Shown: positions 1-64,000 of the stretch, piece by piece
How the letters are laid out: every line of letters begins with the position of its first letter
Numbering within the stretch: the stretch's first letter is position 1
Origin: Escherichia phage HX01
Length of the DNA: 64,000 bases
Strand: one strand, 5' to 3'
Sequence record: NC_018855.1
The notes under the pieces: model-generated
Databases searched by the model: none
Seen by the model: only the letters and a program-made list of their open reading frames with translations
Told to the model about the DNA's origin: nothing
Made by a program: the position numbers and the translations under genes

Positions 1-1
1 C

Positions 2-313
2 GTAGTTAATTCTTTCGCTTTCGATAAAGTTGTTGCTCTTCTGGAATCCGGCAATATTGTTACTCCTCAAGTCCTTGACGCGTGGGAATTCCGTCTTTAT
101 GAAATCATGCAAAAACACGACCAGAAAATTGGACGTAATTCTATTCGTGAAATTCTAGTACAATATATTCTTTCTGAATTTGACGTTGCTGCATTTGGTG
201 TTGAATCTAAAGCTTATCAGAAACATGAAATCTCTGAAAAGACTATCCGTCGTATGAAAAATCAACGTAAGAAAAAATTCGTTGACCTGAAAATTGTTAA
301 GGCGGTAAAATGA
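2..313 (+). CDS. hypothetical protein, 5' truncated at window edge
   Basis: Frame is open from position 2 with no stop before the track ATG at 107, so the ORF likely starts upstream of the window. Confidence 0.4.
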   Translation, partial: VVNSFAFDKVVALLESGNIVTPQVLDAWEFRLYEIMQKHDQKIGRNSIREILVQYILSEFDVAAFGVESKAYQKHEISEKTIRRMKNQRKKKFVDLKIVKAVK

Positions 314-537
314 GCGTATTAACAGAAACTTTGATTAATGACCTGCGTCTAGCTGGTTACGAAGTTGGTACAAATAGTCTAGGTCTTCCTCAGATTGAAG
401 GGCTTGGATTTATCCTAGAATATGAATTCAAACAATGGTGGTTATATGCTACGGTTGACGATGCGTTGAATATTGATTTCGTTGACCAATTTGATTCGCT
501 GGATGCTGCTCTTGAAGCAGCAAAGGAACTAGAATGA
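310..537 (+). CDS. hypothetical small early protein (75 aa)
   Basis: ORF with ATGA stop/start overlap with upstream ORF; acidic small protein. Confidence 0.5.
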   Translation: MSVLTETLINDLRLAGYEVGTNSLGLPQIEGLGFILEYEFKQWWLYATVDDALNIDFVDQFDSLDAALEAAKELE

Positions 538-803
538 AATTAACTCGAATCAGTATAACTGAAGAAAAGCTGGGCGAATTCTATGTTGACGAATACATGA
601 AAGTCACGTATTTTCCATTCGTTAAAGGTGTTGGTTTTTGGGAAACTCATGTATCTCAATTAAACGAAGGCGACTATAACGAAACACATGAGAACTTTTT
701 AGATTTTCTTTATAATGCCGGTCTTACTGAGCTTTATATCGATATCCATGAGTTCAAACGTTTAATGGAAAAAGTGTTTCAGGCTTATTGTTTGCTCCGA
801 TAG
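534..803 (+). CDS. hypothetical small protein (89 aa)
   Basis: ORF with ATGA overlap coupling to upstream ORF. Confidence 0.5.
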   Translation: MKLTRISITEEKLGEFYVDEYMKVTYFPFVKGVGFWETHVSQLNEGDYNETHENFLDFLYNAGLTELYIDIHEFKRLMEKVFQAYCLLR

Positions 804-810
804 TATCTCG

Positions 811-846
811 TGCTTTAAGATAGGTCTCTAAATATTATGATATAAT
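811..846 (+). promoter_or_regulatory. putative MotA-dependent middle promoter upstream of gene 55
   Basis: TGCTTTA (MotA-box-like) at 811-817, TATTAT at 833-838 and TATAAT at 841-846, about 30 nt upstream of the gene 55 ATG. Confidence 0.3.
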
Positions 847-875
847 AGACCTATGAATTGAGCTAAGAGGTACTT

Positions 876-1433
876 ATGACTGAACAAAAACCTAAAAATA
901 ACTATGTGAATAATAAAGAGCTTCTCGCCGCTATAATCGAGTGGAAAAAGGAGCTCTTAAATAATAAAGACCCAAACAAAATTATTCGTCAGAATGATAC
1001 CATCGGTTTAGCAATTATGCTTATCGCCGAAGGCCTGTCTAAACGTTTCAACTTTTCAGGATATACCCAGTCTTGGAAGCAGGAGATGATTGCAGATGGG
1101 ATTGAAGCCTCTATTAAGGGACTTCATAATTTCGACGAAACTAAGTACAATAACCCACATGCATACATAACTCGAGCTTGTTTTAATGCTTTTGTCCAAC
1201 GTATCAAAAAAGAGCGTAAGGAAGTTGCAAAGAAATATAGTTACTTCGTTCATAATGTCTACGACAGTCATGACGATGATATGGTAGCGTTGGTAGATGA
1301 AACGTTTATTCAAGACATCTACGATAAAATGACGCATTATGAAGAATCCGCTTATAAAGCTCCTGGGGCTGAAAAGAAGGAAGTTGTTAGCGATTCGCCT
1401 AGTTTGGATTTTTTATATGAGGATGACAATTGA
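876..1433 (+). CDS. 55: gp55 late-transcription sigma factor
   Basis: 185 aa; N-terminus and central region ([15 protein letters not shown]..., [37 protein letters not shown]) closely match T4 gp55 as I recall it; ATG with GAGG ribosome-binding site. Confidence 0.9.
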
Positions 1434-1632
1434 CATCTCTAACTACTTAGAAGAACCTTTTGACGAAGCAATCCCTTATTTGGTAAAACTGTTGGGTCGT
1501 GAATTTAAAATTAATTTTGACATCGACCCTTTGAACCCACATGACGTGTCATTTTCGATAAATGGGACTCCGGTTGAGTATGAGTTCTGTATTGAAGAGG
1601 ATGGACGTTTTTATTTTAATTTAATGAGATAA
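1417..1632 (+). CDS. hypothetical protein (about 70 aa)
   Basis: Track ORF 1339-1632 overlaps the gene 55 3' end; in-frame ATGs at 1417 and 1423 give a short overlap. Occupies the slot where T4 has alpha-gt/47.1. Confidence 0.4.
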
Positions 1633-1633
1633 T

Positions 1634-1957
1634 ATGACTACCGAGATTATTGAAAATAAAGAAGCAGAAGATGCAGTAGCTAAAATGCTACAAGAAATCC
1701 AAAAGAAAAATGAAGCTGAAGCACGTAAAAAATCCGAAAAGATTCTTAAAAAGAATCGTTTTGAACTAAACCGTCTTTATGCTCATGCTCAAGAAGCAGC
1801 AATTCAAAACAACTTCGAAGCTTACGAATATGCTATTAAGAAATCTCGGGATATTCTACGACAACCATATAATGACAAGTTAATTAAAATCCAGTGGATT
1901 ACTACTCGTCAGGCTATTGAGGACATCATTAATGGCGCTAGTTCAAACAAAGTTTAA
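1634..1957 (+). CDS. hypothetical protein (107 aa), Lys/Glu-rich
   Basis: ATG ORF 2 nt after the upstream stop. Confidence 0.5.
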   Translation: MTTEIIENKEAEDAVAKMLQEIQKKNEAEARKKSEKILKKNRFELNRLYAHAQEAAIQNNFEAYEYAIKKSRDILRQPYNDKLIKIQWITTRQAIEDIINGASSNKV

Positions 1958-2138
1958 ACGTCTTAATCTGAACGCAGGGTTCACCCTTAAATTGGGAGGT
2001 CCTCTTTGTGTTAAAATTTCTGAAAAGGAATATCACGACGGTTCTATTACAGAAATTTGTCCGCCTATTGTAAAGGCAGACCCAAAACAACTCGTGTGGG
2101 TTGATTCATTTCAAGTTAAGAAATGGTGGAAACGATGA
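1932..2138 (+). CDS. hypothetical protein (68 aa)
   Basis: Track ORF 1917-2138 trimmed to the in-frame ATG at 1932; overlaps the upstream ORF by 26 nt. Confidence 0.35.
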   Translation: MALVQTKFKRLNLNAGFTLKLGGPLCVKISEKEYHDGSITEICPPIVKADPKQLVWVDSFQVKKWWKR

Positions 2139-2177
2139 TAGAAATCGATTTAGGTATTTTCTGAGAGGTGATTATGT

Positions 2178-2354
2178 ATGACGAACACCCAGACTTCTGA
2201 AATAGATTATAATAAAATTCGTTCCTCTAAAGTAGAAATGATGAGACGCTTTAAAGAGTCTCATGATAAAGCTAAAGCAGAAGGAACTATAACATATAAG
2301 CCCATTCGATTTAAAAGTTCAAATGAGCCTCTGTACGGTGTACTATGTGGATAG
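2178..2354 (+). CDS. hypothetical small protein (58 aa)
   Basis: ATG ORF below the track size cutoff, GAGGTG ribosome-binding site upstream, stop directly followed by a terminator hairpin. Confidence 0.3.
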   Translation: MTNTQTSEIDYNKIRSSKVEMMRRFKESHDKAKAEGTITYKPIRFKSSNEPLYGVLCG

Positions 2355-2378
2355 GAACTCTTCGGAGTTCCTTTTTTG
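2355..2378 (+). terminator. rho-independent terminator
   Basis: GGAACTC-ttcg-GAGTTCC hairpin followed by TTTTTT. Confidence 0.65.
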
Positions 2379-2423
2379 CTTTATAAACGGATGATAGAAT
2401 GAATTAACTAATGAGGAAATAAT

Positions 2424-3443
2424 ATGAAAATTTTGCACTTAGGCGACTTCCATATCGGAGTCAAACAAGACGACCCATGGGTTCAAGATATTCAACGTGA
2501 TGGTATTCGTCAAGCAATTGAATACTCTAAGAAACATGGGATTAAAACTTGGATTCAGTACGGTGATTGGTTTGACGTCCGTAAAGCAATAACACATCGT
2601 ACAATGGAATTCAATCGTGAAATTGTTGATATGATTTCTAAAGCAGGCATTCACGTTCATGTCACGATAGGAAACCATGACATGGCGTTTAAGAATACAA
2701 TAACACCTAACACTGTTTCTGAATTGTTAACTCAATTTGAAAACTTTACTATTTACGAGCATCCAACTACTGTTGATTTTGACGGATGTCTGATTGATAT
2801 CGTTCCATGGATGTGCGAAGAAAATACAGGTGAAATCTTAGAGCACATCAAGACTTCTTCTGCCGCGTATTGTGTTGGGCACTGGGAACTGAACGGCTTT
2901 TATTTCTATAAAGGAATGAAGTCTCATGGGCTTGAACCTGATTTCTTAAAGACCTACAAACAAGTCTGGTCCGGCCACTTCCACACAATCTCTGAAGCTG
3001 CTAACGTCAAATATATTGGGACACCATGGACCCTTACTGCAGGTGATGAGAACGACCCACGCGGATTCTGGGTATTTGACACTGATGTTGAACGTATGGA
3101 ATTTATTCCTAATGAAACAACATGGCATCGACGAATCACTTATCCGTTTAAAGGCAAAATCAATTATTCTGATTATACTAATCTAGCCGTACGTGTTATA
3201 GTATCAGAAATTGATTCAGAGTTGACTAAGTTTGAATCTGAACTTGAAAAAGTAGTTCACTCTCTTCGTATGGTTTCTAAAGTTGATAACAGTGTTGAAT
3301 CTGATGACGACCAGGAAATCGAGATTAAATCACTTCAAGATATCATTAAAGAATATATTGACGCGATTCCAGATATCTCAGACGAAGACAGAGAAGCGCT
3401 GGTCAAATATTCCAACGAACTTTATATTGAGGCAACACAATGA
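2424..3443 (+). CDS. 47: gp47 recombination nuclease subunit (Mre11/SbcD-like)
   Basis: 339 aa, same length as T4 gp47; strong similarity along the length (GDFHIGVK, GNHD, GHWELNGFYFYKGMKSHGLEPDFLKTY, GTPWTLTAGDENDPRGFW). Confidence 0.9.
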   Translation: MKILHLGDFHIGVKQDDPWVQDIQRDGIRQAIEYSKKHGIKTWIQYGDWFDVRKAITHRTMEFNREIVDMISKAGIHVHVTIGNHDMAFKNTITPNTVSELLTQFENFTIYEHPTTVDFDGCLIDIVPWMCEENTGEILEHIKTSSAAYCVGHWELNGFYFYKGMKSHGLEPDFLKTYKQVWSGHFHTISEAANVKYIGTPWTLTAGDENDPRGFWVFDTDVERMEFIPNETTWHRRITYPFKGKINYSDYTNLAVRVIVSEIDSELTKFESELEKVVHSLRMVSKVDNSVESDDDQEIEIKSLQDIIKEYIDAIPDISDEDREALVKYSNELYIEATQ

Positions 3444-3697
3444 CTTTAGATGAATTTAACAATGCTGGTCTCAGGCTTGAAGTCGAAATGGGCGTTAAAG
3501 ATGATGATGGATTCGAGAACACTATCAAGTATTGGATTGAGCCATTACGCGTTGAAGGTAATGAAGTTAAAGCAGTTCATGTCTGCACCGACTGGGCTAT
3601 TGAATTTAGCTTTAATATAATGGACAACGATACTCCTGGCTCTATTCTTAAAATGGCTGAAGCGTGTATTGAGGATGCGTATAATGACGAAGACTGA
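3440..3697 (+). CDS. hypothetical protein (85 aa), 46.x-like
   Basis: ORF coupled by ATGA overlap to gene 47; syntenic with T4 46.1/46.2. Confidence 0.5.
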   Translation: MTLDEFNNAGLRLEVEMGVKDDDGFENTIKYWIEPLRVEGNEVKAVHVCTDWAIEFSFNIMDNDTPGSILKMAEACIEDAYNDED

Positions 3698-3923
3698 TTA
3701 TGAAATCCATCGTCATGAATTTAGTATTGGTGACGGTTATATTGGTATCGTTGAATGGACTGAGAATTACGAGGAATCAACTCCTCGTTTCTTTGGAACA
3801 ATGTATGTTACCTGTGAGTACGCACCGGGTGTTGTTATGTATGCAGAACTAGATGAATATTTTGCTGATAGAGATGACATGTTAAAATATGTAGAGGACT
3901 TCATTCGAAGAGAATACATATGA
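3684..3923 (+). CDS. hypothetical protein (79 aa), 46.x-like
   Basis: Track ORF 3669-3923 trimmed to in-frame ATG 3684; ATGA coupling to gene 46 at its 3' end. Confidence 0.45.
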   Translation: MTKTDYEIHRHEFSIGDGYIGIVEWTENYEESTPRFFGTMYVTCEYAPGVVMYAELDEYFADRDDMLKYVEDFIRREYI

Positions 3924-5608
3924 AATCATTTAAATTAAATCGTGTTCGTTATCAAAACATCATGTCGGTAGGTGGGAATCCTATTGACATCCAATTAGAT
4001 AAAGTCCAAAAGACATTAATCACTGGTAAAAATGGTGGTGGTAAATCTACGATGTTAGAAGCCATTACTTTCGGACTTTTCGGTAAACCATTTCGTGATG
4101 TTAAGAAAGGGCAAATCATTAATAGCACGAACAAGAAAGAACTCTTAGTTGAGCTTTGGATGGAATTCGATGGTAAAAAATACTTCATTAAACGTGGCCA
4201 AAAGCCCAATATTTTCGAAATCTCCGTTGACGGTGTTCGTCTTGATGAATCTGCCAGCAGTCGTGACTTCCAAGAAGAATTTGAACGTAGCATCGGAATG
4301 TCATACGCGTCTTTTAAACAAATCGTTGTGCTTGGGACGGCAGGGTATACCCCTTTCATGGCTCTTAGCACCCCTGCTCGTAGAAAACTTGTCGAAGACC
4401 TTTTAGAAGTCGGCACACTCGCTGAAATGGATAAAATCAATAAGTCTCAAGTTCGAGAACTTAATTCCCAGGGACAAGTTCTCGATGCCAAGAAAGACGG
4501 TGTTATCCAACAAATTAAGATTTATAACGAGAATATCGAACGTCAAAAGAAATTATCTGGTGATAATGTAGCGCGTCTACAGAATATGTATGACGACCTA
4601 GCCAAAGAAGCTCGTTCATTAAAAGCAGAAATCGAAGAAGCTAATGAGCGACTACTTAATATCGTTCTTGATGAAGACCCTACTGAGGCATTCAACAAGA
4701 TAGGACAAGAAGCATTCTTGATTAAATCTAAAATTGACTCATATAACAAAGTTATTAAGATGTATCATGATGGTGGTACATGTCCTACTTGTGCATCACA
4801 GTTGCACCAGGGTGATCCTATTGTCTCTAAGATTACCGATAAGCTTCATGAATGTAATCACTCATTCGAGCAACTTACATGTCACAGAGATAATCTGAGT
4901 GTCCTAGTGGACGAATATAGAGCTAATGTTAAGACTAAACAGGACCTTGCATCTGATATTCGTACCAAGAAACAAGCAATGATTGCCACTATTGATAAAG
5001 CTAAGAAAGTTAAAGCTGCAATAGAACAAGCCTCGGCGGAATTTATCGACCATGCTGATGAGATAGCTTTGCTTCAAAAAGAACTTGATAAAATCATTAA
5101 AACAAAATCAGATATCGTTCTTGAAAAATATCATCGTGGTATTATCACAGATATGTTAAAAGATTCTGGTATTAAAGGTGCTATCATTAAAAAATATGTG
5201 CCTCTGTTCAACAAGCAGATTAACCATTATCTTAAAATCATGGAAGCTGATTACGTGTTTTCTATTGACGAAGAATTCAATGAATCTATAAAATCACGTG
5301 GTCGTGAAGATTTTAGTTATGCTTCATTTAGTCAAGGTGAAAAGGCACGTATCGATATCGCATTGTTGTTTACATGGCGAGATATTGCTGAAAAGGTCTC
5401 TGGTGTTAGAATCAATACGTTAATTATGGACGAAGTCATGGATTCCGCGACTGATTCTGAAGGTATTAAAGCTATTTCAACAATTCTTAACTCTCTAACC
5501 GATGCAAACGTGTTTATAATTAGTCACAGAGACCATGACCCACAAGCTTATGGACAGCATCTTCAAATGAGCAAAGTTGGACGATTTACGGTAATGACTG
5601 TTTCATAA
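3920..5608 (+). CDS. 46: gp46 recombination nuclease ATPase subunit (Rad50/SbcC-like)
   Basis: 562 aa versus 560 in T4; Walker A GKNGGGKST, central coiled-coil region, CPTC zinc hook, C-terminal D-loop/Walker B (LIMDEVMDS). Confidence 0.9.
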   Translation: MKSFKLNRVRYQNIMSVGGNPIDIQLDKVQKTLITGKNGGGKSTMLEAITFGLFGKPFRDVKKGQIINSTNKKELLVELWMEFDGKKYFIKRGQKPNIFEISVDGVRLDESASSRDFQEEFERSIGMSYASFKQIVVLGTAGYTPFMALSTPARRKLVEDLLEVGTLAEMDKINKSQVRELNSQGQVLDAKKDGVIQQIKIYNENIERQKKLSGDNVARLQNMYDDLAKEARSLKAEIEEANERLLNIVLDEDPTEAFNKIGQEAFLIKSKIDSYNKVIKMYHDGGTCPTCASQLHQGDPIVSKITDKLHECNHSFEQLTCHRDNLSVLVDEYRANVKTKQDLASDIRTKKQAMIATIDKAKKVKAAIEQASAEFIDHADEIALLQKELDKIIKTKSDIVLEKYHRGIITDMLKDSGIKGAIIKKYVPLFNKQINHYLKIMEADYVFSIDEEFNESIKSRGREDFSYASFSQGEKARIDIALLFTWRDIAEKVSGVRINTLIMDEVMDSATDSEGIKAISTILNSLTDANVFIISHRDHDPQAYGQHLQMSKVGRFTVMTVS

Positions 5609-5662
5609 ACGCTTTAACACGATGTGGTTATAATGACCACATCAAATTAAATGGAGAACAAC

Positions 5663-5851
5663 ATGGAGTATTCAACCGGTCAACATCTTCTCGTTGTCCC
5701 TGAAATTAAAAAATATGTTTTGACCAATACGTTTTCAGGTGAAGAACATATTGTTACTGAACAAATGCTCAAATCTGCTTTTAAAGATGAGTATAATAAA
5801 ATAATGTCTAATCGCAATTCCGCATGGACAGTTACCGACTTCTACGAATAA
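5663..5851 (+). CDS. hypothetical protein (62 aa), gp45.2-like by position
   Basis: Track ORF trimmed to the ATG preceded by a GGAG ribosome-binding site; size and position match T4 45.2. Confidence 0.45.
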   Translation: MEYSTGQHLLVVPEIKKYVLTNTFSGEEHIVTEQMLKSAFKDEYNKIMSNRNSAWTVTDFYE

Positions 5852-5863
5852 GAGAGAAATAAT

Positions 5864-6280
5864 ATGTTTACTACTGCTAAAGGTTTCACTGCTGCTGATC
5901 TGAAAGTTACTTCTATCCGTACTGACGCTAACCCACATAACCATAATCGTGTTCGTAAAGCATGGGTCCTGCATTGTGATGACGCAAGTGCTAAAAAACT
6001 CCAATCTTTGCCACAAGAAACTCGTTTTATGATTTATGGTTTTATTGATAACGATGTATCTGATATGTGGATTCATCTGATGCGTAAGCACTATAAAGAT
6101 TCTATTGAAGCCGGCGGAAAAATCGTTCTTGATAAAGATGGTTCTGAGCGTCTGGAAGATCTCTACTGTGTTGATGCCGACGAACAACTAATTGCAGCTG
6201 GCGAAATTGTTGCTTCTAAAATTCCAGAATATATTGAATCACTGCCTGAAGCTATTAAAAAGCAGATGGTTGCTGCATAA
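5864..6280 (+). CDS. rpbA: RpbA-like RNA polymerase-binding protein (by synteny)
   Basis: 138-aa ORF between the 45.2-like ORF and gene 45, as rpbA is in T4; ATG with GAGAG ribosome-binding site. No sequence memory to confirm. Confidence 0.5.
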   Translation: MFTTAKGFTAADLKVTSIRTDANPHNHNRVRKAWVLHCDDASAKKLQSLPQETRFMIYGFIDNDVSDMWIHLMRKHYKDSIEAGGKIVLDKDGSERLEDLYCVDADEQLIAAGEIVASKIPEYIESLPEAIKKQMVAA

Positions 6281-6322
6281 TAAATTTGTTATAAACTTTG
6301 AATTGTCTTGAAAGGAAATAAA

Positions 6323-7009
6323 ATGAAACTGTCTAAAGATACTATCGCTATTCTGAAAAACTTTGCCTCTATTAACTCCGGCATTCTGCTGAGTCAAGGT
6401 AAATTTATTATGACTCGTGCAGTTAATGGCACAACTTATGCGGAAGCAAATATCTCTGATGAAATTGATTTTGACGTAGCACTTTATGATTTGAATAGCT
6501 TCTTAAGCATTTTGAGTCTAGTGTCTGACGATGCTGAAATTTCAATGCACACCGATGGCAATATTAAAATTGCAGATACACGTTCCACAGTTTATTGGCC
6601 TGCTGCTGACAAGAGCACCATTGTTTTTCCTAATAAGCCAATTCAATTCCCAGTGGCTTCTGTGATTACTGAAATTAAAGCTGAAGACCTTCAACAATTG
6701 CTTCGAGTTTCACGTGGTCTTCAGATTGATACAATTGCTATTACAAATAAAGATGGTAAAATTGTTATCAATGGTTATAATAAAGTTGAAGATTCTGGAC
6801 TAACTCGTCCTAAGTATTCTTTGACTCTTACCGATTATGATGGTTCTAACAATTTTAACTTCGTAATCAATATGGCTAATATGAAAATCCAGCCAGGTAA
6901 CTATAAAGTAATGTTGTGGGGAGCTGGTGATAAAGTTGCAGCCAAGTTTGAAAGCTCTCAAGTAAGTTATGTTATTGCGATGGAAGCCGATTCTACTCAC
7001 GACTTCTAA
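6323..7009 (+). CDS. 45: gp45 sliding clamp
   Basis: Track start 6308 is TTG; the ATG at 6323 gives a 228-aa protein starting MKLSKDTIAILKNFASINSGILL, like T4 gp45, with AAGGA ribosome-binding site. Confidence 0.9.
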   Translation: MKLSKDTIAILKNFASINSGILLSQGKFIMTRAVNGTTYAEANISDEIDFDVALYDLNSFLSILSLVSDDAEISMHTDGNIKIADTRSTVYWPAADKSTIVFPNKPIQFPVASVITEIKAEDLQQLLRVSRGLQIDTIAITNKDGKIVINGYNKVEDSGLTRPKYSLTLTDYDGSNNFNFVINMANMKIQPGNYKVMLWGAGDKVAAKFESSQVSYVIAMEADSTHDF

Positions 7010-7012
7010 GTC

Positions 7013-7039
7013 AAAGCTTTACGTTTAATGTAGTACTAT
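7013..7039 (+). promoter_or_regulatory. putative middle promoter upstream of gene 44
   Basis: AAAGCTTTA (MotA-box-like, one mismatch) followed 12 nt later by TACTAT. Confidence 0.25.
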
Positions 7040-7084
7040 TATGGAGGAGAAATCCTCCAGTTTAATGATAATGAGGAAAATTAC

Positions 7085-8047
7085 ATGATTACTATCAATT
7101 CCAAAGAACACATTCTAGAACAGAAATATCGTCCTTCTTCCATTGACGAATGTATTCTGCCTGCGTATGACCATGAAACATTCAAGTCTTTAGTATCTAA
7201 AGGAAAACTTCCTCATATTATTTTGCACTCTCCTTCTCCTGGTACAGGTAAAACAACCGTAGCAAAAGCATTATGTAATGATATCAATGCCGAAATGATG
7301 TTCGTCAACGGTTCTGATTGTAAGATTGATTTTGTGCGTGGTCCGTTAACTGCATTCGCTCGTTCAGTCTCAATGGAAGGCAAGCCGAAAGTTATCGTTA
7401 TCGATGAATTTGACCGTAGCGGCCTCGCCGAATCACAACGTCACCTTCGTACGTTTATGGAAGAATTCTCTAGTAACTGTTCTATTATTATTACTGCTAA
7501 CAACATCGATGGAATTATTGAACCATTACGTAGTCGTTGTCGAGTTATCGAATTCGGACGTCCAACCGAAGAAGATAAAATCTCGATGATGAAGAAAATG
7601 ATTCATCGTATGGTTGAAATCTGTAAGAATGAAAATATCGAAATCGCTGATATGAAAGTTGTTGCAGCTCTGGTTAAAAAGAACTTCCCGGACTTTCGTC
7701 GTACAATTGGTCAATTAGACCAGTACTCGTCTAAAGGTGTTCTTGATGCAGGTATTCTGTCTATCGTAACTAATGACCGTGGCACAGTCTCTGATGTTAT
7801 CGAAGCAATGAAGAACAAAGATATCAAACAACTTCGTGCATTAGCTCCAAAATATGCCGCAGATTATTCATGGTTCATCGATAAATTAGTTTCAGAATGT
7901 TATGACCAAGTTGCACCTGGTAAAAGTATTATTTCGCTTTATGAAATTGCAGGCGAAAACAATAAGTTTCATGGATTAGCAAGTAATATTGAATTACATG
8001 TTATGTATATGCTTCTTCAATTGACTTGTGAACTGACTTGGAAATAA
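7085..8047 (+). CDS. 44: gp44 clamp-loader ATPase subunit
   Basis: 320 aa; AAA+ motifs ([10 protein letters not shown] Walker A, VIVIDEFD Walker B, SRC motif) and T4 gp44-like N-terminus. Confidence 0.9.
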
Positions 8048-8048
8048 T

Positions 8049-8612
8049 ATGAACTTATTCGATGATGACGTCCAGCTTAACGAGCACCAAATTGCATGGA
8101 AGTCTAATGACGCTGATGCGATTCAAAAATGTGCTGATATGTTTAAAGAAAAACCTGAGAATGAATTCTTTAAAATCATTAATGCTATTAATGAAAAGAA
8201 ATCTATGTCAATTGCTCAGGTCGACTACTCAAAATTTATGGTTGAGAACTCATTATCCCAGTTCCCAGAATGTATGCCAGCTGTTTACATGATGAACTTA
8301 GTCGGTTCTGAATTAAGTGATGAAGCGCACTTCAACTATATGATGGCGGCAATTCCGCGTGGTCGTCGATTCTCTAAATGGGCTAAACTAGTCGAAGACA
8401 CTTCAGAGTTACTAGTTATCAAACTGTTGATGAAACATTACACAATCAACATGAATGATGCTACTGAGTATAAGCGGCTCCTTGAAAAAAATAACAAGTT
8501 GCCAATAGTCCTTAAAGAACTGAAGGCCATGGTCACTGATGAGTTTCTCAAAGAAGTTACAAAAAATGTGAAAGAACAAAAACAATTTAAAAAATTAGCA
8601 TTGGAATGGTAA
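8049..8612 (+). CDS. 62: gp62 clamp-loader subunit
   Basis: 187 aa, same as T4 gp62; immediately downstream of gene 44 with 1-nt spacing. Confidence 0.85.
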
Positions 8613-8614
8613 AA

Positions 8615-8983
8615 ATGATTGAAATTAAATTGAAGAACCCTGAAGATTTTCTGAAAGTCAAAGAGACTTTGACCCGTATGGGCATCGCTAATAACAAGGA
8701 TAAAGTCCTTTACCAGTCTTGTCATATCCTCCAAAAGCAAGGTAAGTACTATATCGTCCACTTTAAAGAAATGCTGCGTATGGACGGACGTCAGGTTGAT
8801 ATTGATGGTGAAGACTATCAGCGACGTGATTCGATTGCTCAGTTGCTTGAAGACTGGGGATTGATTGTTATTGAAGACTCTGCCCGTGAAGATCTGTTTG
8901 GTCTGACTAATAACTTTCGTGTTATCTCTTTTAAACAGAAAGATGACTGGACTTTGAAAGCAAAATATACAATTGGTAATTAA
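8615..8983 (+). CDS. regA: RegA translational repressor
   Basis: Track start 8606 trimmed to ATG 8615, giving 122 aa as in T4 RegA; MIEIKLKNPEDFLKVKETLTRMGIANNKDKVLYQSCHILQK is near-identical to T4 RegA as recalled. Confidence 0.85.
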   Translation: MIEIKLKNPEDFLKVKETLTRMGIANNKDKVLYQSCHILQKQGKYYIVHFKEMLRMDGRQVDIDGEDYQRRDSIAQLLEDWGLIVIEDSAREDLFGLTNNFRVISFKQKDDWTLKAKYTIGN

Positions 8984-9036
8984 AGCAATGGGACTTCGGT
9001 CCCATTTGGAGTATAATAAGTTCATCAACAAACAAA

Positions 9037-9064
9037 AGACAATAACTCGTCTAAAGGAAATTAA
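9037..9064 (+). promoter_or_regulatory. candidate gene 43 autogenous translational operator (RNA hairpin plus ribosome-binding site)
   Basis: AGAC-aataactc-GTCT hairpin (4-bp stem, 8-nt loop) immediately 5' of the AAGGAAA ribosome-binding site and ATG of gene 43; the loop resembles the T4 gene 43 operator loop as I recall it. Confidence 0.4.
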
Positions 9065-11776
9065 ATGAAAGAATTTTACTTAACGGTTGAACAGATTGGT
9101 GATTCAATTTTTGAACGTTACATCGATTCTAACGGCCGTGAACGTACTCGTGAAGTAGAATATAAACCATCACTGTTTGCTCATTGCCCGGAAAGTCAGG
9201 CTACGAAATATTTCGATATCTACGGTAAGCCGTGTACTCGTAAGTTGTTCGCCAATATGCGTGATGCCTCCCAATGGATTAAACGCATGGAAGATATCGG
9301 ACTTGAAGCACTTGGCATGGACGATTTCAAATTGGCGTATTTGTCTGACACTTATAACTATGAAATCAAATACGACCATACAAAAATTCGTGTGGCTAAC
9401 TTCGACATCGAAGTAACATCTCCAGACGGGTTCCCTGAGCCGTCACAAGCAAAACATCCGATTGATGCTATCACTCATTATGACTCAATTGACGACAGGT
9501 TCTACGTATTTGATCTATTGAATTCTCCATACGGTAATGTAGAAGAATGGTCTATTGAAATCGCTGCTAAGCTTCAAGAACAAGGCGGTGATGAAGTTCC
9601 ATCCGAAATTATCGATAAAATCATTTATATGCCGTTCGATAACGAAAAAGAATTGTTGATGGAATATCTCAACTTCTGGCAACAGAAAACTCCTGTCATT
9701 TTGACTGGATGGAACGTTGAGTCATTTGATATTCCGTATGTGTATAACCGAATCAAGAATATTTTTGGCGAATCCACAGCAAAACGGTTGTCACCACATC
9801 GTAAAACTCGTGTTAAAGTTATCGAAAACATGTATGGTTCTCGTGAAATCATTACATTGTTCGGTATCTCTGTTCTTGATTACATTGACCTTTACAAAAA
9901 ATTCTCTTTTACCAATCAACCGTCATATTCTCTGGATTACATTTCAGAATTTGAATTGAACGTTGGTAAACTGAAATATGACGGCCCTATTTCTAAGCTT
10001 CGTGAAAGCAATCACCAACGATATATTTCTTATAACATTATCGACGTGTATCGTGTATTGCAAATTGATGCTAAACGTCAGTTCATTAACTTGAGCTTGG
10101 ACATGGGTTATTATGCTAAGATACAGATTCAATCTGTGTTTAGCCCAATTAAAACATGGGATGCTATTATTTTTAATAGCCTTAAAGAGCAGAACAAGGT
10201 GATTCCACAAGGTCGTTCTCACCCGGTTCAACCTTATCCCGGCGCTTTTGTTAAGGAACCTATTCCAAATCGATACAAATATGTAATGAGTTTCGACCTT
10301 ACATCTCTGTATCCAAGTATTATTCGCCAAGTGAATATTAGCCCAGAAACAATAGCAGGAACGTTTAAAGTAGCTCCATTGCATGATTATATTAACGCTG
10401 TTGCTGAACGTCCTTCTGATGTGTACAGTTGTTCTCCTAACGGCATGATGTATTATAAAGATCGTGATGGTGTAGTTCCAACTGAAATCACTAAGGTCTT
10501 TAATCAACGTAAAGAACATAAAGGTTACATGCTTGCAGCTCAACGTAATGGTGAAATAATTAAAGAGGCATTGCATAATCCTAATCTTTCTGTTGACGAA
10601 CCATTAGATGTTGATTATCGTTTCGACTTCAGTGATGAGATTAAAGAAAAGATTAAAAAGTTGTCTGCTAAATCTCTTAATGAAATGTTGTTTAGAGCTC
10701 AACGTACTGAAGTTGCAGGTATGACTGCCCAAATTAACCGTAAATTGCTTATCAACTCACTTTATGGTGCACTTGGCAACGTTTGGTTCCGTTATTATGA
10801 TTTGCGTAATGCTACTGCAATCACAACATTCGGGCAAATGGCTTTACAGTGGATTGAACGTAAAGTTAATGAATATCTGAATGAAGTTTGTGGCACAGAA
10901 GGTGAAGCTTTCGTTCTTTATGGTGATACAGACTCTATTTACGTATCTGCTGATAAAATTATCGATAAGGTTGGTGAATCTAAATTCCGTGATACCAACC
11001 ATTGGGTAGACTTCTTAGATAAGTTTGCACGTGAACGTATGGAACCAGCTATTGATAGAGGTTTCCGTGAAATGTGTGAATACATGAACAATAAACAACA
11101 CTTAATGTTCATGGACCGAGAAGCTATCGCTGGGCCTCCACTCGGTTCTAAAGGTATTGGTGGATTCTGGACTGGTAAGAAACGTTATGCATTAAACGTG
11201 TGGGATATGGAAGGAACCAGATACGCCGAACCTAAGCTTAAAATCATGGGTCTAGAGACTCAGAAATCTTCGACTCCTAAAGCAGTACAGAAAGCTCTTA
11301 AAGAATGTATTCGTCGTATGCTTCAGGAAGGCGAAGAATCATTACAAGAATATTTTAAAGAGTTTGAAAAAGAATTCCGTCAATTGAATTATATTAGCAT
11401 CGCGTCGGTATCTTCTGCGAATAACATTGCTAAATATGATGTAGGTGGATTCCCTGGTCCTAAATGCCCGTTCCATATTCGTGGAATTCTGACGTATAAC
11501 CGGGCTATCAAAGGTAATATCGATGCACCGCAAGTTGTAGAAGGTGAAAAAGTATATGTTCTGCCTTTACGTGAAGGAAACCCATTCGGTGATAAATGTA
11601 TCGCATGGCCTTCTGGTACTGAAATCACAGATTTAATTAAAGACGACGTACTTCATTGGATGGACTACACTGTTCTCCTTGAGAAGACATTTATTAAACC
11701 ACTTGAAGGATTCACATCAGCAGCGAAACTCGATTACGAGAAGAAAGCATCTCTGTTCGATATGTTCGATTTTTGA
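9065..11776 (+). CDS. 43: gp43 family-B DNA polymerase
   Basis: 903 aa; exonuclease motifs (FDIEV, YNIIDV) and polymerase motifs (DLTSLYPSII, KLLINSLYGALG, YGDTDS); sequence matches what I recall of RB69 gp43. Confidence 0.95.
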   Translation: MKEFYLTVEQIGDSIFERYIDSNGRERTREVEYKPSLFAHCPESQATKYFDIYGKPCTRKLFANMRDASQWIKRMEDIGLEALGMDDFKLAYLSDTYNYEIKYDHTKIRVANFDIEVTSPDGFPEPSQAKHPIDAITHYDSIDDRFYVFDLLNSPYGNVEEWSIEIAAKLQEQGGDEVPSEIIDKIIYMPFDNEKELLMEYLNFWQQKTPVILTGWNVESFDIPYVYNRIKNIFGESTAKRLSPHRKTRVKVIENMYGSREIITLFGISVLDYIDLYKKFSFTNQPSYSLDYISEFELNVGKLKYDGPISKLRESNHQRYISYNIIDVYRVLQIDAKRQFINLSLDMGYYAKIQIQSVFSPIKTWDAIIFNSLKEQNKVIPQGRSHPVQPYPGAFVKEPIPNRYKYVMSFDLTSLYPSIIRQVNISPETIAGTFKVAPLHDYINAVAERPSDVYSCSPNGMMYYKDRDGVVPTEITKVFNQRKEHKGYMLAAQRNGEIIKEALHNPNLSVDEPLDVDYRFDFSDEIKEKIKKLSAKSLNEMLFRAQRTEVAGMTAQINRKLLINSLYGALGNVWFRYYDLRNATAITTFGQMALQWIERKVNEYLNEVCGTEGEAFVLYGDTDSIYVSADKIIDKVGESKFRDTNHWVDFLDKFARERMEPAIDRGFREMCEYMNNKQHLMFMDREAIAGPPLGSKGIGGFWTGKKRYALNVWDMEGTRYAEPKLKIMGLETQKSSTPKAVQKALKECIRRMLQEGEESLQEYFKEFEKEFRQLNYISIASVSSANNIAKYDVGGFPGPKCPFHIRGILTYNRAIKGNIDAPQVVEGEKVYVLPLREGNPFGDKCIAWPSGTEITDLIKDDVLHWMDYTVLLEKTFIKPLEGFTSAAKLDYEKKASLFDMFDF

Positions 11777-11816
11777 TATAATGACATGGACGGTAAACTA
11801 ATTAAATGAGAGAAAT

Positions 11817-12452
11817 ATGAAAACTACTCCTATTACTATCGCTATTGACGCAATCATAAAACAAGCTTCTTCTTTGGTCGCTATGGCCAAAGTAATTAGT
11901 CAAAACCCTGCTCGTTATAATGCTATTCTAGAAACTCTTCGACGCCCAGGACTTAGTAATTATGAAAGCCGAGTAATTATTACAGGTGTTGGTAAGAATG
12001 CTAATATTGCAACTAAAGCTTCTGAGACATTTGCTTCACTCGGTATCCCGAGTATGTACTTGAACACTGGACATTATTCTCACGGTGATGCAGGATTCAT
12101 TGCGCCTAATGATGTGTTGATTCATATTAGTCGTTCTGGTAAAACTGAAGAAATGATAGGCGTGGCTAAGCATCTTAAAATGATTCGTCCGAACGTCAAA
12201 CAGATTCTGTTGCATTGTAACCCGGACATTCCACAAGAATACGAAGCTCTTTTTGATTATACGTTCTGTACAGGCATCGCAGTAGAGGTTGATGAGAATT
12301 CTCTGGCTCCGACCATGTCCACTACATTGTTGTTAGCGCTTATCGATACGTTTGCTATCAACCTTTCGTCTGAACGTGGATTTACCTCTAATGACTTCCT
12401 TAAGTTCCACCCTGGCGGTGCACTAGGTGCCATGTTACGAGGCGAACAATGA
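11817..12452 (+). CDS. SIS-domain sugar-phosphate isomerase, arabinose-5-phosphate isomerase-like (KdsD/GutQ type, no CBS domains)
   Basis: 211 aa with motifs matching the KdsD SIS domain by eye: GVGKNANIATKASETFASLG, HGDAGFI, SRSGKT, APTMSTTLLLAL, FHPGGALG. Confidence 0.7.
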   Translation: MKTTPITIAIDAIIKQASSLVAMAKVISQNPARYNAILETLRRPGLSNYESRVIITGVGKNANIATKASETFASLGIPSMYLNTGHYSHGDAGFIAPNDVLIHISRSGKTEEMIGVAKHLKMIRPNVKQILLHCNPDIPQEYEALFDYTFCTGIAVEVDENSLAPTMSTTLLLALIDTFAINLSSERGFTSNDFLKFHPGGALGAMLRGEQ

Positions 12453-12592
12453 AAGCAATAACAATAGGACTTTTACTATTGATGCTTGTCATGACTATCT
12501 ACTGGAGCTTAACGACTCCAGTAATGATTCCGACTCTTATAATCGGATGGATTATGATTGGACTACAAGCAAAGTATGAATGCTTTAACTAG
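12449..12592 (+). CDS. small hydrophobic membrane protein (47 aa)
   Basis: ATG overlapping the stop of the SIS gene; two hydrophobic segments; sits where T4 has imm, but homology not established. Confidence 0.3.
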   Translation: MKAITIGLLLLMLVMTIYWSLTTPVMIPTLIIGWIMIGLQAKYECFN

Positions 12593-12633
12593 AATAGTGT
12601 ACAATACTCCTACTTACCAATGAGGACCACAAC

Positions 12634-14319
12634 ATGAAAAAAGCTGTTATTCTTGGTGCTGGACTGGCAACTCGTTTGTATCCAATAACGCATCATATTC
12701 CTAAGGTGCTTGTTAACTATAAACAAGACACTATTCTGAGCAATTTGTATACAATTTATTCTGACCTTGGCGCAGATGAAATTATTGTAGTAGTTCATTC
12801 AAAATTTGCTGAAACTGTTCGAGCTTATTGTGAGCAAGAAGGGTTCAATGTGACTATTCGTACAGTTGATGAAGCGTATGGTTCTGCTTATGCTCTTGCT
12901 AAATTGCACAAAGATTTAGACGGCCATAATGTAATTGTTAACTGGTGTGATATTATTCCTGATTTTGGTTCATGGTCTTGGAATGTTAACGCAATCTATG
13001 TTAAAGGTGACGAATGTCGATATAATTTCGACGGTGAAAATATCACTAACGTAGGTTCAACAGGTGGTAATGTTGTAGGAATTTATCAGTTCAAAGACTG
13101 GGAATTCTATATGGGTTCTACCGATGAGGAAATTCATGAATACTGCAAAGGACGTGATTTCGTAGAATTCCTTTACGGCAGTGCATTCAATAAATCAGAG
13201 CTTATGAATCTAATTGATTTAGGTGATATGCCTAAACTTGAAAAGGCTCATGAAGTTCGTGAACTTAATCGTAGTTTTAATGCCGTTGAAATTGGTGAAG
13301 AAACTGTAACTAAATTCGCATTAACCGAACAAGGCCGAGCTCTTCAGAAAGATGAGATTTCATGGTATCTTAAAGTGAAATCAGATTCAGTTCCTCAGTT
13401 AGTTTCTGTTAATGAAAATAACTTTGAAATGGAACGCATTAAAGGTAAGCCGGCATTTGAATATATTAAATCCAAATCGAGTCTTGCTCGTCCACAAATT
13501 GTTGATGCAATTTTAGATGCACTGAAATTCAGCACAGACACTTATTTTGTAAGTCCTGAAACTGTTCGTCGTGATTTCACTAAAGAATTCTATACTAAAG
13601 TTATTGATCGTTGTGAAAGTATTCAACCATTGATTGATTCATTTGGTAAAATCACACATGTGAACTACACTAAGATTGGGCGTCTGAAGCCAATGTTGAA
13701 ACAAGCTTTAGAACACCTTATTCGTTATCATAACCGTTCTCAGGGACAGTACTCTGTTATTCATGGTGACCCGAACTTCAGTAATACTATGATTACTGAT
13801 AATGGTGAAGTCAAGTTTATCGACCCTCGTGGATATTTTGGTGAAACCAAGATTTATGGACCAAAATTGTACGACGAAGCTAAAGTGCTTTATGCTGTTT
13901 CAGGTTATGATGAATTCAACGCTAATCCGACCTGGGGACAGTTTACTATTGACGAAACAACTTGTAATGTGTCTATTAACATCAATCCATTAGTTTACAA
14001 ATATGGAAAGATGAGTTCGTTTAACGAGTATCATCATTTGGCAGTGGCAATTATCTGGATTGCATTAGGTGGTTATTTCAAGAATAATCCACTTAAAGCG
14101 GTAGCCGCATATTATAAAGGTATGGAACTTCTGACTAAGCAATTACGTAACATGGGCCGTGTACTTCAGGACGGCTCTATTAGTTATGACGTAGCAGAAC
14201 CTGTAACGGCTACTCTGATTACAAAAAATCCTGGTAAATGGGTACTAACTGATAAAGAAACTGGTGTTTCCTATCGTCCAATCGGTGGCGATATCACTCA
14301 TCAATGGGAACGAATCTAA
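12634..14319 (+). CDS. bifunctional sugar-1-phosphate nucleotidyltransferase / sugar kinase fusion (putative NDP-sugar salvage enzyme)
   Basis: 561 aa. N-terminus KKAVILGAGLATRL resembles the G-x-G-T-R-L loop of sugar nucleotidyltransferases; C-terminal HGDPNFSN...FIDPRG resembles the catalytic/Mg-binding motifs of APH/choline-kinase-like kinases. GAGGA ribosome-binding site. Confidence 0.6.
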   Translation: MKKAVILGAGLATRLYPITHHIPKVLVNYKQDTILSNLYTIYSDLGADEIIVVVHSKFAETVRAYCEQEGFNVTIRTVDEAYGSAYALAKLHKDLDGHNVIVNWCDIIPDFGSWSWNVNAIYVKGDECRYNFDGENITNVGSTGGNVVGIYQFKDWEFYMGSTDEEIHEYCKGRDFVEFLYGSAFNKSELMNLIDLGDMPKLEKAHEVRELNRSFNAVEIGEETVTKFALTEQGRALQKDEISWYLKVKSDSVPQLVSVNENNFEMERIKGKPAFEYIKSKSSLARPQIVDAILDALKFSTDTYFVSPETVRRDFTKEFYTKVIDRCESIQPLIDSFGKITHVNYTKIGRLKPMLKQALEHLIRYHNRSQGQYSVIHGDPNFSNTMITDNGEVKFIDPRGYFGETKIYGPKLYDEAKVLYAVSGYDEFNANPTWGQFTIDETTCNVSININPLVYKYGKMSSFNEYHHLAVAIIWIALGGYFKNNPLKAVAAYYKGMELLTKQLRNMGRVLQDGSISYDVAEPVTATLITKNPGKWVLTDKETGVSYRPIGGDITHQWERI

Positions 14320-14705
14320 TGCACCGTGTAGAAAACATGCTTAATCTTTGTTTTGATGTCGATGATTGTATAACAGAGTGGAATAACAACCGTGATTACG
14401 TGAACTTCAAACCAGACGTCGAAATGGTGACTGCCATTAATGCCCTGTACGATGCAGGGCATACCATAACGCTTTACACTGCTCGCGGTATGAAGTCAGT
14501 CGGTCCTGGTCGTATAGCAATTGACATTCTCCCAAGTCTGATTCAGAACTTGGCAAACATTGGATTGAAGTACCATAATTTGCTAACACATAAACCAGTA
14601 TATGATTGGATTATCGACGACAAAGCTATGCGTCCTGACGAATTCAAAGCTCTTATGAATAAAGGCGAATTCGAAACATTTAAATCATATAAACCGAATC
14701 TATAA
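14319..14705 (+). CDS. small HAD-like phosphatase (tentative)
   Basis: Track start 14304 trimmed to ATG 14319 (TAATG overlap with upstream stop). FDVDD near the N-terminus, TLYTARG, HKP and DWIIDD resemble HAD motifs I-IV, but motif I is non-canonical. Confidence 0.35.
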   Translation: MHRVENMLNLCFDVDDCITEWNNNRDYVNFKPDVEMVTAINALYDAGHTITLYTARGMKSVGPGRIAIDILPSLIQNLANIGLKYHNLLTHKPVYDWIIDDKAMRPDEFKALMNKGEFETFKSYKPNL

Positions 14706-14762
14706 TAATTTAAGTAAGACCTGCAAAAACCATCGCGTCAATTAACGTGAGATGCAAAAAAA

Positions 14763-15923
14763 ATGAATACTTTTAAAATCGGAACGAATTTTGATTTAGC
14801 TCTTCTTGATAAAATCGTAGAGCTCAATAAAACTTATCCTAATAGCTTGATAAACGAAGTATACGGCTCTACAAGAGAAATGGCTTTTGTAGCAGCCAGA
14901 CCTGATTTTAGGCTTCCTGACGTTGACAAAAAGATGTTAGAAGATTATGTTAAACGTTGTAACGAATTAGGTATTTGCTTTAACTATACACTCAACACGA
15001 TAAATCCTGGTTCAAAAAGAGAACTAGTTGAGTGGAAGAAGAAAGCTATTCAGGATTATGTTCAGTATCTTTGGTCAATAGGCGTATGGCGTATTACTAT
15101 CGCTAACCCTGTTGTTATGGAAATTGTTCGTGAAGTCAATAAAGACATTGAGATTGAAGTTTCAACAATTCTACATGTCGATGCTGTAACTCAAATCAAA
15201 TACTTGCATGACCAATATAATATCAAAAAGGTCTGCTGTGGAATTCATAAGAACCGTTCAGTTTCTTTCCTGAAACGTGCAGCAGAGTTTTGTAATAAGA
15301 ACAATATAATATTTGAAGTTCTTGTAAATGAGTTCTGTTCTAATGCTGGTAAAGGGTACACAACACATTGTAGCTATCGTGACTCTTGCTATATTTTCCA
15401 TAGCACCGATGTTACAGTAGATGATGCCAAATCCTTAAATGGATATCCAATGCAACACTGTATTAAAGCTCGTGATACAGATCCATTTAACTGGTTGAGA
15501 ACTCGTTTTGTTCGTCCTCAAGATTTGAAACTTTATAATGATATTGGTATCACTCAATTTAAAGTTTCGGGACGTACAGGTAGCACAGACTACATTTTGA
15601 AAGTTCTTGAAGCTTATGCTTCTGAAAAGTTTGAAGGCAATTTGTTGGAATTGTGGAAGCCTTTAGAGACCATTTTCACTCTTGAAAATGAGACCGAGTT
15701 TTCACATACAGTAAATATTGAAACCTCTTTGTTAGACGGCTTTTTAGAAAAAAGGTGGTTCAAACATCCAGATTTCGATTGTGCTAATGAAATCTGCGGG
15801 ACGACGTGTACATATTGTGAAAGATATTATAAACGTCAGTTATCTAAAAATGGGTTATCAGAAAACTCTATATCTATTATTGATATAACTAACTCTGATG
15901 ACGCTTTGAGGTACCCAGAATGA
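14763..15923 (+). CDS. uncharacterized enzyme-sized protein with C-terminal Cys cluster (C-x4-C-x3-C-x2-C)
   Basis: 386-aa ORF; C-terminal DFDCANEICGTTCTYCERYY; function not assignable by eye. Confidence 0.5.
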   Translation: MNTFKIGTNFDLALLDKIVELNKTYPNSLINEVYGSTREMAFVAARPDFRLPDVDKKMLEDYVKRCNELGICFNYTLNTINPGSKRELVEWKKKAIQDYVQYLWSIGVWRITIANPVVMEIVREVNKDIEIEVSTILHVDAVTQIKYLHDQYNIKKVCCGIHKNRSVSFLKRAAEFCNKNNIIFEVLVNEFCSNAGKGYTTHCSYRDSCYIFHSTDVTVDDAKSLNGYPMQHCIKARDTDPFNWLRTRFVRPQDLKLYNDIGITQFKVSGRTGSTDYILKVLEAYASEKFEGNLLELWKPLETIFTLENETEFSHTVNIETSLLDGFLEKRWFKHPDFDCANEICGTTCTYCERYYKRQLSKNGLSENSISIIDITNSDDALRYPE

Positions 15924-16005
15924 TTTCTAGAAAAACTTTTAACCACCAACTTAACGAAGAGATTTTGACTATTAAAATTAACAGCAACGAACAAATTCTT
16001 AAAAA

Positions 16006-16024
16006 GGCCCATAAGGGCCTTTTT
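16006..16024 (+). terminator. rho-independent terminator
   Basis: GGCCC-ataa-GGGCC hairpin followed by TTTTT, about 80 nt after the stop of the 386-aa ORF. Confidence 0.55.
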
Positions 16025-16117
16025 GAAACTAAAGCGGCTAAAGTGATTAAAGAACCTGTTCAACTAGAATACTAAGCCGAAGCTCTACGTTATATCAACA
16101 TCGCTAAGAAATTCAAA

Positions 16118-16143
16118 TAAGCTTTATGAATTGAGTATATAAT
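16118..16143 (+). promoter_or_regulatory. putative middle promoter upstream of the gene-42-like ORF
   Basis: TAAGCTTTA (MotA-box-like, one mismatch) with TATAAT 11 nt downstream. Confidence 0.25.
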
Positions 16144-16161
16144 AACTGTATTGAGGTAAAC

Positions 16162-16878
16162 ATGGGAAAACATAACACAATGAAATATATTAAAGCCGCA
16201 GATTTTCAATCCGCATTTAAAGCTGTCAATCGTGAAATTTTAGAAAATCCACAGTTCATTACTGATTCTCGTATTGGACGTTGTAATGAAATTGGGTCTA
16301 TGACAGTAGTTGTTGATACCCCTTCATCATTCAAAATGACCGACCCACGTATTAATCGCATCTCTTATGAATATGCTGAAGATTTCTGGAAATTTATGAT
16401 TTCTGGTGGTACTGATGCAAAAGAAGCATTTAAGGCATATCCTAACGTCGCTAAATTTATTTCTAAACCTAAATCAGACGCTTTGCCTGCAAACTTCAAC
16501 ACTTTCTATGGTCCACGAATTGCGGCCCAGTTACCAACTCTTCTAAAAGAACTTAAAGAAAAACCTAACTCTCGAAGAGTTGTGTTCCAAATTCTAGAAA
16601 GTTCTGATCAGGCTTTGCTTGATTCAGACGAAACACTTGAATATCCATGTACTGACTCAGTGACTTATTATATTCGTGATGGTAAGCTTTATACCCACTG
16701 TCATATGCGTTCTCAGAACTGTGCTGTTGTTATGCAGTTGGATTTTTATCTCCAAGGAAAATTACTTCATTATATCGCTAACGAATGTGGTGTAGAAGTT
16801 GGTGATTATACTCATACCATGGTAAGTGCCCATGTGTTTGAACGTGATTTTGATTATGTTAAAGGATTCCTTGACTAA
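16162..16878 (+). CDS. 42: thymidylate-synthase-fold pyrimidine hydroxymethylase, divergent dCMP hydroxymethylase (gp42-like)
   Basis: 238 aa at the syntenic gene 42 position; shares the NPNSRR, CTDSVTYYIRD and MRSQN blocks with T4 gp42 (NPDSRR, CTNTVQYLIRD, MRSND) but is otherwise quite divergent. Confidence 0.6.
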   Translation: MGKHNTMKYIKAADFQSAFKAVNREILENPQFITDSRIGRCNEIGSMTVVVDTPSSFKMTDPRINRISYEYAEDFWKFMISGGTDAKEAFKAYPNVAKFISKPKSDALPANFNTFYGPRIAAQLPTLLKELKEKPNSRRVVFQILESSDQALLDSDETLEYPCTDSVTYYIRDGKLYTHCHMRSQNCAVVMQLDFYLQGKLLHYIANECGVEVGDYTHTMVSAHVFERDFDYVKGFLD

Positions 16879-17777
16879 TGGCTATTTTCCGCGTACCTAT
16901 TTTGAGTATGCGGTCTTATGAAACTGGACAGTATGCTATCCTTAAGGATGGCAACTTCCAACTTCATTTGCACCGTGCTAATCCGGGTGATGTGATTACA
17001 TATCCACGTAATGCATCTGATATTAAAGAATGTGAACGTCTTTTCCCAGAATTTAAGTTTGTTCCATTATGGTATAAAGATAACGCATATAACACTCGTA
17101 AATATTTCTGGTCTGAAAATGAATTTGTGGTTGATTCATTAATTGATTATTATGATTGTGATTTTCTAATCACAGATATCACTGGATATGACGGCACTTT
17201 TGACGTAGAATTCAATTTCAATATCACTGCAGACCCTAATAAACCACGTTTTTATATTGACGAATTCTTAAAAACCGACATGTTGTCTGTTAATCGTTCA
17301 CTTCAAACTACTGTGTTGAATGAACGTCAAAAAGAAGTGCTGGTTAACGCAGGTGCAGATGGTAATAAGATTATCGTAACGCAGAAAGTTATACGTCCTT
17401 CCATCATGCAGCGTCTTGTAGGTGATTTGGCCCCTATTCATCTAGATGGTATTTTTCATCCATTTCGAATTAGTGACCCGTGTTATCGTTTTGAACAAGT
17501 GGTTGAATGCGCAATTCAATTAGGTCAACCGCTTTATATAACCGATCCAAATAATAGCTTCGACAGAAATAAGTATCCTGAAGAAGCACTGATTCGAATT
17601 TTTAAACCAACTAAAACTGAGTACTATCAAATTCTTAAAGGAAGACCGAAGATTCAATATTTCGAAAATCCTGAAGAAGTATTCCATCCAGGTCTTGGCG
17701 AGTTCATCTACTTTAACGCTTTAATTTCTTCACCGTATAATATACCTAAATATGAAGATGTCGTAATCGAGGAATAA
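16878..17777 (+). CDS. hypothetical protein (299 aa) occupying the beta-gt slot
   Basis: ATGG overlap with the gp42-like stop; no recognisable similarity to T4 beta-glucosyltransferase. Confidence 0.5.
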   Translation: MAIFRVPILSMRSYETGQYAILKDGNFQLHLHRANPGDVITYPRNASDIKECERLFPEFKFVPLWYKDNAYNTRKYFWSENEFVVDSLIDYYDCDFLITDITGYDGTFDVEFNFNITADPNKPRFYIDEFLKTDMLSVNRSLQTTVLNERQKEVLVNAGADGNKIIVTQKVIRPSIMQRLVGDLAPIHLDGIFHPFRISDPCYRFEQVVECAIQLGQPLYITDPNNSFDRNKYPEEALIRIFKPTKTEYYQILKGRPKIQYFENPEEVFHPGLGEFIYFNALISSPYNIPKYEDVVIEE

Positions 17778-17778
17778 A

Positions 17779-18327
17779 ATGGCTAAAATTATTTTAGTAG
17801 ATGGCCCAGATAATGCTGGTAAAACAACTTTCATTAATGACATAATGGAAATTAGTGAAAGATATGTAAAGATTGATTTCCCTAAACGAACAGTTGATGG
17901 ACGTTTCGATGTTAAGTCTCGAAATGAAGTTGGCTGTTTCGAAACGATGTTGAATTATTTAGACCCTACTAAGATTTATCTGTTAGACCGTGGATATATT
18001 AGTAACTGGGTTTATGGACGTATTCGACAAGATGCGGACTCGGTTCTTGACGTTTATGAACAGGATTATGTTCGTCTTTGCCAAAACCATGATGTGTTCA
18101 CAATTATTTTAACACGTAACGAAATGACTGAAAGTTTTGAAGACGACCTTATTACTTTGTCTTCATTCGGTTTTAATACAGTCATTTCATATTTTGAAGA
18201 GTTTGCAATTCATAACGAAATCCAAACGTATCAATTACTTAATCATGATGGTGCTAACAAAGTTATAGGATTTAATGCAAGCGAACGTAATGGTTTGATT
18301 ACAGAAATTATCAAATGGGCTCGTTAA
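17779..18327 (+). CDS. P-loop nucleotide/nucleoside kinase-like protein (thymidylate-kinase-like fold)
   Basis: 182 aa; Walker A ILVDGPDNAGKTT and a DRGY motif resembling the DR(Y/H) of TMK-type kinases. Confidence 0.5.
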   Translation: MAKIILVDGPDNAGKTTFINDIMEISERYVKIDFPKRTVDGRFDVKSRNEVGCFETMLNYLDPTKIYLLDRGYISNWVYGRIRQDADSVLDVYEQDYVRLCQNHDVFTIILTRNEMTESFEDDLITLSSFGFNTVISYFEEFAIHNEIQTYQLLNHDGANKVIGFNASERNGLITEIIKWAR

Positions 18328-18346
18328 GAGCCTGTTTAAAGTTTTA

Positions 18347-18372
18347 AATGCTGTATAACCCTTAGTATATAA
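18347..18372 (+). promoter_or_regulatory. putative MotA-dependent middle promoter for uvsX
   Basis: AAATGCTGTA (MotA-box-like, one mismatch) with TATAAT 11 nt downstream, consistent with uvsX being a middle gene in T4. Confidence 0.35.
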
Positions 18373-18426
18373 TCATTTTATCTTTTAAACATGAGTAAAA
18401 TATAATGATGCCTATGGAAAAATACA

Positions 18427-19599
18427 ATGTCTGATTTAAAATCTCGTCTGATTAAAGCTTCTACTTCTAAAATGACTGCAGACTTGACTAAGTCTAAGCT
18501 GTTTAATAATCGTGATGAAGTCCCTACTCGTATTCCGATGTTGAATATTGCATTAGGTGGTGCACTGAATGCCGGGTTGCAATCAGGCTTAACTATTTTT
18601 GCTGCTCCTTCTAAACACTTTAAAACGTTGTTTGGACTGACCATGGTTGCAGCGTATATGAAGAAATATAAAGATGCAATCTGTTTGTTTTATGACTCAG
18701 AATTCGGTGCTTCGGAATCTTATTTTCGTTCAATGGGTGTTGATTTAGACCGTGTAGTTCATACACCAATTCAGTCAGTCGAACAACTTAAAGTTGATAT
18801 GACTAATCAGCTTGACGCGATTGAACGCGGTGATAAAGTTATTATCTTTATCGATTCAATCGGTAATACTGCATCTAAGAAAGAAACTGAAGATGCATTG
18901 AACGAGAAAGTTGTAGGTGATATGTCTCGTGCTAAGGCACTTAAATCTCTTTTCCGTATTGTGACCCCGTATCTGACTATTAAAGATATTCCGTGTGTTG
19001 CAATTAACCATACCGCAATGGAAATTGGCGGATTGTATCCTAAAGAGATTATGGGCGGTGGTACAGGTATTCTTTATTCTGCTAACACTGTATTCTTTAT
19101 CTCTAAACGTCAGGTTAAAGAAGGTACAGAATTGACCGGTTACGACTTCACGTTGAAAGCAGAAAAATCTCGTACAGTTAAAGAGAAATCTACTTTCCCG
19201 ATCACGGTTAATTTCGATGGTGGTATCGACCCATTCAGTGGCTTGCTAGAAATGGCAACTGAAATCGGTTTTGTGGTTAAGCCTAAAGCTGGTTGGTATG
19301 CTCGTGAATTCCTTGACGAAGAAACAGGTGAAATGATTCGTGAAGAAAAATCATGGCGTGCTAAAGCTACTGATTGTGTAGAATTCTGGGGACCTTTGTT
19401 TAAACACAAACCTTTCCGAGATGCAATTGAAACTAAATATAAACTAGGTGCTATCTCTTCTATTAAAGAAGTTGATGACGCTGTTAACGACCTTATTAAT
19501 TGCAAAGCAACAACTAAAGTTCCGGTTAAAACTTCTGATGCTCCGTCTGCAGCAGATATAGAAAACGACCTTGACGAAATGGAAGATTTCGATGAATAA
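18427..19599 (+). CDS. uvsX: UvsX recombinase (RecA/Rad51 family)
   Basis: 390 aa; N-terminus MSDLKSRLIKASTSK and most of the length near-identical to T4 UvsX as recalled. Confidence 0.95.
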   Translation: MSDLKSRLIKASTSKMTADLTKSKLFNNRDEVPTRIPMLNIALGGALNAGLQSGLTIFAAPSKHFKTLFGLTMVAAYMKKYKDAICLFYDSEFGASESYFRSMGVDLDRVVHTPIQSVEQLKVDMTNQLDAIERGDKVIIFIDSIGNTASKKETEDALNEKVVGDMSRAKALKSLFRIVTPYLTIKDIPCVAINHTAMEIGGLYPKEIMGGGTGILYSANTVFFISKRQVKEGTELTGYDFTLKAEKSRTVKEKSTFPITVNFDGGIDPFSGLLEMATEIGFVVKPKAGWYAREFLDEETGEMIREEKSWRAKATDCVEFWGPLFKHKPFRDAIETKYKLGAISSIKEVDDAVNDLINCKATTKVPVKTSDAPSAADIENDLDEMEDFDE

Positions 19600-19933
19600 T
19601 CTCGATGATTTAAATCTAGAAATCGTTGATGAATCCCCTTCTTTGGAAGGGGAGGACATTCGCAAAGAACGAGTGTTTAATGAATCTCTTAAAATTGTCC
19701 GTTCAGCAATGGAAAATGTCATTCAAGAGATTCTGATTACACTTGAAGACGGTTCCCATCATATAGTCTATATTACAAAACTAGACTGGGTTGATGGTAA
19801 AATCGTAATGGACTTTGCAGTTCTTGACCAGGACAGAAAAGCAGAACTTGCACCACATGTTGAAAAATGTGTTACAATGCAAGTACAACAAGCTTTTAAT
19901 GAACGGACCAAGAAAAAATTTAAATTCTTTTAA
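19571..19933 (+). CDS. 40: gp40-like head assembly protein (by synteny)
   Basis: 120-aa ORF between uvsX and gene 41; alternative start at ATG 19592 overlaps the uvsX stop. Confidence 0.5.
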   Translation: MTKWKISMNNLDDLNLEIVDESPSLEGEDIRKERVFNESLKIVRSAMENVIQEILITLEDGSHHIVYITKLDWVDGKIVMDFAVLDQDRKAELAPHVEKCVTMQVQQAFNERTKKKFKFF

Positions 19934-19942
19934 GGAGTTATC

Positions 19943-21385
19943 GTGGTAGAAATTATTTTGTCTCATCTAGTATATGACCAGGCTTATTTTTCTAAGGTCT
20001 GGCCTTATATGGATTCTGAGTACTTTGAGCGTGGACCGGCAAAAAATGTCTTTAAAATTATAAAGAGCCACGTTAACGAATATAATGCAATGCCGTCTAT
20101 CAATGCATTAAAGGTGGCTTTAGATAACAGTTCTTTAACTGAAGCCGAATATAAAGGAACTTCAGACCTAATTGAAAAATTGGCTGATACTCCTGAAGAC
20201 CATGAATGGTTGGTTAAAGAAACTGAGAAATATGTCCAGCAAAAAGCGATGTATAATGCTACGTCCAAAATCATTGAGATTCAGTCTAATGCTGAACTAC
20301 CTCCAGAACAACGTAACAAGAAAATGCCTGATGTAGGAGCTATTCCTGATATTATGCGTCAAGCACTTTCAATTTCGTTTGATAGTTATGTTGGACACGA
20401 CTGGATGGAAGACTATGAAGCACGCTGGCTTTCTTATCTAAACAAAGCACGTAAGGTCCCGTTCAAATTAAACATTCTGAATAAAATCACTAAAGGTGGT
20501 GCTGAAACCGGTACACTGAATGTTTTAATGGCCGGTGTTAACGTTGGTAAATCTTTAGGCCTTTGTTCACTTGCTGCAGATTATCTTCAAACAGGTCATA
20601 ATGTTCTTTATATTTCTATGGAAATGGCTGAAGAAGTTTGTGCTAAGCGTATAGATGCAAACATGCTTGACGTATCACTCGATGATATTGATGATGGTAA
20701 CGTATCTTATGCTGAATATAAAGCCAAGATGGAAAAATGGCGTTCAAAATCCACATTAGGACGTTTAGTAGTTAAACAGTATCCTACTGGCGGAGCTAAT
20801 GCTAATACATTCCGTGCATTGCTTAATGAATTGAAACTCAAGAAGAACTTTGTGCCATCTGTAATCATGGTTGATTACTTAGGTATTTGTGGGTCTTGTC
20901 GTATCAGAGTTTACACTGAAAATAGTTACACATTAGTTAAAGCTATCGCAGAAGAACTTCGTGCATTAGCAGTAGAATCTGAAACAGTTCTATGGACTGC
21001 AGCTCAAGTAGGACGTGCAGCATGGGATGCTTCGGATATGAACATGAGCGATATTGCAGAATCAGCAGGTTTACCAGCAACGGCAGATTTCATGTTGGCC
21101 GTAATTGAAACCGAAGAACTTGCACAAGCTGAACAACAACTTATCAAACAAATCAAATCACGTTATGGTGATAAGAATAAGTGGAATAAATTCCTGATGG
21201 GTGTACGTAAAGGCAACCAGAAATGGATTGAGATTGAGCAAGAAGGCATGAACACACCTAACACAGTAAATGAAAACGCAGGTGCTCAGATGCGTCAGGC
21301 AGAGGTGAATCGTACGGAACGCGTAGGTAAAGCCAAAGCAACACGTGCTGACCTAGATAGCTTAGCCAATGAGTTAAAATTTTAA
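19943..21385 (+). CDS. 41: gp41 replicative DNA helicase (DnaB family)
   Basis: 480 aa with GTG start and GGAG ribosome-binding site; Walker A GVNVGKS, T4 gp41-like N-terminus. Confidence 0.9.
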   Translation: MVEIILSHLVYDQAYFSKVWPYMDSEYFERGPAKNVFKIIKSHVNEYNAMPSINALKVALDNSSLTEAEYKGTSDLIEKLADTPEDHEWLVKETEKYVQQKAMYNATSKIIEIQSNAELPPEQRNKKMPDVGAIPDIMRQALSISFDSYVGHDWMEDYEARWLSYLNKARKVPFKLNILNKITKGGAETGTLNVLMAGVNVGKSLGLCSLAADYLQTGHNVLYISMEMAEEVCAKRIDANMLDVSLDDIDDGNVSYAEYKAKMEKWRSKSTLGRLVVKQYPTGGANANTFRALLNELKLKKNFVPSVIMVDYLGICGSCRIRVYTENSYTLVKAIAEELRALAVESETVLWTAAQVGRAAWDASDMNMSDIAESAGLPATADFMLAVIETEELAQAEQQLIKQIKSRYGDKNKWNKFLMGVRKGNQKWIEIEQEGMNTPNTVNENAGAQMRQAEVNRTERVGKAKATRADLDSLANELKF

Positions 21386-21390
21386 TAAAA

Positions 21391-21408
21391 AGGAGACTTC
21401 GGTCTCCT
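21391..21408 (+). terminator. hairpin after gene 41 (weak terminator)
   Basis: AGGAGAC-ttcg-GTCTCCT stem-loop, short T tract. Confidence 0.35.
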
Positions 21409-21414
21409 TTCGGG

Positions 21415-21444
21415 GTTTACATCTTCCTCTAGGCGTGATATGAT
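21415..21444 (+). promoter_or_regulatory. early promoter (sigma70-type)
   Basis: GTTTAC at -35, 17-nt spacer, TATGAT at -10. Confidence 0.5.
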
Positions 21445-21473
21445 GTACTTACACAAACCAAGAGGAAAACATT

Positions 21474-21848
21474 ATGAATATGTCTCAAGCAATTTTTACT
21501 GCAATCACCGAAAACACAACTGTTGAAGTAGTTTCTCCGCTGGCAACCTACGTTATTCTTGCACCTAAAACTATTGTATCTCGTATGGAAAACATGGGCA
21601 AACGTATCGTACAAATTGTTGGAGCCGGAAATCAAAAACTTGATTATCTACGAACCATCAAAGCTTATGAACATTTCCAACTCGAAAAAGGTTCTCCTAT
21701 CCAGGTAGAACTCGTAAATGGTGATATCGTTCGAGCAATGTTCCATCATTTCTATGCATTGAATGACCCGTCTAAAGCGGTTCGTTTAATTGCATACGAC
21801 GCAAACCAAAACGAAATCAACGCAGATGTATCTAAATTACGTTTTTAA
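21474..21848 (+). CDS. hypothetical early protein (124 aa)
   Basis: ATG ORF with AGAGGAAAA ribosome-binding site downstream of an early promoter. Confidence 0.55.
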   Translation: MNMSQAIFTAITENTTVEVVSPLATYVILAPKTIVSRMENMGKRIVQIVGAGNQKLDYLRTIKAYEHFQLEKGSPIQVELVNGDIVRAMFHHFYALNDPSKAVRLIAYDANQNEINADVSKLRF

Positions 21849-21877
21849 GTTTACTTCTCCGGTAGTTGTGTTATTAT
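21849..21877 (+). promoter_or_regulatory. early promoter
   Basis: GTTTAC, 17-nt spacer, TATTAT, followed by the recurring AGACCTATCAA motif. Confidence 0.5.
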
Positions 21878-21903
21878 AGACCTATCAACTACTGGAGAAC
21901 AAA

Positions 21904-22221
21904 ATGAAAACCATCGATTGTAAAGCAGAATTTAAGATTTTTTATCACGGTTCAAGTAGTTCAGCTAACATCGAAAACATGCTTTGTCCTCCTGAGGAAA
22001 CAGGAGTTCTGTCTGAAACTGGACGTAAGAAAAACTTGGATCGTGTATTCTTTACTGAAGATATCGGTTTAGCAAAGATTTATGCAGGACGAGCAGCACG
22101 CTCTTATGGAGGTGAACCACGTCTCTATCGAGTAATTTCTCCGGTAGACGTAGTTCAAATGAATAATACTAAAGGTGCTACAGTTTATCACGCTGAATGG
22201 GCATTTTGCGAGGAAATATGA
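21904..22221 (+). CDS. hypothetical early protein (105 aa)
   Basis: ATG ORF with GGAG ribosome-binding site. Confidence 0.55.
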   Translation: MKTIDCKAEFKIFYHGSSSSANIENMLCPPEETGVLSETGRKKNLDRVFFTEDIGLAKIYAGRAARSYGGEPRLYRVISPVDVVQMNNTKGATVYHAEWAFCEEI

Positions 22222-22409
22222 GCAAATTAACTAAAGTTACTTTTACCGGTTGGTTTAAAAGCGGTGAGATGTTCACTAAAGATATCATGTTATCAGGTGA
22301 TCGCGAAGAAATCGAGTGGGTTGCGGTACAACTTGCTGAAGTGAACAAAGCATTAGTTAAAGCATTTGTTAATGACGAGAAAGTTTTTGAAGCTGATTTC
22401 AGAGGATAA
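22218..22409 (+). CDS. dmd: Dmd-like antitoxin (discriminator of mRNA degradation)
   Basis: Track ORF trimmed to ATG 22218 (ATGA overlap, GAGGA ribosome-binding site); the 63-aa product (KVTFTGWFKSGEMFTKDIM...AEVNKALVKAF) resembles T4 Dmd as recalled. Confidence 0.55.
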   Translation: MSKLTKVTFTGWFKSGEMFTKDIMLSGDREEIEWVAVQLAEVNKALVKAFVNDEKVFEADFRG

Positions 22410-22410
22410 T

Positions 22411-22623
22411 ATGTATTCAACCGTGTTTAAACCATCAACATACGAATTTGCATCAACTACACAATGGAAAGCTCTTATTCTGGAAGGATGGGAACTAATG
22501 ATGGACTGTGAAGCATCTGAAAAGTTTCCACACGGCAAAGTGGACTTCGTTAAATTTGCTGTACGTCCGACTAAACGACAGATTCGTCAAGAAAAACGCA
22601 AATTTCGCAAAAGTTTAAAATAG
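22411..22623 (+). CDS. hypothetical protein (70 aa)
   Basis: Track ORF trimmed to ATG 22411 with GAGGA ribosome-binding site, 1 nt after the dmd stop. Confidence 0.45.
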   Translation: MYSTVFKPSTYEFASTTQWKALILEGWELMMDCEASEKFPHGKVDFVKFAVRPTKRQIRQEKRKFRKSLK

Positions 22624-22625
22624 CT

Positions 22626-22655
22626 GTTTACAAGCATCGCATACTGTGTTACTAT
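22626..22655 (+). promoter_or_regulatory. early promoter
   Basis: GTTTAC, 17-nt spacer, TACTAT-like -10. Confidence 0.4.
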
Positions 22656-22683
22656 CTTTCTATCAACTACAGAGGAAATTGAA

Positions 22684-23052
22684 ATGAAAAAATTAATCGC
22701 TTTAGCAATGGTATTTGGATTAACCGGATGTGGTGCCAACGGCTTTATCCCTAATAATGTTGGGCAACTGATTTACAATCCGAATGTTAAACAGTATGAC
22801 CAACCTAAAGTTGAAGTGGAAGACCCGGTTACTGTAGGTAATCGAATGATTCAAGCTGATGCCCATGCTCAACATTATCGTGACTCTGATACTGTAGCAT
22901 TGCCAAAAGAACAACGCGTTAAAGAACATTGTCTACAGGCTACTGAAATCGCATTCATTCGCTATGTTGAAACAACTGGTAAAGAGCCTACCCAGAAACA
23001 AATCGCAAATAACTACGTCCAGTGTATTGAACGTTTAAACAAATTTAATTAA
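22684..23052 (+). CDS. putative lipoprotein (122 aa)
   Basis: N-terminal signal peptide with lipobox LTGC. Confidence 0.55.
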   Translation: MKKLIALAMVFGLTGCGANGFIPNNVGQLIYNPNVKQYDQPKVEVEDPVTVGNRMIQADAHAQHYRDSDTVALPKEQRVKEHCLQATEIAFIRYVETTGKEPTQKQIANNYVQCIERLNKFN

Positions 23053-23055
23053 TTG

Positions 23056-23086
23056 GTTTACGCCAAAGTTAAAACAAGATATTATA
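23056..23086 (+). promoter_or_regulatory. early promoter
   Basis: GTTTAC, 17-nt spacer, TATTAT-like -10. Confidence 0.4.
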
Positions 23087-23113
23087 AACATAACAAATCA
23101 AGAGGAAATTAAC

Positions 23114-23362
23114 ATGGAATTATTCGTAGCTAGTTCAGTAGCGGTTTTAATCGCAGGTATTGGTTCAATCATCATTTACATGTTGCCTTGGGTAATCGCA
23201 CTTATTCGTGGCACAAAAAGCACAACAGCAATCTTTTTTGTATCTTTACTCTTTAACTGGACGATGATTGGTTGGATTGGAACTTTAATTTGGTCTATCG
23301 TTGCCGAAAAGAAATCTGCCCAGCAGCCTCAACAAGTAATTATTATTCGCGAAAAAGAATAA
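23114..23362 (+). CDS. Imm-family superinfection-immunity-like membrane protein (82 aa)
   Basis: Two transmembrane segments and a LPWVIALIRG...LLFNWTMIGWIGTLIW pattern typical of the phage superinfection immunity family as I recall it. Confidence 0.45.
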   Translation: MELFVASSVAVLIAGIGSIIIYMLPWVIALIRGTKSTTAIFFVSLLFNWTMIGWIGTLIWSIVAEKKSAQQPQQVIIIREKE

Positions 23363-23366
23363 ACTT

Positions 23367-23396
23367 GTTTACATTATAGATGGACTATAGTATAGT
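23367..23396 (+). promoter_or_regulatory. early promoter
   Basis: GTTTAC, 17-nt spacer, TATAGT, followed by TAGTCCTATC motif. Confidence 0.5.
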
Positions 23397-23425
23397 AGTC
23401 CTATCAAATCAACTAAGGAGTTAAA

Positions 23426-23719
23426 ATGAAAAAGTTATCATTGGCAGCAATCTTACTTGCAGTATCATGTGCACCAGCTCCAGTTACGGCAGGTTATGAT
23501 AAAGACCTCTGTGAGTGGTCAATGACTGCAAATCAAGAAGATGTTGAACAACAAATCTTCTCTGATATCATGAACATCACTAAACGAGACCGTCCTAATA
23601 TGGTTAATAAAGTTGTTGAACAACTTAAGTCTGGCGGTATCATGCAGTACAACTATGTTTTGTATTGTGACCCTAATTTCGATAACAAAGATATCGTAAC
23701 CGAAATCACAGGTGAATAA
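23426..23719 (+). CDS. sp: Spackle (Sp) periplasmic protein
   Basis: 97 aa, same as T4 Sp; signal peptide, then GYDKDLCEWSMTA...KSGGIMQYNYVLYCD closely matches T4 Sp as recalled. Confidence 0.75.
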   Translation: MKKLSLAAILLAVSCAPAPVTAGYDKDLCEWSMTANQEDVEQQIFSDIMNITKRDRPNMVNKVVEQLKSGGIMQYNYVLYCDPNFDNKDIVTEITGE

Positions 23720-23720
23720 T

Positions 23721-24371
23721 ATGATTTATTATATGCACAAAAATGCGCCATTTAAATATGGTAAATTTCCTAATGCACAATGTTATAATATAACGCCGAA
23801 CGAAAATAATAACGGATATCATATTGGTGTAATTTTTGTAATTGTTAAAGATAACGAAATCGTTGCCTGGGCAGATTTTAAAGGTACAACATATGATGTT
23901 AATCCTGTGCCTTTCACATATTACAATATAATGGATTTGGCATATGATTATAATTGGTTTAATCATGACACGTTGGCTCATATTGAAGGTGTAGGATTTG
24001 ACATCTCTTATTCTAGCTATTCATTATGTCCTATGAGCCGAGCTCACGGTAAAGATGCCTCATATTTTTCATTTCGGAAACGTGTAAACTTCAAACGTAG
24101 TACAGAGTATGTTGGTGGACTCTTTGTTAAAGATAATAAAATAACCCGTATTAGTTATCCTCTAAGTGTAGGTCAAAAAGATGTTGATGTTGATTTAGAC
24201 TTAACCGAAAATAACATTAATCATATTGCTTCTGTATATTTTGATATCGATGAAAAAATTGTAGTGTGTGGATACGAATTACCACCTGAAGAAAAGGCTG
24301 AAGCAATTGAAGTCGAATTAGAAATTTCTGTTGACGACCAAATATTTAATGCATTTATGAATCGAGGTTAA
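23721..24371 (+). CDS. hypothetical protein (216 aa), 61.2-like by position
   Basis: Track GTG start 23712 trimmed to ATG 23721. Confidence 0.5.
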   Translation: MIYYMHKNAPFKYGKFPNAQCYNITPNENNNGYHIGVIFVIVKDNEIVAWADFKGTTYDVNPVPFTYYNIMDLAYDYNWFNHDTLAHIEGVGFDISYSSYSLCPMSRAHGKDASYFSFRKRVNFKRSTEYVGGLFVKDNKITRISYPLSVGQKDVDVDLDLTENNINHIASVYFDIDEKIVVCGYELPPEEKAEAIEVELEISVDDQIFNAFMNRG

Positions 24372-24372
24372 A

Positions 24373-24570
24373 ATGACTACTGCAATTTGCACTGGTTCTA
24401 AAATTAGTGTTTTTACAAGTTTTGAAGATTATGAAGTTGTTTCAAAACACCAATACCATATTAGCGTAAAAGCTAATGATGGTGTAATTTGGAATATTCC
24501 ACAGTATGAAGGCACTACATATGAAGTCACAGATATAAATGGTGACAAAGCAATCTTTGTAATTGATTAA
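24373..24570 (+). CDS. hypothetical protein (65 aa)
   Basis: ATG ORF 1 nt after the upstream stop. Confidence 0.45.
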   Translation: MTTAICTGSKISVFTSFEDYEVVSKHQYHISVKANDGVIWNIPQYEGTTYEVTDINGDKAIFVID

Positions 24571-24589
24571 ATATACTCAGGAGGTACCT

Positions 24590-25057
24590 ATGGGTATTAT
24601 TAACACTGCAATAGATTCTGTTTATGCATATAAGTTTATTCGACTAATGCAAAAACCTTTTACCGAATGGAAAGCGTACGAAGCCAAAATCATCGATGAA
24701 CGTGGAAGTGTTCTTAAACGTCCTTCTACTCCTGAAGAGAAAGCGGCTTATACACCTTTTCATGCTTCAGTTCGTTCAATGAAGCGAATGATGAGCACTG
24801 TTCCCGGTCTTAATGGAATGGCCTCAATGATGTCTGCCTGGAGTGCTGTAGCTTCACGCTATAACATTACGGAAGAACAACAGAAAGAAATATTTAAAGA
24901 ACTCCCTTTATTTGAGGATATGGTTGCTGGTGATTCAGGCGGCAGTCCTCAAGCTATTGCATCAGGAACAACTACAGGTGCAGTCGTAAATAAAGGTCCA
25001 GAACAAATTCCTTCCAAGAAAAGAAAGCGAATTAAAGTAAATATTAATAAGTTGTGA
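24590..25057 (+). CDS. hypothetical protein (155 aa)
   Basis: Track ORF trimmed to the ATG preceded by a strong GGAGGT ribosome-binding site. Confidence 0.5.
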   Translation: MGIINTAIDSVYAYKFIRLMQKPFTEWKAYEAKIIDERGSVLKRPSTPEEKAAYTPFHASVRSMKRMMSTVPGLNGMASMMSAWSAVASRYNITEEQQKEIFKELPLFEDMVAGDSGGSPQAIASGTTTGAVVNKGPEQIPSKKRKRIKVNINKL

Positions 25058-25096
25058 TATGATGGCCTTATTAATTTAAGGCCTCTGGAGAATACT

Positions 25097-26119
25097 ATGG
25101 CTGAATGGATAGATAATGAATTTGCTTATCGTGCGTTTTCTCACCTCCCTCGTTTTAGACAAATCAATAATTCAAGCACATTTAAATTAACATTTCGTTG
25201 TCCAGTTTGTGGCGACTCCCAGACAGATGCAATGAAAGCTCGCGGATGGTATTATGGCGGTACTCCTGGTAATGTACATTGCTATAACTGCCAATACCAC
25301 AATACAATTTCCGGATACTTAAAAGAGTATGATGAAGAGCTTTACCGCGAATATCTAATGGAAGTTCGTAAAGAAAAAGCTAGAATGGAACCAAAGATTG
25401 AAAAGGTTCCTGAACATAAACCAGAACCGGAGAAAAAGACTATAAATTCTTTGCCGTCTTGTTCTCGTCTGGACAAGCTGCCTGAAGAGCATCCTATTGT
25501 GAAATATGTTAAGTCTCGATGCATTCCTAAAGAATCATGGAACAGATTATGGTTCACATTAGAATGGCCCAAATTGGTCAACAAGATTCAACCCGGTACG
25601 TATAAGAAAGAGATTCCGGAACCACGTTTAGTGATTCCTATTTTTAATAAAGACGGGAAGGCTGAATCATTCCAAGGGCGTGCACTTCGTAAAGATGCTC
25701 CTCAGAAATATATCACTATTAAAGCGTTTGAGTCTGCAACAAAAATTTATGGTGTTGAACGTGTTAAGGAAGGAGACGTCTGGGTAATGGAAGGCCCTAT
25801 TGATAGTTTATTCATACCCAACGCAATCGCTATTACAGGCGGCTCAATAGATTTAGATGTGGTACCATTTAAAGAACGTCGGGTATGGGTAATGGATAAT
25901 GAACCTAGGCATCCGGATACTATAGCTCGCATGAAGCGATTAGTTGATGCAGGCGAACGTGTCATGTTCTGGGACCGAGCTCCGTGGAGATCAAAGGATG
26001 TGAATGATATGGTAATGAAAGAAAATGCAACACCACAAGAAATTTTAGAATATATGAAACAGAATATTTCAAGTGGGTTGCATGCTAAAATGAGATTATC
26101 TCGTTATTCGAAGATTTAA
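25097..26119 (+). CDS. 61: gp61 DNA primase
   Basis: 340 aa; N-terminal zinc ribbon (CPVCGDS...CYNC) and TOPRIM-like region; syntenic with T4 gene 61. Confidence 0.85.
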   Translation: MAEWIDNEFAYRAFSHLPRFRQINNSSTFKLTFRCPVCGDSQTDAMKARGWYYGGTPGNVHCYNCQYHNTISGYLKEYDEELYREYLMEVRKEKARMEPKIEKVPEHKPEPEKKTINSLPSCSRLDKLPEEHPIVKYVKSRCIPKESWNRLWFTLEWPKLVNKIQPGTYKKEIPEPRLVIPIFNKDGKAESFQGRALRKDAPQKYITIKAFESATKIYGVERVKEGDVWVMEGPIDSLFIPNAIAITGGSIDLDVVPFKERRVWVMDNEPRHPDTIARMKRLVDAGERVMFWDRAPWRSKDVNDMVMKENATPQEILEYMKQNISSGLHAKMRLSRYSKI

Positions 26120-26313
26120 ACAAGCCCTATAATAGCAAAGGCCAAATCAACTACAGTATCCAATGGAACAGAAGGAACTATAATACCATGGGCAACTAAC
26201 AATGGTGCAATCCCGAAGTTCCATGAAATAATGCCACCTACAACTATTGCAGCGATAGCAGTTTTCTTTTTATTGCCTTTAATAGCGTTGATTAACGATG
26301 GAAGTTTAAACAT
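26116..26313 (-). CDS. small membrane protein (65 aa) on the opposite strand
   Basis: Minus-strand ORF with strong AAGGAG ribosome-binding site 6 nt upstream of its ATG; Gly/Ala/Ile-rich hydrophobic product; convergent with and overlapping the gene 61 stop by 4 nt. Confidence 0.45.
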   Translation of the reverse strand: MFKLPSLINAIKGNKKKTAIAAIVVGGIISWNFGIAPLLVAHGIIVPSVPLDTVVDLAFAIIGLV

Positions 26314-26403
26314 AATATCTCCTTAGTTACCTTATTATTTATTACGCTTTATAAAATTAATGTTAGAATTAACTTCTCTTATACTGAATTGAAAGGAAAA
26401 ATA

Positions 26404-26925
26404 ATGGCACACTTTAACGAATGTTCACAACTTATTTCTGGTGTTGATAAAGCAGAAGAAGCTTATTTTAATGCTCTGATTCACGAAGATAAAGACCCAC
26501 TGCAGGTAATGCTTGATATGCAGAAATCTTTACAGGTTCGTCTGGCAAATGACAAGCCTGAACATAACAAACATCCTGATGAATTAGCCACTGCTGGCGA
26601 TGTTGTTGATTGGCTGCGTAATCAGAAAGATTATATTGATGATGAATTCCGTGAACTGCTGACTTCACTTGGTGGTATGAGCAATGGTGAAAAAGCCGCT
26701 AGCTCTGTATGGAAGCCGTGGAAGGCACAACATGCTGAATATCGAAATCGTCGTATCGATGAACTGTCTCCTGAAGACCAGCTTGAAATTAAATTCGAGA
26801 TGATTGATATCCTCCACTTTGTTCTGAATATGTTCCAAGGTCTGGGTCTTTCCGCTGAAGAAATCTTTAAACTGTATTACCTGAAAAACCAACACAACTT
26901 TGAACGCCAGGATAATGGTTACTGA
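26404..26925 (+). CDS. 56: gp56 dCTPase/dUTPase (dCTP pyrophosphatase)
   Basis: Track TTG start 26389 trimmed to ATG 26404; MAHFNECSQLI...PLQVMLDMQ...ETAGDVVDWLR...DDEFRELLTSLG...EDQLEIKFE closely matches T4 gp56. Confidence 0.9.
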   Translation: MAHFNECSQLISGVDKAEEAYFNALIHEDKDPLQVMLDMQKSLQVRLANDKPEHNKHPDELATAGDVVDWLRNQKDYIDDEFRELLTSLGGMSNGEKAASSVWKPWKAQHAEYRNRRIDELSPEDQLEIKFEMIDILHFVLNMFQGLGLSAEEIFKLYYLKNQHNFERQDNGY

Positions 26926-26931
26926 TTAAGT

Positions 26932-26939
26932 TATAAATA
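26932..26939 (+). promoter_or_regulatory. late promoter (TATAAATA) for soc
   Basis: Exact TATAAATA 32 nt upstream of the soc ATG. Confidence 0.55.
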
Positions 26940-26970
26940 CACCTGTAATTAAACAACAAAGGAGTTAATT

Positions 26971-27207
26971 ATGGGTGGTTACGTTAATATTAAAACCTTT
27001 ACACGTCCGGCTGGTGAAGGCAAAGAAGTTAAAGGTATGGAAGTTTCTGTACCGTTTGAGATTTATTCAAACGAACATCGGATTGCGGATTCTCATTACC
27101 AAATCTTTCCATCAGAAAAGGCAGCATATTCTACTGTAGTTTCTGATGCAGCTGATTGGAAAACTAAGAACGCTGCAATGTTTACCCCTACACCAGTAAG
27201 CGGTTAA
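26971..27207 (+). CDS. soc: Soc small outer capsid protein
   Basis: 78 aa; GYVNIKTF...VSVPFEIYSNEHRIADSHYQIFPSEKAAYSTV resembles T4 Soc as recalled; preceded by a late promoter and AAAGGAG ribosome-binding site. Confidence 0.8.
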   Translation: MGGYVNIKTFTRPAGEGKEVKGMEVSVPFEIYSNEHRIADSHYQIFPSEKAAYSTVVSDAADWKTKNAAMFTPTPVSG

Positions 27208-27217
27208 ATAATTTAAG

Positions 27218-27242
27218 GAATCCTTCGGGATTCCTTTTTTTG
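27218..27242 (+). terminator. rho-independent terminator
   Basis: GGAATCC-ttcg-GGATTCC hairpin followed by TTTTTTT. Confidence 0.7.
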
Positions 27243-27250
27243 TTTCTACA

Positions 27251-27280
27251 GTTTACATCCACTAAAAACTGTGTTAAGAT
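27251..27280 (+). promoter_or_regulatory. early promoter
   Basis: GTTTAC, 17-nt spacer, TAAGAT. Confidence 0.45.
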
Positions 27281-27308
27281 ATTCTTACTTACTCAAGAGG
27301 AGAACAAT

Positions 27309-27536
27309 ATGTTAAATCGCTGGATTAAACCTAATAACACATTAGGTGCTTTGATTGCTCAAGAAGTTTCGTTGAAATATGGTCTTGGATATTATGATGA
27401 TGTAGTCGTACACTCATTCATGATGGATGGTGAAGACATCAAATTTAATGCCGAAATTCGTTGGGACGATGGTGGTGTTCGTTTTGTTCGAGGAACAATT
27501 AATGCTTACAATGCTGAAGAAGTTGTTTGCTGTTAA
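27309..27536 (+). CDS. hypothetical protein (75 aa)
   Basis: Track TTG start 27240 runs through the terminator and promoter; trimmed to ATG 27309 with AGAGGAG ribosome-binding site. Confidence 0.5.
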   Translation: MLNRWIKPNNTLGALIAQEVSLKYGLGYYDDVVVHSFMMDGEDIKFNAEIRWDDGGVRFVRGTINAYNAEEVVCC

Positions 27537-27549
27537 ACCAGGCGAAGGT

Positions 27550-27750
27550 ATGATGCCTATTCCTGATACACACGAAAAAAGTTGGGAATATATCGGCGAC
27601 GGAATGATGGAAGAAGTTGTTCGTCCAAAAACAAAACAGGTTAATGCTTCAAGCTCTTCAAGTTATAATCATTCATACGTATCGTCTTGGCCTGGCGATT
27701 CTGGGTCAAGTTATTCTGATTGTGGTTCAAGCTCAGGGAGCTGTGAATGA
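27550..27750 (+). CDS. hypothetical protein with Ser-rich C-terminus (66 aa)
   Basis: Track ORF 27427-27750 overlaps the upstream gene; trimmed to ATG 27550; alternative start ATG 27511. Confidence 0.35.
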   Translation: MMPIPDTHEKSWEYIGDGMMEEVVRPKTKQVNASSSSSYNHSYVSSWPGDSGSSYSDCGSSSGSCE

Positions 27751-27926
27751 ACAAAATAGTAAAATGGTTTAAAAGCTGGAATGATGGAGTCGAACCAGAA
27801 GATTGGTTGGATGTTCTTGAAGAGAATATGGCTAAAGAATTCCAGAAACACGAAGAGAAGCTCGTCGAAGATGAAGGCGAACGTATCGTAAAACTTTATA
27901 TGGGTGAACCATCGAGGAAATTATAA
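27747..27926 (+). CDS. hypothetical small acidic protein (59 aa)
   Basis: ATG ORF below the track cutoff, ATGA overlap at its 5' end and TAATG overlap at its 3' end with flanking genes. Confidence 0.3.
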   Translation: MNKIVKWFKSWNDGVEPEDWLDVLEENMAKEFQKHEEKLVEDEGERIVKLYMGEPSRKL

Positions 27927-28390
27927 TGGATGCTATGTTATTTAAAATGTATTTGCTTGAAGCCAAGTCGTTTAAACATATACCAGTAGAAGATAAGACT
28001 CCACTAGAAATAGCTATTCTCATTAACAAAAGTCTAAATAATCCGCAATATATCGTAGAAGAATTCTGCAAATTGCAGATTCCTAAAGGTTACAAAATTC
28101 GTGTAGAGCGAGTTGGAGCTATTACTCGTTCTAAAAATTCTCCGTTTAGTCTTGAAGAAGGCATAAAGGATTTAGGTTATGAATCTACTGAAAATGCAGT
28201 TTATGTGAATCCTGAAAAGCGTTTAGACCTGTTTGAAAAGCGAGACCATAAGTACTTTGCCAAAAAATACTTTATTACATCATTAGCAGATTTAATCCAT
28301 TTGCAGCGAGCTATTTGGAAATTTTTTAAGACAAAAGGTGTAGCACTAGAAACATTCTCTGAACCGGCTAGTTTTTATCTTGGTGAATAA
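27926..28390 (+). CDS. hypothetical protein (154 aa)
   Basis: ATG ORF coupled to neighbours. Confidence 0.5.
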   Translation: MDAMLFKMYLLEAKSFKHIPVEDKTPLEIAILINKSLNNPQYIVEEFCKLQIPKGYKIRVERVGAITRSKNSPFSLEEGIKDLGYESTENAVYVNPEKRLDLFEKRDHKYFAKKYFITSLADLIHLQRAIWKFFKTKGVALETFSEPASFYLGE

Positions 28391-28391
28391 T

Positions 28392-28571
28392 ATGGACCTT
28401 ATGAGTATGTTTGACGAGCCTGAAGTTGAGGCTCCTAAAGTGCATCGTAGTGAACTTGTTGATGAACTAGATAGTATTATACAACGACACGGCTTTAGTT
28501 TACCTGTTGAAGCCCTGAAAGACCTTGCATCTTATTATGACGACCCTCCACCATGGAGTCCTTGGAAATGA
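28392..28571 (+). CDS. hypothetical acidic protein (59 aa)
   Basis: Track TTG start trimmed to ATG 28392. Confidence 0.35.
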   Translation: MDLMSMFDEPEVEAPKVHRSELVDELDSIIQRHGFSLPVEALKDLASYYDDPPPWSPWK

Positions 28572-28732
28572 AAGAGAAATTGAAAGAGAAATTCTTACTA
28601 GAAATCAAGGAAAAAGACTTTGAGACATGGTATCGAATGGTGAAAGGGTTGACATTGCTTTTTAAAGCATCCTTATTCATGTTAGAACAACCTGGTCCTG
28701 ATGGACCTTTAGTAGGAAAGCTTAAAAAATAG
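28568..28732 (+). CDS. hypothetical small protein (54 aa)
   Basis: ATG ORF with ATGA overlap; below track cutoff. Confidence 0.25.
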   Translation: MKEKLKEKFLLEIKEKDFETWYRMVKGLTLLFKASLFMLEQPGPDGPLVGKLKK

Positions 28733-28761
28733 TTTACATTCCCTCCTCTCGTGTTATGATA
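28733..28761 (+). promoter_or_regulatory. early promoter
   Basis: GTTTAC, 17-nt spacer, TATGAT. Confidence 0.5.
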
Positions 28762-28787
28762 GGCTTATCTTTAAATGGAGGTCTATC

Positions 28788-29369
28788 ATGACATGTCAAT
28801 CTGAACTTCAAGAACGTGAATACCTAACAAATCTGATTGATAGCAAATTCACCCACCAAGAACAAAACATTCTCTGGGCTTGCACCGATTCTAAGGAAGA
28901 CCCGGATTTCCACTATGAATTAGACCATCTTGTTCGTAAGCATATGACTTCTACAGTACCAGTAGAACTCTACCGTGGTGTAACTCCAGAAGAAGTAGAA
29001 CGTCTTTCCCTTCTTTCTGTTGGATGCCATTGGTCTCCTGGACGAGTAACATCGTTCACAACTGATTTCAGTACAGCTCGTCAATTCTCTGGGAGATGGG
29101 AATATCAGACGTACACTATTCTTAGTCTCAGGAATGCTCCATTCATTTTTGATTACTACCAAAACATGGTTAATATTGTACTCGCCGGAAAGAACCCTAA
29201 GCATGTTATGGAAGAAACACGTGTTGATGTCCTAGATATGATTGAATCTGAACAAGAGTACATGGTTTCAAGTATCTCTAGATTTGAGATTGTGGAAATC
29301 GAAGAGTTAGAGTATGACCCTTTGTCTCGAGTATACAAAATCATTCACTTAAAGATGTTGAATTTTTAG
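28788..29369 (+). CDS. Mod-like ADP-ribosyltransferase (ModA/ModB family paralog 1)
   Basis: 193 aa with R-S-E triad pattern (LYRGV, SFTTDFSTA, ESEQEYMV); syntenic with T4 modA/modB between soc and srd. Confidence 0.6.
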   Translation: MTCQSELQEREYLTNLIDSKFTHQEQNILWACTDSKEDPDFHYELDHLVRKHMTSTVPVELYRGVTPEEVERLSLLSVGCHWSPGRVTSFTTDFSTARQFSGRWEYQTYTILSLRNAPFIFDYYQNMVNIVLAGKNPKHVMEETRVDVLDMIESEQEYMVSSISRFEIVEIEELEYDPLSRVYKIIHLKMLNF

Positions 29370-29398
29370 TTTACAACCACCACAGACGGTGTTATGAT
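29369..29398 (+). promoter_or_regulatory. early promoter
   Basis: GTTTAC, 17-nt spacer, TATGAT. Confidence 0.5.
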
Positions 29399-29428
29399 TA
29401 CTTTATCGAAACGTGAGGAGAAACCTAA

Positions 29429-30037
29429 ATGTTTATGCCGTATAACGAGTGTGAAATTGAAGAAATGGTTCGTCGTGCTCAAAACCCCGAATATCAAGAT
29501 GTATTGCAGTACGAAATTGATAGTCAATTCAGCGACATTGAACAAAGTGTACTGTGGCAGTGTATGGAAAACAAGCCAGACTGTATTCAACAGGAGTTAA
29601 GTTCAATCGTTCGTAGAAATTGGACGTCTTCTGTTCCTGAGACAATGTATCGTGGAATCTCTAAGAAAACTATGGCCACACTCGATGATAAAGGTATTGG
29701 TAGTATTATTAAATTTGACAGAGTAATGAGCTTCAGCCCAGTGTTCGGTGTAGCACGTAACTTTGCTTCGTATAATTTTTACGGAACATTTAATATGTTC
29801 TGCATCAAAGATGCACCATTTGCTTTCAACTTCCGTGAACATATGCTTAACATGATTCTGGCTGCGCCATCTTGTGAGTTCAATGGAGCTTTCCCTGAAG
29901 CGACAAGACGGTCTAATGCTAGACTTATATCTGACGAATGTGAATTTATGCTCCCTATAGGGACTACACTGCGTGTAGATTCTATTATTCAGGATGGACG
30001 TTATACAATCTGGAATCTGTCTATTGTCAGTTACTGA
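29429..30037 (+). CDS. Mod-like ADP-ribosyltransferase (ModA/ModB family paralog 2)
   Basis: 202 aa with MYRGI, SFSPVFGVA and SDECEFM (R-S-ExE pattern); paralogous to the upstream gene. Confidence 0.6.
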   Translation: MFMPYNECEIEEMVRRAQNPEYQDVLQYEIDSQFSDIEQSVLWQCMENKPDCIQQELSSIVRRNWTSSVPETMYRGISKKTMATLDDKGIGSIIKFDRVMSFSPVFGVARNFASYNFYGTFNMFCIKDAPFAFNFREHMLNMILAAPSCEFNGAFPEATRRSNARLISDECEFMLPIGTTLRVDSIIQDGRYTIWNLSIVSY

Positions 30038-30190
30038 CTGAATTGGAATAACCGGATGGAACTCAGAACCATTATAACACATAAAAAATTAAAGCATTTT
30101 ATGAAAAAAGAGTGTACACTACCTGAGGGCATGATATTATAAGCTTATCAGCTAAATGACCTTAACGTCCGTAAGACAGAGGAAAATATT

Positions 30191-30937
30191 ATGTTATCAA
30201 ATAATAAAATTAACAAAATTAATCGTCGTCTTGACCACACCAGAGCTTCTGCGAAGAGACGCTCTAAGGATTTTAACTTAGACTTTAATTACCTTAAAAA
30301 CATTCTTGATCAAAAGGTCTGCGCTTACTCAGGTGAATCTTTCAATAACTCTGTTGAAGGTGAGAAATTATCCTTAGAACGTTTTAATAATGATATCGGC
30401 TACATTAAAGGTAATGTTATCCCAGTTAAGAAAAAATATAACACGGCTCGTTCTGATTTAACATTAGAAGAACTTATTGAGAAACGTGATGCCATTGCAA
30501 GACGTATCGCTAATCCTTCTGTTCGTAAAGTAGAGAAACTTAATCTCGACGAGAAGAAATGGGCCCAAATTAAAAAGGTTTATGGTACTATTTTAAAAAT
30601 CCGAGCAAAACGTGAAAATCGTGTTAAGCATATGGCGAACATGATGAAAAATCAACCTTTATCTAACGAATCTAAACTTAGAATTGTTGCTTTGAAAGCA
30701 CGCATTAACGGCTCACATCAAGCAGAAGGCCATGAACTTACTAAACTCAACGTTCTTCTTAAAGGCTCTGACTGGAAAACTAAAACTAAATTAACTGACG
30801 CTGAATCGCTTTTCGATACATATGATAAAGTTATCCAAGGTCTGCAACGTTTTGAAAAGATTGGTTTCATTGGTAAATTAAAATTGAAACGTGGCTTACC
30901 ACTTAGCGCATCATTATTCCAACTGGTTAAAGGTTAA
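30191..30937 (+). CDS. Srd-like protein (by synteny), basic 248-aa protein
   Basis: ORF between the mod paralogs and dda.1/dda, as srd is in T4; no confident motif-level assignment. Confidence 0.35.
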   Translation: MLSNNKINKINRRLDHTRASAKRRSKDFNLDFNYLKNILDQKVCAYSGESFNNSVEGEKLSLERFNNDIGYIKGNVIPVKKKYNTARSDLTLEELIEKRDAIARRIANPSVRKVEKLNLDEKKWAQIKKVYGTILKIRAKRENRVKHMANMMKNQPLSNESKLRIVALKARINGSHQAEGHELTKLNVLLKGSDWKTKTKLTDAESLFDTYDKVIQGLQRFEKIGFIGKLKLKRGLPLSASLFQLVKG

Positions 30938-30939
30938 TT

Positions 30940-31251
30940 ATGGTTTATGTATATGCAATAGTTTATCGAGATATGGAAGGATTTACTGTCCCGGTTCCAC
31001 TTGATGAGCATCGTCCTGCGGTATTTTTTAGAAAGGATATTGCAGATAAAGTTTTCGATACTTTGAAAACACAGTATAAAACAGATTTAAAAATGGGAGT
31101 TCTAAGAATGGTCGAAACTCCGCGTAAGTTCTGGTTTAATAAGCTTGAAATGAAACACGTTAAACTAGATGCGGAGACGCAAAGATTGTATCAACGAATC
31201 CTGGACACAGGCCGTATTGTTAGTATTCCAATTGCAGGGACTTTACGATGA
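30940..31251 (+). CDS. hypothetical protein (103 aa), dda.1-like by position
   Basis: ORF coupled to dda by ATGA overlap. Confidence 0.45.
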   Translation: MVYVYAIVYRDMEGFTVPVPLDEHRPAVFFRKDIADKVFDTLKTQYKTDLKMGVLRMVETPRKFWFNKLEMKHVKLDAETQRLYQRILDTGRIVSIPIAGTLR

Positions 31252-32561
31252 CATTTGATGATTTGACTGAAGGCCAGAAAAACGCCTTCAACGTTGTTAT
31301 GGAAGCTATTAAAGAAAAGAAACATCATGTAACTATTAATGGACCTGCTGGTACAGGTAAAACAACCCTTACTAGATTCATCGTTGAAGCCCTTATTTCT
31401 TCTGGAGAATCAGGTATTATTTTAGCAGCCCCTACACATGCTGCTAAAAAGGTTCTAAGCAAACTTGCAGGTCAAGAAGCATCGACTATTCATAGCATTC
31501 TTAAAATCAACCCAACTACATACGAAGAAAACGTATTGTTTGAACAGAAAAAGGTTCCCGACTTAGCCTTGTGTCGTGTACTGTTATTTGATGAAGCGTC
31601 AATGTGCGACCGTTCTCTGTTTAAAATAATGTTAGCTAGTATCCCTAAATGGTGCACAGTAATTGGAATCGGCGACCGATGTCAAATTCGACCGGTAGAC
31701 CCAGGCGAATCAACTGCGTATCTAAGTCCTTTCTTCACTCACAAAGACTTCGTGCAATGCAACCTTACAGAAGTTAAACGTAGTAATGCACCAATTATTG
31801 ATGTTGCGACTGATATTCGTAATGGCAAATGGATTTACGATAAAGTAGTTGATGGACACGGTGTTCATGGATATACAGACCTTAAATCGTATATGATGAA
31901 CTATTTTAACGTCGTTAAAACTCCTGAAGACCTTTTCGAAAATCGAATGATGGCATTCACAAATAAGTCGGTGGACAAGTTAAATTCAATTATTCGCCGA
32001 AAACTTCTTGAAACAGAAAAACCATTTATTAAAGACGAAGTCATTGTTCTACAAGAGCCATTTACTAAGACATATAAGCTAGACGGTAAAAATATGACCG
32101 AAATGCTTTTCAATAATGGGCAATTCGTTCGTATTCGAGATGCTGTAGAAACGTCTACATTCGTTAAAGCACGTGGTGTTTCAGGCGAATATATGATACG
32201 ATACTGGAATCTTACAGTAGAAACATATGGTGATGATGAAGAATACGTCCGCGAAGATATAAAGGTTATTTCTTCTGAAGAAGAGCTTTATAAATTCAAT
32301 TTGTTTTTGGCTAAGGCCGCAGAAACATACAAATTCTGGAATAAAGGTGGTAAAGCTCCATGGAGCGAATTCTGGGATGCTAAACGCATGTTCACTAAGG
32401 TGAAGGCACTACCTGTATCAACCTTCCATAAGGCCCAGGGTATGTCTGTTGACACGGCCTTTGTTTATACACCGTGTATCCATTATGCCGATTCAGAATT
32501 AGCTAAACAGTTATTGTATGTCGGCACAACTCGTGGTCGGTTTGACGTCCATTTTATTTGA
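31248..32561 (+). CDS. dda: Dda DNA helicase (SF1B)
   Basis: 437 aa; MTFDDLTEGQKNAFNVVMEAIKEKKHHVTINGPAGTGKTT and later blocks closely match T4 Dda. Confidence 0.9.
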   Translation: MTFDDLTEGQKNAFNVVMEAIKEKKHHVTINGPAGTGKTTLTRFIVEALISSGESGIILAAPTHAAKKVLSKLAGQEASTIHSILKINPTTYEENVLFEQKKVPDLALCRVLLFDEASMCDRSLFKIMLASIPKWCTVIGIGDRCQIRPVDPGESTAYLSPFFTHKDFVQCNLTEVKRSNAPIIDVATDIRNGKWIYDKVVDGHGVHGYTDLKSYMMNYFNVVKTPEDLFENRMMAFTNKSVDKLNSIIRRKLLETEKPFIKDEVIVLQEPFTKTYKLDGKNMTEMLFNNGQFVRIRDAVETSTFVKARGVSGEYMIRYWNLTVETYGDDEEYVREDIKVISSEEELYKFNLFLAKAAETYKFWNKGGKAPWSEFWDAKRMFTKVKALPVSTFHKAQGMSVDTAFVYTPCIHYADSELAKQLLYVGTTRGRFDVHFI

Positions 32562-32570
32562 GAGAAAATT

Positions 32571-33248
32571 ATGAGCACTGATGTTATTATAGATTTTGAA
32601 ACATTCGGCAATACATCAAAAGCGGCTGTTATTGACCTTGCGGTTATTGCATATAATTCCGACCCTGAAGTTGTTGAATCATTTGAAGAACTTGTTCAAC
32701 GAGGTAAGCGAATTAAATTTAATTTAGCTTCTCAGAAAGGGAAGCGAGTTTTCGCTAAATCCACTATGAAATGGTGGAAAGAACAATCGGCTGAAGCGCG
32801 TAAAAACTTGGCTCCGTCTGAAGACGATGTCACTACGCTTGAAGGCATTAAAATCTTTTTAGATTATTGCCGAGCTAATAAAGTTGACCAATGGAAATCA
32901 CAGATGTGGTGTCGTGGTATGAGCTTTGACTTCCCAATCTTGGTCGATTTGATTCGTGACCTCTATCGTGATGAAGGTGTTCTTGAACCAGATATTGATA
33001 CTGATAAATTAGAACCTGTTAAATTCTGGGCTCAACGTGATATTCGTACGGCAATCGAAGCTTACTCGTTGACACGAGGATTAAGTATGTGTCCATTACC
33101 GATGGGTACGCTAAAAGGATTCGTTGCCCATGATAGTATTCATGATTGTGCTAAAGATATTTTGATGTTAAAATATGCTCAGCGTTATGCGCTTGGCCTT
33201 GAAGATGTCCCTGAGAATCCTGATCCGTTAAGTGTAAAACAGCGATAA
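32571..33248 (+). CDS. dexA: DexA exonuclease A (DnaQ-like 3'-5' exonuclease)
   Basis: 225 aa; IIDFETFG, CRGMSFDFPILVDLIRD and FVAHDSIHDCAKDILMLKYA closely match T4 DexA. Confidence 0.85.
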   Translation: MSTDVIIDFETFGNTSKAAVIDLAVIAYNSDPEVVESFEELVQRGKRIKFNLASQKGKRVFAKSTMKWWKEQSAEARKNLAPSEDDVTTLEGIKIFLDYCRANKVDQWKSQMWCRGMSFDFPILVDLIRDLYRDEGVLEPDIDTDKLEPVKFWAQRDIRTAIEAYSLTRGLSMCPLPMGTLKGFVAHDSIHDCAKDILMLKYAQRYALGLEDVPENPDPLSVKQR

Positions 33249-33252
33249 AACA

Positions 33253-33282
33253 GTTTACAACCAAGGATGGTTGGAGTATAAT
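33253..33282 (+). promoter_or_regulatory. early promoter
   Basis: GTTTAC, 17-nt spacer, TATAAT. Confidence 0.55.
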
Positions 33283-33313
33283 CTTTCTATCTTAACCAAA
33301 CAGGAAAAACATT

Positions 33314-33808
33314 ATGAATATCAATACTATGGCTACTTACATCCTGAAAGACGAAAAACAAATCAACTGGTACGGTGCTTCAGTGCGAGCTTATGAAAAG
33401 TTTTGTGAAATTTTAGGTGCCACTCAAGGTAATAGTTTCACTATTGTTAACTTCATCAAACAAGCTGAAGGCCCTTGGTTATTCTTAGAAATTAAAAATT
33501 CACACGGTACAATTTCTACTACCGCCCTTCCAAGCACTGACTTTGAACTGTTGATTGAAGAAGCACCTGTTAAAGATGGTCTCCACTTTGATATGGACAT
33601 CGCTTGTATGTACGGTACTCTGATTAAGCCTATTGAGCCTACTGATTTGTTGTGTAAAGCTGTTTCAATTCGACGTCCGTTCGCAGGACCAGTGAGTGGA
33701 TGGGTAACTGATCAGTGGATTGAAGACGGTGTTGAACTTCTGAACGTAGTTCATGCGGGTGATTTTAGTGTAGTTCCACGTAGTGCAGTAGTTAATATCC
33801 TTAATTAA
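33314..33808 (+). CDS. hypothetical protein, member 1 of a tandem paralog triplet
   Basis: 164 aa; C-terminus GWVTDQWIEDGVELLNVVHAGDFSVVP is shared with the next two ORFs. Confidence 0.55.
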   Translation: MNINTMATYILKDEKQINWYGASVRAYEKFCEILGATQGNSFTIVNFIKQAEGPWLFLEIKNSHGTISTTALPSTDFELLIEEAPVKDGLHFDMDIACMYGTLIKPIEPTDLLCKAVSIRRPFAGPVSGWVTDQWIEDGVELLNVVHAGDFSVVPRSAVVNILN

Positions 33809-33810
33809 TG

Positions 33811-33840
33811 TTGTACATCCAAGGATGGATGGAGTATAAT
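33811..33840 (+). promoter_or_regulatory. early promoter (variant -35 TTGTAC)
   Basis: TTGTAC, 18-nt spacer, TATAAT; the AAGGATGG(A/T)TGGAGTATAAT block is shared with the promoter at 33253. Confidence 0.45.
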
Positions 33841-33872
33841 GAATTCAATTTAAACAAAGAGAGAGAGAAATT

Positions 33873-34337
33873 ATGATTACTATTGGTGAAATCCTTCGTG
33901 TATCTCCTGCTTCTCGTTCTAAAGCTGCAGGTCGTCTGGTTGAAGTAGCAGGGCTTCGTACTAACGGCATGGGACGTGTTAAAGAAGTTAAAGTTCGAAT
34001 CATCCCCAGTTTTGGCGGACAAGATGCCCAGTATGCTTACGTAAGTCCTAAATTCCTGGAAAAACATATACGAGTCCAATTTGCTTCAAGCGATATCGTT
34101 GAGCCTACTACACAGTTCAAATGGGCCCTTTGCAAAGGCGTTGAATTTATAACCGATAAAGAATTTGATTACATCGACGAATACGGATATCCAAGCAAAA
34201 CTGATATTATGTGTGGCTTCATTAGTGACCAATGGGTTGAAGATGGTGAAAAGTTATACAATATCGTATTCTTAGGTGACTTCCGAGTTGTTAAAGAATC
34301 TGAAATCACTCGCTATGTGTCTCCTCGTAAAGCTTAA
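33873..34337 (+). CDS. hypothetical protein, member 2 of tandem paralog triplet
   Basis: 154 aa; shares N-terminal SPASRSKAAGRLVEV and C-terminal GFISDQWVEDGEKLYNIVFLGDF blocks with the flanking paralogs. Confidence 0.55.
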   Translation: MITIGEILRVSPASRSKAAGRLVEVAGLRTNGMGRVKEVKVRIIPSFGGQDAQYAYVSPKFLEKHIRVQFASSDIVEPTTQFKWALCKGVEFITDKEFDYIDEYGYPSKTDIMCGFISDQWVEDGEKLYNIVFLGDFRVVKESEITRYVSPRKA

Positions 34338-34346
34338 GGAATTATT

Positions 34347-34766
34347 ATGAATATTGTAAATCTTTCTACAGGTGATTACGTATATGTATCTGTTGCTTCT
34401 CGCTCTAAAGTTGCCGGGAAGTTGGTTGAAGTTCTTTCTGTGAGTGATCCGGTTTTTGGACGTAACGAAGTTAAAGTTCGTGACGCCGATGGTAATATTG
34501 GTTACGTTAAAAGCCAATTCATTGAACCAGAAGAAAAGGCGTTCAAATGGGGACTATGCAGATCAGTTTCTGTTGAAAAAGACCACGAATTCACTATTGC
34601 TGCGGCAACCGATGGAACGCCATGGAAAACTAAGCAAATCGCCGGATTTATTAGCGACCGTTGGGTAGAAGATGGTGTTAAGCTTTATAACATCGTTTTC
34701 GCTGGTCAGTTCATGGTAGTTCCTGAATTCCAAATTAAAAAATATAGCCCAGCTGCTTTCGCATAA
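34347..34766 (+). CDS. hypothetical protein, member 3 of tandem paralog triplet
   Basis: 139 aa; VASRSKVAGKLVEV and GFISDRWVEDGVKLYNIVFAGQF blocks. Confidence 0.55.
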   Translation: MNIVNLSTGDYVYVSVASRSKVAGKLVEVLSVSDPVFGRNEVKVRDADGNIGYVKSQFIEPEEKAFKWGLCRSVSVEKDHEFTIAAATDGTPWKTKQIAGFISDRWVEDGVKLYNIVFAGQFMVVPEFQIKKYSPAAFA

Positions 34767-34770
34767 AGTT

Positions 34771-34799
34771 GTTTACTTCTCCTCTGGTTTTGATATTAT
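34771..34799 (+). promoter_or_regulatory. early promoter
   Basis: GTTTAC, 17-nt spacer, TATTAT. Confidence 0.5.
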
Positions 34800-34825
34800 A
34801 GCCATATTAACCAGAGGAGAATAAT

Positions 34826-35350
34826 ATGTTAGTTTACCGCGTAGAACGTAGTTTTTGTACTCAACGTGAATCATTACCAGGAATTGCTATTGAAGACGGT
34901 AAAGCCGTCAGAATTTGGGAAACCTCTTGGAATAAAGAACCTCGCTCACCATACGGTTGGTCAGGCACCGACAACTCTGAAGAAACATGGGAGTTCCTTG
35001 ATAAACATGGAATACTCTCAGGTAACTTCTACCATCATGGCGACAACTATAATGTCCCTAATCGTCCTACAGTAAATGAAGACAAACTCCTTGAACAAAA
35101 TATCTTAAGATACTATAGAATTGAGCACACATTTGAATTGAGTGAAGATTGGGCTCAAGGGTTCTATTTTGGATTTGAAAGTGTTGACGCGGTTTATGCA
35201 TGGTTTGATGACCAGGTGGATGTTGAACTCCTGAAAGCTAAAGGATACTACATCGCCGTCTATGAAGCACCTGATTTCATCCTCGGAAGTTGTCAATTAA
35301 TGTTTAGACGTTCATTGGCAGAACAAGTTGATTTTATTTTGCTAAAATGA
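34826..35350 (+). CDS. hypothetical protein (174 aa)
   Basis: ATG ORF with AGAGGAG ribosome-binding site. Confidence 0.5.
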   Translation: MLVYRVERSFCTQRESLPGIAIEDGKAVRIWETSWNKEPRSPYGWSGTDNSEETWEFLDKHGILSGNFYHHGDNYNVPNRPTVNEDKLLEQNILRYYRIEHTFELSEDWAQGFYFGFESVDAVYAWFDDQVDVELLKAKGYYIAVYEAPDFILGSCQLMFRRSLAEQVDFILLK

Positions 35351-35407
35351 TGTACAACAACTATGGTCTATGATACTATAGACCTATCAAAACAAGAGGA
35401 GAATATT

Positions 35408-35635
35408 ATGAAACGTCAAATCATTAAAAACGTAACTACTGATTCAAACATCGATGAGTTTGAAGATGTTCTGTTTAATCCTGATTTAGTTGTTGTACAG
35501 AAAAGCTGGACCGAATTTTTATGCTACACCGAAGTGGTTTACGTTTACGAAAAACTCGGTGATGAAATGCCTATCTATGGTATCTTCCGTGAAATCACTG
35601 AAAACGGTACAACTTATTGGAAGGAAACTTACTAA
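35408..35635 (+). CDS. hypothetical protein (75 aa)
   Basis: Track start 35363 lies inside the promoter; trimmed to ATG 35408 with GAGGAG ribosome-binding site. Confidence 0.45.
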
Positions 35636-36045
35636 TGGCTAATAAATTTGAAGTTAATAAATGGTATCAGTTCATAGATAAACGTGCCCAAGAAGAGTTT
35701 ATTAAAGACCACACTGATAATGGGATTTATGCACGACGTCTTGGCATGGAGCCATTTAAAGTATTAGATGTTGACCATCTTGGACGTCCTACTAAACTTG
35801 TGACATCTACTGGCATGGTTGGATACGCAACAGGCGGTGATATCCTTGATGAAAACTTTATCTGGCTCTCCACAAATGAAGCAGAGTTCTTTGACGAAGT
35901 TGAAAATCCATATCAAGCGTCCGAAGAGCAAGATTCTGGTGAACTTGACGAATTGTCTGAATTTCCTGTGATGACGATTACTATCGAAAATAATGATCAG
36001 GCATGGTCTTTGTATCAAATGTTGAAAACACATTTTAAGGAATAA
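35635..36045 (+). CDS. hypothetical acidic protein (136 aa)
   Basis: Track TTG start trimmed to ATG 35635 (TAATG overlap). Confidence 0.5.
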
Positions 36046-36047
36046 TA

Positions 36048-36227
36048 ATGCCATTATACGACTATAAATGTCAATCTGAAGATTGTGGCCATGAATATGA
36101 AAAAATTAAAAGAATTTCTGAACGAGAAAACGATGTTTGCCCTGAATGTCATCGTTTGTCTACTCGTCGGGTTTCTGCTCCTAAACATGTGAACGGTGGT
36201 TTTTACGACTTACTTAAGAAGGGTTAA
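36048..36227 (+). CDS. small zinc-ribbon protein (59 aa), FmdB-like pattern
   Basis: MPLYDYKC..CGHEYE...VCPECH: two CxxC pairs, typical of small zinc-ribbon proteins; below track cutoff. Confidence 0.4.
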   Translation: MPLYDYKCQSEDCGHEYEKIKRISERENDVCPECHRLSTRRVSAPKHVNGGFYDLLKKG

Positions 36228-36229
36228 TT

Positions 36230-36655
36230 ATGGCTTTTAAAGGTTTTGAAGTTGGTAAGAAATATCGTATTATCAAAGGACAGGAAGATAATTTCTTGAG
36301 AATTCTTAATACGACTGGTAAACGTCTTAATACTAATCTGCATACTACTTTGTTGTCCAAAGATTTTATTGTAGAAGAGATGATTGGTTACGGCGTTTCG
36401 GTTATTGCCGTAGAAGCCGTAGGCGATTATGGCCGAACTATTCATAGTATGCAAGGTGATATTCTGCTTTATGGTGCAGAATTTAAATTCTTTGAAGAAG
36501 TTCCGGAACCAGATACATCTGTCGATTTCAAAAAAGGCTCTGTAGAATTTGTTGATGGTTCGGTGATCGTATCAGGTGATGTGGTCATTACAGTTAAAAG
36601 TGAACAAGGGCGTTTGGCTGCAATTGATGCACTTCAGAAAATTAAATTTAAATAA
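36230..36655 (+). CDS. hypothetical protein (141 aa)
   Basis: ATG ORF followed by a terminator. Confidence 0.5.
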   Translation: MAFKGFEVGKKYRIIKGQEDNFLRILNTTGKRLNTNLHTTLLSKDFIVEEMIGYGVSVIAVEAVGDYGRTIHSMQGDILLYGAEFKFFEEVPEPDTSVDFKKGSVEFVDGSVIVSGDVVITVKSEQGRLAAIDALQKIKFK

Positions 36656-36672
36656 GGGCTTCGGCCCTTTTT
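36656..36672 (+). terminator. rho-independent terminator
   Basis: GGGC-ttcg-GCCC hairpin followed by TTTTT, directly after the stop. Confidence 0.6.
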
Positions 36673-36702
36673 GCTTTAGATTTCGGATGATAGAATACCT
36701 TT

Positions 36703-37386
36703 ATGAAATACATAACATACTTAACAATATACACAGGCGATAAGTTGCCACCGTTTTATATAGGGTCTACTTATCTTGATAAACATACAAACAATTACTA
36801 TCATGGTACGGTAAAGTCGAAAAAATATAAACAAATTTATGATAAAGAGATAAAAGATAATCCTCATTTATTTGATTCATGTATTATTGGCGAATTTGAT
36901 ACACGGGAAGAAGCGACGTTTTGTGAGTTGTATTACCAGAAATTGCATAATGTGGTTAAATCTGAAAAATTTTTCAACATGTCTTATGCCACAGTTGATG
37001 GGTGCTTTGGTATGGATGTTTCAAAAGAGTTAAATCCATTTTATGGACATAATCACTCTGAAGAAACTATTGAACTACAATCCGTTATCAAGAAAGGCGA
37101 TCTTAATCCGATGTATGGAATTAAGCGCCCGGAACATTCTAAAGCAATGAGTGGCAAAAACAATCCATTTTATAATAAGAAACATACAAAGGAAGCGCTT
37201 ATAAAGTGTGGGCTTAAAAATCGTAAAAGTCCTGTATGGGAATATGAATCTGCTTTATATAAATTATGGTTAGAATTGGATAAACCAAAGGTTGGGAAAT
37301 TTGCTAAAGAAAGCATTAAACGTGGATTTCCGGAAGGTTCATACAAAAATATAGTCATGCAATTTGAGAGAAAATCTAATGATTGA
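36703..37386 (+). mobile_element. GIY-YIG homing endonuclease (Seg-like)
   Basis: 227 aa; N-terminal YITYLTIYTGDKLPPFYIGSTY (GIY-YIG motif) and C-terminal NPFYG / NPMYG / NNPFYNKKHT repeats (NUMOD3-like); stop overlaps the start of gene 39. Confidence 0.65.
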
Positions 37387-39199
37387 TAATAAAATTGAAA
37401 TGCTATCCGATAAAGAGCATTGTTTGAAGCGTCCTGGCATGTATATTGGAAGTGTTGCCAATGAAGAACAAGAACGTTTCCTATTCGGTGAATTTAAAAA
37501 GGTTAAATATGTTGCAGGTGTTCTCAAATTAATTGATGAAATTATTGACAACTCGGTAGACGAAGCTATTCGAACCAATTTCAAATACGCTAATAAAATT
37601 TCCGTTAGTATTGATTTAAATTCTAATAAAGTGACTGTTGAAGATAATGGTCGAGGTATTCCTCAAGAAACAGTTATTACTCCTGAAGGAGAAGAAATTC
37701 CAGGACCAGTTGCGGCGTGGACACGTACAAAAGCCGGTGGCAACTTTGGTGACGACAAAGAACGTGTTACGGGTGGACAAAACGGTGTCGGTTCTTCATT
37801 AACAAATATTTTTTCTGTCTCTTTTGTTGGCACTACTTCAGATTGTAAAAACGAATTGACAGTTAATTGTTCTAATAATGCTGATAATATTTCTTGGAAA
37901 TCTAAGCCGTCTAAAAACAACGGGACTAAGGTCGAGTTTATTCCTGATTTCTCTCATTTTGAAATGAATCAATTTGAAAAAATATACCAAGATATTACTA
38001 TAGACCGGCTCCAAACATTGGCAGTCGTTTATCCTGGCATTGAATTTAAATTTAATGGCAAAAAGATTCAAGGTAACTTTAAGAAGTTTGCTAAACAATT
38101 TGATGAAGAGGCCATCATTCAAGAACAAGACGGATGCTCTATTGCCATTGGTCGGTCACCAGATGGCTTCCGACATTTAACTTATGTTAATAACATCCAT
38201 ACCAAAAACGGCGGTCATCACATTGAATGTGTGATGGACGACATTTGCGAAGAATTAATTCCGGCTATTAAACGCAAATATAAAATCGACGTGACTAAAG
38301 CGCGCATCAAGGAATGTCTCACTCTCTTAATGTTCGTTCGTGGAATGAAGAACCTTCGTTTTGATTCCCAAACCAAAGAGCGTTTAACAAGTCCTTATGG
38401 CGAAATTCGGACGCATATTAAATTAGATACCAAAAAATTGGCAAAAAATATTTTGAATTCTGAAGCAGTTTTGATGCCTATAATTGAAGCAGCATTAGCT
38501 CGTAAATTGGCAGCAGAAAAGGCCGCAGAAACTAAAGCAGCTAAAAAGGCAACTAAAGCTAAGGTTCATAAGCATATTAAAGCTAACCAATGTGGTAAAG
38601 ATGCAGATACGACATTGTTTTTAACAGAAGGTGATTCGGCAATTGGTTATCTCATTGATGTTCGTGACCGTGAACTACACGGCGGATTCCCATTACGTGG
38701 TAAGGTGATGAATAGCTGGGGTATGTCATATGCTGATATGATGAAGAACAAAGAGCTCTTCGATATCTGTGCTATCACAGGTCTTATTCTTGGTGAAAAG
38801 GCAGAGAATACGAACTATCGTAATATTGCAATTATGACCGATGCCGATCATGATGGTCTTGGAAGTATTTATCCGGCTTTGCTTGCTTTCTTTAGTAATT
38901 GGCCTGAATTGTTTGAACAAGGACGTATTCGCTTTGTTAAAACGCCTGTAATTATTGCACAAATTGGCAAAACTCAAAAATGGTTTTATACTGTAGCTGA
39001 GTATGAAGAAGCTAAAGATACACTGCCTAAGCATAGTATTCGATACATCAAGGGATTGGGCTCCCTTGAAAAGTCAGAATATCGTGAAATGATTCAGAAC
39101 CCTGTGTACGACGTAGTTAAACTTCCTGAAAATTGGAAAGAACTCTTTGAAATGTTGTTGGGTGATGATTCAGAACTTCGTAAAGAATGGATGTCCTAA
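37379..39199 (+). CDS. 39: DNA topoisomerase II large subunit, fused gene 39 + gene 60 form (GyrB-like ATPase + TOPRIM)
   Basis: Track TTG start trimmed to ATG 37379, giving 606 aa. N-terminal ATPase region (LKRPGMYIGS, DNSVDEA, GGxNGVG) and C-terminal TOPRIM region in one continuous ORF. Confidence 0.85.
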   Translation: MIDNKIEMLSDKEHCLKRPGMYIGSVANEEQERFLFGEFKKVKYVAGVLKLIDEIIDNSVDEAIRTNFKYANKISVSIDLNSNKVTVEDNGRGIPQETVITPEGEEIPGPVAAWTRTKAGGNFGDDKERVTGGQNGVGSSLTNIFSVSFVGTTSDCKNELTVNCSNNADNISWKSKPSKNNGTKVEFIPDFSHFEMNQFEKIYQDITIDRLQTLAVVYPGIEFKFNGKKIQGNFKKFAKQFDEEAIIQEQDGCSIAIGRSPDGFRHLTYVNNIHTKNGGHHIECVMDDICEELIPAIKRKYKIDVTKARIKECLTLLMFVRGMKNLRFDSQTKERLTSPYGEIRTHIKLDTKKLAKNILNSEAVLMPIIEAALARKLAAEKAAETKAAKKATKAKVHKHIKANQCGKDADTTLFLTEGDSAIGYLIDVRDRELHGGFPLRGKVMNSWGMSYADMMKNKELFDICAITGLILGEKAENTNYRNIAIMTDADHDGLGSIYPALLAFFSNWPELFEQGRIRFVKTPVIIAQIGKTQKWFYTVAEYEEAKDTLPKHSIRYIKGLGSLEKSEYREMIQNPVYDVVKLPENWKELFEMLLGDDSELRKEWMS

Positions 39200-39226
39200 G
39201 CTCCTTCTGGAGCTTCATTTTAATTT
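39199..39226 (+). terminator. hairpin after gene 39 (weak terminator or attenuator)
   Basis: AGCTCC-ttct-GGAGCT hairpin followed by a T/A-rich tract. Confidence 0.35.
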
Positions 39227-39241
39227 TAATAAGGCTTAATT

Positions 39242-40342
39242 ATGAAAGTTATGTTTATCCCATCTCGTGCAGTCCCATTTAATCCTGACCGTGTACAAGG
39301 TGGTCTTGAAGCAGTACATTTAAATGTGTTGAAATATCTTGTGTCCATCGGTGCTGATATTGATTATATCGGCTTTGATAATGACACGTTTGGTGACTGG
39401 AAAGTTACACACCATCCTGTTGGTCATCTGACTAAATTTAGTCTAGGTATGAGTTATACTATGGCTCGTAAGATTGTTGAACTAGCCGGCATCCATGAAT
39501 ACGATTTTGTTGTTACTATGGAACCGACTAAACTAACCGTTCAGGCAATTAAAGACGCAGGTCTCTCTAAAGTTCATAAGAATTTTATGGCAACACCATT
39601 TGAACCGGTATCTCGTGGCATTGTTCAAATTTGGGACCAGACTATTCAAATTCATAAGAATGGTGGTAAGAGTTATGCTCCTACTAAAGCCTTCCGTGAA
39701 TTTGAACGCAAATATTGTTATATGACTTCAGGTCTGACTGACAAAATTGATTATGATTATTGGCGAGCAAATCCGTTGTTTGAAGCCGAAGATTATCCGG
39801 TTATTTGTTTGAATGAGAAACCTGAAGTTCTTCCGGCGACTGATCTGATTATTAGTGCACAACGTTATGACACTAAAATGCGTCGTACTGATGTTGCTCT
39901 TGAAGCGATTAAAGCACTAGGCGAAAATGGTGTAGGATACTGTCCAAGCAAATGGGCACCACCAGCTAAATATCCTGTTATTATTGATGCTCCACACAGT
40001 GAAATCATGGAACGTCTTAAAACAGCTAAAGCGCTTATTAATACGTGTCCTGACACAGGTACGGTAGAGAATAGTTCTATTGAAGCCATCTCTAAAGGTG
40101 TCCCTGTAATCCAGTTAGTTTTTAAGGATTATCCTCATGCGACATTCGAATACGACCCAGATACTGTGCGTGTAGAAATTGATTCCTCTACTCCTAAGAA
40201 AGAAGTAGTTGCGCTTTACACAAAAGCTGTATTAGAATTCACTGACACATACGAAGCTCGAGTTAAACGTGCTGAAGCAGTATGGAAGAAGTATAACCGA
40301 GATGCAGTTGTTGCGATGTGGGATAAAATCTTCACAGCGTAA
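39242..40342 (+). CDS. putative GT-B-fold glycosyltransferase, candidate DNA (hmC) glycosyltransferase
   Basis: 366 aa; C-terminal region GTVENSSIEAISKGVPVIQL resembles the E-x7-E donor-binding motif of GT4/GT-B enzymes. Inserted between gene 39 and rIIA.1/rIIA, where T4 has no glycosyltransferase. Confidence 0.5.
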   Translation: MKVMFIPSRAVPFNPDRVQGGLEAVHLNVLKYLVSIGADIDYIGFDNDTFGDWKVTHHPVGHLTKFSLGMSYTMARKIVELAGIHEYDFVVTMEPTKLTVQAIKDAGLSKVHKNFMATPFEPVSRGIVQIWDQTIQIHKNGGKSYAPTKAFREFERKYCYMTSGLTDKIDYDYWRANPLFEAEDYPVICLNEKPEVLPATDLIISAQRYDTKMRRTDVALEAIKALGENGVGYCPSKWAPPAKYPVIIDAPHSEIMERLKTAKALINTCPDTGTVENSSIEAISKGVPVIQLVFKDYPHATFEYDPDTVRVEIDSSTPKKEVVALYTKAVLEFTDTYEARVKRAEAVWKKYNRDAVVAMWDKIFTA

Positions 40343-40434
40343 ATCCTGAATCGCCTGAGGCACTATTACACATAAGATGATAAATTATATGGTCTTTAGT
40401 AATAGTGCCCTAGGAATCTACTGAAGAGAATATT

Positions 40435-40635
40435 ATGAGAACATATAACGTGGACTTGGAACTTTTTGATAAAGCAGTGCTCCGGGAATTCCGGCTTATC
40501 CAAAGATTTTTTGATATCGAATCAGCTGAAGCCTTTAAAGAACGCTTTAAGGAAATTCGATATAAAATACAAACCGATACAGCTACTAAAGAAGAACTTC
40601 TTGAAGTAGCAGAAATTTTTAAACGTAACTTGTGA
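40435..40635 (+). CDS. hypothetical protein (66 aa), rIIA.1-like by position
   Basis: ATG ORF immediately upstream of rIIA. Confidence 0.45.
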   Translation: MRTYNVDLELFDKAVLREFRLIQRFFDIESAEAFKERFKEIRYKIQTDTATKEELLEVAEIFKRNL

Positions 40636-40647
40636 TGAGAGAAAAAT

Positions 40648-42861
40648 ATGATTATTGAAACGGCTAAAGAAACGATTATTGGTTCAGGCGGTAAGAGCAC
40701 AGCATTTACTATTCAAGGCAATAGCAAAGTTTATAAGATTTTGTCTAATGACCTTTATACAAACAAAGAATTGGCTTGTGTACGTGAATTAATCACAAAC
40801 TGTATTGATGGGCAAATTCTTAATGGTTGCACTGATAAGTTTATTGTTCAGGCTCCAGGTCGTTTAGACCCACGTTTTGTAGTTCGTGATTTTGGACCTG
40901 GTATGAGTGATTTCACTATTCGTGGTAATGACGAAGAGCCAGGAATTTATAACTCATATTTTGCTTCAACTAAAACATCGAGTAACGATTTCATTGGTGG
41001 ATTCGGACTCGGCTCTAAAGCTCCATTAGCATATACTGATACGTTTAACCTTACGTCTTATCATAATGGTGAAGTTCGTGGTTACGTAATCTACCAAGAT
41101 GACACAGGTCCACAGATTAAGCCGACCTTTGTAGATAAGATGGGTCCTGATGACCGTACGGGTGTAGAAGTAGTTGTACCGGTTAACCCGGAAGATTTTG
41201 AAAAGTTTGCATCCGAAATTGCATATGTTATGCGTCCTCTAGGTGATATTGCAGAAGTTCGTGGTGTTAAAGATATTAAATACTTCCCAGAATTTGATGA
41301 TGTATATTTGGCCAAGGAAGCTCCATGGGGTGAACGTGGTAATATCATGGCTGTTTATGGCGGTATTGTATATCCAATCGGAAGTGTTATTAAAGAACAA
41401 ACATGGATGATGACACGATGCACTACAGCTTATATTAAATTCCCAATGGGTGAACTAGATGTTGCTCCGTCTCGCGAAGCATTGTCATTTGATAAACGTA
41501 CAGTAGCAAATATCCATAAACGCGTTGCAGAAATCGATGCTAAATTGTTCGCTGAAGATTCTAAGAAATGGATTGATTGTAAATACCCACGACATGTGTT
41601 CCGCGAAATTGATTCTCTTGGCTATACCGCTCGTAAATACATGGAAAAGGCCGGGTCTAATATTGAATCACTGAAATACTCTAAAGAACAACTAACTTAT
41701 TCTGAGTTGTACAAACGTTTTAAAATGGGACCTGAGTGGTGTAATCTTGGTGTCGTATACGATATCGTTGAATCCCCTCGTCTTCGTCGTATTCGTGAAA
41801 GTGGTAGCTCATCATCAACCATTTCAATTAACAGCCTGATTGGCATTAACATTAAAAACGTTGAAATTGTTATTGACGATGTTAAGGGACGCGTTCCATT
41901 AATGCGAGCTCTTAATTCAATTGAAATGTCTAAAGACGAGGTTAAATTATCCGGTAAAGTTCCACGCGGTTTTGGTAAAAGCGTACTATTCGTTGACCCT
42001 ACAGACGAAGATGCAATGAAACTTCTGGAACGCCTTAAAGTTATCTTTGATGGCGATAGCATTAACATGTACAAGACTTCAGAGCTTTTACAAATCGTTA
42101 AGCCATGGATTGAAGTCAGGAAACGGACTAATGAGCCTCGTCCTAAATCCCCAAGTGCTCATCGGTTCTTTAAGAATGAAAAGGATGTTTGGGTATCAGA
42201 AGATCTCTTTATTCCAGCGAGTGAAGCTGATGAAATCCAAGGTTATGCTATAGTTCGTAATCGTTCTAATGCTGAATGTCTTGACGCAGATAAAGGTTGG
42301 TTAAACTATGACTCTAATTTCTTGACTCGTATTGCTGATTTGTCAGGTATTAAAGAGTTCACTGTAGTTCGCCCACAGATTGCTAAGAAAGTTCGTAAAC
42401 TTGGTGAAGTAGAATGCTTGTTCGAAAAATCAATTAATGACTATATTACGCTAATTGATAAAGTGGATTATGATGAGTATGTGTCACCAAGTCGTAGAGC
42501 ACAGCCTTATTTGAATCATATTACTCGTAATGAAGAGCTTAACTTCCTTAGTAAGTATTTTAGCTCTAAGAACAAAGAAATCAGTAAAGACTTTGCAAAA
42601 CTCTCAACAGTAAATAATCGTTGGGGATGGAATCGATTCGCAGGTGCTACTAATACAGACCTGAATAAGAAGTTAGAATTGTGTGCTAAAATTTTCGATA
42701 AGCTTAAAGATAATGCTTACGATAATGATGATAAAATGGTTATTGAATTCGAAACCAATTATCATATTGTGTCAGAATACATGGGACGACGTGGTACTCT
42801 TTCCAAAGAACAGGTCGCTCAAATCGTTAAATTCATGAAGGCCGTGGAAGCGGCCAAATAA
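40648..42861 (+). CDS. rIIA: RIIA protein (rapid-lysis / lysis inhibition; GHKL-type ATPase-like N-terminal domain)
   Basis: 737 aa; MIIETAKETIIGSGGKSTAFT...YKILSNDLYTNKELACVRELITNCID matches the T4 RIIA N-terminus; size close to T4's 725 aa. Confidence 0.9.
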   Translation: MIIETAKETIIGSGGKSTAFTIQGNSKVYKILSNDLYTNKELACVRELITNCIDGQILNGCTDKFIVQAPGRLDPRFVVRDFGPGMSDFTIRGNDEEPGIYNSYFASTKTSSNDFIGGFGLGSKAPLAYTDTFNLTSYHNGEVRGYVIYQDDTGPQIKPTFVDKMGPDDRTGVEVVVPVNPEDFEKFASEIAYVMRPLGDIAEVRGVKDIKYFPEFDDVYLAKEAPWGERGNIMAVYGGIVYPIGSVIKEQTWMMTRCTTAYIKFPMGELDVAPSREALSFDKRTVANIHKRVAEIDAKLFAEDSKKWIDCKYPRHVFREIDSLGYTARKYMEKAGSNIESLKYSKEQLTYSELYKRFKMGPEWCNLGVVYDIVESPRLRRIRESGSSSSTISINSLIGINIKNVEIVIDDVKGRVPLMRALNSIEMSKDEVKLSGKVPRGFGKSVLFVDPTDEDAMKLLERLKVIFDGDSINMYKTSELLQIVKPWIEVRKRTNEPRPKSPSAHRFFKNEKDVWVSEDLFIPASEADEIQGYAIVRNRSNAECLDADKGWLNYDSNFLTRIADLSGIKEFTVVRPQIAKKVRKLGEVECLFEKSINDYITLIDKVDYDEYVSPSRRAQPYLNHITRNEELNFLSKYFSSKNKEISKDFAKLSTVNNRWGWNRFAGATNTDLNKKLELCAKIFDKLKDNAYDNDDKMVIEFETNYHIVSEYMGRRGTLSKEQVAQIVKFMKAVEAAK

Positions 42862-42870
42862 GGAAACATT

Positions 42871-43818
42871 ATGTACAATATTAAATGCTTGTCCCAAGAA
42901 GAACAGTTAGAAGCTTATGGCCTGGTTGAATCAGGCAAATGGACTCGTAAAGAAATTGCCGATTACTTCGACATTTCAACAGATACTCTTCGTAAGATTG
43001 TTAAGAATTTTAAAGCAGAAGGCGTTGTCCCTGAAGCAAACGATGCCTCTTATGTAATCGAAGAAGTTCCAGAAAATGATGAACCTATTATCGGCGGACA
43101 TCGTCCTGAAATCGTATGGAACGCGTCATCTAAATTTATTTCAATTATTGAAGGACGCGTAGCATACAATGCGACTCCATCAAGTCATGCAAATTTTGAA
43201 GAAATTAAAGCTAATCTGGTCGCAGGAAACCTTAATAAAGCTGTCGAACTTATTAACATCAAGAAAGCTATTAGTAAGTTTGTTGACGGTAATGTTGTTA
43301 TTGAAGGTGGTAGTTTATTTTATCAAGGTATAGAGATTCGTTCTGGTCTGGTTAATCGTATTATTGATTCTATGGAAAAAGGCGAAGACTTTAAATTCTA
43401 TCTACCGTTCCTTGAAAACCTGTTAGAAAACCCAAGCGAAAAAGCTGTACAACGTTTATTCGACTTCTTGGTTGCAAATGATATTGAAATCACTGAAGAT
43501 GGGCATTTCTACGCGTGGAAAGTAGTTCGTAAAGATTATTTAGATTGCTATAGCGGTACATTTGATAACTCACCAGGTAAAGTTGTTTCAATGCCTCGTA
43601 CTCGTGTTAACGATGATGATACACAAACCTGCTCCCGTGGTCTACATGTTTGCGCTAAATCGTATATTCGTTACTTTGGTTCTAGCTCAGATAAAGTTGT
43701 TAAGGTTAAAGTTCATCCACGTGATGTTGTGTCCATCCCAGTTGACTATGGCGATGCTAAGATGCGTACTTGTCGTTATGAAGTAATTTCAGACGTTACT
43801 GAATTATTTGCAGAATAA
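42871..43818 (+). CDS. rIIB: RIIB protein
   Basis: 315 aa versus 312 in T4; immediately downstream of rIIA. Confidence 0.8.
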   Translation: MYNIKCLSQEEQLEAYGLVESGKWTRKEIADYFDISTDTLRKIVKNFKAEGVVPEANDASYVIEEVPENDEPIIGGHRPEIVWNASSKFISIIEGRVAYNATPSSHANFEEIKANLVAGNLNKAVELINIKKAISKFVDGNVVIEGGSLFYQGIEIRSGLVNRIIDSMEKGEDFKFYLPFLENLLENPSEKAVQRLFDFLVANDIEITEDGHFYAWKVVRKDYLDCYSGTFDNSPGKVVSMPRTRVNDDDTQTCSRGLHVCAKSYIRYFGSSSDKVVKVKVHPRDVVSIPVDYGDAKMRTCRYEVISDVTELFAE

Positions 43819-43823
43819 TAATT

Positions 43824-43846
43824 GGGGACTTCGGTCCCCTTTTTTT
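43824..43846 (+). terminator. rho-independent terminator
   Basis: GGGGAC-ttcg-GTCCCC hairpin followed by TTTTTTT. Confidence 0.75.
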
Positions 43847-43860
43847 CTTTAGGGGTAATT

Positions 43861-44148
43861 ATGATTCATCCATTTGACGTATCAGAATCCAAAATTGCTA
43901 ATCTTCGTGGTCATCATAAGTGTAAATCAGTTTATTGTGCTAAATTGGTAAAACATCCTGGCGATGCACACTACGGCTGGTTAGAATGCGACGAAGTTGT
44001 TATTGAAATTCCGCCTGTAGATGCAGAATATCTTGAAGAAGGAGACCGCATTTATTTTGGCGAACTACACATCAGAGGTATCTATGGTAAAGACGAACTT
44101 GGGGCTGTTGAGACTGAAGAATCTTCCGACATTTATCCTGTCGAATGA
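43861..44148 (+). CDS. hypothetical protein (95 aa)
   Basis: Track start 43822 lies inside the terminator; trimmed to ATG 43861. Confidence 0.45.
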   Translation: MIHPFDVSESKIANLRGHHKCKSVYCAKLVKHPGDAHYGWLECDEVVIEIPPVDAEYLEEGDRIYFGELHIRGIYGKDELGAVETEESSDIYPVE

Positions 44149-44164
44149 GTTTTTGACTAGTGAA

Positions 44165-44641
44165 ATGAAGGTGAAGATTGCTGACACTGCTCGGTATTCC
44201 CTGAGCCAAAATCCTGATCAAAACAAAGAAGATGTAGTTCGACGTTGTAAGGTTGCGATCTTTGCAGAGTATGTAGTAGCAAATTGGCTAGACGGATATG
44301 TTAATAAAGGTATTGAAGACGTAGAAGACCCGTACACGTATGCATGGGACGTGTTAGCCCATCCCAAGTATTGTGGAATTCGTGTAGAAGTCAAGACACA
44401 CCAGATAGATTCTAAATGGATTTCTGTTACCACAGGATACAGTGGTGATTATCCAGGTGGCAACGGAATCAACATAGGGCCCTTCTTGAACCATCGAGTC
44501 GCAGATTGCATTATTATATTAGATGTCAAAGAAACCTCACCTGACGTCTTCTCTTATTCTATAAAGTTCGTGGGAGACCATGAAGACCTAAAGAAAATCG
44601 TCCGCAAGAGCAACTACAACGGGTGGTATCTTCATCTTTAA
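44165..44641 (+). CDS. hypothetical protein (158 aa; possibly longer N-terminus)
   Basis: Track ORF 44021-44641 overlaps the upstream ORF by 128 nt; in-frame ATGs at 44084 (AGAGG ribosome-binding site, 186 aa) and 44165. Contains a D...EVK pattern. Lies in the slot where T4 has denB. Confidence 0.4.
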   Translation: MKVKIADTARYSLSQNPDQNKEDVVRRCKVAIFAEYVVANWLDGYVNKGIEDVEDPYTYAWDVLAHPKYCGIRVEVKTHQIDSKWISVTTGYSGDYPGGNGINIGPFLNHRVADCIIILDVKETSPDVFSYSIKFVGDHEDLKKIVRKSNYNGWYLHL

Positions 44642-44653
44642 TTTCATAAAAGT

Positions 44654-44683
44654 GTTTACAACTAAGTAGGTCTATGATATAGT
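44654..44683 (+). promoter_or_regulatory. early promoter
   Basis: GTTTAC, 17-nt spacer, TATAGT, TAGTCCTATC motif downstream. Confidence 0.5.
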
Positions 44684-44709
44684 AGTCCTATCTAAAAGAG
44701 GATAACATC

Positions 44710-44973
44710 ATGAAATTTAAATTTTTCTACGCAAAACATAAAGTGACCGGTGAGTTTGTTTCAATGTACAACACCGCAGATGACGAAGGGATGATTTATA
44801 CTCATTTAGGTCTATCTCATTGGGACTCAGACGTGCCTTATATGTCATCTGAAGCCGAAATAACTCGTTTAGTTAATGGACATATGAACGACCATTTTAG
44901 TGTTATTCTTTCTAAAGACCTTAAAGAGGTTATCAACAAAGGATATATGGAACTCGCGGAAGTTGAGATATGA
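44710..44973 (+). CDS. hypothetical protein (87 aa)
   Basis: ATG ORF with AGAGGA ribosome-binding site. Confidence 0.5.
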   Translation: MKFKFFYAKHKVTGEFVSMYNTADDEGMIYTHLGLSHWDSDVPYMSSEAEITRLVNGHMNDHFSVILSKDLKEVINKGYMELAEVEI

Positions 44974-45165
44974 GCTCTAAAATGTGGATAGGAATATGGT
45001 TGCTTAGTATCCCTATGATTTGTATAGTATTTTCAATTGTATTGAGGTACTTATGAAAAATGCACTTATTATTGTACTAAGAACAATTTGTGATACGGGT
45101 TTTTACATCGCATGTTCGTTCACTGGAACATGGTTGGCTTTAACATATTTTAATGTAATTTAATT

Positions 45166-45195
45166 GTTTACAACAAGGTAGGATTATGGTATAGT
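45166..45195 (+). promoter_or_regulatory. early promoter
   Basis: GTTTAC, 17-nt spacer, TATAGT. Confidence 0.5.
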
Positions 45196-45223
45196 AGTCC
45201 TACTGAAACATGAGGAACACAAA

Positions 45224-45424
45224 ATGGCTAAGCTTTTTAAAGATGTTGAAATTGGTGAAAAATTTGTTCTGAATAATGGTCAGCAGCTTATTCGTGTAGC
45301 TTCTATCGCCGGACAAACTCATAACTGTATCGCCCCAACGTGTTGGACTCGATTCTTTATTGAAGATGACACTGAATGTTTAACTGTTGAAGAGCTTTTT
45401 GAACGTTCTGATATAGCCGAATAA
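45224..45424 (+). CDS. hypothetical protein (66 aa)
   Basis: ATG ORF with GAGGAA ribosome-binding site. Confidence 0.45.
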   Translation: MAKLFKDVEIGEKFVLNNGQQLIRVASIAGQTHNCIAPTCWTRFFIEDDTECLTVEELFERSDIAE

Positions 45425-45426
45425 AA

Positions 45427-45456
45427 TTGTACAAACTCTTGAGAGCAGAGTATAAT
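45427..45456 (+). promoter_or_regulatory. early promoter (variant -35 TTGTAC)
   Basis: TTGTAC, 18-nt spacer, TATAAT; the -10 is embedded in the GAGAGCA...TGCTCTC inverted repeat. Confidence 0.4.
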
Positions 45457-45500
45457 GCTCTCATGGATTACAAAAACATTAATCAATTGAGGAAATTAGC

Positions 45501-45947
45501 ATGTCCAAATATTTAACTCGTAAAGACCTTCTGGCAGTTGGCGGTGAAGTTGTTGCAGTAGTTCGTAATGGTGAATACGGTTCTGAAGTTTCTAAAGAGT
45601 TTCGTTCTCGTGAAGGTTTTTACTTCTTTGTTAAAGGTTCATCTGACTGGCGTCAAGTAGCAGCACGATTCTTTGTAGGACGTCAACGTTCTAAACAAGG
45701 GTTGGATGCAATTCTTTCTCACATTCGTCAAGGCCGTTCGCAACTAGCCCGTACTATGGGCACTAACAATATTGAATATGATGTAATCTTTGTTGCAGCT
45801 AAGAACATGAAACCACTGACTACTGGTTATGGTAAAGGACAATTGGCTCTGGCATTCACTCGCAATCATACATCAGAATATCAAACACTCACTGAAATGA
45901 ACCGTCTTCTGGCCGATAATTTCAAATTCATTCTGCAGAGTTACTAA
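45501..45947 (+). CDS. ndd: Ndd nucleoid disruption protein
   Basis: 148 aa; [31 protein letters not shown]...[40 protein letters not shown] matches T4 Ndd as recalled. Confidence 0.6.
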
Positions 45948-45954
45948 TTTATAC

Positions 45955-45987
45955 AGGCCTAGCTTAATAGGCCTTTAATTTATTTTT
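45955..45987 (+). terminator. hairpin plus A/T-rich tract after ndd (possible terminator)
   Basis: AGGCCT-agcttaat-AGGCCT stem-loop followed by ttaatttattttt. Confidence 0.35.
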
Positions 45988-45999
45988 GAGGTAATTAAA

Positions 46000-46149
46000 A
46001 TGGTAGCATGGATTATTGCATTGCTGTGTTGGTCGTTTTTATTCGTTAACACTTTAGTTACAGGCGAAACAACAGTATTTCAACAGGCTGTGTCACAAGG
46101 TACCTTAGCGGTCTTAGCTCTTCTTAACGTATTAAAAGGCGAGCAATGA
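46000..46149 (+). CDS. small membrane protein (49 aa), Ac-like by position
   Basis: ATG with GAGGT ribosome-binding site; hydrophobic; below track cutoff. Confidence 0.35.
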   Translation: MVAWIIALLCWSFLFVNTLVTGETTVFQQAVSQGTLAVLALLNVLKGEQ

Positions 46150-46286
46150 TTAAGAAAATCTTAGCAGGAGCCTTCGGGCTCTTGTTGTTGCTTACGGTTC
46201 TGTACTACGGTGTGATGTTTGGGCTAATCCAAGTAGTGCTTTTCATTTCAGATGTTATAATGGTTATTCGTTCATTAATATGGTGA
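46146..46286 (+). CDS. small membrane protein (46 aa)
   Basis: ATGA-coupled to the preceding micro-ORF; strongly hydrophobic. Confidence 0.3.
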   Translation: MIKKILAGAFGLLLLLTVLYYGVMFGLIQVVLFISDVIMVIRSLIW

Positions 46287-46290
46287 AAAT

Positions 46291-47616
46291 ATGCAATTGA
46301 ATTCTCGTAATCTAAAAAGTATTATTGATAACGAAGCCTTAGCATATGCGATGTACACCGTTGAAAACCGTGCAATCCCAAACATGATTGATGGATTTAA
46401 GCCGGTTCAACGTTTTGTGGTTCATCGTGCGTTAGATTTGGCTCGTGGTAATAAAGAAAAATTTCATAAACTTGCGTCAATTGCAGGAGGTGTTGCAGAT
46501 TTAGGTTATCATCATGGCGAATCTTCTGCACAAGATGCAGGTGCATTGATGGCTAACACATGGAACAACAACTATCCGTTGTTAGATGGCCAAGGCAACT
46601 TTGGTTCTCGAACAGTCCAAAAAGCTGCAGCATCTCGTTATATTTTTGCTCGTGTAAGTAAAAATTTCTATAACGTATATAAAGATACTGAATATGCTCC
46701 AGCTCATGAAGATAAAGAACACATTCCGCCAAAATTCTATCTTCCTATTATTCCGACAGTTCTTTTGAATGGCGTCTCTGGTATTGCAACCGGTTACGCA
46801 ACAAATATTCTGCCTCATAGTTTTAAATCAGTCAAAAAGGCTGTATTACAAGCTCTTCAAGGTAAAAATGTCACTAAGCCAAAAGTTGAATTCCCGGAAT
46901 TCCGTGGTGAAGTACATGAAGTTGATGGGCGTTATGAGATTCACGGAACATATAAGTTCACATCTCGCACTCAAATGCAGATAACTGAAATCCCATATAA
47001 ATTCGACCGTGAAACGTATGTGAGTAAGGTTCTTGACCCGTTGGAAGACAAAGGTCTAATCTCATGGGAAGATGATTGTGGTGAACACGGCTTTGGGTTT
47101 AAGGTGAAGTTCCGTAAAGAGTACTCGCTTCCTGATGATGAAGAGCTACGTCATGAAAAAATCATGAAAGATTTTAGTCTCATCGAACGTCGTTCACAAA
47201 ACATCACAGTGATTAATGAAAAGGGTAAATTAGCAGTCTACGATAACGTAGTGGACTTAATCAAAGATTTTGTTGAAGTCCGTAAGACTTACGTTCAGAA
47301 ACGTATTGACAACAAAATCCTTGAATCTGAAAAAGCGTTTAAACTTGCTTTTGCTAAGGCACACTTCATCAAAAAAGTTATTACAGGTGAAATTGTGATT
47401 CAGGGCAAGACTCGTAAAGCTTTGACTGAAGAGCTAGCACAAATCGAAATGTATAAAGAACATGTCGATAAACTGGTAGGTCTTAACATCTTCCATATCA
47501 CTTCCGACGAAGCACGTAAACTAGCAGAAGAAGCTAAAGCTAAGAAAGAAGAAAATGAGTATTGGAAGTCTACCGATGTTGTGACAGAGTACACTAAAGA
47601 CTTGGAGGCACTTTGA
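46291..47616 (+). CDS. 52: gp52 DNA topoisomerase II medium subunit (GyrA-like)
   Basis: 441 aa versus 442 in T4; N-terminus MQLNSRNLKSIIDNEALAYAMYTVENRAIPNMIDGFKPVQR typical of GyrA/ParC-type subunits. Confidence 0.9.
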   Translation: MQLNSRNLKSIIDNEALAYAMYTVENRAIPNMIDGFKPVQRFVVHRALDLARGNKEKFHKLASIAGGVADLGYHHGESSAQDAGALMANTWNNNYPLLDGQGNFGSRTVQKAAASRYIFARVSKNFYNVYKDTEYAPAHEDKEHIPPKFYLPIIPTVLLNGVSGIATGYATNILPHSFKSVKKAVLQALQGKNVTKPKVEFPEFRGEVHEVDGRYEIHGTYKFTSRTQMQITEIPYKFDRETYVSKVLDPLEDKGLISWEDDCGEHGFGFKVKFRKEYSLPDDEELRHEKIMKDFSLIERRSQNITVINEKGKLAVYDNVVDLIKDFVEVRKTYVQKRIDNKILESEKAFKLAFAKAHFIKKVITGEIVIQGKTRKALTEELAQIEMYKEHVDKLVGLNIFHITSDEARKLAEEAKAKKEENEYWKSTDVVTEYTKDLEAL

Positions 47617-47692
47617 GTGCCCTAGCCTTAGGATTTCTCGGTGCAATAGCTGCACTAGTGATTTGGCTGTATTGGTTGGACAAACATGATTA

Positions 47693-47712
47693 GGGAGCTT
47701 CGGCTCCCTTTT
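47693..47712 (+). terminator. rho-independent terminator
   Basis: GGGAGC-ttcg-GCTCCC hairpin followed by TTTT. Confidence 0.6.
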
Positions 47713-47733
47713 GTGCATTTTTCTCACAAAACA

Positions 47734-47762
47734 GTTTACATGTGCTTCAAACATGATATTAT
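47734..47762 (+). promoter_or_regulatory. early promoter with embedded MotA-box-like TGCTTCA
   Basis: GTTTAC, 17-nt spacer containing TGCTTCA, TATTAT; near-identical copy at 48056. Confidence 0.5.
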
Positions 47763-47801
47763 AGACCTATCAAAACAAAACAACCAAATTGGAGAAATAA
47801 A

Positions 47802-48017
47802 ATGTCTAAAATGAAATTAACCCAAAACACAACTACTCGTTTTGGTAAAGTTAAACCTGGTATGAATGCTCCCCGTAAAGCACTTGTTGAAGAATTAAAT
47901 TTCTTAGAAGTTGAAATCAATTCTTTAGTGGTTCGCGGTTCAAATGGACATCGTTTAGAAAAGCTTCGTTCTAAAAAGGCAAAACTTATTGGCCTTATTA
48001 AAGAAATGAGTTTGTAA
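47802..48017 (+). CDS. hypothetical basic protein (71 aa)
   Basis: ATG with GGAGAAATAA ribosome-binding site; shares promoter, leader and first three codons with motA. Confidence 0.5.
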   Translation: MSKMKLTQNTTTRFGKVKPGMNAPRKALVEELNFLEVEINSLVVRGSNGHRLEKLRSKKAKLIGLIKEMSL

Positions 48018-48055
48018 ATTTTACCAGGGCTTTTGGAAAAAGAGCCCAAAATAAA

Positions 48056-48084
48056 GTTTACTTTTGCTTCAAACATGATATTAT
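48056..48084 (+). promoter_or_regulatory. early promoter for motA
   Basis: GTTTAC, 17-nt spacer containing TGCTTCA, TATTAT. Confidence 0.5.
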
Positions 48085-48121
48085 AGACCTATCAAAACAA
48101 ATACTAATTTGGAGAAATAAA

Positions 48122-48754
48122 ATGTCTAAAGTTACTTATATCATCAAAGCTTCTGAAAACGCTCTGAATGAAAAAACTGCTGCAATAATGGTTTATATCA
48201 TTAAGAACAACTTCACCACTGCTGCCAATGTCCGTGAAGCTCTGGAAGCGGAATACAATGCATCGGTTGTTAACTCTAACATTGGTGTATTGATTAAGAA
48301 AGGTTTAGTCGAAAAATCTGGTGATGGACTTATAGCAACAGGCGAAGCAATGGATATTATCCAAAAAGCTGCAGACCTCTTTGCCCAAGAAAATGCTCCA
48401 GAACTTCTTCAGAAACGTAACACTAGAAAAGCACGTGGAGTTACTCCTGAAATGCATGAATTAGCAAACTTTGTTTTTGAAAATATTAAAGATAAAGTTG
48501 AAGTTAAAGAAATTGGTGAAAACCGTAGTAACTTGGAAGTTCGATTTGCAAAACGAGTTCTAGGTATTCGTCAGATCGAAATTCGTCGAAATGGTTCTCT
48601 TAGAATCTTTGCATACAACATGTCAGAAACCGAATCAAAGCTGTTTACTTCTCTTGAAAATGATGTTAAGATTAAGATCGGTGGTAAATATACTTACATT
48701 GACTTCCCTAATGTGTCCAAAGAAATCATTACCCTTGTAACTAACGTACTGTGA
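48122..48754 (+). CDS. motA: MotA middle-transcription activator
   Basis: 210 aa versus 211 in T4; MSKVTYIIKAS...VNSNIGVLIKKGLVEKSGDGLI matches T4 MotA as recalled. Confidence 0.8.
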   Translation: MSKVTYIIKASENALNEKTAAIMVYIIKNNFTTAANVREALEAEYNASVVNSNIGVLIKKGLVEKSGDGLIATGEAMDIIQKAADLFAQENAPELLQKRNTRKARGVTPEMHELANFVFENIKDKVEVKEIGENRSNLEVRFAKRVLGIRQIEIRRNGSLRIFAYNMSETESKLFTSLENDVKIKIGGKYTYIDFPNVSKEIITLVTNVL

Positions 48755-48764
48755 GGAATACATA

Positions 48765-49109
48765 ATGAATAAGCTGAATATTATTAACGAACTTCGTAAA
48801 TGTGCAGAACCTACTCAGGAAGGATGGGATATTTGGTACCACGGGGCTTATCTTGGAACTATAGTTAAAGTTAAAGCTGGGTTATATTTAATTATTCGCG
48901 AAAATTCTGAATTCCCTAATGGAGTAGCTCCTGGCGGTATACGTAAAAACTTTATGGCAGCGATCAGTTCATTTGTTGATGCCGCTTACGAAATCTATAA
49001 AGAAGATTATAAAGAATATCAGCAGTCACAACCGGTTATTCGTTCGATTGGTGTAAATAAACAAGCACAAAAATCTATTTGGCAACGTATTAAGGAATGG
49101 TTTAAATGA
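48765..49109 (+). CDS. hypothetical protein (114 aa)
   Basis: ATG ORF with GAGGAA ribosome-binding site. Confidence 0.5.
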
Positions 49110-49567
49110 AATCATTTAAAGAACGTTTAGAGCTATTAGATTTGGCCTTGTCTCGTGAGACTCCTGAAAGTCTAGCAGAAAAATTACAGTCCTACGGTTA
49201 TAATTATTCTGCTGATGATGTAATGAATGAAGTTCCTGAAATCTGTTGGCAAACGTGCTATTGGAATAATGACCAAAAAGTTCAACGTGTTATAGTATGT
49301 GCAGCTAATAGGTTTAAATTGAAGAGTGGTGGAACTCTGGTTATTCCTGGAGTTCGTCATTACTCTAAAGATATGGCTGAAGTACTTGATATAGTTGGTC
49401 CTCAATTAGTCTCGCAACAAGTTTGTGGTGACGATCAAGGCTTTATCGACCAATACTCTAATTACTGGACTCGTGAAGAAGCAATGGTTATTGCAACGTA
49501 TGCTGGACAGGTACGTATTGAACGTGGCGGAAGCGAGAAAGAACTTTATTCAGAGGACCTTTATTAA
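49106..49567 (+). CDS. hypothetical protein (153 aa)
   Basis: ATGA-coupled ORF. Confidence 0.5.
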
Positions 49568-49848
49568 TGAATATTAAACAACTCCAGAAAGATGCTATTG
49601 AATCACGCATCCAAGATATCAAACGTCTTAATCATATGATGGAAGAAAACTATGGTATGTATGCTAATCAGCCTGGTTGGGACGCTTTAGACCATCCTTA
49701 TTTGGTTAATTTATGTAAAGGTGATACGTTAGCAATTATTCGTGATGGGTTAAAACCTTTCTTACGCGACATGTATATTAAAATGAACGAAGAAATTATT
49801 AGCTCGTTGCAATATCAATTAAGGAAATTAGATGATGAGAATAATTGA
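49567..49848 (+). CDS. hypothetical protein (93 aa)
   Basis: TAATG-coupled ORF. Confidence 0.45.
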   Translation: MNIKQLQKDAIESRIQDIKRLNHMMEENYGMYANQPGWDALDHPYLVNLCKGDTLAIIRDGLKPFLRDMYIKMNEEIISSLQYQLRKLDDENN

Positions 49849-50050
49849 TTCTAAAGCAGATTATTTTAATTCTGTTAATGATAAGAATAAAGCTTTAATT
49901 CGCCACTTTATTACTGAGATGGGATACACTGACTCTAAAGATTTGAAAGAGCACATTATCGAATGTTCTGTGGCTAAAAAGTTTTCTTTTACCGATAAAT
50001 GTTTAAACGAGGTTATAAAGCATTATGAACAATCTTGTAGCAAAACATAA
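49832..50050 (+). CDS. hypothetical protein (72 aa)
   Basis: ATG ORF overlapping the upstream ORF by 17 nt. Confidence 0.4.
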   Translation: MMRIIDSKADYFNSVNDKNKALIRHFITEMGYTDSKDLKEHIIECSVAKKFSFTDKCLNEVIKHYEQSCSKT

Positions 50051-50133
50051 TTTCAATAAGGCTTCTGTTCATAAGGACAAGAAGAAATCAGAACTTCAAT
50101 CTAAACGTAAACAAAAACATAAGGGTAAAGACT

Positions 50134-50433
50134 ATGCTTATTAAAATCAAAGAAAATCCTGCAACTGAACTTGTTATTCGATGCGAAGAACTTGCAGAGC
50201 TTTATCAGGTTAACCGAGAAGTATATCGTAGTGTTGTTGCAGATATGGCAGACGAAGTATGTTCTCGTATTCCTTTTAGTGTTGATTTCAATCACATGAA
50301 GCCTGGTGAAATCACTATCGTCTTTGGTTCTGACTATACTGAAGAACGGGCTCTTAATGCCCTAGAATATGAAATGTCGTTCTTCGACATACAGGACTAT
50401 ATTGATAGTTATAAGGAACGATATGAGTCATAA
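50134..50433 (+). CDS. hypothetical acidic protein (99 aa)
   Basis: ATG ORF in the position where T4 has arn; identity not established. Confidence 0.45.
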   Translation: MLIKIKENPATELVIRCEELAELYQVNREVYRSVVADMADEVCSRIPFSVDFNHMKPGEITIVFGSDYTEERALNALEYEMSFFDIQDYIDSYKERYES

Positions 50434-50584
50434 TCTTCAGAACGTAGTAGAGGCCGAACGTGAGCGTGAGGCTTTAGTCTATAATGAACTATTAGTTCCG
50501 TTCTTGGCCTTACACTCGTACGAACAGGAAGACTACACCAATTACGTTAAAAGCGTAGAAAAAGCCATTTACAATCAACACTGA
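50423..50584 (+). CDS. hypothetical protein (53 aa)
   Basis: Track ORF 50369-50584 trimmed to ATG 50423 with AAGGAA ribosome-binding site. Confidence 0.3.
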   Translation: MSHNLQNVVEAEREREALVYNELLVPFLALHSYEQEDYTNYVKSVEKAIYNQH

Positions 50585-50630
50585 TAATGGTACTATATCC
50601 ATATCAACTAAGTGGAATGAATAAAACGTT

Positions 50631-50903
50631 ATGAATAAAGACATTGAAATCGTACGTGAAATTATTACTATTGCTTCTATTTTGATTAAATTCTCTAGGG
50701 AAGATATTGTTGAAGACCGAGCAAGTTTCATCGGATTCTTGAATGAGATTGGAATTAAAAAAGATGGTCGGCAGCTAAATCAGAATTCGTTCAGAAAACT
50801 AATTACAAATTTAACTGCCGAAGAAAAGAAAACACTGATTAGTGAATTCAACGAAGGTTTTGAAAATATTTATCGTCATTTAGCGATGTATTCTAACAAC
50901 TAA
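50631..50903 (+). CDS. asiA: AsiA anti-sigma-70 factor
   Basis: 90 aa; MNKDIEIVREIITIASILIKFSREDIVEDRASFIGFLNEIG closely matches T4 AsiA. Confidence 0.85.
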   Translation: MNKDIEIVREIITIASILIKFSREDIVEDRASFIGFLNEIGIKKDGRQLNQNSFRKLITNLTAEEKKTLISEFNEGFENIYRHLAMYSNN

Positions 50904-51563
50904 TTATTTGGCCCTTCCTAGTATTCGGACCGCTTGGTTGCATATAGCCGCTAAGCGATCCTCCTCAAGTATATTATTCCCCTTATACCAATACATCGTC
51001 ACAGTTCCAGCATAGATGTTATCCAAATTAAAGTATGGACAACTATACATATAAGAAAGTTCGGCAGTCTTAGATTTTGTAGGCAAAAATGCAAATTCTG
51101 ATTTAGATGAGAAATGACGGCCACTTAAATGAATTATATATTCATTGGCCGTTTTATCCACCGGGAATCCACCAAGGGACTTTTCAGAAATTGTGCTAGG
51201 TAGTTTGCCTTCATAAGCTATAAGGTCGACAAAATAATTTAAGTTTTTAGGTCTGAAAGAATACACAGCACTAAAATCTGCACCAGATGAGATATGAACT
51301 ATTTGCAGTTGTTCTAGAGCCGCAGATTCAAAACGTAAAGCTCGTTCTTTTTGGATTATTTCAGTATAAGTATCATACTTAGCTCTTACGTAATAATCCA
51401 GCAAAATACTTCCTTTGTACCATATTAGTGCCATTAGGAACAAAAGAATAATTACCGCTACTCGTGACATTAAAACCTTTCCAGTAGCGTTATCTTTGAA
51501 AATACGATCTAGCAACCCAAATAGAATATCACTAGGTGAAAATGACACTTTTGGTGTTGCCAT
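50904..51563 (-). CDS. t: holin T
   Basis: 219 aa; MATPKVSFSPSDILFGLLDRIFKDNATGKVL and the C-terminal periplasmic domain closely match T4 holin T; convergent with asiA. Confidence 0.9.
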   Translation of the reverse strand: MATPKVSFSPSDILFGLLDRIFKDNATGKVLMSRVAVIILLFLMALIWYKGSILLDYYVRAKYDTYTEIIQKERALRFESAALEQLQIVHISSGADFSAVYSFRPKNLNYFVDLIAYEGKLPSTISEKSLGGFPVDKTANEYIIHLSGRHFSSKSEFAFLPTKSKTAELSYMYSCPYFNLDNIYAGTVTMYWYKGNNILEEDRLAAICNQAVRILGRAK

Positions 51564-51572
51564 AATACCTCC

Positions 51573-52124
51573 TTACTTAAAGATATTTATAATCGCTTTG
51601 AAAATAGATTTGTTTTCAAGGTCAGGGAATTTAGGGAATTCGCCGCCAAGATGTTCATGTTTTTCTAAAAGGGCAAAGAATTTTTTGAGCTCTTTAAATT
51701 TTCGTTTTTCTTCTCTATTAGCAACCTCTGCGTCAATAAGAGAACTTAAAACACCGAATAATTTATAGAGTTCATGAATTTTCTTGTCACGTTGAACTAC
51801 GCGTTTATATGCTTCATCTTCCTTCCACCCGTCACCGGACCAAATGTCAAATTCACCAGGTTCTTCTGTAGTAACATTTTGAAGAGTACCTGGAGTGTCA
51901 ATAACAATTTTTTGCTTATCATAAGTCCATACTGTTTTTCCACGATGGTCTTCGACATATACCCATTCTTGTTCGCGTTCATCAAATACAACAGCATAGC
52001 CTTCTTTAGGGTCTAAAGGTTTTTTTGGTGTCGAATGAGCCGGAAATCCTACGCCTTTTAATGGTTTATAATTTTCTTCTTTGTAAAATTCTTTAGTGTC
52101 AAAATAATAGTGATAGAGTTTCAT
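51573..52124 (-). CDS. 38: gp38 long-tail-fiber assembly protein (T4-type)
   Basis: 183 aa; MKLYHYYFDTKEFYKEENYKP...FALLEKHEHLGGEFP matches T4 gp38. Confidence 0.85.
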   Translation of the reverse strand: MKLYHYYFDTKEFYKEENYKPLKGVGFPAHSTPKKPLDPKEGYAVVFDEREQEWVYVEDHRGKTVWTYDKQKIVIDTPGTLQNVTTEEPGEFDIWSGDGWKEDEAYKRVVQRDKKIHELYKLFGVLSSLIDAEVANREEKRKFKELKKFFALLEKHEHLGGEFPKFPDLENKSIFKAIINIFK

Positions 52125-52154
52125 ATTATAAAAAGGGACCGAAGTCCCTTCTCC

Positions 52155-55100
52155 TTATGCTAAACGAACGATATAGTTAAAAGCAACGTTTTTAACTGTG
52201 TTTTCTGTATTTCCTGTGGCATTTACAGTTATTGTATGTCCATGGGAACCAATTGCAACAGTATGAGAATGAGCACCAATACCCACAGTATGCGTATGAG
52301 CACCAATACCCACAGTATGAGCATGGTTACCCGTAGCGCTAGTAGTTCCTGACCAACTATGAGTGTGGGCACCATCTGAAGAAGTTTTGGCTATATTCGA
52401 CCCTGCAGTAGCACCATTCACGGTTCCAGTGAATTTAGCGTTGGCGTTTGCACCTACACTATTATATCCGTCATAGAATATGTTATTGGGTATGCCGGCT
52501 TGTATCTGAGGGCCTGAACGCGCGTGTTGGTGCGCACCGGCGGAACTAGTATTACCGCTCACTGTATGGTTATGGTTACCAGTGGTATTACTGGTCTTAG
52601 TACCATAATCAAAGCTTGAAGTCGTTTTGCTACCGTAATCAAAACTAGAAGTGGTCTTAGTACCCAAATCCGTGTTTGATGCACTTGCACTATGGCTATG
52701 TGACTTAACACCGTCTGCTTCTGTACTTAATACAGCACGCCCAGATGGTTTACCCTTGATAGTTTGACCACGCATATCAGGCAGAGAGCCGGAAGGATAC
52801 ACAGCAGCTAACTTAGGATACAAGCCAGCATCAAATGTTTGACCTTCCATTATGGCGTAACCTTCAGGAGGTGTATCAGTAGGCCAAGGAATCGGAGCAC
52901 CAATTGGATAACTTGAGACAATATCCGTCTTAAGGTTATTTATTGTGGTATTCAAGTTAGCAAAATTGCCAGAACCACCGGTGATATTACCATCAGTACC
53001 AATACGAACATTACCAGCGCCTAATTTACCAGGAGAGTAAAAATCACCGTTTTTATTAAATTCCCAACCTAAATCCTTTATAATTGCGCCAGTAGAACCG
53101 CCATCGCCACCTTCGTGATAATGAACTCTAAAGTTACCACCATTAATTAAAGTACCAATAGAATAGCAACTATTATTTTGAACGTATCTTTGTTTCACAA
53201 TAGGAACATAAGTGCTTGTATCTGTTCTATCAATATTCATATAGAAAGGAGCACGAACGTTTTCATTATTTTGTGAAGCAAAAGAACCGGCTCCAGCTGG
53301 GCGAACAGCATCAGTACATTCTGCATCAATGTACGCCGACTGACCTATCTGCATTCTGAAATTAGGAGAAATGCGACTATTACTAGTAACAACAACAAGT
53401 TTGTTATCGTTGTCCACAGTAATCATATTACCACCAGCACCATCATCGCCTAACGTAACAGAATGACGCATTTGCACCATACCATTATTAAGGCTAATAC
53501 TAAGCGGGCGGAGATTACTTATTCCACCACTTTCACCTGCATCTTTAAGTGTAGGTATAATATACAAAGACGCTTCAGAACGACGGAAAATAGCTCCATA
53601 TTCAGCATTGTAAATACGGAAAGCATCTGCGGTATTACCGATTTTAACTTGACCTGTAATAGAACCACCGCCGGATAAAACAAGCCCGTTATCCATAGTA
53701 ACTTGTCCGGATAATGTACTTAATCCATTAACTCTAAGACTTCCATCGGTGATAATGCTCCCTCTTGCATTCAGTTGTCCATTAATTTGTGTTACAACAG
53801 GTCCCACAGTTTCTGAACCGGTTGGAGCCACACGCTGTGAATAAAAATAATATCCTTGTCCGTCAGCTACTTCAAAAACTGTTTCACGATTACGATCGCC
53901 GGATGCGTTAAATGAATTACCCCATGCTTTAACAGTTACATAACTCTTATTCTGACCTGCTCGAGTACCGCCTTCCCACATGATTTGCTTAGTGCCGTCA
54001 ATACCTGAAGCTGCTTTAAAAACTAGAGAAGCATTAGTTCCATCACCATTAAAATATAATCCATTATTAAGCTTTAACGTTTGAACAGAAGCGACGGTAC
54101 CATCAGCACGCAAACTTAATGTATTTGAACTAGTTTTAATATCTAAAATTCCTGGTTCAACAATAAGTCCTTCGGCCATGCCAACAGCCATACGACCTGT
54201 ACCACGGAAATAGTGATACATCTTGGCATTGCTGCTATAACCTATATGAGTCTGACCATCGCCGTTATTATTACCATCAATATCGGTGCGTGCGGTAAAC
54301 ATTGCTTGGTTGTTATTTGGAAAATCCCAGGTAGAACCGGAATCTCGACTATAACCAACCATCAATTTTTTAGTACTGTTAATACCGTTATTAAGAATAG
54401 TGCCGGCAGAAATACCATTCGCAACTAAATCGATAACCCCGTCACGAACCCATTTAATACCAGTATCATTGTCACCAATTGCAATACCTTTACCAAACGA
54501 AACCAATGGATAACGTCCTTGGTCACCAACATCAGCAAGACCTATACCTATCGAATTAGCAACAGACATACGCCCATCTGTGGTATAAGACCATTGATAA
54601 ACTTCAGCATTACGTCCCGTCCAATACGAAATATTCTGTGGTTTACCTGAACGAGCATCAGCAACTTCATGGAAAATAGCAGAAGAAACATGTCCGCGGA
54701 ATTTACGAAGGTAGTTTATACCATTAGTATCCAAATCCGTTTCGGTTGGAGTATACTGCCAAGTCGGTAATGAAACTAAATCATATGCAGTATCAATATT
54801 AGTGTCCCAAGATTTAGTGCTCACATTGATATTTTTGGTAATAACTTTAGGACCAATTAAAGAACCAGCTTTAGTTTCAATATTACTTTGAGTAACTAAA
54901 TATCCATTAGATACTAATAAACTTCCGGAATCAACTTGAAAATTACCGTTTCGATTAAAAGTCCAGTATTTTGAAGTCCCGGTTTCATCAATATAATGGA
55001 ATTTAAAACTACCTTCGTTTACTAATGTACCAGCAGAAAAAGTTCCATCTTTATAGCGTTGTTTAATCAGCGGATGGTATTCTGAAACAGAAGTAGTTGA

Positions 55101-55448
55101 ACTTAAATCTGTAAAGATAGGGGCTTTATTCAAATGTTGGTTGGCCCAACGAGCACCATTTCCAGCGGTTTTAGGTAAAAATTCAATATACTTACCGGCG
55201 TAAACGAACATATTACCATTGAGGTTAAATGTGCCGTTTTGTAAATAATCACCATTTTGAGTTACATTACCGTTAATATCCCCGCCCTTAGCAAAGCCTA
55301 GGCTAATAATATTACCGAGGTCATCTTTAGTAAAAAGAGTTCGATCTTTTAAGTTTATCGCTAATTCGCCTTCGGCTAATTGTGCCGCAGTAGGATTAAC
55401 TCCTGCTACTTTGCTTCTTTTAAATTGTATCTGTTTTAATGTAGCCAT
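52155..55448 (-). CDS. 37: gp37 long tail fiber distal subunit (receptor-binding)
   Basis: 1097 aa; Gly/Asn/Thr-rich fibrous protein with C-terminal His-x-His repeats ([16 protein letters not shown]) like the T4 gp37 tip; syntenic between genes 36 and 38. Confidence 0.85.
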
Positions 55449-55456
55449 AAGTCCTC

Positions 55457-56119
55457 TTAATAATAGCCGAAATCTTGAACAGAATCTTTAATTACAATCT
55501 GGTCGAAACGAGGAACATGATTAGCCTCGGATGCCGGATTCTGTGAGAAAAAGTTTGGTGCTGTTAAAGTACCAGTCATGGTGTCGCCTTTACGCAATAC
55601 ACGGGAATTTGCGTTATCCGTAACAATATTTATTCGTCCATCAACATAGTCCTTTCTAGTAAGGTCATTCGCTGCTACAGGAGCAGTAGCGTTAGAACGA
55701 ACAGGACCGGTTGCATAAAAACCGCCCTTAGTGCTGACATCACCGGTACGAGCGTTAATAACAACAGTTCGTTCTGCTGAACCTTGTGATGATTTAAAAC
55801 CAATACCATTCCATGAAACGATGTCAATATTTGCCATAGCAAAAGTAGCTGCATCACCGTTACCTGGATAAACACCGCACTGTTGACTACTACCTATAGT
55901 AGGAACATGTACGCCTCCATTAAATCGAACGGTCGCGCCGTAAGTACCACCATTAGCTTTAGAAACGAAATCGTTATCAGCCGCTTGTGGTTTATTATAT
56001 TCTGAATAGAGTTTAAACGTTTTATACAGGACGTCATCACCTGCTGGCATTAAAGGGAAATTACCTTGATGCCATATGACAGCACCGCCAGTTGTACTAC
56101 CAGCTTTTAAATCGGCCAT
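55457..56119 (-). CDS. 36: gp36 long tail fiber hinge connector
   Basis: 220 aa (T4 221); position between genes 35 and 37; AAGGAGA ribosome-binding site on minus strand. Confidence 0.8.
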
Positions 56120-56143
56120 AGTTGTCTCCTTATATGTATACCA

Positions 56144-56151
56144 TATTTATA
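56144..56151 (-). promoter_or_regulatory. late promoter (TATAAATA) for gene 36
   Basis: Plus-strand TATTTATA = minus-strand TATAAATA, about 25 nt upstream of the gene 36 ATG. Confidence 0.55.
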
Positions 56152-56152
56152 C

Positions 56153-56176
56153 AAAAATGGGAGACCGAAGTCTCCC
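56153..56176 (-). terminator. rho-independent terminator after gene 35
   Basis: GGGAGAC-cgaa-GTCTCCC palindrome followed on the minus strand by a T tract. Confidence 0.55.
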
Positions 56177-56181
56177 TAAAT

Positions 56182-57309
56182 TTATTCCGATGCTTCTTTA
56201 AATTCTTGTCCAAATACCTTACCAGTATCAGTTGAAGATTGAGTAGGTAATGTCATTATGTCTGGGGCACTTAAAGATTCTGAAACATAATTTACACGAA
56301 TACCATTTACACCAAACTCAGCAGGTTTTGAAACGCTTCCATTACATGATACTTCAGTGAATATAATGTTTCTTAATCCACCTTGCCCGACTGGAGCTGT
56401 ACGATAACAATAAATCGTGAACCCGTCAGCACCAGCAGGAATTTCTATGTAGTCTTCATATATCTTCCATTCACCTGCAGCCCCATCAAAGTTTATATCC
56501 TTAAATGAAATAGGTGAAGTAGAAGGAGATTTAAAGAAACGAATAGAAAGTCGTGTCGTCCCTTGTGCTAACAAATCAGCATCGGCCATTAGTTGGAATT
56601 TCATATAAAGGAAATCTCCAGGCTTCAATTTATACCCAGCGAGAGGTGTAATAAGGGATGTTGTAGGCATCCTTTTAATTTCATTATTAGTACCTCCAAC
56701 GGCAGATAAAAATGTGTCTGTCGATTCATACGTACGACTAGGGAAGCCGGTAGCACCAATATCGTCGATCGTGTCATACACAACATCAAGTGGTGTACTA
56801 TAGTCGGTTGAAGTTTTCTTATTACTATACTTAATATGTTCTAGTGCTATAGCATTCTTACCAGAAATATAAAATGCCGAATAAGAAATGTCCACTATAT
56901 TTAAAACTTGTTGAGCTAATGGAATAGCAGAACTTCCGGCTTTATTAAACCATGTAAGAACTTCAGGCGGAAAGTTTGTTTTAGCGTTAGTAACAAGAGC
57001 AAATATAAAATTTGAAGCATATGTGTCCATGAAAGTAACAAATGCACTTGACGTTGTGTCGTTTTCAGTAGAGAAATTATATGACTTAGATTCAACTACT
57101 GCACCTGTTGTAGGATTTATTACACGAACGTTTAATCCAACGGAAAAAACCTGGGACCCAAGTGGATTATCTTGGAACTTAATATAAGCAGGAGATGTTG
57201 ATAGCGGGCAAGAGCCCGCTATGCTTAATTTAAATCGTACTGAATTGCTTTCCGATAAAAATGGCGTTTGGACGTATCCTTGTCCGAACTTAGCCATAAA
57301 TTTTTCCAT
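56182..57309 (-). CDS. 35: gp35 long tail fiber hinge protein
   Basis: 375 aa (T4 372); syntenic between genes 34 and 36. Confidence 0.8.
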   Translation of the reverse strand: MEKFMAKFGQGYVQTPFLSESNSVRFKLSIAGSCPLSTSPAYIKFQDNPLGSQVFSVGLNVRVINPTTGAVVESKSYNFSTENDTTSSAFVTFMDTYASNFIFALVTNAKTNFPPEVLTWFNKAGSSAIPLAQQVLNIVDISYSAFYISGKNAIALEHIKYSNKKTSTDYSTPLDVVYDTIDDIGATGFPSRTYESTDTFLSAVGGTNNEIKRMPTTSLITPLAGYKLKPGDFLYMKFQLMADADLLAQGTTRLSIRFFKSPSTSPISFKDINFDGAAGEWKIYEDYIEIPAGADGFTIYCYRTAPVGQGGLRNIIFTEVSCNGSVSKPAEFGVNGIRVNYVSESLSAPDIMTLPTQSSTDTGKVFGQEFKEASE

Positions 57310-57317
57310 AATACCTC

Positions 57318-60300
57318 TTATTCAATCCACTCAAATTTAACAGTTTTATTCACAGGGTCTGGAATAATGCGAACATTACCAATCCTTAAGAAATCCCTTA
57401 TTGTCAAGTTTCCGATTGTTGCATTATCAGAAGGTAAAGCGCCAATATCAGAAGGTTGAGGAGGGTTTCCGCCATCAAATACCTGAACAAAACTCGACCA
57501 AGAATTTTTAGTTTTCTGCCATGTACGTGTCCAACGGGTTGTACGTGCTTCTGGAGTTGTTGGATAAGTAATCCAATCTTGGTAAAGTGAATCAAGTGTA
57601 TTACCAAACTGAGTCAATGTACCAGGAGATTTAACTTCTTCGCCACGTTCTAAGTATGGAAGCCCAGTCACTTCATTAGTTTTTTCAACCATTTTAAAAT
57701 AACCCGGGAATTGGTTATAAGTAGCTGAATCATTAATGTCAATTGACCAGAATCCTACAGTATCAGATGTCGGTGCACGGGTGTATAAATCAGCGGTTTT
57801 AGTGCCCTGAGAACGAATTCTCGAGTTAACAGTTAAACCACCTGAATTTATAGTAGCACCTTTGGCAATGATTAAGCTTTCACCAATCGTTACTTGGCCG
57901 GATGCATTATTAATAGCTAAAGGACGTAATCCATTAAATCCGCCAGTCTGATCACCTGATGCAGTAAGCATAAAATAGGTATTAGCAGCATCATTACGAA
58001 TAAAGAATCCGTAATTACCACTAATTGCTCTGAATGCGTTTGCACTATAGGTTATAAATTCACCCTGTGCTGTCACCGAACGTCCAAATGTTGCCGCACC
58101 ATTAGCATTCAATGTTCCGGATGCATTAACATTAATCGGCCGAACTGTACCGTTGATGCTGAAAGTAATATTACCAAGGTTATCCCGTTGTGAATAAAAG
58201 TGGTTAGATGTTTCATCACCAACTTCAAATATCGTAGCACGAGATGTATCAGAACCGCCGGCGAATTGGTTACCCCATACACGGATATTCATCGCCTGAG
58301 CAGGGTTGTTTCCAGTTTGTGGACCTTTTTCAAATATTAAGCGAGTTGAAGCACCTGTATTAGAAATAGTTAATGTACTATTAGCAGATACCGAACCACC
58401 AAACGTAGCCGTACTAGATGATACAAGAGGGGCACTCAGATTCGTTTGTTGGGTTAAGGTTAGTGAACCATTAACCGTCTGTGCAATGTCCCTACGAATG
58501 AACTGAGATGAATCTAGGCCATCTAATAAATTTGCGTCAGCAGCTTTTGCTTTTAATGGCAAGTAATTTGCCAATACACGGTTTAATTCATACGGTGATA
58601 CTGCATAGCTATTTTTCTCGTATAGCTCTAAGTTTTGTGTAGAACCGACTGTATCATTACCAACGAATGTAATAGAACCGGATGAAGTTTTAACGAATCC
58701 GCGAATTGCTGTAGTAGCAGCCCATGTTGGTTCACTCTGCACAATCCATTTTAAATTCTTAGGAGATACAGCAGTGTTCGCTGACGTTCCAGTCACAGTT
58801 TCAGACTGGGTTGCAACCTTGATTACACCTTCAGACGTTTCAGTGGACTTAGTCCCTAAAAGCTTTTTAGGAGTAATAAGAACATCATCTAAAGTTCCTG
58901 CATTAGATTCTGCCTGGGTCGCTACGCGAAGTGTACCACGTTGTGTTTCATTTGCTTTAGAAATATCAAGAGTATAATGGTTCCACAAGGTTCCTTCTTC
59001 AATAAGTCCGGAATCAGAATTAACACTGGTACGGTCAGAAGAATCAAAATGAGTTTTAATTTTCAGTGGAGTCGAGATACGAGTATCATCAGTTCCAGTA
59101 TCAAATTCAACTTGCGTAGCAATTTCGGCTATGCCGGATAATCCTTCCGTCGCTCTCCTATCATTTAACGTCTTAGGCGTTACTGCACGTGTATAATCAG
59201 TCCCAGCATTAGTTTCTGCTTGCGTAGCAATTTCAATTAAACCAATACGTCCATCAGTAGAAGTTTTCTTATGTAGTGTTTCAGGAGTTACTACAGCATG
59301 AGAGTATCCAGACTGAGATTGTCCAGCAATTACTTCACTATCAATAGCTAAAATTACTGCACCTTGTTGGGCGTAAGTTGCTTTATATTGGTCAAGGGCT
59401 TTAGGAGAAATAGTTAAATTATTTACGGTTTTATTATAAACATTAGTGCCTGCAGCCCCACGAGTTTCGGCAGGAGTAGCAGAAGTAGTTGATACATATT
59501 TAACTATACCCGATAGTGTTTCGGAACCCTGACGTGCCTGTAATTTCTTAGGCGTAATAATCGTTGTGTCATCAAGACCAGCATCGGTTTCAGTCTGAGT
59601 AGCAATTTCAGCAAGACCGCGACGAGTTTCAGTTGCTGTACGCTCATTTAGTTTTTTAGGCGTAACAATAGTATCGTCCACAAATGATGCTGTGGAATTC
59701 TGGTTAACTTGTGCTGTTGTAGCAATTTTAGCGATACCACGTCGAGCTTCAGTTGCTGTACGATTTGCCAACGTTTCAGGAGTAATAGCAACTTCTTTAG
59801 CCGGAGTATTCTCTAAATCAACATTTGCTTGCGCTTGAGTAGCAAGAGCAATAACACCTAAACGAGCTCGTGTAGCATCAGTTCCAGCATCAACACGTTC
59901 TACCGTAGGGACATTCTGTTGCACAACCCAATAATGGGTGTCAGAATCGGTATCTTCAATATATGCTAATTCTAATACAGGAACATATGAATTAGTACCA
60001 TTGAATTCCAATTCAGTAACAGAAACCCATTGAGCATCAGGTGGATATTCAGAACGTTTAGGGAACTGAAGCAATGCAACAGAAGAAGCAATTGTATCAC
60101 CAGTAGCTGCTTTAATTTTTACTGTTTGGCCTTTACGCATGTAGTTCATTGAAATTTTAACAGTGTCACCACTCAAAATTCCAGTAGGCAGCGTAAGATT
60201 AATAGTTCCGGTTGTAGCGTTATTTGTGCCAAAAATAAGAACTTCTTCATTTGGACGAATATTTGAATCAGCACGGATAATACGAAGACGCGATTTCTGG

Positions 60301-61193
60301 TCGCCTTCCCATATACGCCATAAACTATTTGAAGCATCAAAAACAAAAAACGCGTCAGAGTCATTTCTGCCTTCGGCAATATGAGTCCCGACTTCACCAA
60401 TAGACGTTGTATCATCAAATGTTTTAACAATTGTATGATACAGTGGGTTTAATTTATCTAAATCGACTAGGGTGATTATATCACCATTGTTAGCATTACG
60501 TGGAAGTGTAATGTTGATTGGTGCTGCACTAGTAAAACGACGAACGATAAAATCATTTGCTTGTGCTTGATATGGTGTCGCAGGTGTAACAGTGATTGAT
60601 TCTTTACCGTAATCAATGATATACATCTGCCACAAACGATTACTAAACACAAACACTAGTTGTGAACGTGGGCGCGTCATTAAAACTGTACGAACTTGTT
60701 CACCTCTAAAGTTTAAAATACTCTGCACAGATGCGTTAATCTGTACTTTAACTGTCCCGGTTCTTCCACCAATATCAGCCAAAACAACAGTATCACCATC
60801 AACTGGTGCACTTGGCAACGTGAAAACCATATCATTGCCGGCACCAGTGTTAACCGAAATCGATTCACCTGAAGAAAGTTGATAAGTCCCAGAAGCGACA
60901 GTTATCCATTGTGCATCAGTACGAACTGCACGCCATTGTAAAAGGTTAAATGCCCCGGAAGGAGACACGATATCATTTATTGCTTGATATAATCGGTTGT
61001 CATAAAGAACAACAAATCCTTTGTTATATCCACGCGTAGAATCATATACTTGAACGGTGTTTTCTTGTACCAGGAAGTCAACGTTTACGCCATCAGTACC
61101 TACTGTACGGTCGGCTAATGCTACGTTAACAATCTTGTCGCCACCGGCGTCCAGACCGTCTTCGGCTCTGAACTTACGTTTGATGTCGGCCAT
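57318..61193 (-). CDS. 34: gp34 long tail fiber proximal subunit
   Basis: 1291 aa (T4 1289); fibrous repeat-rich protein; divergent from rnh as in T4. Confidence 0.9.
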   Translation of the reverse strand: MADIKRKFRAEDGLDAGGDKIVNVALADRTVGTDGVNVDFLVQENTVQVYDSTRGYNKGFVVLYDNRLYQAINDIVSPSGAFNLLQWRAVRTDAQWITVASGTYQLSSGESISVNTGAGNDMVFTLPSAPVDGDTVVLADIGGRTGTVKVQINASVQSILNFRGEQVRTVLMTRPRSQLVFVFSNRLWQMYIIDYGKESITVTPATPYQAQANDFIVRRFTSAAPINITLPRNANNGDIITLVDLDKLNPLYHTIVKTFDDTTSIGEVGTHIAEGRNDSDAFFVFDASNSLWRIWEGDQKSRLRIIRADSNIRPNEEVLIFGTNNATTGTINLTLPTGILSGDTVKISMNYMRKGQTVKIKAATGDTIASSVALLQFPKRSEYPPDAQWVSVTELEFNGTNSYVPVLELAYIEDTDSDTHYWVVQQNVPTVERVDAGTDATRARLGVIALATQAQANVDLENTPAKEVAITPETLANRTATEARRGIAKIATTAQVNQNSTASFVDDTIVTPKKLNERTATETRRGLAEIATQTETDAGLDDTTIITPKKLQARQGSETLSGIVKYVSTTSATPAETRGAAGTNVYNKTVNNLTISPKALDQYKATYAQQGAVILAIDSEVIAGQSQSGYSHAVVTPETLHKKTSTDGRIGLIEIATQAETNAGTDYTRAVTPKTLNDRRATEGLSGIAEIATQVEFDTGTDDTRISTPLKIKTHFDSSDRTSVNSDSGLIEEGTLWNHYTLDISKANETQRGTLRVATQAESNAGTLDDVLITPKKLLGTKSTETSEGVIKVATQSETVTGTSANTAVSPKNLKWIVQSEPTWAATTAIRGFVKTSSGSITFVGNDTVGSTQNLELYEKNSYAVSPYELNRVLANYLPLKAKAADANLLDGLDSSQFIRRDIAQTVNGSLTLTQQTNLSAPLVSSSTATFGGSVSANSTLTISNTGASTRLIFEKGPQTGNNPAQAMNIRVWGNQFAGGSDTSRATIFEVGDETSNHFYSQRDNLGNITFSINGTVRPINVNASGTLNANGAATFGRSVTAQGEFITYSANAFRAISGNYGFFIRNDAANTYFMLTASGDQTGGFNGLRPLAINNASGQVTIGESLIIAKGATINSGGLTVNSRIRSQGTKTADLYTRAPTSDTVGFWSIDINDSATYNQFPGYFKMVEKTNEVTGLPYLERGEEVKSPGTLTQFGNTLDSLYQDWITYPTTPEARTTRWTRTWQKTKNSWSSFVQVFDGGNPPQPSDIGALPSDNATIGNLTIRDFLRIGNVRIIPDPVNKTVKFEWIE

Positions 61194-61223
61194 TCGTTTT
61201 TCCTTTATTGTTTCAATAATACT

Positions 61224-61231
61224 TATTTATA
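61224..61231 (-). promoter_or_regulatory. late promoter (TATAAATA) for gene 34
   Basis: Plus-strand TATTTATA 31 nt upstream of the gene 34 ATG on the minus strand. Confidence 0.6.
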
Positions 61232-61234
61232 CCA

Positions 61235-61264
61235 GTTTACGCTTTCAAATGAGTGTGTTACTAT
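61235..61264 (+). promoter_or_regulatory. early promoter for rnh
   Basis: GTTTAC, 17-nt spacer, TACTAT; back-to-back with the gene 34 late promoter. Confidence 0.45.
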
Positions 61265-61296
61265 AGACAAGTTGACTAACTGAACAAGAGGTTCAT

Positions 61297-62214
61297 ATGG
61301 ATTTAGAAATGATGTTAGATGAAGATTACAAAGAAGGTATTGCACTTGCCGACTTTAGTAACATTGCATTGGCCGCCGCATTAAACAACTTTGAAGACGG
61401 CGATAAAATTACTGTTCCGATGGTTCGCCATGTAATCTTGAATTCAATTCGTAAAAACGTGGTGATGTTCCGTAAGCAAGGCTATACAAAATTTGTATTG
61501 TGTATGGATAATGCTACTTCAGGTTATTGGCGTCGTGACTTTGCTTACTATTACAAGAAAAATCGTAAAACCGATCGTGAAGCTTCAAAGTGGGATTGGG
61601 AAGGATATTTTACTGCACTCCATCAAGTTGTTGATGAGATTAAGAAATACATGCCATACGTTGTAATGGATATTGACAAGTATGAAGCGGATGACCATAT
61701 CGGTGTATTAACTAAATATTTGTCATTAGCTGGACATAAGGTGTGTATTGTTGCATCAGATGGTGACTTTACACAATTACACAAATACCCTAACGTTAAA
61801 CAGTGGTCGCCACCACAGAAAAAATGGGTTAAAATTAAGAACGGTTCTGCTGAAATTGATTGCATGACTAAAATTCTTAAAGGTGACCGTAAAGATGGCG
61901 TTGCATCTGTTCGAGTTCGTGGTGACTTCTGGTTTACTCGAGTTGATGGTGAACGAACTCCGAGCATGAAAACAACGATTATTGAAGCAATTGCCAATGA
62001 CCGTTCTCAAGCCGAAGTATTATTAAGTGCAGAAGAATATAAACGGTATCAAGAAAATTTGGTTCTCATTGATTTTGATTATATCCCTGATAATATTGCT
62101 TCAACCATTATAGAGTATTATAACTCATATAAACCACAACCTAAAGGCAAGATTTATTCATACTTTGTAAAATCTGGTCTTTCTAAATTAACAAGTGTAA
62201 TTAATGAATTCTGA
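61297..62214 (+). CDS. rnh: RNase H (5'-3' exonuclease / flap endonuclease)
   Basis: 305 aa, same as T4; MDLEMMLDEDYKEGIALADFSNIALAAALNNF and most of the length near-identical to T4 RNase H. Confidence 0.9.
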   Translation: MDLEMMLDEDYKEGIALADFSNIALAAALNNFEDGDKITVPMVRHVILNSIRKNVVMFRKQGYTKFVLCMDNATSGYWRRDFAYYYKKNRKTDREASKWDWEGYFTALHQVVDEIKKYMPYVVMDIDKYEADDHIGVLTKYLSLAGHKVCIVASDGDFTQLHKYPNVKQWSPPQKKWVKIKNGSAEIDCMTKILKGDRKDGVASVRVRGDFWFTRVDGERTPSMKTTIIEAIANDRSQAEVLLSAEEYKRYQENLVLIDFDYIPDNIASTIIEYYNSYKPQPKGKIYSYFVKSGLSKLTSVINEF

Positions 62215-62221
62215 GGTAAAC

Positions 62222-62491
62222 ATGGCTAAGAAAGAAGCAGTTGAATTTAATCAAGATGTGCATGGTGAAGAACTGGCTAAACTAGTCAAAGAAGCTTCCG
62301 ATAACAAACTTAAAATTTCTGGTTATAATGAACTGATTAAAGACATTCGTACTCGTGCTAAAGAAGAGCTTGGCGTCGATGGAAAAATGTTTAATCGTTT
62401 GTTAGCTCTTTATCATAAAGACGCACGTGACCAATTTGAAGCTGAAAACGAAGAGGTAGTCGAGCTTTATGACACAGTTTTCACTAAGTGA
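62222..62491 (+). CDS. dsbA: DsbA late-transcription dsDNA-binding protein
   Basis: Track start trimmed to ATG 62222 (GAGGT ribosome-binding site), giving 89 aa as in T4; MAKKEAVEFNQDVHGEELAKLVKEASDNKLKISGYNELIKDIRTRAKEELGVDGKMFNRLLALYHKD matches T4 DsbA. Confidence 0.8.
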   Translation: MAKKEAVEFNQDVHGEELAKLVKEASDNKLKISGYNELIKDIRTRAKEELGVDGKMFNRLLALYHKDARDQFEAENEEVVELYDTVFTK

Positions 62492-62807
62492 TATTAAACC
62501 GGTTGATGAGACCGGTTTATCTGAACAAGAATTAGCAGTAAAACACGATAAAGATGATATCGCTAAATTGCTTGACCGACAAGAAAATGGATTCATTATC
62601 GAATCCATGGTTGAACAATTTGGTATGTCTTATTTAGAAGCAACAACTGCTTTCTTGGAAGAAAATTCTATTCCAGAAACACAATTTGCTAAATTTATTC
62701 CTACAGGAATTGTTGAAAAAATTACAAGCGAAGCAATTGACGAAAATATGCTTCGCCCATCAGTTGCTCGTGGTGAAAAAACTAATACGTTAGATTTCTT
62801 ATTATGA
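62469..62807 (+). CDS. 33: gp33 late-transcription co-activator
   Basis: 112 aa as in T4; syntenic between dsbA and gene 59. Confidence 0.75.
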   Translation: MTQFSLSDIKPVDETGLSEQELAVKHDKDDIAKLLDRQENGFIIESMVEQFGMSYLEATTAFLEENSIPETQFAKFIPTGIVEKITSEAIDENMLRPSVARGEKTNTLDFLL

Positions 62808-63457
62808 TTAAAATACGCATGCCTCCTGATGGAGAACGTTATATTAACGGAAAATCGGTATACAAACTATACTTGATGTGCAAACAACATTTTAATGGTC
62901 GGTATGACGTAATCAAATATAACTGGTGCATGCGTGTTTCGGATAATGCGTATCAAAAACGCCGAGATAAATATTTCTTTGAAAAACTAGCAGAGAAATA
63001 TAAATTGAAGGAACTCACCTTGATATTCATAAGCAACTTAGTTGCTAACCAAGACGCATGGATTGGTGAGATATCAGACGCTGATGCATTAGTTTTCTAT
63101 AGGGAATATATTGGACGTCTCAAACAAGCCAAGGAGACGTTTGCTGAAGATGTACGTAACATCTACTATTTCGGTAAGAAAGTTGAAGTTAGCGCGCTTC
63201 AAGAGATATTTGATTATAATAATAAAGTTCAGTCGAGCTACATATTTAAATTGCTACAAAGCAATATAATTTCATTTGAAACCTTCTTGTTGTTAGATTC
63301 ATTTTTGAATATTATAGATAAGCACGACGAACTCACCGATAACTTAGTCTGGCAAAATTATTCTACCAAATTAAAGGCATATCGAAAAATACTTCAAATC
63401 GATGGAAATGCTGCTAAGAAATTGTTCATAGAAACAATCAAATCATGTAAGTATTAA
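62804..63457 (+). CDS. 59: gp59 helicase loader
   Basis: 217 aa as in T4; immediately upstream of gene 32. Confidence 0.85.
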   Translation: MIKIRMPPDGERYINGKSVYKLYLMCKQHFNGRYDVIKYNWCMRVSDNAYQKRRDKYFFEKLAEKYKLKELTLIFISNLVANQDAWIGEISDADALVFYREYIGRLKQAKETFAEDVRNIYYFGKKVEVSALQEIFDYNNKVQSSYIFKLLQSNIISFETFLLLDSFLNIIDKHDELTDNLVWQNYSTKLKAYRKILQIDGNAAKKLFIETIKSCKY

Positions 63458-63486
63458 GCTTTATTTCTTGTGTGTTAAAATTACTT

Positions 63487-63494
63487 TATAAATA
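63487..63494 (+). promoter_or_regulatory. late promoter (TATAAATA) upstream of gene 32
   Basis: Exact TATAAATA 86 nt upstream of the gene 32 ATG. Confidence 0.45.
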
Positions 63495-63500
63495 AATCAT

Positions 63501-63579
63501 ACCAGCTACGAGGTATAAGTGTCGTAGCAACCAACTGTAAGTAAATAAATTAAATAATCTAAATAAAAGGTAATAATCC
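63501..63579 (+). promoter_or_regulatory. gene 32 autoregulatory translational operator region
   Basis: GCTACG-12 nt-CGTAGC hairpin followed by a long unstructured A/U-rich leader (repeated TAAATA/AAATAA) ending at the ribosome-binding site, as in the T4 gene 32 operator. Confidence 0.4.
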
Positions 63580-64000
63580 ATGTTTAAACGTAAATCTACT
63601 GCTGACCTCGCTGCTCAAATGGCTAAACTGAATGGTAACAAAGGTTTCTCTTCAGAAGATAAAGGCGAATGGAAGCTGAAGCTAGATGCATCCGGTAATG
63701 GTCAAGCGGTAATTCGTTTCTTGCCAGCAAAAACTGATGATGCACTACCATTTGCAATTCTTGTTAACCACGGTTTCAAGAAAAATGGTAAATGGTATAT
63801 TGAAAATTGCTCTTCTACACATGGTGATTACGACTCTTGTCCTGTATGTCAGTACATTAGTAAAAATGACCTGTACAATACCAACAAAGCTGAATATTCT
63901 CAACTGAAACGTAAAACTTCTTATTGGGCTAATATTCTGGTTGTTAAAGACCCTCAAGCTCCAGATAACGAAGGTAAAGTATTTAAATATCGTTTCGGTA
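63580..64000 (+). CDS. 32: gp32 single-stranded DNA-binding protein (3' truncated by window end)
   Basis: Not in the ORF track because it runs off the window; [49 protein letters not shown]...[15 protein letters not shown] is near-identical to T4 gp32. Confidence 0.9.

Follow-up and report, generated by a model that had tools for sequence, protein, structure and literature searches.

A putative Seg-family homing endonuclease gene beside topoisomerase gene 39 of Escherichia phage HX01 and the foreign gene 39 tract that accompanies it

Introduction

The fact that a reading frame resembling a mobile endonuclease gene abuts the start of an essential replication gene in Escherichia phage HX01, a T4-like member of Mosigvirus, has led us to ask whether homing placed it there, and whether part of its neighbour arrived with it. 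Our starting point was a 64,000-nt stretch of the HX01 genome (NC_018855.1), hereafter the window. A first, sequence-only reading of this window had pointed to a GIY-YIG endonuclease gene at the start of a "fused 39/60" topoisomerase gene and had linked its presence to the different architecture of that gene among relatives. Free-standing endonucleases are often promoterless cassettes, and T4 enzymes of the SegF/SegG type cut at a distance of hundreds to thousands of bp from their own gene and co-convert the flanks (PMC2988022). Our search of the literature found no biochemical or genetic study of the HX01 protein or any orthologue, and no paper dealing with a seg gene located 5' of gene 39.

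Results

Organization of the locus

The endonuclease frame, designated seg, runs on the + strand from an ATG at 36703 to a TGA ending at 37386. Its overlap with gene 39 is exactly 8 nt (ATGATTGA, 37379-37386) and contains the start codon of gene 39 as well as the stop codon of seg, in full agreement with the original description of an endonuclease frame (36703-37386) that ends 8 nt inside the topoisomerase frame (37379-39199). The mechanical topoisomerase ORF opens with a TTG (37364); the 606-aa protein is obtained from the ATG at 37379, which agrees with the annotated starts in G2285, AV115, and Bp7, and has a GAGAG motif 8 nt upstream. The features of the locus are as follows.

36654..36669, + strand: intrinsic terminator hairpin, AAGGGCTTCGGCCCTT plus T-run, 3' of an ORF005c-like gene (terminator scan)
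36670..36696, + strand: T4-type middle-promoter-like element (sequence reading)
36670-36678, + strand: MotA box TTTGCTTTA, followed by a 12-nt spacer
36691-36696, + strand: -10 TAGAAT, ending 6 nt before the seg ATG
36703..37386, + strand: seg, predicted free-standing Seg-family GIY-YIG homing endonuclease gene, 227 aa plus stop
36703..37002, + strand: predicted N-terminal GIY-YIG catalytic domain, about aa 1-100, with TIY (Y10), YIG (Y19-G21), K27, E75, and N92
37024..37218, + strand: three NUMOD3 repeats (NPFYG.., NPMYG.., NPFYN..), about aa 108-172 (Pfam)
37231..37371, + strand: C-terminal three-helix domain, aa 177-223
37366..37370, + strand: GAGAG, Shine-Dalgarno-like sequence for gene 39, within the seg codons for the conserved C-terminal F-E-R
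37379..39199, + strand: gene 39, coding for the undivided large subunit of topoisomerase II (606 aa), the counterpart of T4 gp39 plus gp60
37379..38486, + strand: putatively imported "class B" part of gene 39, nt 1-1108, 65-70% identity to the Mosigvirus consensus allele
38487..39199, + strand: native Mosigvirus part of gene 39, 97-100% identity to PhAPEC2 per 60-nt block
39198..39215, + strand: terminator hairpin overlapping the gene 39 stop codon (terminator scan; annotated in G2285 and PhAPEC2)

The hairpin upstream of seg is identical in PhAPEC2, G2285, and AV115, carries a terminator annotation in G2285 and PhAPEC2, and is native Mosigvirus sequence common to the genomes with an empty site.

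Gene 39 is unsplit, and the T4 split is a separate matter

The 606-aa protein comprises GHKL ATPase, GyrB transducer, and Toprim domains (Pfam HATPase_c, DNA_gyraseB, Toprim, and TOPRIM_C, with matches to NCBIfam models of the GyrB/ParE type). Residues 1-475 are 77% identical to residues 1-473 of T4 gp39, and residues 474-606 directly adjoin with a gapless alignment to gp60 residues 27-159 (87% identity). This collinear alignment confirms that one frame spans T4 genes 39 and 60. It is nevertheless the usual undivided form, shared by T2, T6, RB69-like, and most T4-like phages, so that "fused 39/60" is a misnomer. The T4 split results from an HNH mobA/bypass cassette inserted at about residue 473 (bioRxiv 10.1101/2022.08.31.505936; PMC11461880). 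Like seg, this cassette is a homing endonuclease element at the topoisomerase large-subunit gene; unlike seg, it encodes an HNH enzyme, lies inside the Toprim coding region (about residue 466-473), splits the gene, and adds a 50-nt bypass (Bonocora et al. 2011; bioRxiv 10.1101/2022.08.31.505936), whereas HX01 gene 39 is uninterrupted at that point. Since the T4 split lies about 1.4 kb downstream of seg, outside its putative co-conversion tract, and was caused by a different element, the contrast with T4 is uninformative on seg, and we reject the proposed link between the two.

seg encodes a predicted Seg-family GIY-YIG protein

Pfam recognized three NUMOD3 repeats in the 227-aa protein (E 8.7e-12), in line with the NUMOD-like repeats of the initial reading, and returned no match to a GIY-YIG model at E<=0.1; the TIGR01453 score was 23 bits, the cutoff being 56. 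Searching the PDB with this single sequence gave no match, a profile search of the PDB extended no further than the NUMOD3 part of I-TevI (DNA-binding domain 1I3J, E 0.0019), and by hhalign the similarity to I-TevI was again restricted to the NUMOD3 segment. Because these single-sequence, profile, and hhalign searches reached at most NUMOD3, the fold was tested by structure prediction: the best PDB matches of the AlphaFold model are all GIY-YIG nucleases, and the model has the catalytic fold of that group, a sheet of three strands flanked by helices. The family profile also aligns by hhalign with T4 SegG over 98 columns (probability 96.2%, E 2.1e-9), and PF01541 is matched by 24 of 65 homologues (best E 1.5e-4), SegE_GIY-YIG by two. 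Y10, Y19, I20, and E75 are invariant across these 65 homologues, G21 and N92 are present in 64, and position 27 is basic in 55 (K in 42, R in 13). In the HX01 protein the canonical catalytic Arg is replaced by Lys (K27). The GIY-YIG half of the initial domain assignment, for which Pfam gave no match in the HX01 protein itself, is thus borne out by the predicted structure, by hhalign, and by the conserved residues, and the seg product is best described as a predicted free-standing GIY-YIG endonuclease of the Seg family. By analogy with I-TevI, the NUMOD3 region would be a linker and minor-groove DNA-binding region, while the C-terminal three-helix domain is presumably of helix-turn-helix type, binding DNA and setting target specificity. 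Paralogues elsewhere in the genomes have the N-terminal domain in common with seg and lack the C-terminal three-helix part.

The Klebsiella phages Mexia and Merci and Yersinia phage TG1 have orthologues deposited as "GIY-YIG homing endonuclease", whereas those of Bp7 and IME281 are labelled "HNH endonuclease". The fold contradicts the latter label, which stems from RefSeq: there is no HNH match in Pfam and no HNH structure among the top fold matches. The widespread HNH annotation of seg orthologues is thereby corrected. An HNH gene occurs in AV115 and AV118 as a second, unrelated gene after gene 39 that is flanked by a divergent tract of its own; in AV115 it was considered as a seg paralogue and discarded, only NUMOD3 repeats being held in common.

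seg is sporadic within Mosigvirus and under purifying selection

The seg gene is found in about 7-9 of roughly 160 Mosigvirus records, and the site is empty in about 95%; at least 149 records are seg-less, with the empty site and the 5' part of gene 39 95-100% identical. The gene is therefore far from universal among relatives, and this presence/absence pattern, together with the 1.1-kb foreign tract described below, upholds the proposal of a mobile endonuclease adjoining an essential gene. Six genera, and metagenomic contigs besides, have orthologues that reach into the start of gene 39, with 65-78% identity over their whole length. The deposited orthologues share the position and gene 39 start overlap of HX01 seg in other genera, the overlap being 8 nt also in Bp7, TG1, IME281, and the metagenomic loci L024-L027, and 14 nt in Mexia and KMB20. 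A scan of IMG/VR with the seg protein returned distant NUMOD3 matches only.

One may wonder whether seg, having arrived by homing in the past, has since become an inactive relic, devoid of cleavage activity and on its way to loss. The Lys at position 27, the missing Shine-Dalgarno sequence (see below), the low frequency of the gene in the genus, and a frameshift in the AV118 copy, caused by a deletion in an A-run, would all fit such a fate, and the AV118 copy implies that seg is dispensable. Against this, the frame is intact in HX01, in six of the seven seg-carrying Mosigvirus records (97-100% nucleotide identity; 99.6% protein identity in AV115 and AV114), and in all six other genera or lineages examined, and the AV118 deletion, falling in a homopolymer, may be an artefact of sequencing. 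The two core Tyr, the Glu, and the Asn show little or no variation in the 65 homologues, most of which have K or R at position 27, and dN/dS between orthologues (0.10-0.35) indicates purifying selection. We therefore regard the relic explanation as unlikely.

A foreign 5' tract of gene 39 accompanies seg

In comparison with the empty-site phage PhAPEC2, nt 1-1108 of HX01 gene 39 show 65-70% identity and nt 1109-1821 show 97-100% in each 60-nt block, and the right-hand junction is common to all seg-carrying Mosigviruses. Comparable divergent tracts separate seg-carrying from seg-less phages in two further genera: about 1140 nt in Dhakavirus (Bp7 with seg, QL01 without) and about 660 nt in Jiaodavirus (Mexia with seg, BovinicusUrsus without). 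This divergent 5' tract of gene 39 in seg-carrying phages is a new observation of the present analysis. In HX01 it looks like a co-conversion tract that came with seg from an unsampled donor. A search for this donor gave Bp7 as the best match outside the seg-carrying Mosigviruses (78.7%), and the gene 39 tracts beside the closest metagenomic Seg orthologues (P0002 and P0003, 75-78% aa identity) are no closer than Bp7; with a best match of only 79% in the collections searched, the transfer is a reconstruction from alignments rather than a direct observation.

The seg-less 5' end, class A (MIKNEIK...KRSGMYIGSS), is that of T4, T2-like, RB69-like, JS98-like, and JD18-like phages. Phage FB carries the seg-linked allele, class B, without seg, and S16 is likewise seg-less with a class B allele, from which it follows that allele and endonuclease are separable. 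A strict association of gene 39 positions with presence or absence of seg consequently leaves one diagnostic position, given the class B allele of the seg-less S16. Positions that tell class A from class B are concentrated in nt 1-80 of gene 39 (comparison of four class A and ten class B sequences), a pattern confounded by phylogeny, and they are suggestive of a target region there.

Could ordinary mosaicism account for the same pattern, seg and the foreign 5' part of gene 39 having been gained by general homologous or illegitimate recombination among T4-like phages in a shared host cell, with the endonuclease uninvolved and its adjacency coincidental? Mosaicism is a trait of T4-like genomes, DNA conserved between genera surrounds the right-hand junction and would favour any homologous exchange, and the class B alleles of FB and S16 stand without seg. 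On the other hand, the pairing of seg with a divergent tract recurs in three genera with differing flanks and tract lengths, the divergence begins exactly at seg and reaches only into gene 39, and the segment is not generally variable, at least 149 seg-less Mosigvirus records being 98-100% uniform here. The unrelated HNH gene of AV115 and AV118, with its own divergent tract, points in the same direction. On balance, we find coincidental recombination quite improbable.

Putative expression of seg from the gene 39 promoter

We take the element at 36670-36696 to be a T4-type middle promoter, a reading that rests on its MotA-box consensus and on its conservation with the empty site: it is identical in PhAPEC2 up to 3 nt before the position of the seg ATG and fronts gene 39 in seg-less genomes. 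Between the -10 box and the seg ATG of HX01 there is no Shine-Dalgarno sequence, and a sigma-70 promoter scan found the region no richer than shuffled sequence. This geometry recurs in other genera, with an ATG 6-7 nt after the -10 box and no Shine-Dalgarno sequence, and the other seg-carrying genera keep a purine-rich motif equivalent to the GAGAG of gene 39. Hence seg seems to have neither a promoter nor a ribosome-binding site of its own and would use the middle promoter of gene 39. With a distance of 6 nt from the end of the -10 box to the seg ATG, the seg mRNA is probably leaderless and weakly translated; leaderless seg transcripts were not found in the literature searched.

That the protein serves mainly as a DNA-binding regulator of gene 39 or as a weapon excluding competing phages, rather than as a selfish element, is very improbable in our view: the tight packing of the -10 box, seg ATG, and gene 39 ribosome-binding site and the modular build that Seg shares with I-TevI, at once a nuclease and a repressor of its own promoter (PMC10055350), would be compatible with such a role, yet no operator-like copy of any target is in evidence near the promoter, gene 39 is expressed without seg in about 95% of Mosigviruses, and marker exclusion is an expected by-product of homing rather than an alternative to it (PMC2988022).

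Discussion

Taken together, the data make it probable that seg is a free-standing homing endonuclease gene inserted between the presumed middle promoter and the start codon of gene 39, and that homing brought the foreign tract. Upon co-infection with a seg-less relative, the enzyme would contact DNA by its NUMOD3 repeats and the helical domain at its C terminus and cut the class A allele within the first ~660 nt of gene 39, our best guess being the first ~80 nt. The phage recombination machinery would then repair the break using the seg-carrying genome as template, thereby passing on seg and, with it, adjacent gene 39 sequence devoid of the target. HX01 would be the product of such an event, carrying seg and 1108 nt of foreign gene 39 with native sequence on both sides, and its gene 39 would be translated from the ribosome-binding site embedded in the last seg codons.

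Among known systems, T4 SegG offers the closest parallel. Both are free-standing genes directly upstream of, and in the same orientation as, an essential replication gene with which they are co-transcribed (in the case of seg, presumably), both proteins have a homologous N-terminal catalytic domain including the PP(F/Y)YIGS motif, the Glu, and the Asn, and each is linked to co-conversion of hundreds of bp of the neighbouring gene (for SegG, PMC2988022). They differ in that segG lies between genes 32 and 59, its neighbour being 32, while that of HX01 seg is 39; the HX01 protein moreover has three NUMOD3 repeats plus a three-helix domain, unlike SegG, and similarity is confined to the catalytic core. 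SegG activity has been demonstrated experimentally (Liu et al. 2003, cited in PMC2988022), whereas that of the HX01 enzyme is predicted. I-TevI, also modular, is encoded by an intron in the T4 td gene, whereas seg lies outside any intron; the HX01 protein has no recognizable zinc finger, and Lys stands in place of its Arg27.

It is tempting to go further and to imagine a broad-range Seg lineage, expressed from a leaderless middle-promoter transcript, that specifically attacks class A, one of two ancient types of gene 39 5' end, replaces it with class B, and so repeatedly swaps the ATPase/transducer module of an essential topoisomerase across genera. We offer this wider view tentatively and hold it to be possible rather than likely. 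The succession of a -10 box and an ATG 6-7 nt later, with no Shine-Dalgarno sequence, suggests leaderless expression that is open to test; if true, a phage homing endonuclease would thereby be throttled in a manner not described before.

The case is a clean but ordinary one of phage homing, and the established picture of free-standing endonucleases in T4-like phages stands unchanged. What HX01 seg adds is an uncharacterised, experimentally tractable Seg-type endonuclease beside gene 39, a neighbour conserved in six genera, and three independent co-conversion tracts that would bracket the predicted position of its cut site. The reconstruction also suggests that homing can carry over 1 kb of a gene essential for replication from one genus to another, the outcome being chimeric topoisomerase subunits that must still function with gp52.

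A predicted Seg-type endonuclease gene interlocked with gene 39

Phage HX01 is a Mosigvirus (an RB69/JS09-like T-even phage) whose region 36000-39500 is collinear with, and 97-98% identical to, that of the Escherichia phages vB_EcoM_G2285, JM10 and the AV109/114/115/116/118 group. It includes the following features:

36703-37386, + strand: seg, the candidate homing endonuclease gene, 227 aa
37379-37386, + strand: overlap of seg and gene 39, ATGATTGA, exactly 8 nt
37379-39199, + strand: gene 39, topoisomerase II large subunit, 606 aa

A mechanical ORF call puts the topoisomerase start at TTG 37364; the ATG at 37379 is preceded by GAGAG 8 nt upstream, is the start annotated for gene 39 in relatives and yields a product of 606 aa. 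From this start, seg does end 8 nt inside the 606-aa frame, as first described by the sequence-only reading. Because the GAGAG ribosome-binding site of gene 39 is encoded in conserved F-E-R codons at the 3' end of seg, seg and the gene 39 start are physically interlocked. Between gene 39 and rIIA.1 lies an RB69 ORF003c-like ORF of 366 aa (39242-40342) without a match in Pfam or NCBIfam; the function of its PHROG, phrog_8302, is unknown, and T4 lacks an equivalent ORF here.

For the seg protein itself, the only Pfam match was to NUMOD3 (three repeats, E 8.7e-12), with none to GIY-YIG. The protein scores under the cutoff of the NCBIfam group I intron endonuclease model, falls in PHROGs families named "homing endonuclease", including one with the label HNH, and as a single sequence had no match in the PDB. 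We collected 172 homologues and aligned 65, 24 of which individually match Pfam GIY-YIG. The resulting family profile matches T4 SegG (probability 96%, E 2e-9) over the PPF/YYIGS motif, the catalytic Glu and Asn, as well as the NUMOD3 portion of the I-TevI DNA-binding domain. Throughout the alignment Y10, Y19, I20 and E75 never vary, G21 and N92 hardly ever do, and 55 homologues have Lys or Arg at position 27 (Lys in the window protein). In the predicted structure (mean pLDDT 88.5), residues 1-100 adopt a beta-beta-alpha-alpha-beta-alpha arrangement and the C-terminal 50 residues a confident three-helix bundle. Fold, profile matches and conserved residues together point to a catalytic domain joined through a NUMOD3 linker to a helical DNA-binding domain, the same build as in I-TevI and the Seg proteins, T4 SegG being nearest in sequence and I-TevI nearest in fold. 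The proposed GIY-YIG endonuclease with NUMOD-like repeats is thus borne out by predicted fold, SegG match, conserved residues and repeats, and every Seg-family feature tested was found except a direct Pfam GIY-YIG match. On sequence and modelling grounds, the window protein is, functionally and structurally, a predicted Seg-type free-standing GIY-YIG homing endonuclease. This build lends no support to the name "HNH endonuclease" that RefSeq gives the orthologues.

Paralogues in Tequatrovirus and other genera (H52-H75 in the homologue search) occupy sites away from gene 39, and many are annotated "HNH endonuclease". The catalytic N-terminal domain (aa 2-123, ~65% identity) is common to them and seg and the C-terminal half differs, a pattern that fits retargeting of the nuclease by swapping of DNA-binding modules.

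Seg and the 5' part of gene 39 as a probable single foreign block

Most Mosigviruses lack seg: at least 149 records agree at 95-100% identity in the empty site and in the 1.1 kb of gene 39 next to it, against only 7-9 with the gene, so that its presence at the same site in all relatives, which would have spoken against mobility, was not observed. In PhAPEC2 the order is an upstream ORF005c-like gene with its terminator, then TTTGCTTTA, 12 nt, TAGAAT and a GAGGAG-containing 5' leader, which leads into gene 39. The left insertion junction lies at most 3 nt from the seg ATG. On the right side, nt 1-1108 of the window gene 39 (37379-38486) are only 65-70% identical to PhAPEC2, whereas from there to the stop identity is 97-100% per 60-nt block. 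This sharp change indicates that seg and 1.1 kb of gene 39 entered the lineage as one foreign block of ~1.78 kb, and the right junction, identical in all seg-carrying Mosigviruses, argues for a single acquisition. The donor was absent from the sequences searched, the nearest to the foreign tract being Dhakavirus Bp7-like phages at 79%; Bp7 carries an orthologous seg (76% aa identity). We regard the right-side divergence as the most informative result of this study, and consider it likely that seg belongs to the Seg family of homing endonuclease genes and came in together with the foreign tract.

Orthologues with 65-78% identity occupy the same position in other genera, each running 8-14 nt into gene 39.

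seg orthologues at the gene 39 start
Dhakavirus: Bp7, IME281
Jiaodavirus: Mexia and others
Tegunavirus: TG1
Karamvirus: KMB20
Bragavirus: PM2
Metagenomic contigs

In Dhakavirus, gene 39 of Bp7 and that of the seg-less QL01 diverge for ~1140 nt from the start and are 95-100% identical beyond; in Jiaodavirus, Mexia and the seg-less BovinicusUrsus diverge over the first ~660 nt. Ordinary mosaicism, independent of any endonuclease, could in principle have brought in seg and its tract; it is unlikely, since in each of three genera the divergent tract begins at seg and extends only into gene 39, and since an unrelated HNH-NUMOD3 gene directly after the gene 39 stop of AV115 and AV118 (L002 5700-6497; L011 4699-5049; truncated in AV118) adjoins a second divergent tract, from ~nt 1689 to the stop. 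These two phages have an endonuclease gene on either side of gene 39; the window has no downstream HNH insertion.

Orthologues evolve under purifying selection (dN/dS 0.10-0.35). The AV118 copy (L011 2201-2883) is frameshifted by a 1-nt deletion in an A-run (gene nt 113-118), a sign of decay or else a sequencing error in the homopolymer. We consider it somewhat more likely than not that the window enzyme is still active.

Candidate cleavage region and occupants of the site

The shortest of the divergent gene 39 tracts (660 nt, Jiaodavirus) limits where cleavage is likely to occur. Such a limit would fit the rule for free-standing endonucleases that the cut lies at least hundreds of bp away from the endonuclease gene (PMC2988022). 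The gene 39 5' end falls into two deep allele classes:

Class A, MIKNEIK..KRSGMYIGSS: PhAPEC2, QL01, BovinicusUrsus and T4, all without seg
Class B, MI[D/Q/E]NKI..RPGMYIGSV: all seg carriers; seg-less S16 and FB; VR26

Fourteen positions in 1200 aligned nt of gene 39 separate the classes, all within the first 620 nt and seven within the first 80. Because few sequences were compared and these are structured by phylogeny, the first 80 nt of gene 39 in class A may be put forward as the best candidate region for the seg target only as a hypothesis, and a doubtful one.

Escherichia phage vB_EcoM_FB (Dhakavirus, L009 1544-1625) has the Bp7-type allele (98% over the first ~1100 nt) below an empty, QL01-type upstream region, with the junction exactly on the gene 39 ATGATT; this could reflect seg loss, target conversion without the endonuclease gene, or the ancestral state. 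At the seg site, directly upstream of gene 39, VR26 (Gaprivervirus, L015 236-994) carries a 252-aa ORF annotated "endonuclease VII", which suggests that the slot may be a hot spot for different endonuclease families. In seg-less Jiaodaviruses a 122-aa ORF of unknown function (gp271 in Klebsiella phage BovinicusUrsus, L008 1223-1591) fills the slot that seg occupies in Mexia-type phages.

Expression layout

Upstream of seg lies what we take to be a T4 middle-promoter layout (MotA box, 12 nt, TAnnnT), a native sequence common to the empty-site genomes. Within 36691-36705, 6 nt separate the end of the -10 hexamer from the seg ATG; an in-frame TAG stands 12 nt upstream of this ATG, and no Shine-Dalgarno sequence was seen upstream of it in the window. 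A -10-like hexamer followed after 6-7 nt by ATG, again without Shine-Dalgarno sequence, also occurs in Bp7, Mexia, TG1, KMB20 and two metagenomic loci (L024, L025), hence in seven of nine seg lineages, whose upstream sequences are otherwise unrelated and cannot be aligned; IME281 and PM2 have a normal Shine-Dalgarno sequence instead. Because of this recurrent spacing, the seg mRNA is probably leaderless. We infer that seg, as a cassette with no promoter of its own, is transcribed from that of gene 39; a leaderless message would hold its expression low.

Gene 39 is uninterrupted, not fused

The gene 39 product comprises GHKL ATPase, GyrB transducer and Toprim/TOPRIM_C domains. By BLASTP against T4 proteins (NC_000866), gp39 residues 1-473 align with residues 1-475 (77% identity) and gp60 residues 27-159 with residues 474-606 (87%), with zero gap between the two alignments, so the window encodes an uninterrupted large subunit. 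This is the usual state in T2, T6 and most relatives, T4 being exceptional through an HNH element (mobA and a 50-nt bypass cassette) inserted at ~residue 466-473 (bioRxiv 10.1101/2022.08.31.505936; PMC11461880). The single 606-aa frame spanning gp39 and gp60 therefore stands, but "fused" is a misnomer. Nor does the suggested connection between the upstream endonuclease and this architecture hold: the T4 split is due to the separate HNH element, and the difference is unrelated to seg. In Proteus phage PM2 (L014 2868-5072) and Salmonella phage S16 (L016 1001-3132), a short gene 39 of ~1545-1554 nt is followed by a "homing endonuclease" gene, a T4-like MobA-type split, which PM2 combines with an upstream seg.

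Significance

Orthologues of seg have already been deposited, some as "GIY-YIG homing endonuclease", and our literature search found no paper describing or characterising a seg gene at the gene 39 start. The window seg is thus an uncharacterised enzyme of a well-known endonuclease type; its expression layout may be distinctive, and its co-conversion footprint is unusually clear and extends across genera.

Follow-up and report, generated by a model that had tools for sequence, protein, structure and literature searches.

A GT-B glycosyltransferase between gene 39 and rIIA.1 of Escherichia phage HX01, a member of a known family of proposed DNA arabinosyltransferases of Mosigvirus, and its probable role in adding the second arabinose

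Arabinose was reported in the DNA of phage RB69 by Thomas et al. in 2018, who named ORF003c as a putative arabinosyltransferase and predicted a GT-B fold for it (PMC6024577). Lee et al. (2026) found that the DNA of RB69 and of the Acinetobacter phage DLP3 carries arabinosylated 5-hydroxycytosine (5hoC), and described the sugar of RB69 DNA as beta-D-Araf-(1->3)-alpha-D-Araf-O5-dC (PMC13326640). The modified base of RB69 is 5-hydroxycytosine and not hydroxymethylcytosine (hmC) (PMC13326640, PMC13390438). The ThyA homologue of RB69, gp48, was shown to make 5-hydroxy-dCMP, and the substitution D169N is given as the signature of 5hodCMP synthases (PMC13326640). As a proposal, Lee et al. gave the role of arabinosyltransferase 1 to gp46:47 and that of 'beta-arabinosyltransferase 2' to gp3 (ORF003c) (PMC13326640). 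The same roles are given in PMC13390438, with the gp46:47 family of 299-amino-acid proteins (GT299) as transferase 1 and ORF003c-type enzymes as transferase 2.

The number of arabinoses varies among these phages. DNA of RB69, NP and Bas46/47 is mono- and di-arabinosylated (PMC13326640, PMC13390438, PMC12923530), that of DLP3 is tri-arabinosylated, and that of the Shewanella phage Thanatos, which has a single glycosyltransferase, is mono-arabinosylated (PMC13326640). Supplied with UDP-Araf, DLP3 gp76 and gp77 together placed a further, third arabinose on RB69 DNA in vitro, and each DLP3 enzyme on its own was inactive on 5hoC-DNA (PMC13326640). The GT299 orthologue of Thanatos, TH1_063, formed UDP-xylose in vitro and left DNA unglycosylated (PMC12838424). 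A Bas46 phage without the arabinosyltransferase Aat is viable but has lost its protection and is reported to be sensitised to a defence system; the deleted gene is not named (PMC13216743).

The DNA analysed here (the window) is a stretch of 64,000 nucleotides from Escherichia phage HX01 (NC_018855.1), one of the RB69-like T-even phages (Mosigvirus). The original prediction placed a 366-amino-acid (aa) open reading frame between gene 39 and rIIA, in a slot occupied by no T4 gene and about 21 kb from a sugar-donor cassette. This description holds. The frame lies where it was described (Table 1), the distance to the cassette is 20.9 kb by our calculation, and T4 has gene 60 directly after rIIA.1, at a distance of 54 nt, so that the frame is without a T4 counterpart at its position. 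ST0, AV114 and other Escherichia phages match the surrounding 20 kb at 95-97% identity, and the synteny (rIIA.1, ORF003c, gene 39) is as in RB69, whose ORF003c (NP_861693.1) is identical to the 366-aa protein at 363 of 366 residues. A search of PDB sequences with the protein gave one match, 9IQZ/9IR0, again with 363 of 366 residues identical. These entries were released on 2025-07-16, and in Foldseek 9IQZ is titled 'phage HY126 glycosyltransferase' (apo) and 9IR0 the same with UDP. He et al. reportedly worked on phage HY126 (Nat Chem Biol, 2026) and are the probable source of the HY126 entries. Mahler et al. are said to have dealt with the arabinosyl-hydroxy-cytosine phages Bas46/47 (Cell Host Microbe, 2025). 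The gene corresponds to RB69 ORF003c/gp3, the proposed DNA arabinofuranosyltransferase of Mosigvirus, which has been crystallised from phage HY126. It is not new, having been flagged since 2018, represented in the PDB since 2025 and treated in several papers of 2025-2026.

Table 1. Features of the HX01 window in the sugar cassette and around the 366-aa transferase gene
Feature	Position	Strand	Remarks
SIS-domain arabinose-5-P isomerase	11817-12452	+	Pfam SIS; RB69p055, 98-99% identical
Bifunctional NTP-transferase/kinase	12634-14319	+	Pfam NTP_transferase and kinase-like; RB69p053/p052, 98-99% identical
Small phosphatase-like ORF	14304-14705	+	RB69p051, 98-99% identical
Peptidase-U32-like ORF	14763-15923		
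ThyA-like enzyme (RB69 gp48), predicted 5-hydroxy-dCMP synthase	16162-16878	+	Pfam Thymidylat_synt; RB69p048, 97.9% identical
Second GT-B protein (GT299), 299 aa, RB69 gp46:47	16878-17777	+	T4 beta-gt slot, between the '42' homologue and uvsX
182-aa nucleotide-kinase-like ORF (RB69 gp45)	17779-18327	+	RB69p045, 98.9% identical, annotated 'thymidylate kinase'
uvsX	18427-19599		
Gene 39, large topoisomerase subunit, fused 39+60 form	ends 39199		Upstream of the 366-aa ORF
Spacer, 42 nt, gene 39 to transferase gene	39198-39241	+	Hairpin and AAGG
366-aa GT-B glycosyltransferase gene	39242-40342	+	ATG start; orthologue of RB69 ORF003c/gp3 and HY126 GT
Codons for residues 276-290, ENSSIEAISKGVPVI, E276/E281 segment	40067-40111	+	Family-invariant; E-x4-E spacing
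rIIA.1	40435-40635		Downstream of the 366-aa ORF; Pfam T4_RIIA1
rIIA	40648-42861		Downstream of rIIA.1; rIIB next

About 150 phage genomes carry the frame with more than 99% conservation, and this conservation, together with the solved structure of the near-identical homologue, marks it as a gene rather than a chance frame. The minus strand of the locus holds short ORFs of at most 74 aa. The AAGG at 39231-39234, 7 nt 5' of the ATG, is likely the ribosome-binding site. Positions 39198-39215 hold a 7-bp hairpin and, behind it, a T-rich run; the hairpin was not significant when compared with shuffled sequences (z -1.3), and an Rfam search of positions 38900-40800 matched no RNA family. The base composition of the gene is that of its flanks (GC 0.38-0.40), with no compositional sign of recent transfer.

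A Pfam scan gave no family at E <= 1, the GT4 profile included, and members of the 366-aa family have only sub-threshold Pfam matches of the GT4-conflict kind. In PHROGs the protein matches PHROG 8302 over its full length (E 1e-222), a group annotated as 'unknown function'. The T4 a-gt and b-gt proteins gave E values of at least 0.7 both against the window (tblastn) and against the 366-aa protein (blastp). In the absence of a Pfam match, the family assignment runs through structure and one bridging GT4 protein. Structurally the protein consists of two Rossmann-like beta/alpha/beta domains with a cleft between them, and the comparison with GT-B enzymes places it in the GT-B fold, of GT4-like type, as had been predicted. 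That the C-terminal domain binds an NDP-sugar donor is indicated by the title of entry 9IR0, which names UDP, for a protein that is 99% identical. Its nearest structural neighbours include PimA, WaaG and BshA, whose substrates are lipids, small molecules and polysaccharides.

The original prediction had rested on a C-terminal E-x7-E motif. The two Glu residues of ENSSIEAISKGVPVI are E276 and E281, spaced as E-x4-E, and the sole literal E-x7-E of the protein, E86..E94, lies in its N-terminal domain. E276, S279, E281, A282 and G286 are invariant in an alignment of 12 family sequences, and G20-G21, R208, R214, E276 and E281 are invariant or nearly so across the family. By alignment, the E276/E281 segment is homologous to the part of GT4 donor-binding domains that holds E-x7-E. 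A metagenomic protein (P0138) recovered in an exhaustive HMMER search passes Pfam Glycos_transf_1 and aligns with residues 248-352 of the 366-aa protein at 35% identity. In this alignment E281 corresponds to the second Glu of the E-x7-E of P0138, and its first Glu pairs with T272. P0138 is the sole sequence bridge from the 366-aa family to classical GT4 enzymes that the search yielded. The GT-B call was correct; the motif beneath it was merely loosely right.

The 366-aa family co-occurs with the cassette for 5hoC synthesis and UDP-arabinose, which in HX01 lies at 11817-18327 and is about 98-100% identical in amino acid sequence to RB69p045-p055. Functions of the UDP-arabinofuranose donor genes at 11817-14705 are those assigned in PMC13326640. 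The ThyA-like enzyme shares just 24% identity with T4 gp42; nearly identical proteins are present in the PDB as 9IQC/9IR2/9IQU. With the conserved Arg-Ser dipeptide as anchor, its active-site motif is R-S-Q-N, compared with R-S-C-D169 in E. coli ThyA and R-S-N-D in T4 gp42. The D169N signature indicates that the acceptor chemistry of HX01 is that of 5-hydroxycytosine, and the hmC acceptor of the original prediction has to be replaced accordingly, given also the closeness of the enzyme to RB69 gp48 and its distance from T4 gp42.

Both T4 glucosyltransferase sites had been described as devoid of a transferase. This is the case for the alpha-gt site between genes 55 and 47 (1434-2423), where all ORFs are of 107 aa or less, but the slot between 42 and uvsX is occupied by the 299-aa protein. 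Pfam gave no match to this protein; its AF2 model (pLDDT 94.8) has a GT-B fold, and its leading Foldseek matches are MshA, UDP-GlcNAc 2-epimerases, sucrose-phosphate synthase and further GT-B proteins, all at probability 1.0. It is 98-100% identical to RB69p047 and p046. The family is found in 347 phage records, compared with 210 for the 366-aa family, from phages of Escherichia, Acinetobacter, Klebsiella, Shigella, Serratia, Enterobacter, Proteus, Yersinia and Edwardsiella, and is present in all arabinosylating relatives. The 182-aa kinase-like gene that follows it in HX01 adjoins it in Acinetobacter phages too. The 299-aa and 366-aa families were considered as recent paralogues and this was rejected (hhalign probability 0.4%, blastp E > 1). 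The 299-aa protein is the candidate put forward in the literature for the base-proximal (alpha) arabinosyltransferase; no experiment in the accessible literature shows base-directed transfer by this family.

The 366-aa family is narrowly distributed. Among the 210 phage records found by tblastn, 154 have the protein at 95% identity or more and are Mosigvirus of Escherichia and Shigella; the other 56 fall below 60% identity and are nearly all Acinetobacter phages. Searching 5.8 billion proteins by word index returned 5 clusters, the exhaustive HMMER search, over 1.84 billion representatives, about 8 true members, and an IMG/VR scan 7 loci, so that in these three collections the wider family comprises only Mosigvirus proteins, those of Acinetobacter phages and a few metagenomic relatives. 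At all five Acinetobacter-phage loci there are two tandem paralogues (GT366a and GT366b), 42% and 40.5% identical to the 366-aa protein over its full length and 56% identical to each other. The gene order is the same at all five (isomerase, NTP-transferase/kinase, phosphatase, ThyA-like, GT299, kinase, GT366a, GT366b, gp41) and agrees with the order from gp83 down to gp76 of DLP3 in Table 1 of Lee et al. (PMC13326640). Because the homologues of the 366-aa gene stand inside the donor cassette in these phages, the HX01 protein can be placed in the same pathway, and its identification as a GT-B nucleotide-sugar transferase of the DNA-sugar pathway of the phage is supported. What had been predicted, a transferase decorating hmC, stands as far as a transferase of the pathway is concerned; the base is 5hoC, the protein is not the sole glycosyltransferase, and it is probably not the base-proximal one.

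Comparison of these phages suggests that the 366-aa enzyme is probably an elongating transferase which adds the second arabinose (beta-Araf-1,3) and not the first. Thanatos has the GT299 orthologue TH1_063 (48% identity), and the 366-aa family is absent from its cassette and from its entire record. TH1_065 of Thanatos (378 aa), which occupies the position of the 366-aa family in Acinetobacter phages, was rejected as a hidden homologue (hmmsearch E about 1). Copies of the 366-aa family (none in Thanatos, one in Mosigvirus, two in Acinetobacter phages) track the maximum number of arabinoses (one, two and three, respectively), a series that comprises three lineages only. The narrower distribution compared with GT299, the case of Thanatos, the tandem copies and the copy numbers all support the published proposal for the second step. 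That the two transferase families are unrelated in sequence fits a division in which one makes an alpha bond to the oxygen of the base and the other a beta-1,3 bond to a sugar, and the two anomeric configurations of the RB69 sugar likewise fit two different enzymes. No experiment in the accessible literature assigns the second-sugar step to the 366-aa protein, and we count against it that the structural neighbours are retaining GT4/GT5 enzymes while the proposed product is beta-linked.

The pathway may then be pictured as follows. Deoxycytidine would be replaced by 5-hydroxy-dC, with 5-hydroxy-dCMP supplied by the ThyA-like enzyme, and the cassette genes at 11817-14705 would provide UDP-D-arabinofuranose. 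The first GT-B enzyme, of 299 aa, would set alpha-D-Araf on the C5 oxygen. The C-terminal Rossmann domain of the 366-aa enzyme (G20-G21, R208, R214, E276, E281) would hold UDP-Araf, and the enzyme would add a second Araf, beta-1,3, to the arabinose that the DNA by then carries. The end product would be di-arabinosyl-5-hydroxycytosine, a shield of the DNA against nucleases.

The most serious alternative, which we consider unlikely, is that the 366-aa enzyme is the initiating transferase, placing the first arabinose on the modified cytosine, as the original prediction and Thomas et al. supposed, and that the 299-aa protein acts elsewhere, for example in a sugar-nucleotide step. The UDP-xylose made by TH1_063, with no transfer to DNA in vitro (PMC12838424), would agree with such a division, as would the naming of ORF003c as arabinosyltransferase by Thomas et al. 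(PMC6024577), the crystallisation with UDP of the 366-aa enzyme and not the 299-aa enzyme, and the inactivity of the DLP3 enzymes when supplied singly (PMC13326640). However, Thanatos DNA has a pentose on hydroxycytosine and yet the phage has no 366-aa homologue, and about 135 records (Klebsiella, Serratia, Yersinia, Edwardsiella, Proteus and others) carry GT299 without the 366-aa family. The doubling of the 366-aa family in Acinetobacter phages in step with extra sugars also speaks for elongation, and both PMC13326640 and PMC13390438 give the second step to the ORF003c-type enzyme.

It is quite improbable that the 366-aa enzyme carries out both steps, adding first and second arabinose processively, with the 299-aa enzyme redundant or specialised. 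The mixtures of mono- and di-arabinosylated DNA in RB69 and NP are compatible with this in an indirect way, and the activity of DLP3 gp76 and gp77 only in combination indicates that roles within the family are not cleanly separated. The two acceptors differ, however, one being the phenol-like O5 of the base and the other the O3 of a furanose, as do the anomers, alpha and beta; a single active site for both linkages is unlikely, and the 299-aa enzyme is universally conserved. That the 366-aa enzyme does not modify DNA at all and has a lipid of the host envelope, LPS or a protein for its acceptor, as its nearest structures (PimA, WaaG and BshA, acting on lipids, small molecules and polysaccharides) and GenBank labels such as 'GDP-mannose-dependent alpha-(1-2)-phosphatidylinositol mannosyltransferase' and 'VFDB virulence factor' might suggest, is extremely improbable in view of its strict co-occurrence with the 5hoC/UDP-Ara cassette and insertion within it in Acinetobacter phages, the modification of DNA in vitro by its homologues, and the finding that, in the set of 1.84 billion representatives, the family turned up in arabinosylating phages alone.

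With elongation as the preferred role, the enzyme can be set beside its relatives. The RB69 ORF003c/gp3 and HY126 proteins differ from it by three conservative substitutions, and a functional difference is not expected. DLP3 gp77/gp76, Acj61 p076/p077 and Bhz15 CDS0187/0188 belong to the same family and pathway and have G20-G21, R208, R214, E276 and E281 in common with it. These Acinetobacter-phage enzymes are encoded as two tandem copies in the cassette, whereas HX01 has one copy 21 kb away, and they are linked with a third sugar (beta-1,5) that is absent from Mosigvirus DNA. The GT299 proteins (RB69 gp46:47, TH1_063) share the genome, the pathway and the GT-B fold with the 366-aa protein but are shorter and far more widely distributed, and are proposed for the base-sugar alpha bond, as opposed to the sugar-sugar beta bond. 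T4 AGT (1Y6F/1XV5) and beta-GT have no sequence similarity to the 366-aa protein and a different genomic position; they transfer glucose from UDP-glucose to 5-hydroxymethylcytosine, whereas the 366-aa protein would transfer from UDP-Araf to what is probably a sugar on 5-hydroxycytosine.

The bacterial retaining glycosyltransferases of GT4 type (the sucrose-phosphate synthase 6KIH, BshA 6N1X/3MBO, BGluT 5ZER, PimA 2GEJ, MshA 3C4Q and WaaG) are 10-14% identical to the 366-aa protein. They have the E-x7-E, of which the first Glu is replaced in the 366-aa family, which has its own invariant E276. The GT4-type neighbours are retaining, whereas the product proposed in the literature for the 366-aa protein is beta-linked and its acceptor is borne on DNA. 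One may speculate, with considerable doubt, that the 366-aa enzyme is a glycan-elongating DNA glycosyltransferase that forms the beta-(1->3) Araf-Araf bond by means of an E-x4-E pair (E276/E281) on a scaffold whose closest structural kin are all retaining GT4/GT5 enzymes. If this were true and the donor were the alpha anomer of UDP-D-Araf, the reaction would be an inverting one in a GT4-like fold, and the 299-aa partner would be a retaining enzyme on the same donor. This may already be covered by the crystal structures in print.

The value of the present comparison lies in two corrections, namely that the base is 5hoC and not hmC, and that a second GT-B enzyme, overlooked in the original prediction, sits in the beta-gt slot. 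Arabinosylation of 5-hydroxycytosine guards the DNA of Mosigvirus and related phages from attack by restriction enzymes, by DNA glycosylases and by certain CRISPR-Cas systems, and the modification hampers the sequencing and engineering of therapeutic phages. Assignment of each transferase to its sugar would let the modification be trimmed or rebuilt.

The 366-aa transferase gene, the RB69 ORF003c/gp3 orthologue, lies downstream of gene 39 and has a long hairpin on its rIIA.1 side. When gene 39 is started at ATG 37379 it encodes 606 aa, as does RB69 gp39; the ORF list places the start at a TTG upstream of this ATG, which is probably not the true start. Immediately 5' of gene 39, with an 8-nt overlap into the start of that gene, lies an inserted homing endonuclease ORF, whereas RB69 has only a 63-nt gap at this position. 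The GIY-YIG-like N-terminus of its product, together with three NUMOD3 motifs, marks the endonuclease as seg-type. Phage NRG-P0074 has gene 39 separated from the transferase gene by a different homing endonuclease gene. The hairpin has a perfect 11-bp stem (GGCACTATTAC/GTAATAGTGCC), ~15 bp when extended, with a free energy of -27.6 kcal/mol (z = -4.4 compared with shuffles). It is also found in RB69 with one stem change, and had no match in Rfam.

Coordinates of features around the transferase gene, in the arabinosylation cassette and in Acinetobacter phage Acj9
Feature	Position	Strand	Remarks
Bifunctional NTP-transferase/kinase ORF, 561 aa	12634-14319	+	one reading frame
Peptidase-U32-family ORF, 386 aa	14763-15923	+	RB69 gp50 counterpart
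Gene-42-like thymidylate-synthase homologue	16162-16878	+	
299-aa ORF	16878-17777	+	T4 beta-gt slot
Seg-type homing endonuclease ORF, 227 aa	36703-37386	+	three NUMOD3 motifs, GIY-YIG-like N-terminus
Gene 39, uninterrupted 39+60 fusion form	37364-39199	+	
Long hairpin	40354-40414	+	within 92-nt spacer, transferase gene to rIIA.1
Split homologue of 366-aa transferase	L013 (Acinetobacter phage Acj9) 8825-9966		two overlapping ORFs

The arabinosylation cassette of Mosigvirus includes a peptidase-U32-family ORF, for which phmmer (E <= 1e-5) found no counterpart in the Acinetobacter phage cassettes. Gene order in the Acj9 cassette is rearranged compared with other Acinetobacter phages, and of the two 366-aa transferase homologues that Acj9 carries in tandem, one is broken in two, either by a frameshift or by a sequencing error. 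The NTP-transferase/kinase is unbroken in the window but split into ORF052c/053c in the RB69 reference record, in agreement with the published view that the RB69 split is a sequencing error.

The thymidylate-synthase homologue shares only 24% identity with T4 gp42. Its R-S-Q-N motif has Asn at the position equivalent to D169 of E. coli ThyA, the published signature of 5-hydroxy-dCMP synthases, and PDB entries 9IQC, 9IR2 and 9IQU are structures of near-identical proteins. The thymidylate-synthase homologue is followed by the 299-aa ORF and then by a kinase-like ORF, which lies upstream of uvsX. The 299-aa ORF had no Pfam match, and a GT-B fold was modelled for it confidently (pLDDT 94.8). It is intact in the window, whereas the RB69 record has it split as ORF046c/047c, and it matches the protein put forward in the literature as the candidate 'arabinosyltransferase 1'.

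Follow-up and report, generated by a model that had tools for sequence, protein, structure and literature searches.

What is the role of the long inverted repeat in the spacer between the gene for a 366-aa protein and rIIA.1 in Escherichia phage HX01, and does it act as RNA or as DNA? The original prediction, which was made for the 64,000-nucleotide stretch of NC_018855.1 that we analysed (the window), described two arms and an A/T-rich, TATAT-type sequence between them, and all of these details were confirmed by direct reading and by repeat search. The arms, CCTGAGGCACTATTAC (40354-40369) and GTAATAGTGCCCTAGG (40399-40414), are complementary at 14 of 16 positions (88%), including a perfect 11-bp core (40359-69 with 40399-409), and the 29 nt that separate them are A/T-rich and contain TTATAT. 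As RNA, the repeat was expected to form a stable hairpin just past the stop codon of the 366-aa gene and upstream of the next ribosome-binding site. Indeed, RNA folding yields such a hairpin at -26.3 kcal/mol for the + strand, but it also yields pairing that the original prediction had missed, in that the inter-arm ‘loop’ is itself self-complementary (AAGAU pairs with GUCUU and AUA with UAU). The entire segment from 40354 to 40414 on the + strand thus folds as a single extended imperfect hairpin of 61 nt with 23 pairs, and the centroid structure of the 271-nt context retains it. The lower stem has 15 bp with one A.C mismatch (in the order 4 bp, A.C, 11 bp), and is separated by a 4x2 internal loop from an A/U-rich upper stem of 8 bp (40374-40396) with one G.G mismatch, so that there are two 1x1 mismatches in the whole hairpin; the 5-nt apical loop (40383-40387) is AAUUA here and AGAUU in most relatives. 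The hairpin begins 12 nt after the stop codon of the 366-aa ORF (40340-42) and ends 20 nt before the ATG of rIIA.1 (40435).

By its sequence the window is that of a Mosigvirus, an RB69-like T4-type coliphage, and the locus is matched by 153 phage records with 95-100% identity. The + strand carries 80 of the ~90 genes in the window, including all of the neighbours of the hairpin, and the gene order on this strand is the topoisomerase II large subunit (‘60plus39’), a terminator-like hairpin (39198-39215), RB69ORF003c, the 92-nt spacer with the hairpin, rIIA.1, rIIA and rIIB. The 366-aa ORF (39242-40342, + strand) corresponds by similarity to RB69ORF003c, or RB69 gp3, a putative DNA arabinosyltransferase (PMC6024577, PMC13326640). 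ORF003c was proposed as the RB69 arabinosyltransferase (PMC6024577); RB69 DNA contains arabinosylated 5-hydroxycytosine, and a 2026 study lists ORF003c as putative ‘beta-arabinosyltransferase 2’ (PMC13326640). The downstream gene, rIIA.1 (40435-40635, + strand), encodes 66 aa and has a profile match to Pfam T4_RIIA1. At 13 rIIA.1 loci in other T4-like genera, the topoisomerase gene adjoins rIIA.1, with neither ORF003c nor the spacer. Thus, the + strand segment 39200-40434, which comprises a spacer, ORF003c and the spacer with the hairpin and is missing from other T4-like genera, is a lineage-specific, Mosigvirus-specific insertion, and the hairpin is placed at the 3' junction of this insertion as judged from these gene orders.

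The other ORF003c homologues, which are ~42% identical, occur only in Acinetobacter T4-like phages and at a different locus (the record ‘Tegunavirus sp. BRC001’ clusters with the Acinetobacter phages in this comparison). The homologue in Acinetobacter phage AbTZA1 is followed, ~10 nt past its stop codon, by a stable hairpin without a T-tract, GGAGCC-UUCG-GGCUCC. We rejected the idea that the hairpin at 40354-40414 was inherited together with ORF003c, since this Acinetobacter hairpin is unrelated to it.

Several additional features were noted at or near this insertion. At its 5' junction, the terminator-like hairpin called by the terminator scan at 39198-39215 on the + strand (AAGCUCC-UUCU-GGAGCUU, in DNA AAGCTCC-TTCT-GGAGCTT) is followed by a T-rich tail, CATTTTAATT. 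This hairpin overlaps with the stop codon of the topoisomerase gene and leaves only 26 nt to the ATG of ORF003c, which would thus seem to rely either on read-through or on a promoter located within the topoisomerase gene. Phage AV114 (OR352944.1) has a ‘homing endonuclease’ CDS directly 5' of ORF003c, at the position of the end of the topoisomerase gene in the window, and the junction 5' of ORF003c appears to be a mobile-gene hot spot. A 227-aa homing-endonuclease-like ORF (36703-37386; NUMOD3 motif; PHROG homing/HNH endonuclease families) is also found in the window, and at its end it overlaps with the topoisomerase gene, for which the listed start is 37364. In Shigella phage JK45 (MK962757.1:1900-4700), the equivalent of positions 39950-40450 of the window is tandemly duplicated, with a duplicated unit that runs from the last ~390 nt of ORF003c through the entire hairpin-bearing spacer to the 16th nt of rIIA.1; this duplication could be real or an assembly artefact. 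Dyad-mediated recombination as its source found no support, as the junction lies away from the dyad.

The repeat and the structure that it forms differ in how they compare with chance. Inverted repeats with a perfect match of 11 bp or more and a loop no longer than 40 nt were seen twice in the 64 kb, compared to 0.84 +/- 0.83 in dinucleotide shuffles, and a bare perfect repeat of this length is no excess over chance. The whole 61-nt structure does exceed chance, with a folding energy of -26.3 kcal/mol compared to -9.7 +/- 2.6 for its own shuffles (z = -6.4, 0/200). This hairpin ranks ~7th among all 80-nt windows on both strands and is the most stable single hairpin among the ~46 non-coding spacers of the window. 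These observations bear on the explanation that the hairpin is a functionless relic, a by-product of the ORF003c insertion or of a template-switch mutation, which persists only by virtue of the low divergence of Mosigvirus. We consider this explanation rather unlikely. The near-chance rate of perfect 11-bp inverted repeats and the occurrence of the element only where the ORF003c insertion exists are consistent with it, while the standing of the hairpin as the most stable single intergenic one and the location of both long perfect repeats in the non-coding ~8% of the window argue against it; the variation among relatives, to which we return below, provides points on both sides.

The energetics of the structure differ between the strands and between RNA and DNA. 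The - strand RNA folds with -23.0 kcal/mol, and the + strand fold is better because it has two G-U pairs that become A.C mismatches on the - strand; similarly, phage ESCO47 has a third G-U pair (C40408U) that only + strand RNA can accommodate. For single-stranded DNA, the value of the stem is only -11 kcal/mol. The evidence of the G-U pairs, the + strand folding energy and the strand of the neighbouring genes favours a + strand RNA element.

The proposal in the original prediction that the repeat, as DNA, might be an operator flanking a promoter did not hold up, since no promoter was found, the half-sites lie 45 bp apart from centre to centre, unlike those of a dimeric operator, and the A/T-rich ‘loop’ of the dyad is mostly the upper stem of the hairpin, which counts against an operator or promoter. 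More generally, a DNA operator or other DNA site at which a dimeric protein contacts both arms is highly improbable. There are two inverted 16-bp half-sites and the left arm is invariant, as such a site would have it, but the right arm is variable at 5 of 16 positions and the left arm at none, which is not a symmetric constraint, and there is no promoter to control. In addition, the G-U pairs and the paired ‘spacer’ indicate RNA, the DNA of this phage is cytosine-hypermodified (PMC13326640), and the element is single-copy.

A consensus scan of both strands of the spacer (40343-40434) gave no promoter, and we found no early, middle or late T4-type match in the spacer with patterns (early, TTTACW-N16-18-TAYWAT; middle, MotA box TGCTTyA-N11-13-TAnnnT; late, TATAAATA) that, in other parts of the window, identify 8 early, 14 middle and 5 late candidates. 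A late promoter in the loop was ruled out, since the loop sequence ATAAATTA is ATAGATTA in most relatives, and a TATAAT on the - strand was rejected as a promoter, having no -35 hexamer and no gene to serve. The best partial match, ATTACA(40365-70)-N17-TATGGT(40388-93), agrees with 8 of 12 positions of the sigma-70 consensus and 9 of 12 positions of the T4 early consensus, and the region upstream of ATTACA is G+C-rich, with no UP element.

If this partial match were a weak promoter nested in the hairpin, with a start at ~40398-40401, the promoter-proximal rIIA.1 mRNA would lack the 5' arm and read-through RNA would carry the hairpin, which amounts to a T4-style form of the idea in the original prediction. 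The 17-nt spacing is right, nine of the 12 positions fit the T4 early consensus TTTACW/TAYWAT (PMC4122927), and positions T1, A2 and T6 of the -10 hexamer are invariant; the variants TACAGT, TACGGT and TATAGT alter positions 3-4 only, and two of them approach the consensus. The left arm with its -35-like hexamer is likewise invariant, and the same phage uses cassettes with a promoter inside a dyad elsewhere. Nevertheless, we think that a nested promoter is quite unlikely. The match falls below the threshold of the sigma-70 scan, was not picked up by the T4-type pattern, with which 8 good early promoters were found in the window, and has neither an A-rich UP element nor a TGn motif; moreover, a 9/12 match is unremarkable in a 92-nt A/T-rich spacer, occurring ~1 per 600 nt of strand in shuffles. 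Finally, the Shine-Dalgarno sequence and the AUG lie outside the 3' arm, such that nothing would be regulated, whereas the true cassettes pair an anti-Shine-Dalgarno sequence with a Shine-Dalgarno sequence.

Those cassettes, at 34767-34825 (dyad 34772-34821, 13/13 bp) and 21849-21903 (dyad 21850-21900, 13/14 bp), each have a consensus T4-type early promoter, TTTACT-N16-TATTAT, inside the long dyad. The spacer of the promoter holds the 5' arm, which includes the anti-Shine-Dalgarno sequence TTCTCC (UUCUCC), and the 3' arm includes the Shine-Dalgarno sequence GGAGAA of the next ORF; with this layout, the ribosome-binding site would be hidden in read-through RNA but not in promoter-proximal RNA. 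The two copies differ in their inner arm sequences and yet keep complementarity, and blastn places this arrangement at 2-3 sites per Mosigvirus genome, making it a repeated cassette. The hairpin at 40354-40414 shares no feature of the cassettes with dyads at 34772-34821 and 21850-21900, which are of greater interest than this hairpin.

T4 genes e, soc, 49 and I-TevI have hairpins in which a ribosome-binding site is sequestered and a promoter is enclosed, and the two cassettes are clear examples of such hairpins in the window. Like these, the hairpin at 40354-40414 has arms ~30 nt apart and is upstream of a start codon; unlike these, it sequesters nothing, and has no consensus promoter in its loop. 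The 3' arm ends at 40414, 8 nt before the weak Shine-Dalgarno-like GAAGAG for rIIA.1 (40423-40428, + strand), which is outside the hairpin and invariant in the compared sequences. Thus, the hairpin does not hide a ribosome-binding site and probably carries no promoter.

Other dyads and promoter-like sequences were noted in the window. Within rIIA.1, a 13-nt dyad at 40510-40568 (TTTGATATCGAAT/ATTCGATATAAAA, 92% complementary, 32 nt apart) overlaps a MotA-box-like CGCTTTA-N13-TAAAAT (40543-40568), a possible middle promoter for rIIA. A second MotA-box-like CGCTTTA, with TAGAAT 14 nt further, lies in the 3' part of ORF003c (40212-40238), and the two changes in ESCO47 (G40211A, C40212T) make this box a perfect TTATGCTTTA; activity of the box at 40212-40238 would mean that a middle-mode transcript begins ~100 nt 5' of the hairpin. 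The spacers at 804-875 and 45160-45220 also have dyads that bracket a promoter-like -10 sequence, for example ATAGGTCT...GATATAAT...AGACCTAT, and the motif TAGACCTATC is repeated just 3' of several early-promoter -10 boxes (21850, 47735, 48057).

We also compared the hairpin with terminators and with known families of RNA elements. The original prediction that this is not a classic terminator stands, because there is no U-tract 3' of the stem: the sequence after 40414 is AATCTACTGAAGAG, with no T run, and none follows on the other strand. Like an intrinsic (Rho-independent) terminator, the hairpin is stable and stands right after a gene, but in place of a compact G+C-rich stem with a loop of 3-8 nt it has a long, interrupted stem with 23 pairs, a 4x2 loop and two 1x1 mismatches. 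Within 39000-41000, the terminator scan called only 39198-39215 and not the hairpin at 40354-40414. Searches of Rfam yielded no family, the best overlap being a generic hairpin match to mir-361 on the - strand (16.6 bits compared to a threshold of 70, E = 5). A repeat family or mobile element was ruled out, since the arm motif is unique within the 64-kb window and blastn finds the single-copy hairpin at one place per Mosigvirus genome, with the exception of the tandem duplication in JK45. The PeSL (promoter-early stem-loop) of T4-like phages is a stem-loop just upstream of a sigma-70-like early promoter, present in many similar copies that are concentrated in hyperplastic regions (PMC4122927). 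Like PeSLs (Arbiol 2010, PMC2839356; Comeau 2014, PMC4122927), the hairpin is an intergenic stem-loop at the boundary of a lineage-specific insertion, followed by a Shine-Dalgarno sequence and an ATG; unlike PeSLs, it has no downstream early promoter, with only 20 nt from stem to ATG, and one copy per genome. In the literature on rIIA.1, ORF003c and RB69 transcript maps, we found no description of this hairpin.

Conservation of the dyad in related phages was a test named in the original prediction, and the hairpin is present in 153 of 153 Mosigvirus records that hold the locus; this conservation is confined to Mosigvirus because the entire spacer exists only there. We compared 22 sequences (the window, 15 GenBank phages that are mainly the most divergent matches, 2 IMG/VR contigs and 4 metagenome contigs), and the hairpin was found in all 22; every sequence added by the metagenome scan has an identity of at least 98%. 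We set aside as a chance match a 31-nt similarity in Phapecoctavirus P3322 (E = 0.2), in which there is no dyad. Among the 22 sequences, 5 of 46 paired positions are variable (11%), compared to 6 of 15 unpaired positions within the hairpin (40%) and 68 of 196 third codon positions of the flanking genes (35%), while 16 of 392 first and second codon positions (4%) and 1 of 31 positions in the rest of the spacer (3%) are variable. The paired positions differ from the unpaired ones (Fisher p = 0.019) and from third codon positions (p = 0.001) in tests that ignore phylogeny and are based on small counts. The non-hairpin part of the spacer is even less variable, and thus low variation is not specific to pairing. 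The 5' arm of the lower stem (40354-40369, + strand) is invariant in all 22 sequences, and the 3' arm (40399-40414, + strand) holds all five variable columns of the stem arms (40406, 40408, 40410, 40411 and 40414).

The individual changes both strengthen and weaken the stem. In AV109, AV114 and AV116, CU->UC at 40410-11 closes the A.C mismatch and turns a G-U pair into G-C, such that the lower stem is perfect at 16/16. Independently of each other, A40398G in ESCO47 (to C-G) and C40371U in ST2 (to U-A) repair one C.A mismatch, that between 40371 and 40398, and ESCO47 C40408U leaves a G-U pair. On the other side, RB69 itself has U40406C, which introduces an A.C and a weaker stem; three phages have G40414C, which weakens the terminal pair, and two have U40390C, which weakens the already weak upper stem. 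The six variants that we folded, which include all of the observed changes that affect the stem other than G40391A by itself (phage F27, at a 1x1 mismatch position), all retain the same fold at -23 to -34 kcal/mol. The pair-improving changes are all transitions, the type favoured by mutation alone, and template switching can also homogenise palindromes. No two-sided compensatory changes were found among the 22 Mosigvirus sequences, and the covariation score equals that of the shuffled control because the compared sequences are ~98% identical. Taken as a comparison of closely related sequences, these data indicate constraint on the stem, with the structure not proven by covariation.

The variation among relatives provides the remaining evidence on a functionless relic. 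Sequences that are 95-100% identical with no covariation, a stem mismatch in the type strain RB69 and a flanking spacer that is equally conserved all fit a relic; in opposition, the paired positions are ~3-fold less variable than third codon positions and unpaired hairpin positions of the same genomes, and the stem has been strengthened in three lineages.

Two other observations came from the comparison of relatives. The CT->TC change that perfects the hairpin in AV109, AV116 and AV114 also destroys an in-frame TAG at 40411-13; as a result, annotators placed the start of rIIA.1 10 codons further upstream, at a GTG within the 3' arm, and this 10-codon extension in AV109, AV114 and AV116 is probably an annotation artefact. 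Pairing between the loop (40385-95) and rIIA.1 codons 2-5 (40438-48) was rejected, since the changes on one side and those on the other are found in separate genomes and do not compensate for each other.

Further comparisons are with hairpins that act on mRNA. T4-type C(UUCG)G intergenic hairpins and E. coli REP-type 3' barriers are intercistronic stabilisers of mRNA. Like them, the hairpin at 40354-40414 is a stable stem-loop just past a stop codon inside a polycistronic unit, with no U-tract, and the role expected of such hairpins is as a block to 3' exonucleases or a mark for processing; the AbTZA1 homologue of the upstream gene has a UUCG hairpin of exactly this kind. Unlike the compact G+C-rich hairpins elsewhere in the window, this hairpin has 23 bp, an A/U-rich upper half, internal loops and no tetraloop, and is single-copy.

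The irregular form of the hairpin raises the alternative of an RNase III-type processing site. T7 R1.1-type RNase III substrates share this general shape, an irregular intercistronic hairpin of ~60 nt with a lower stem, an internal loop and an upper stem, although they have no sequence relationship to the hairpin here. By analogy with these T7 early-mRNA signals, cleavage in or close to the internal loop would free the rII mRNA, with a hairpin remaining at the 3' end of the gp3 mRNA. The hairpin offers what such a site calls for, at least ~20 bp of quasi-continuous dsRNA, often with an internal loop: it has about two helical turns of dsRNA with an asymmetric internal loop (a 15-bp lower stem, the 4x2 loop and an 8-bp upper stem), and it is far longer than the usual tetraloop hairpins of this phage. 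Against it, RNase III goes unmentioned in a review of T4 post-transcriptional control, and the partial closure of the internal loop in ESCO47 and ST2 argues against a conserved cleavage loop. The known roles of RNase III in T4 are limited to the tRNA and stable-RNA region, and it is not an established processing enzyme of T-even mRNAs. We regard an RNase III-type site as very unlikely.

Beyond the observed structure, position, single copy, restriction to Mosigvirus and lower variation at paired positions, we tentatively favour the interpretation, which we hold to be a serious possibility though not quite a probability, that the hairpin is a transcribed intercistronic + strand RNA stem-loop that acts as a nuclease barrier or processing signal. 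It would be transcribed as part of read-through RNA, within a polycistronic topoisomerase - arabinosyltransferase (gp3/ORF003c) - rIIA.1 - rIIA - rIIB message of RB69-like phages, and would form as ribosomes terminate at the ORF003c stop codon 12 nt upstream. RNA polymerase would be at most paused or weakly attenuated by it, with no efficient termination. Its role would be post-transcriptional, as a block to 3'->5' exonucleases, an endonucleolytic processing signal, or both: a block would give the ORF003c segment of the mRNA a protected, stable 3' end, and a cut would give the rIIA.1-rIIA segment a structured 5' end. In either case, the stabilities of the acquired gene and of the old rII operon would be uncoupled.

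Several observations support a barrier or processing signal. This is the strongest spacer hairpin of the window (-26.3 kcal/mol, z = -6.4), with same-strand genes on both sides; the stop codon is 12 nt before it and the ATG 20 nt after it, with neither room nor signal for a promoter between; and its mismatches have been repaired in three lineages. By analogy, the post-stop hairpin of the AbTZA1 homologue may be counted in favour as well. Opposed to a barrier or processing signal are the changes that weaken pairs (U40406C in RB69, G40414C in three phages and U40390C in two) and the difference from the usual T4-type intercistronic hairpins, which are compact G+C-rich stems with tetraloops. As a much less likely and more ambitious interpretation, which we would call a long shot, the hairpin might be a dedicated regulatory RNA element (a specific processing site or one recognised by an RNA-binding protein of the phage or the host), or the shell of a weak internal promoter that produces hairpin-less rIIA.1 mRNA. 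If so, the expression of the second arabinosyltransferase would be set relative to that of the rII genes, by regulation that evolved upon the insertion of a DNA-modification gene into an old operon.

An intercistronic hairpin in a T4-like phage is an ordinary kind of feature, and the significance of this one is modest; it brings no new mechanism and has no bearing on a long-standing question. In Mosigvirus annotations, it merits a line as a regulatory feature. The 3' junction of the insertion to which RB69-like phages owe one of their DNA arabinosyltransferases is marked by this hairpin, which may illustrate RNA-level insulation of a newly acquired gene from its host operon.

Follow-up and report, generated by a model that had tools for sequence, protein, structure and literature searches.

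The closest described counterparts of the locus considered here are the PeSL (promoter-early stem-loop) elements of the phages RB49 and phi1, which are composites of a stem-loop, a sigma-70 early promoter, a Shine-Dalgarno (SD) sequence and a start codon, and which are enriched beside variable ORFans (Arbiol 2010, PMC2839356). The intervening ORF is excised as a mini-circle that leaves a single chimeric PeSL behind; the crossovers have been mapped experimentally, either between the -10 element and the ATG or between the SD and the -10 element, and the circles have been proposed to re-integrate as well as to be excised (PMC2839356). A T-even version, with a promoter of the form TTTACW-N17-TAYWAT and a hairpin just upstream of it, is set out for T4 and PST in a second account (Comeau 2014, PMC4122927), which covers the ndd-ac-52-motA early region, presents cases such as the ndd.4/.5 exchange and proposes integration and excision of mini-circles. 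The text of Arbiol 2010 does not mention motA, and the accessible part of Comeau 2014 yielded no description of the slot directly before that gene.

The window, i.e. the whole 64-kb stretch of DNA that was analysed, belongs to a T4-type, RB69-like phage (genus Mosigvirus) with about 155 related records, the best match to 47600-48800 being Escherichia phage ST0 (99.6%). Two similar segments in it, one ahead of a 71-aa ORF (ORF71) and the other ahead of motA, had been interpreted in a sequence-only reading as the outcome of promoter-cassette duplication or of recombination between promoter modules. They show the composition of PeSLs element by element: the promoters are of the sigma-70 early type and read TTTACA-16 nt-TATTAT and TTTACT-16 nt-TATTAT, with TGn before both -10 hexamers; each has a stem-loop upstream; a 22-nt block with the SD and the start codon, TTGGAGAAATAAAATGTCTAAA, closes both at the 3' end; promoters of this family recur beside variable small ORFs; and the segment between the copies is either lost, as a unit of 320-322 bp that leaves a chimeric promoter, or replaced within boundaries at the -10 element and the leader. 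By these features the twin segments match PeSL cassettes, and would extend a known process to RB69-like and JS98-like phages.

As in RB49 and phi1, repeated cassettes flank a small ORFan, loss of the ORF leaves a single chimeric cassette and the junctions fall in the zone from the -10 element to the ATG. Whereas the RB49/phi1 promoters are near-perfect TTGACA-N17-TATAAT, those found here are of the T-even GTTTAC type; whereas the G/C-tract stem-loops of the former often lie between or overlap the -35 and -10 elements, here the stem-loop is upstream; and whereas circles have been demonstrated experimentally there, what is seen here are the genomic products. Further, the downstream cassette here serves the essential regulator motA. 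The T4/PST elements share the promoter flavour, the upstream stem-loop, the SD and ATG at the 3' end and the early region itself with our pair, but the two copies described here (90% identical in the core) are far more alike than typical family members, and the population data add conversion mosaics and several junction classes. The T4 motA promoter likewise follows gene 52, a small membrane ORF and a terminator hairpin, has the flank CACAAAAC-GTTTAC, a GGAG SD and ATGTCTAAAGT as the start of motA; it differs in being single, in its spacer and -10 element (AACCAAAGCATACTGTGG TACTAT) and in having no ORF before motA. Among the relatives of T4, some Tequatroviruses (NBG2-like) have acquired a cassette with another small ORF, ORF75, together with a Dhakavirus-type promoter.

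The explanation that we favour, and consider quite probable, is that these are tandem PeSL-type immediate-early cassettes that co-express ORF71 and motA and act as direct repeats for the loss, homogenisation and replacement of the small gene. Each cassette would start an independent immediate-early transcript, as judged from its sequence and from the situation in T4, RB49 and phi1. ORF71 and motA would thus receive the same promoter, 5' UTR and translation start, from which shared timing is expected and probably also the same RegB-type shut-off at the GGAG. At the DNA level, comparison of genomes shows the pair to act as direct repeats of 75-86 bp: recombination between them drops the 320-322 bp ORF71 unit and leaves one chimeric promoter before motA, non-reciprocal exchange keeps the copies alike, and the same homology admits other small-gene cassettes, which enter the slot or replace ORF71. 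The ancestor would have had a single motA promoter with a copy-1 flank and a copy-2 leader (the RB69 arrangement), into which a unit consisting of the ORF71 leader, ORF71, stem-loop and promoter would have been inserted before the Mosigvirus/Dhakavirus split, to be lost since then more than once.

Twin promoter segments ahead of ORF71 and motA

The features of the locus are collected in Table 1.

Table 1. Features of the gene 52-motA region, in window coordinates.
Feature	Coordinates	Strand	Elements and remarks	Basis
Gene 52 (topoisomerase II medium subunit)	46291-47616	+		
26-aa hydrophobic ORF	47613-47693	+	TTG start; overlaps the gene 52 stop	
Stem-loop 1	47692-47724	+	AGGGAGC-UUCG-GCUCCCU at 47692-47709, then U-rich tract	RNA fold
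Repeat copy 1	47725-47810	+	-35 GTTTAC 47734-47739; TGn 47754-47756; -10 TATTAT 47757-47762; SD GGAG 47791-47794; ATG 47802, followed by TCT AAA	
37-nt exact block TGCTTCAAACATGATATTATAGACCTATCAAAACAAA	47743-47779 and 48065-48101	+		
22-nt exact block TTGGAGAAATAAAATGTCTAAA	47789-47810 and 48109-48130	+		
ORF71	47802-48017	+	Putative cargo of the excisable unit	
320-nt unit	47811-48130	+	Missing in one-copy relatives (crossover in the 22-nt SD-ATG block)	
Stem-loop 2	48027-48047	+	GGGCUUUU-GGAAA-AAGAGCCC; 5' part of cassette 2	
Repeat copy 2	48047-48130	+	-35 GTTTAC 48056-48061; TGn; -10 TATTAT 48079-48084; SD GGAG 48111-48114; ATG 48122, followed by TCT AAA	
motA (activator of middle-period transcription)	48122-48754	+		Pfam, PHROG, annotation in relatives

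Over the bounds first noted for the repeat (47734-47810 and 48056-48130), 70 of 77 aligned columns match and GTTTAC, TGCTTCA, TATTAT, GGAG and ATGTCTAAA are all found in both copies; the repeat had been read correctly, and its similarity reaches a further 9 nt upstream, with 76 of 86 aligned columns identical over the full copies and one 2-nt indel in the leader. A repeat-family listing gives the pair as D1 at 91% and D2 at 84%. Both copies have an A/T-rich flank and GGAG seven bases ahead of the ATG. The longer of the two exact blocks runs from TGCTTC through the -10 element to CAAAACAAA. Transcription is predicted to start about 7 nt past the -10 element, near 47769 in copy 1 and near 48091 in copy 2, which would give A/C-rich leaders of 33 nt in the former and 31 nt in the latter. 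Both leaders are unstructured, folding no better than shuffled sequences, for which reason we rejected a structured leader or riboswitch-like element; Rfam searches over 47500-48300 with E <= 1 gave no matches.

The two stem-loops differ in character. Stem-loop 1 folds with -15.7 kcal/mol (z -3.7; none of 200 shuffles folds equally well), terminators are annotated at the equivalent place in relatives, and T4 has a hairpin at the same position. A terminator scan picked it on the minus strand only. It is probably the intrinsic terminator of the transcript of gene 52 and the small ORF as well as the 5' part of cassette 1. Stem-loop 2 (-12.2 kcal/mol, z -3.2) is 87% conserved with respect to JS98 and is annotated as a terminator in relatives; since no U-run follows it, a terminator function is doubtful, and it is possibly an attenuator.

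A part of the resemblance between the copies is generic to the promoter family to which they belong. A scan of the window for GTTTAC-N16-18-TAnnnT returned 18 matches, about 16 of them intergenic promoters ahead of genes, and many of the 18 have in common GTTTAC, a TGn-extended -10 element and a downstream AGnCCTATC motif. Of all 153 pairs that these sites can form, the repeat pair nevertheless ranks first: its identity in the promoter core (-30 to +20, counted from the first base of the -10 hexamer) is 90%, the mean of all pairings being 46% (sd 11%), and that in the non-consensus spacer is 90%, with a mean of 42%. A 46-nt pattern of the repeat, with up to 3 mismatches, occurs at only two sites in the window, namely the repeat pair, and had no matches in 100 shuffles.

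The genes behind the two copies are unrelated, as had been noted from the sequence: BLASTP gives an E-value of about 1 and the likeness ends after Met-Ser-Lys, the product of ATG TCT AAA, the first three codons of motA. The identification of the downstream gene as motA is borne out by profile matches to Pfam MotA_activ (1.1e-39) and MotCF (4.6e-9) and to PHROG 1345 (4e-90). ORF71, for its part, belongs to a family of its own (PHROG 6200, 1.6e-39), annotated as of unknown function, and a Pfam search with it returned nothing significant. It has the same length at 12 of 13 loci examined in two genera, Mosigvirus and Dhakavirus, ECCR664 being the exception, and dN/dS against the Dhakavirus homologues is 0.19-0.22 (dS about 1.3). 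By these measures it is a real, conserved gene under purifying selection, and not an untranslated duplicate. We likewise rejected a decayed duplicate of the motA N-terminus, given the purifying selection on ORF71 and the end of similarity at Met-Ser-Lys. A single-sequence AlphaFold model of ORF71 (pLDDT 78) has a disordered N-terminus and a helical hairpin (helices 23-45 and 50-70), and its comparison with the PDB gave generic helical-hairpin matches, none at E <= 0.001.

One-copy, two-copy and exchanged alleles of the motA slot

ORF71 is encoded in roughly 75 of 155 Mosigvirus records, about half being without it, and in an even sample of 59 records, with copies counted from the number of alignment pieces of a junction query and from the ORF71 tblastn count, 30 are one-copy and 29 two-copy. 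As about 75 independent Mosigvirus records carry the twin arrangement, an assembly artefact is excluded. One-copy relatives lack exactly 320-322 bp between the repeats and keep one chimeric promoter, with at least two classes of junction. When phi25-307 and O157 typing phage 3 are aligned to the window, a clean 320-nt gap appears: their promoter combines flank, spacer and leader of copy 1 and continues straight into codon 4 of motA, which places the crossover in the 22-nt SD-ATG block. The lost unit is 322 nt when the crossover lies in the 37-nt core, as in RB69.

The origin of each part of the promoter was followed in 22 relatives with two markers. Marker A, the trinucleotide that follows GTTTAC, distinguishes copy 1 (ATG or ACG) from copy 2 (TTT); marker B does so in the leader, with AAACAAAACAACCAAATT for copy 1 and AAACAAATACTAATTT for copy 2. 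Eight one-copy genomes among them join copy-1 flank, copy-1 spacer and copy-1 leader to motA. Two further one-copy genomes, AV113 and mar007P3, combine copy-2 marker A (TTT) with copy-1 marker B, and mar007P3 has the unusual -10 variant TAGTATAAACC, which otherwise occurs in copy 1 of APCEc01, a member of its own species. RB69, also one-copy, has the copy-1 flank, ATA as marker A (nearest to the copy-1 form) and the copy-2 leader, a combination that places its junction in the 37-nt core; its allele may reflect either a crossover there or the ancestral state, the direction of change being ambiguous. Two-copy genomes have mosaics too: in SA79RD and APCEc01 copy 1 holds the copy-2 marker A, while in UGJNEcP1 copy 2 holds the copy-1 leader. 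These chimeric and mosaic alleles are what unequal crossing-over and non-reciprocal exchange between the repeats should yield. One-copy moha and two-copy APCEc01 are classified in the same species, and one-copy and two-copy alleles are interspersed on the trees of both flanks; this interspersion need not reflect many independent deletions, as ordinary homologous recombination of co-infecting phages could produce it.

In the Dhakaviruses JS98, Bp7 and VR5 the locus is laid out in the same way: it has two copies of the promoter and a homologue of ORF71. Identity between the window and JS98 is 0.67 in the 3' part of gene 52, 0.70 in ORF71, 0.72 in motA and 0.87-0.89 in the promoter cores. Thus, ORF71 has diverged in step with gene 52 and motA, which points to its residence in the slot since before the Mosigvirus/Dhakavirus split. 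Both Dhakavirus copies have TGCTTT, ATACTAT and GGAGAT, and both Mosigvirus copies TGCTTC, ATATTAT and GGAGAA. The fixed differences that separate the genera inside the core (TGCTTC/TGCTTT and ATATTAT/ATACTAT) are all common to both copies, and the sites that track copy identity across the genera lie almost all outside it, in the upstream flanks and the leader indel. This pattern, consisting of two fixed core sites and a few in the leader, suggests concerted evolution of the copies. ORF71 of Dhakaviruses starts with ATGAA(C/T)AAG and not with ATGTCTAAA; the Mosigvirus ORF71 start may have been overwritten from motA or, alternatively, the original duplication possibly took in the first three motA codons, with the Dhakavirus sequence diverging later.

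Comparison of the motA upstream regions of T4, Marfavirus, Moonvirus, Karamvirus and others recovers a homologous flank in T4 and homologous leaders in other genera: the copy-1 upstream flank CACAAAACAGTTTAC matches the flank of the T4 motA promoter, CACAAAACGGTTTAC, and the copy-2 type of leader (CAAAACAAATA...GGAG) is also found in the motA leaders of Marfavirus, Moonvirus and Karamvirus. The comparison shows the likely ancestral flank to be of copy-1 type (CACAAAAC-GTTTAC) and the likely ancestral motA leader to be of copy-2 type, so that the ancestral single promoter would have resembled the RB69 allele. The two-copy state would then correspond to the insertion of a unit made of the ORF71 leader, ORF71, the hairpin and the promoter core, and the common one-copy alleles, which join an ORF71-type leader to motA, must be secondary deletions.

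ORF71 is one of several occupants of the slot. A scan of IMG/VR with a 25-nt core located it 3-4 times in a Dhakavirus genome, every time ahead of a different small ORF. IME341-like Dhakavirus has an unrelated 73-aa ORF (ORF73) before motA, with the right-hand junction at the -10 element, and IME08 appears to have ORF71 and ORF73 in tandem. Homologues of ORF73 lie about 87 kb from motA in Mosigviruses, which indicates that cassettes change locus too. The unrelated 75-aa ORF75 occupies the slot in an IME281-like Dhakavirus and also in many NBG2-like Tequatroviruses, its protein being found at >=95% identity in 138 records. The NBG2 and IME281-like loci are 26-44% identical upstream and roughly 50-80% within motA, yet a sharp block of 96-100% identity begins at the -10/+1 of promoter 1, spans ORF75 and the hairpin and extends across the core of promoter 2 to the leader, from which the exchanged segment is seen to be one repeat unit. 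The slot is empty, with a chimeric leader, in one Dhakavirus contig, and is empty also in T4 and RB69. The duplication or recombination envisaged in the sequence-only reading is hence supported by indels with their junction in the repeat, by patches copied between repeats, by the twin Dhakavirus layout and by unrelated ORFs swapped in the slot with boundaries inside the promoter modules.

The locus illustrates with unusual clarity how, in nature, small early genes are acquired, lost and swapped among T4-type phages via portable promoter cassettes: in three genera the slot is either vacant or occupied by one of three unrelated genes, the crossovers can be read at base resolution, and there are indications that the two copies homogenise one another. 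As a mechanism this is already known, and its current understanding is unchanged, the PeSL model being extended. Since the slot directly precedes the master switch of middle transcription, cassette turnover could alter the motA leader and possibly motA expression. For phage engineering, the slot would seem to be a place that tolerates insertions and supplies them with immediate-early expression.

Competing explanations and possible links to MotA and RegB

Two alternatives concern the history of the pair. That one copy is the ancestral state within Mosigvirus, with ORF71 and its promoter recently acquired by some strains and then spreading, we regard as unlikely. The RB69 allele does equal the ancestral arrangement inferred from T4, Roth16, Marfavirus and Karamvirus, and integration of PeSL circles, besides their excision, has been proposed; however, the divergence of ORF71 from its Dhakavirus homologue, being as great as that of gene 52 and motA, suggests long residence, and most one-copy alleles join an ORF71-type leader to motA, a form that only a two-copy parent can yield. 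It is also quite improbable, in our estimate, that old and independent paralogous promoters have been kept alike purely by selection, through a shared need for strength, timing and translation signals. Purifying selection on the promoter type is real, as seen in the 87-89% identity of the core across genera, against about 70% in the coding flanks, and in the visible homology of the motA promoters of Marfavirus, Moonvirus and Karamvirus. Yet selection of this kind leaves unexplained the strain-specific patches that move between copies, the chimeric single promoters, the genus-specific substitutions present in both copies at positions free to vary in other early promoters, and the ORF75 cassette block with its sharp limits at promoter elements.

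The other alternatives turn on the TGCTTCA of the spacer. If this TGCTT(C/T)A were a MotA box, both promoters would be controlled by MotA, either auto-repressed or middle-activated, and the duplication would serve to place ORF71 under that control, an idea that strikes us as most improbable. Copy 2 (TTTTGCTTCA) and the Dhakavirus form (TTCTGCTTTA) fit the MotA-box consensus (a/t)(a/t)TGCTT(t/c)a, five genera retain nGCTT in the spacer of their motA promoter, and in T4 a TGCTTT in inverted orientation lies at the same distance, 8 nt, from the -10 element. In a middle promoter, though, the MotA box has its centre at -30 and precedes an excellent -10 element by about 12 +/- 1 bp, whereas TGCTTCA ends 7 bp before TATTAT, as against the 11-13 bp of middle promoters, and no TAnnnT was found 11-13 bp downstream of it; on account of the wrong spacing and the lack of a suitably placed -10 element we rejected a MotA-dependent middle promoter. 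Moreover, the motif is lost in O157 typing phage 3 (CGCTT) and ESCO47 (CGCGT), it is a one- or two-base variant of a pyrimidine-rich tract common after GTTTAC in the promoter family, and the Hinton 2010 review does not mention auto-repression by MotA. A more far-reaching conjecture, which we hold to be very unlikely, is that the slot is a dedicated cross-genus landing pad with MotA-box-like operators, where captured genes would be expressed at once and then shut off together with motA by MotA feedback (and RegB); if true, it would be a site of gene capture that regulates itself and is coupled to the early-to-middle switch.

Control by RegB can be considered apart from MotA. The consensus of strong RegB sites is an unpaired, intergenic GG*AGRAYARAA in the ribosome-binding site of early genes. 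Both copies read GGAGAAATAAA, with the GGAG unpaired and the tail A-rich, but only five of the seven tail positions fit the strong consensus; RegB control of both leaders is plausible.

Other genes in the motA slot

The place between the twin early-promoter copies directly upstream of motA, filled in the window by the 71-aa gene ORF71, is occupied in some relatives by unrelated small ORFs (Table). The NBG2 and IME281-like copies of ORF75 share 96-100% nucleotide identity across two genera, while their flanks share just ~30-80%, and the ORF is present in 138 phage records at a protein identity of at least 95%. ORF73 fills the slot in some Dhakaviruses, and its Mosigvirus homologues (63-66% identical) lie ~87 kb away from motA, at about 154.4 kb in the ST0 record. 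In IME08 (record 165977-166518), ORF71 and ORF73 seem to stand side by side in tandem. The ORF71 homologue of Escherichia phage ECCR664 has 68 aa and a differing C-terminus (…RQNLLALLKK), which stems from a frameshift close to the 3' end or else from an error in sequencing.

Table. Features in the window and in the motA slot of relatives
Feature	Location	Strand	Remarks
Early promoter, unusually alike pair	window 44654-44690	+	512 bp apart from its partner
Early promoter, same pair	window 45166-45202	+	
26-aa hydrophobic ORF (MSALALGFLGAIAALVIWLYWLDKHD)	window 47613-47693	+	TTG start overlaps gene 52 stop (TTGA)
arn.4- and arn.3-like ORFs	window 48765-49567	+	downstream of motA
ORF75, 75 aa (MKFKIENE…)	L024 469-696 (NBG2, Tequatrovirus); also L040 (IME281-like, Dhakavirus)		motA slot
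ORF73, 73 aa (MKTLNINS…)	L031 1108-1326 (IME341-like Dhakavirus)		motA slot

Related early promoters

The spacer of the T4 motA early promoter contains AAAGCA, i.e. TGCTTT inverted, ending 8 nt before the -10; the direct TGCTTC of the window promoters lies at an equal distance to the -10. The tabulated promoter pair, with identities of 76% in the core and 80% in the spacer, ranks second in the window, and a third related copy is found at 23367. The three may represent another recombining cassette set.

Annotation of the surrounding genes

The 26-aa ORF at the gene 52 end is without annotation in most relatives examined; its counterparts by position are the 49-aa motA.1 in T4 and a 34-aa membrane peptide with an ATG start in Dhakavirus. 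In Bp7 (L005 1030-1664), the annotation splits motA into two CDS (1030-1239 and 1239-1664), which suggests a frameshift or sequencing error in that record. Several relatives label the arn.4- and arn.3-like ORFs 'anti-restriction nuclease', probably an annotation carry-over; the arn.4-like protein has PHROG matches only to families of unknown function (PHROG 1594).
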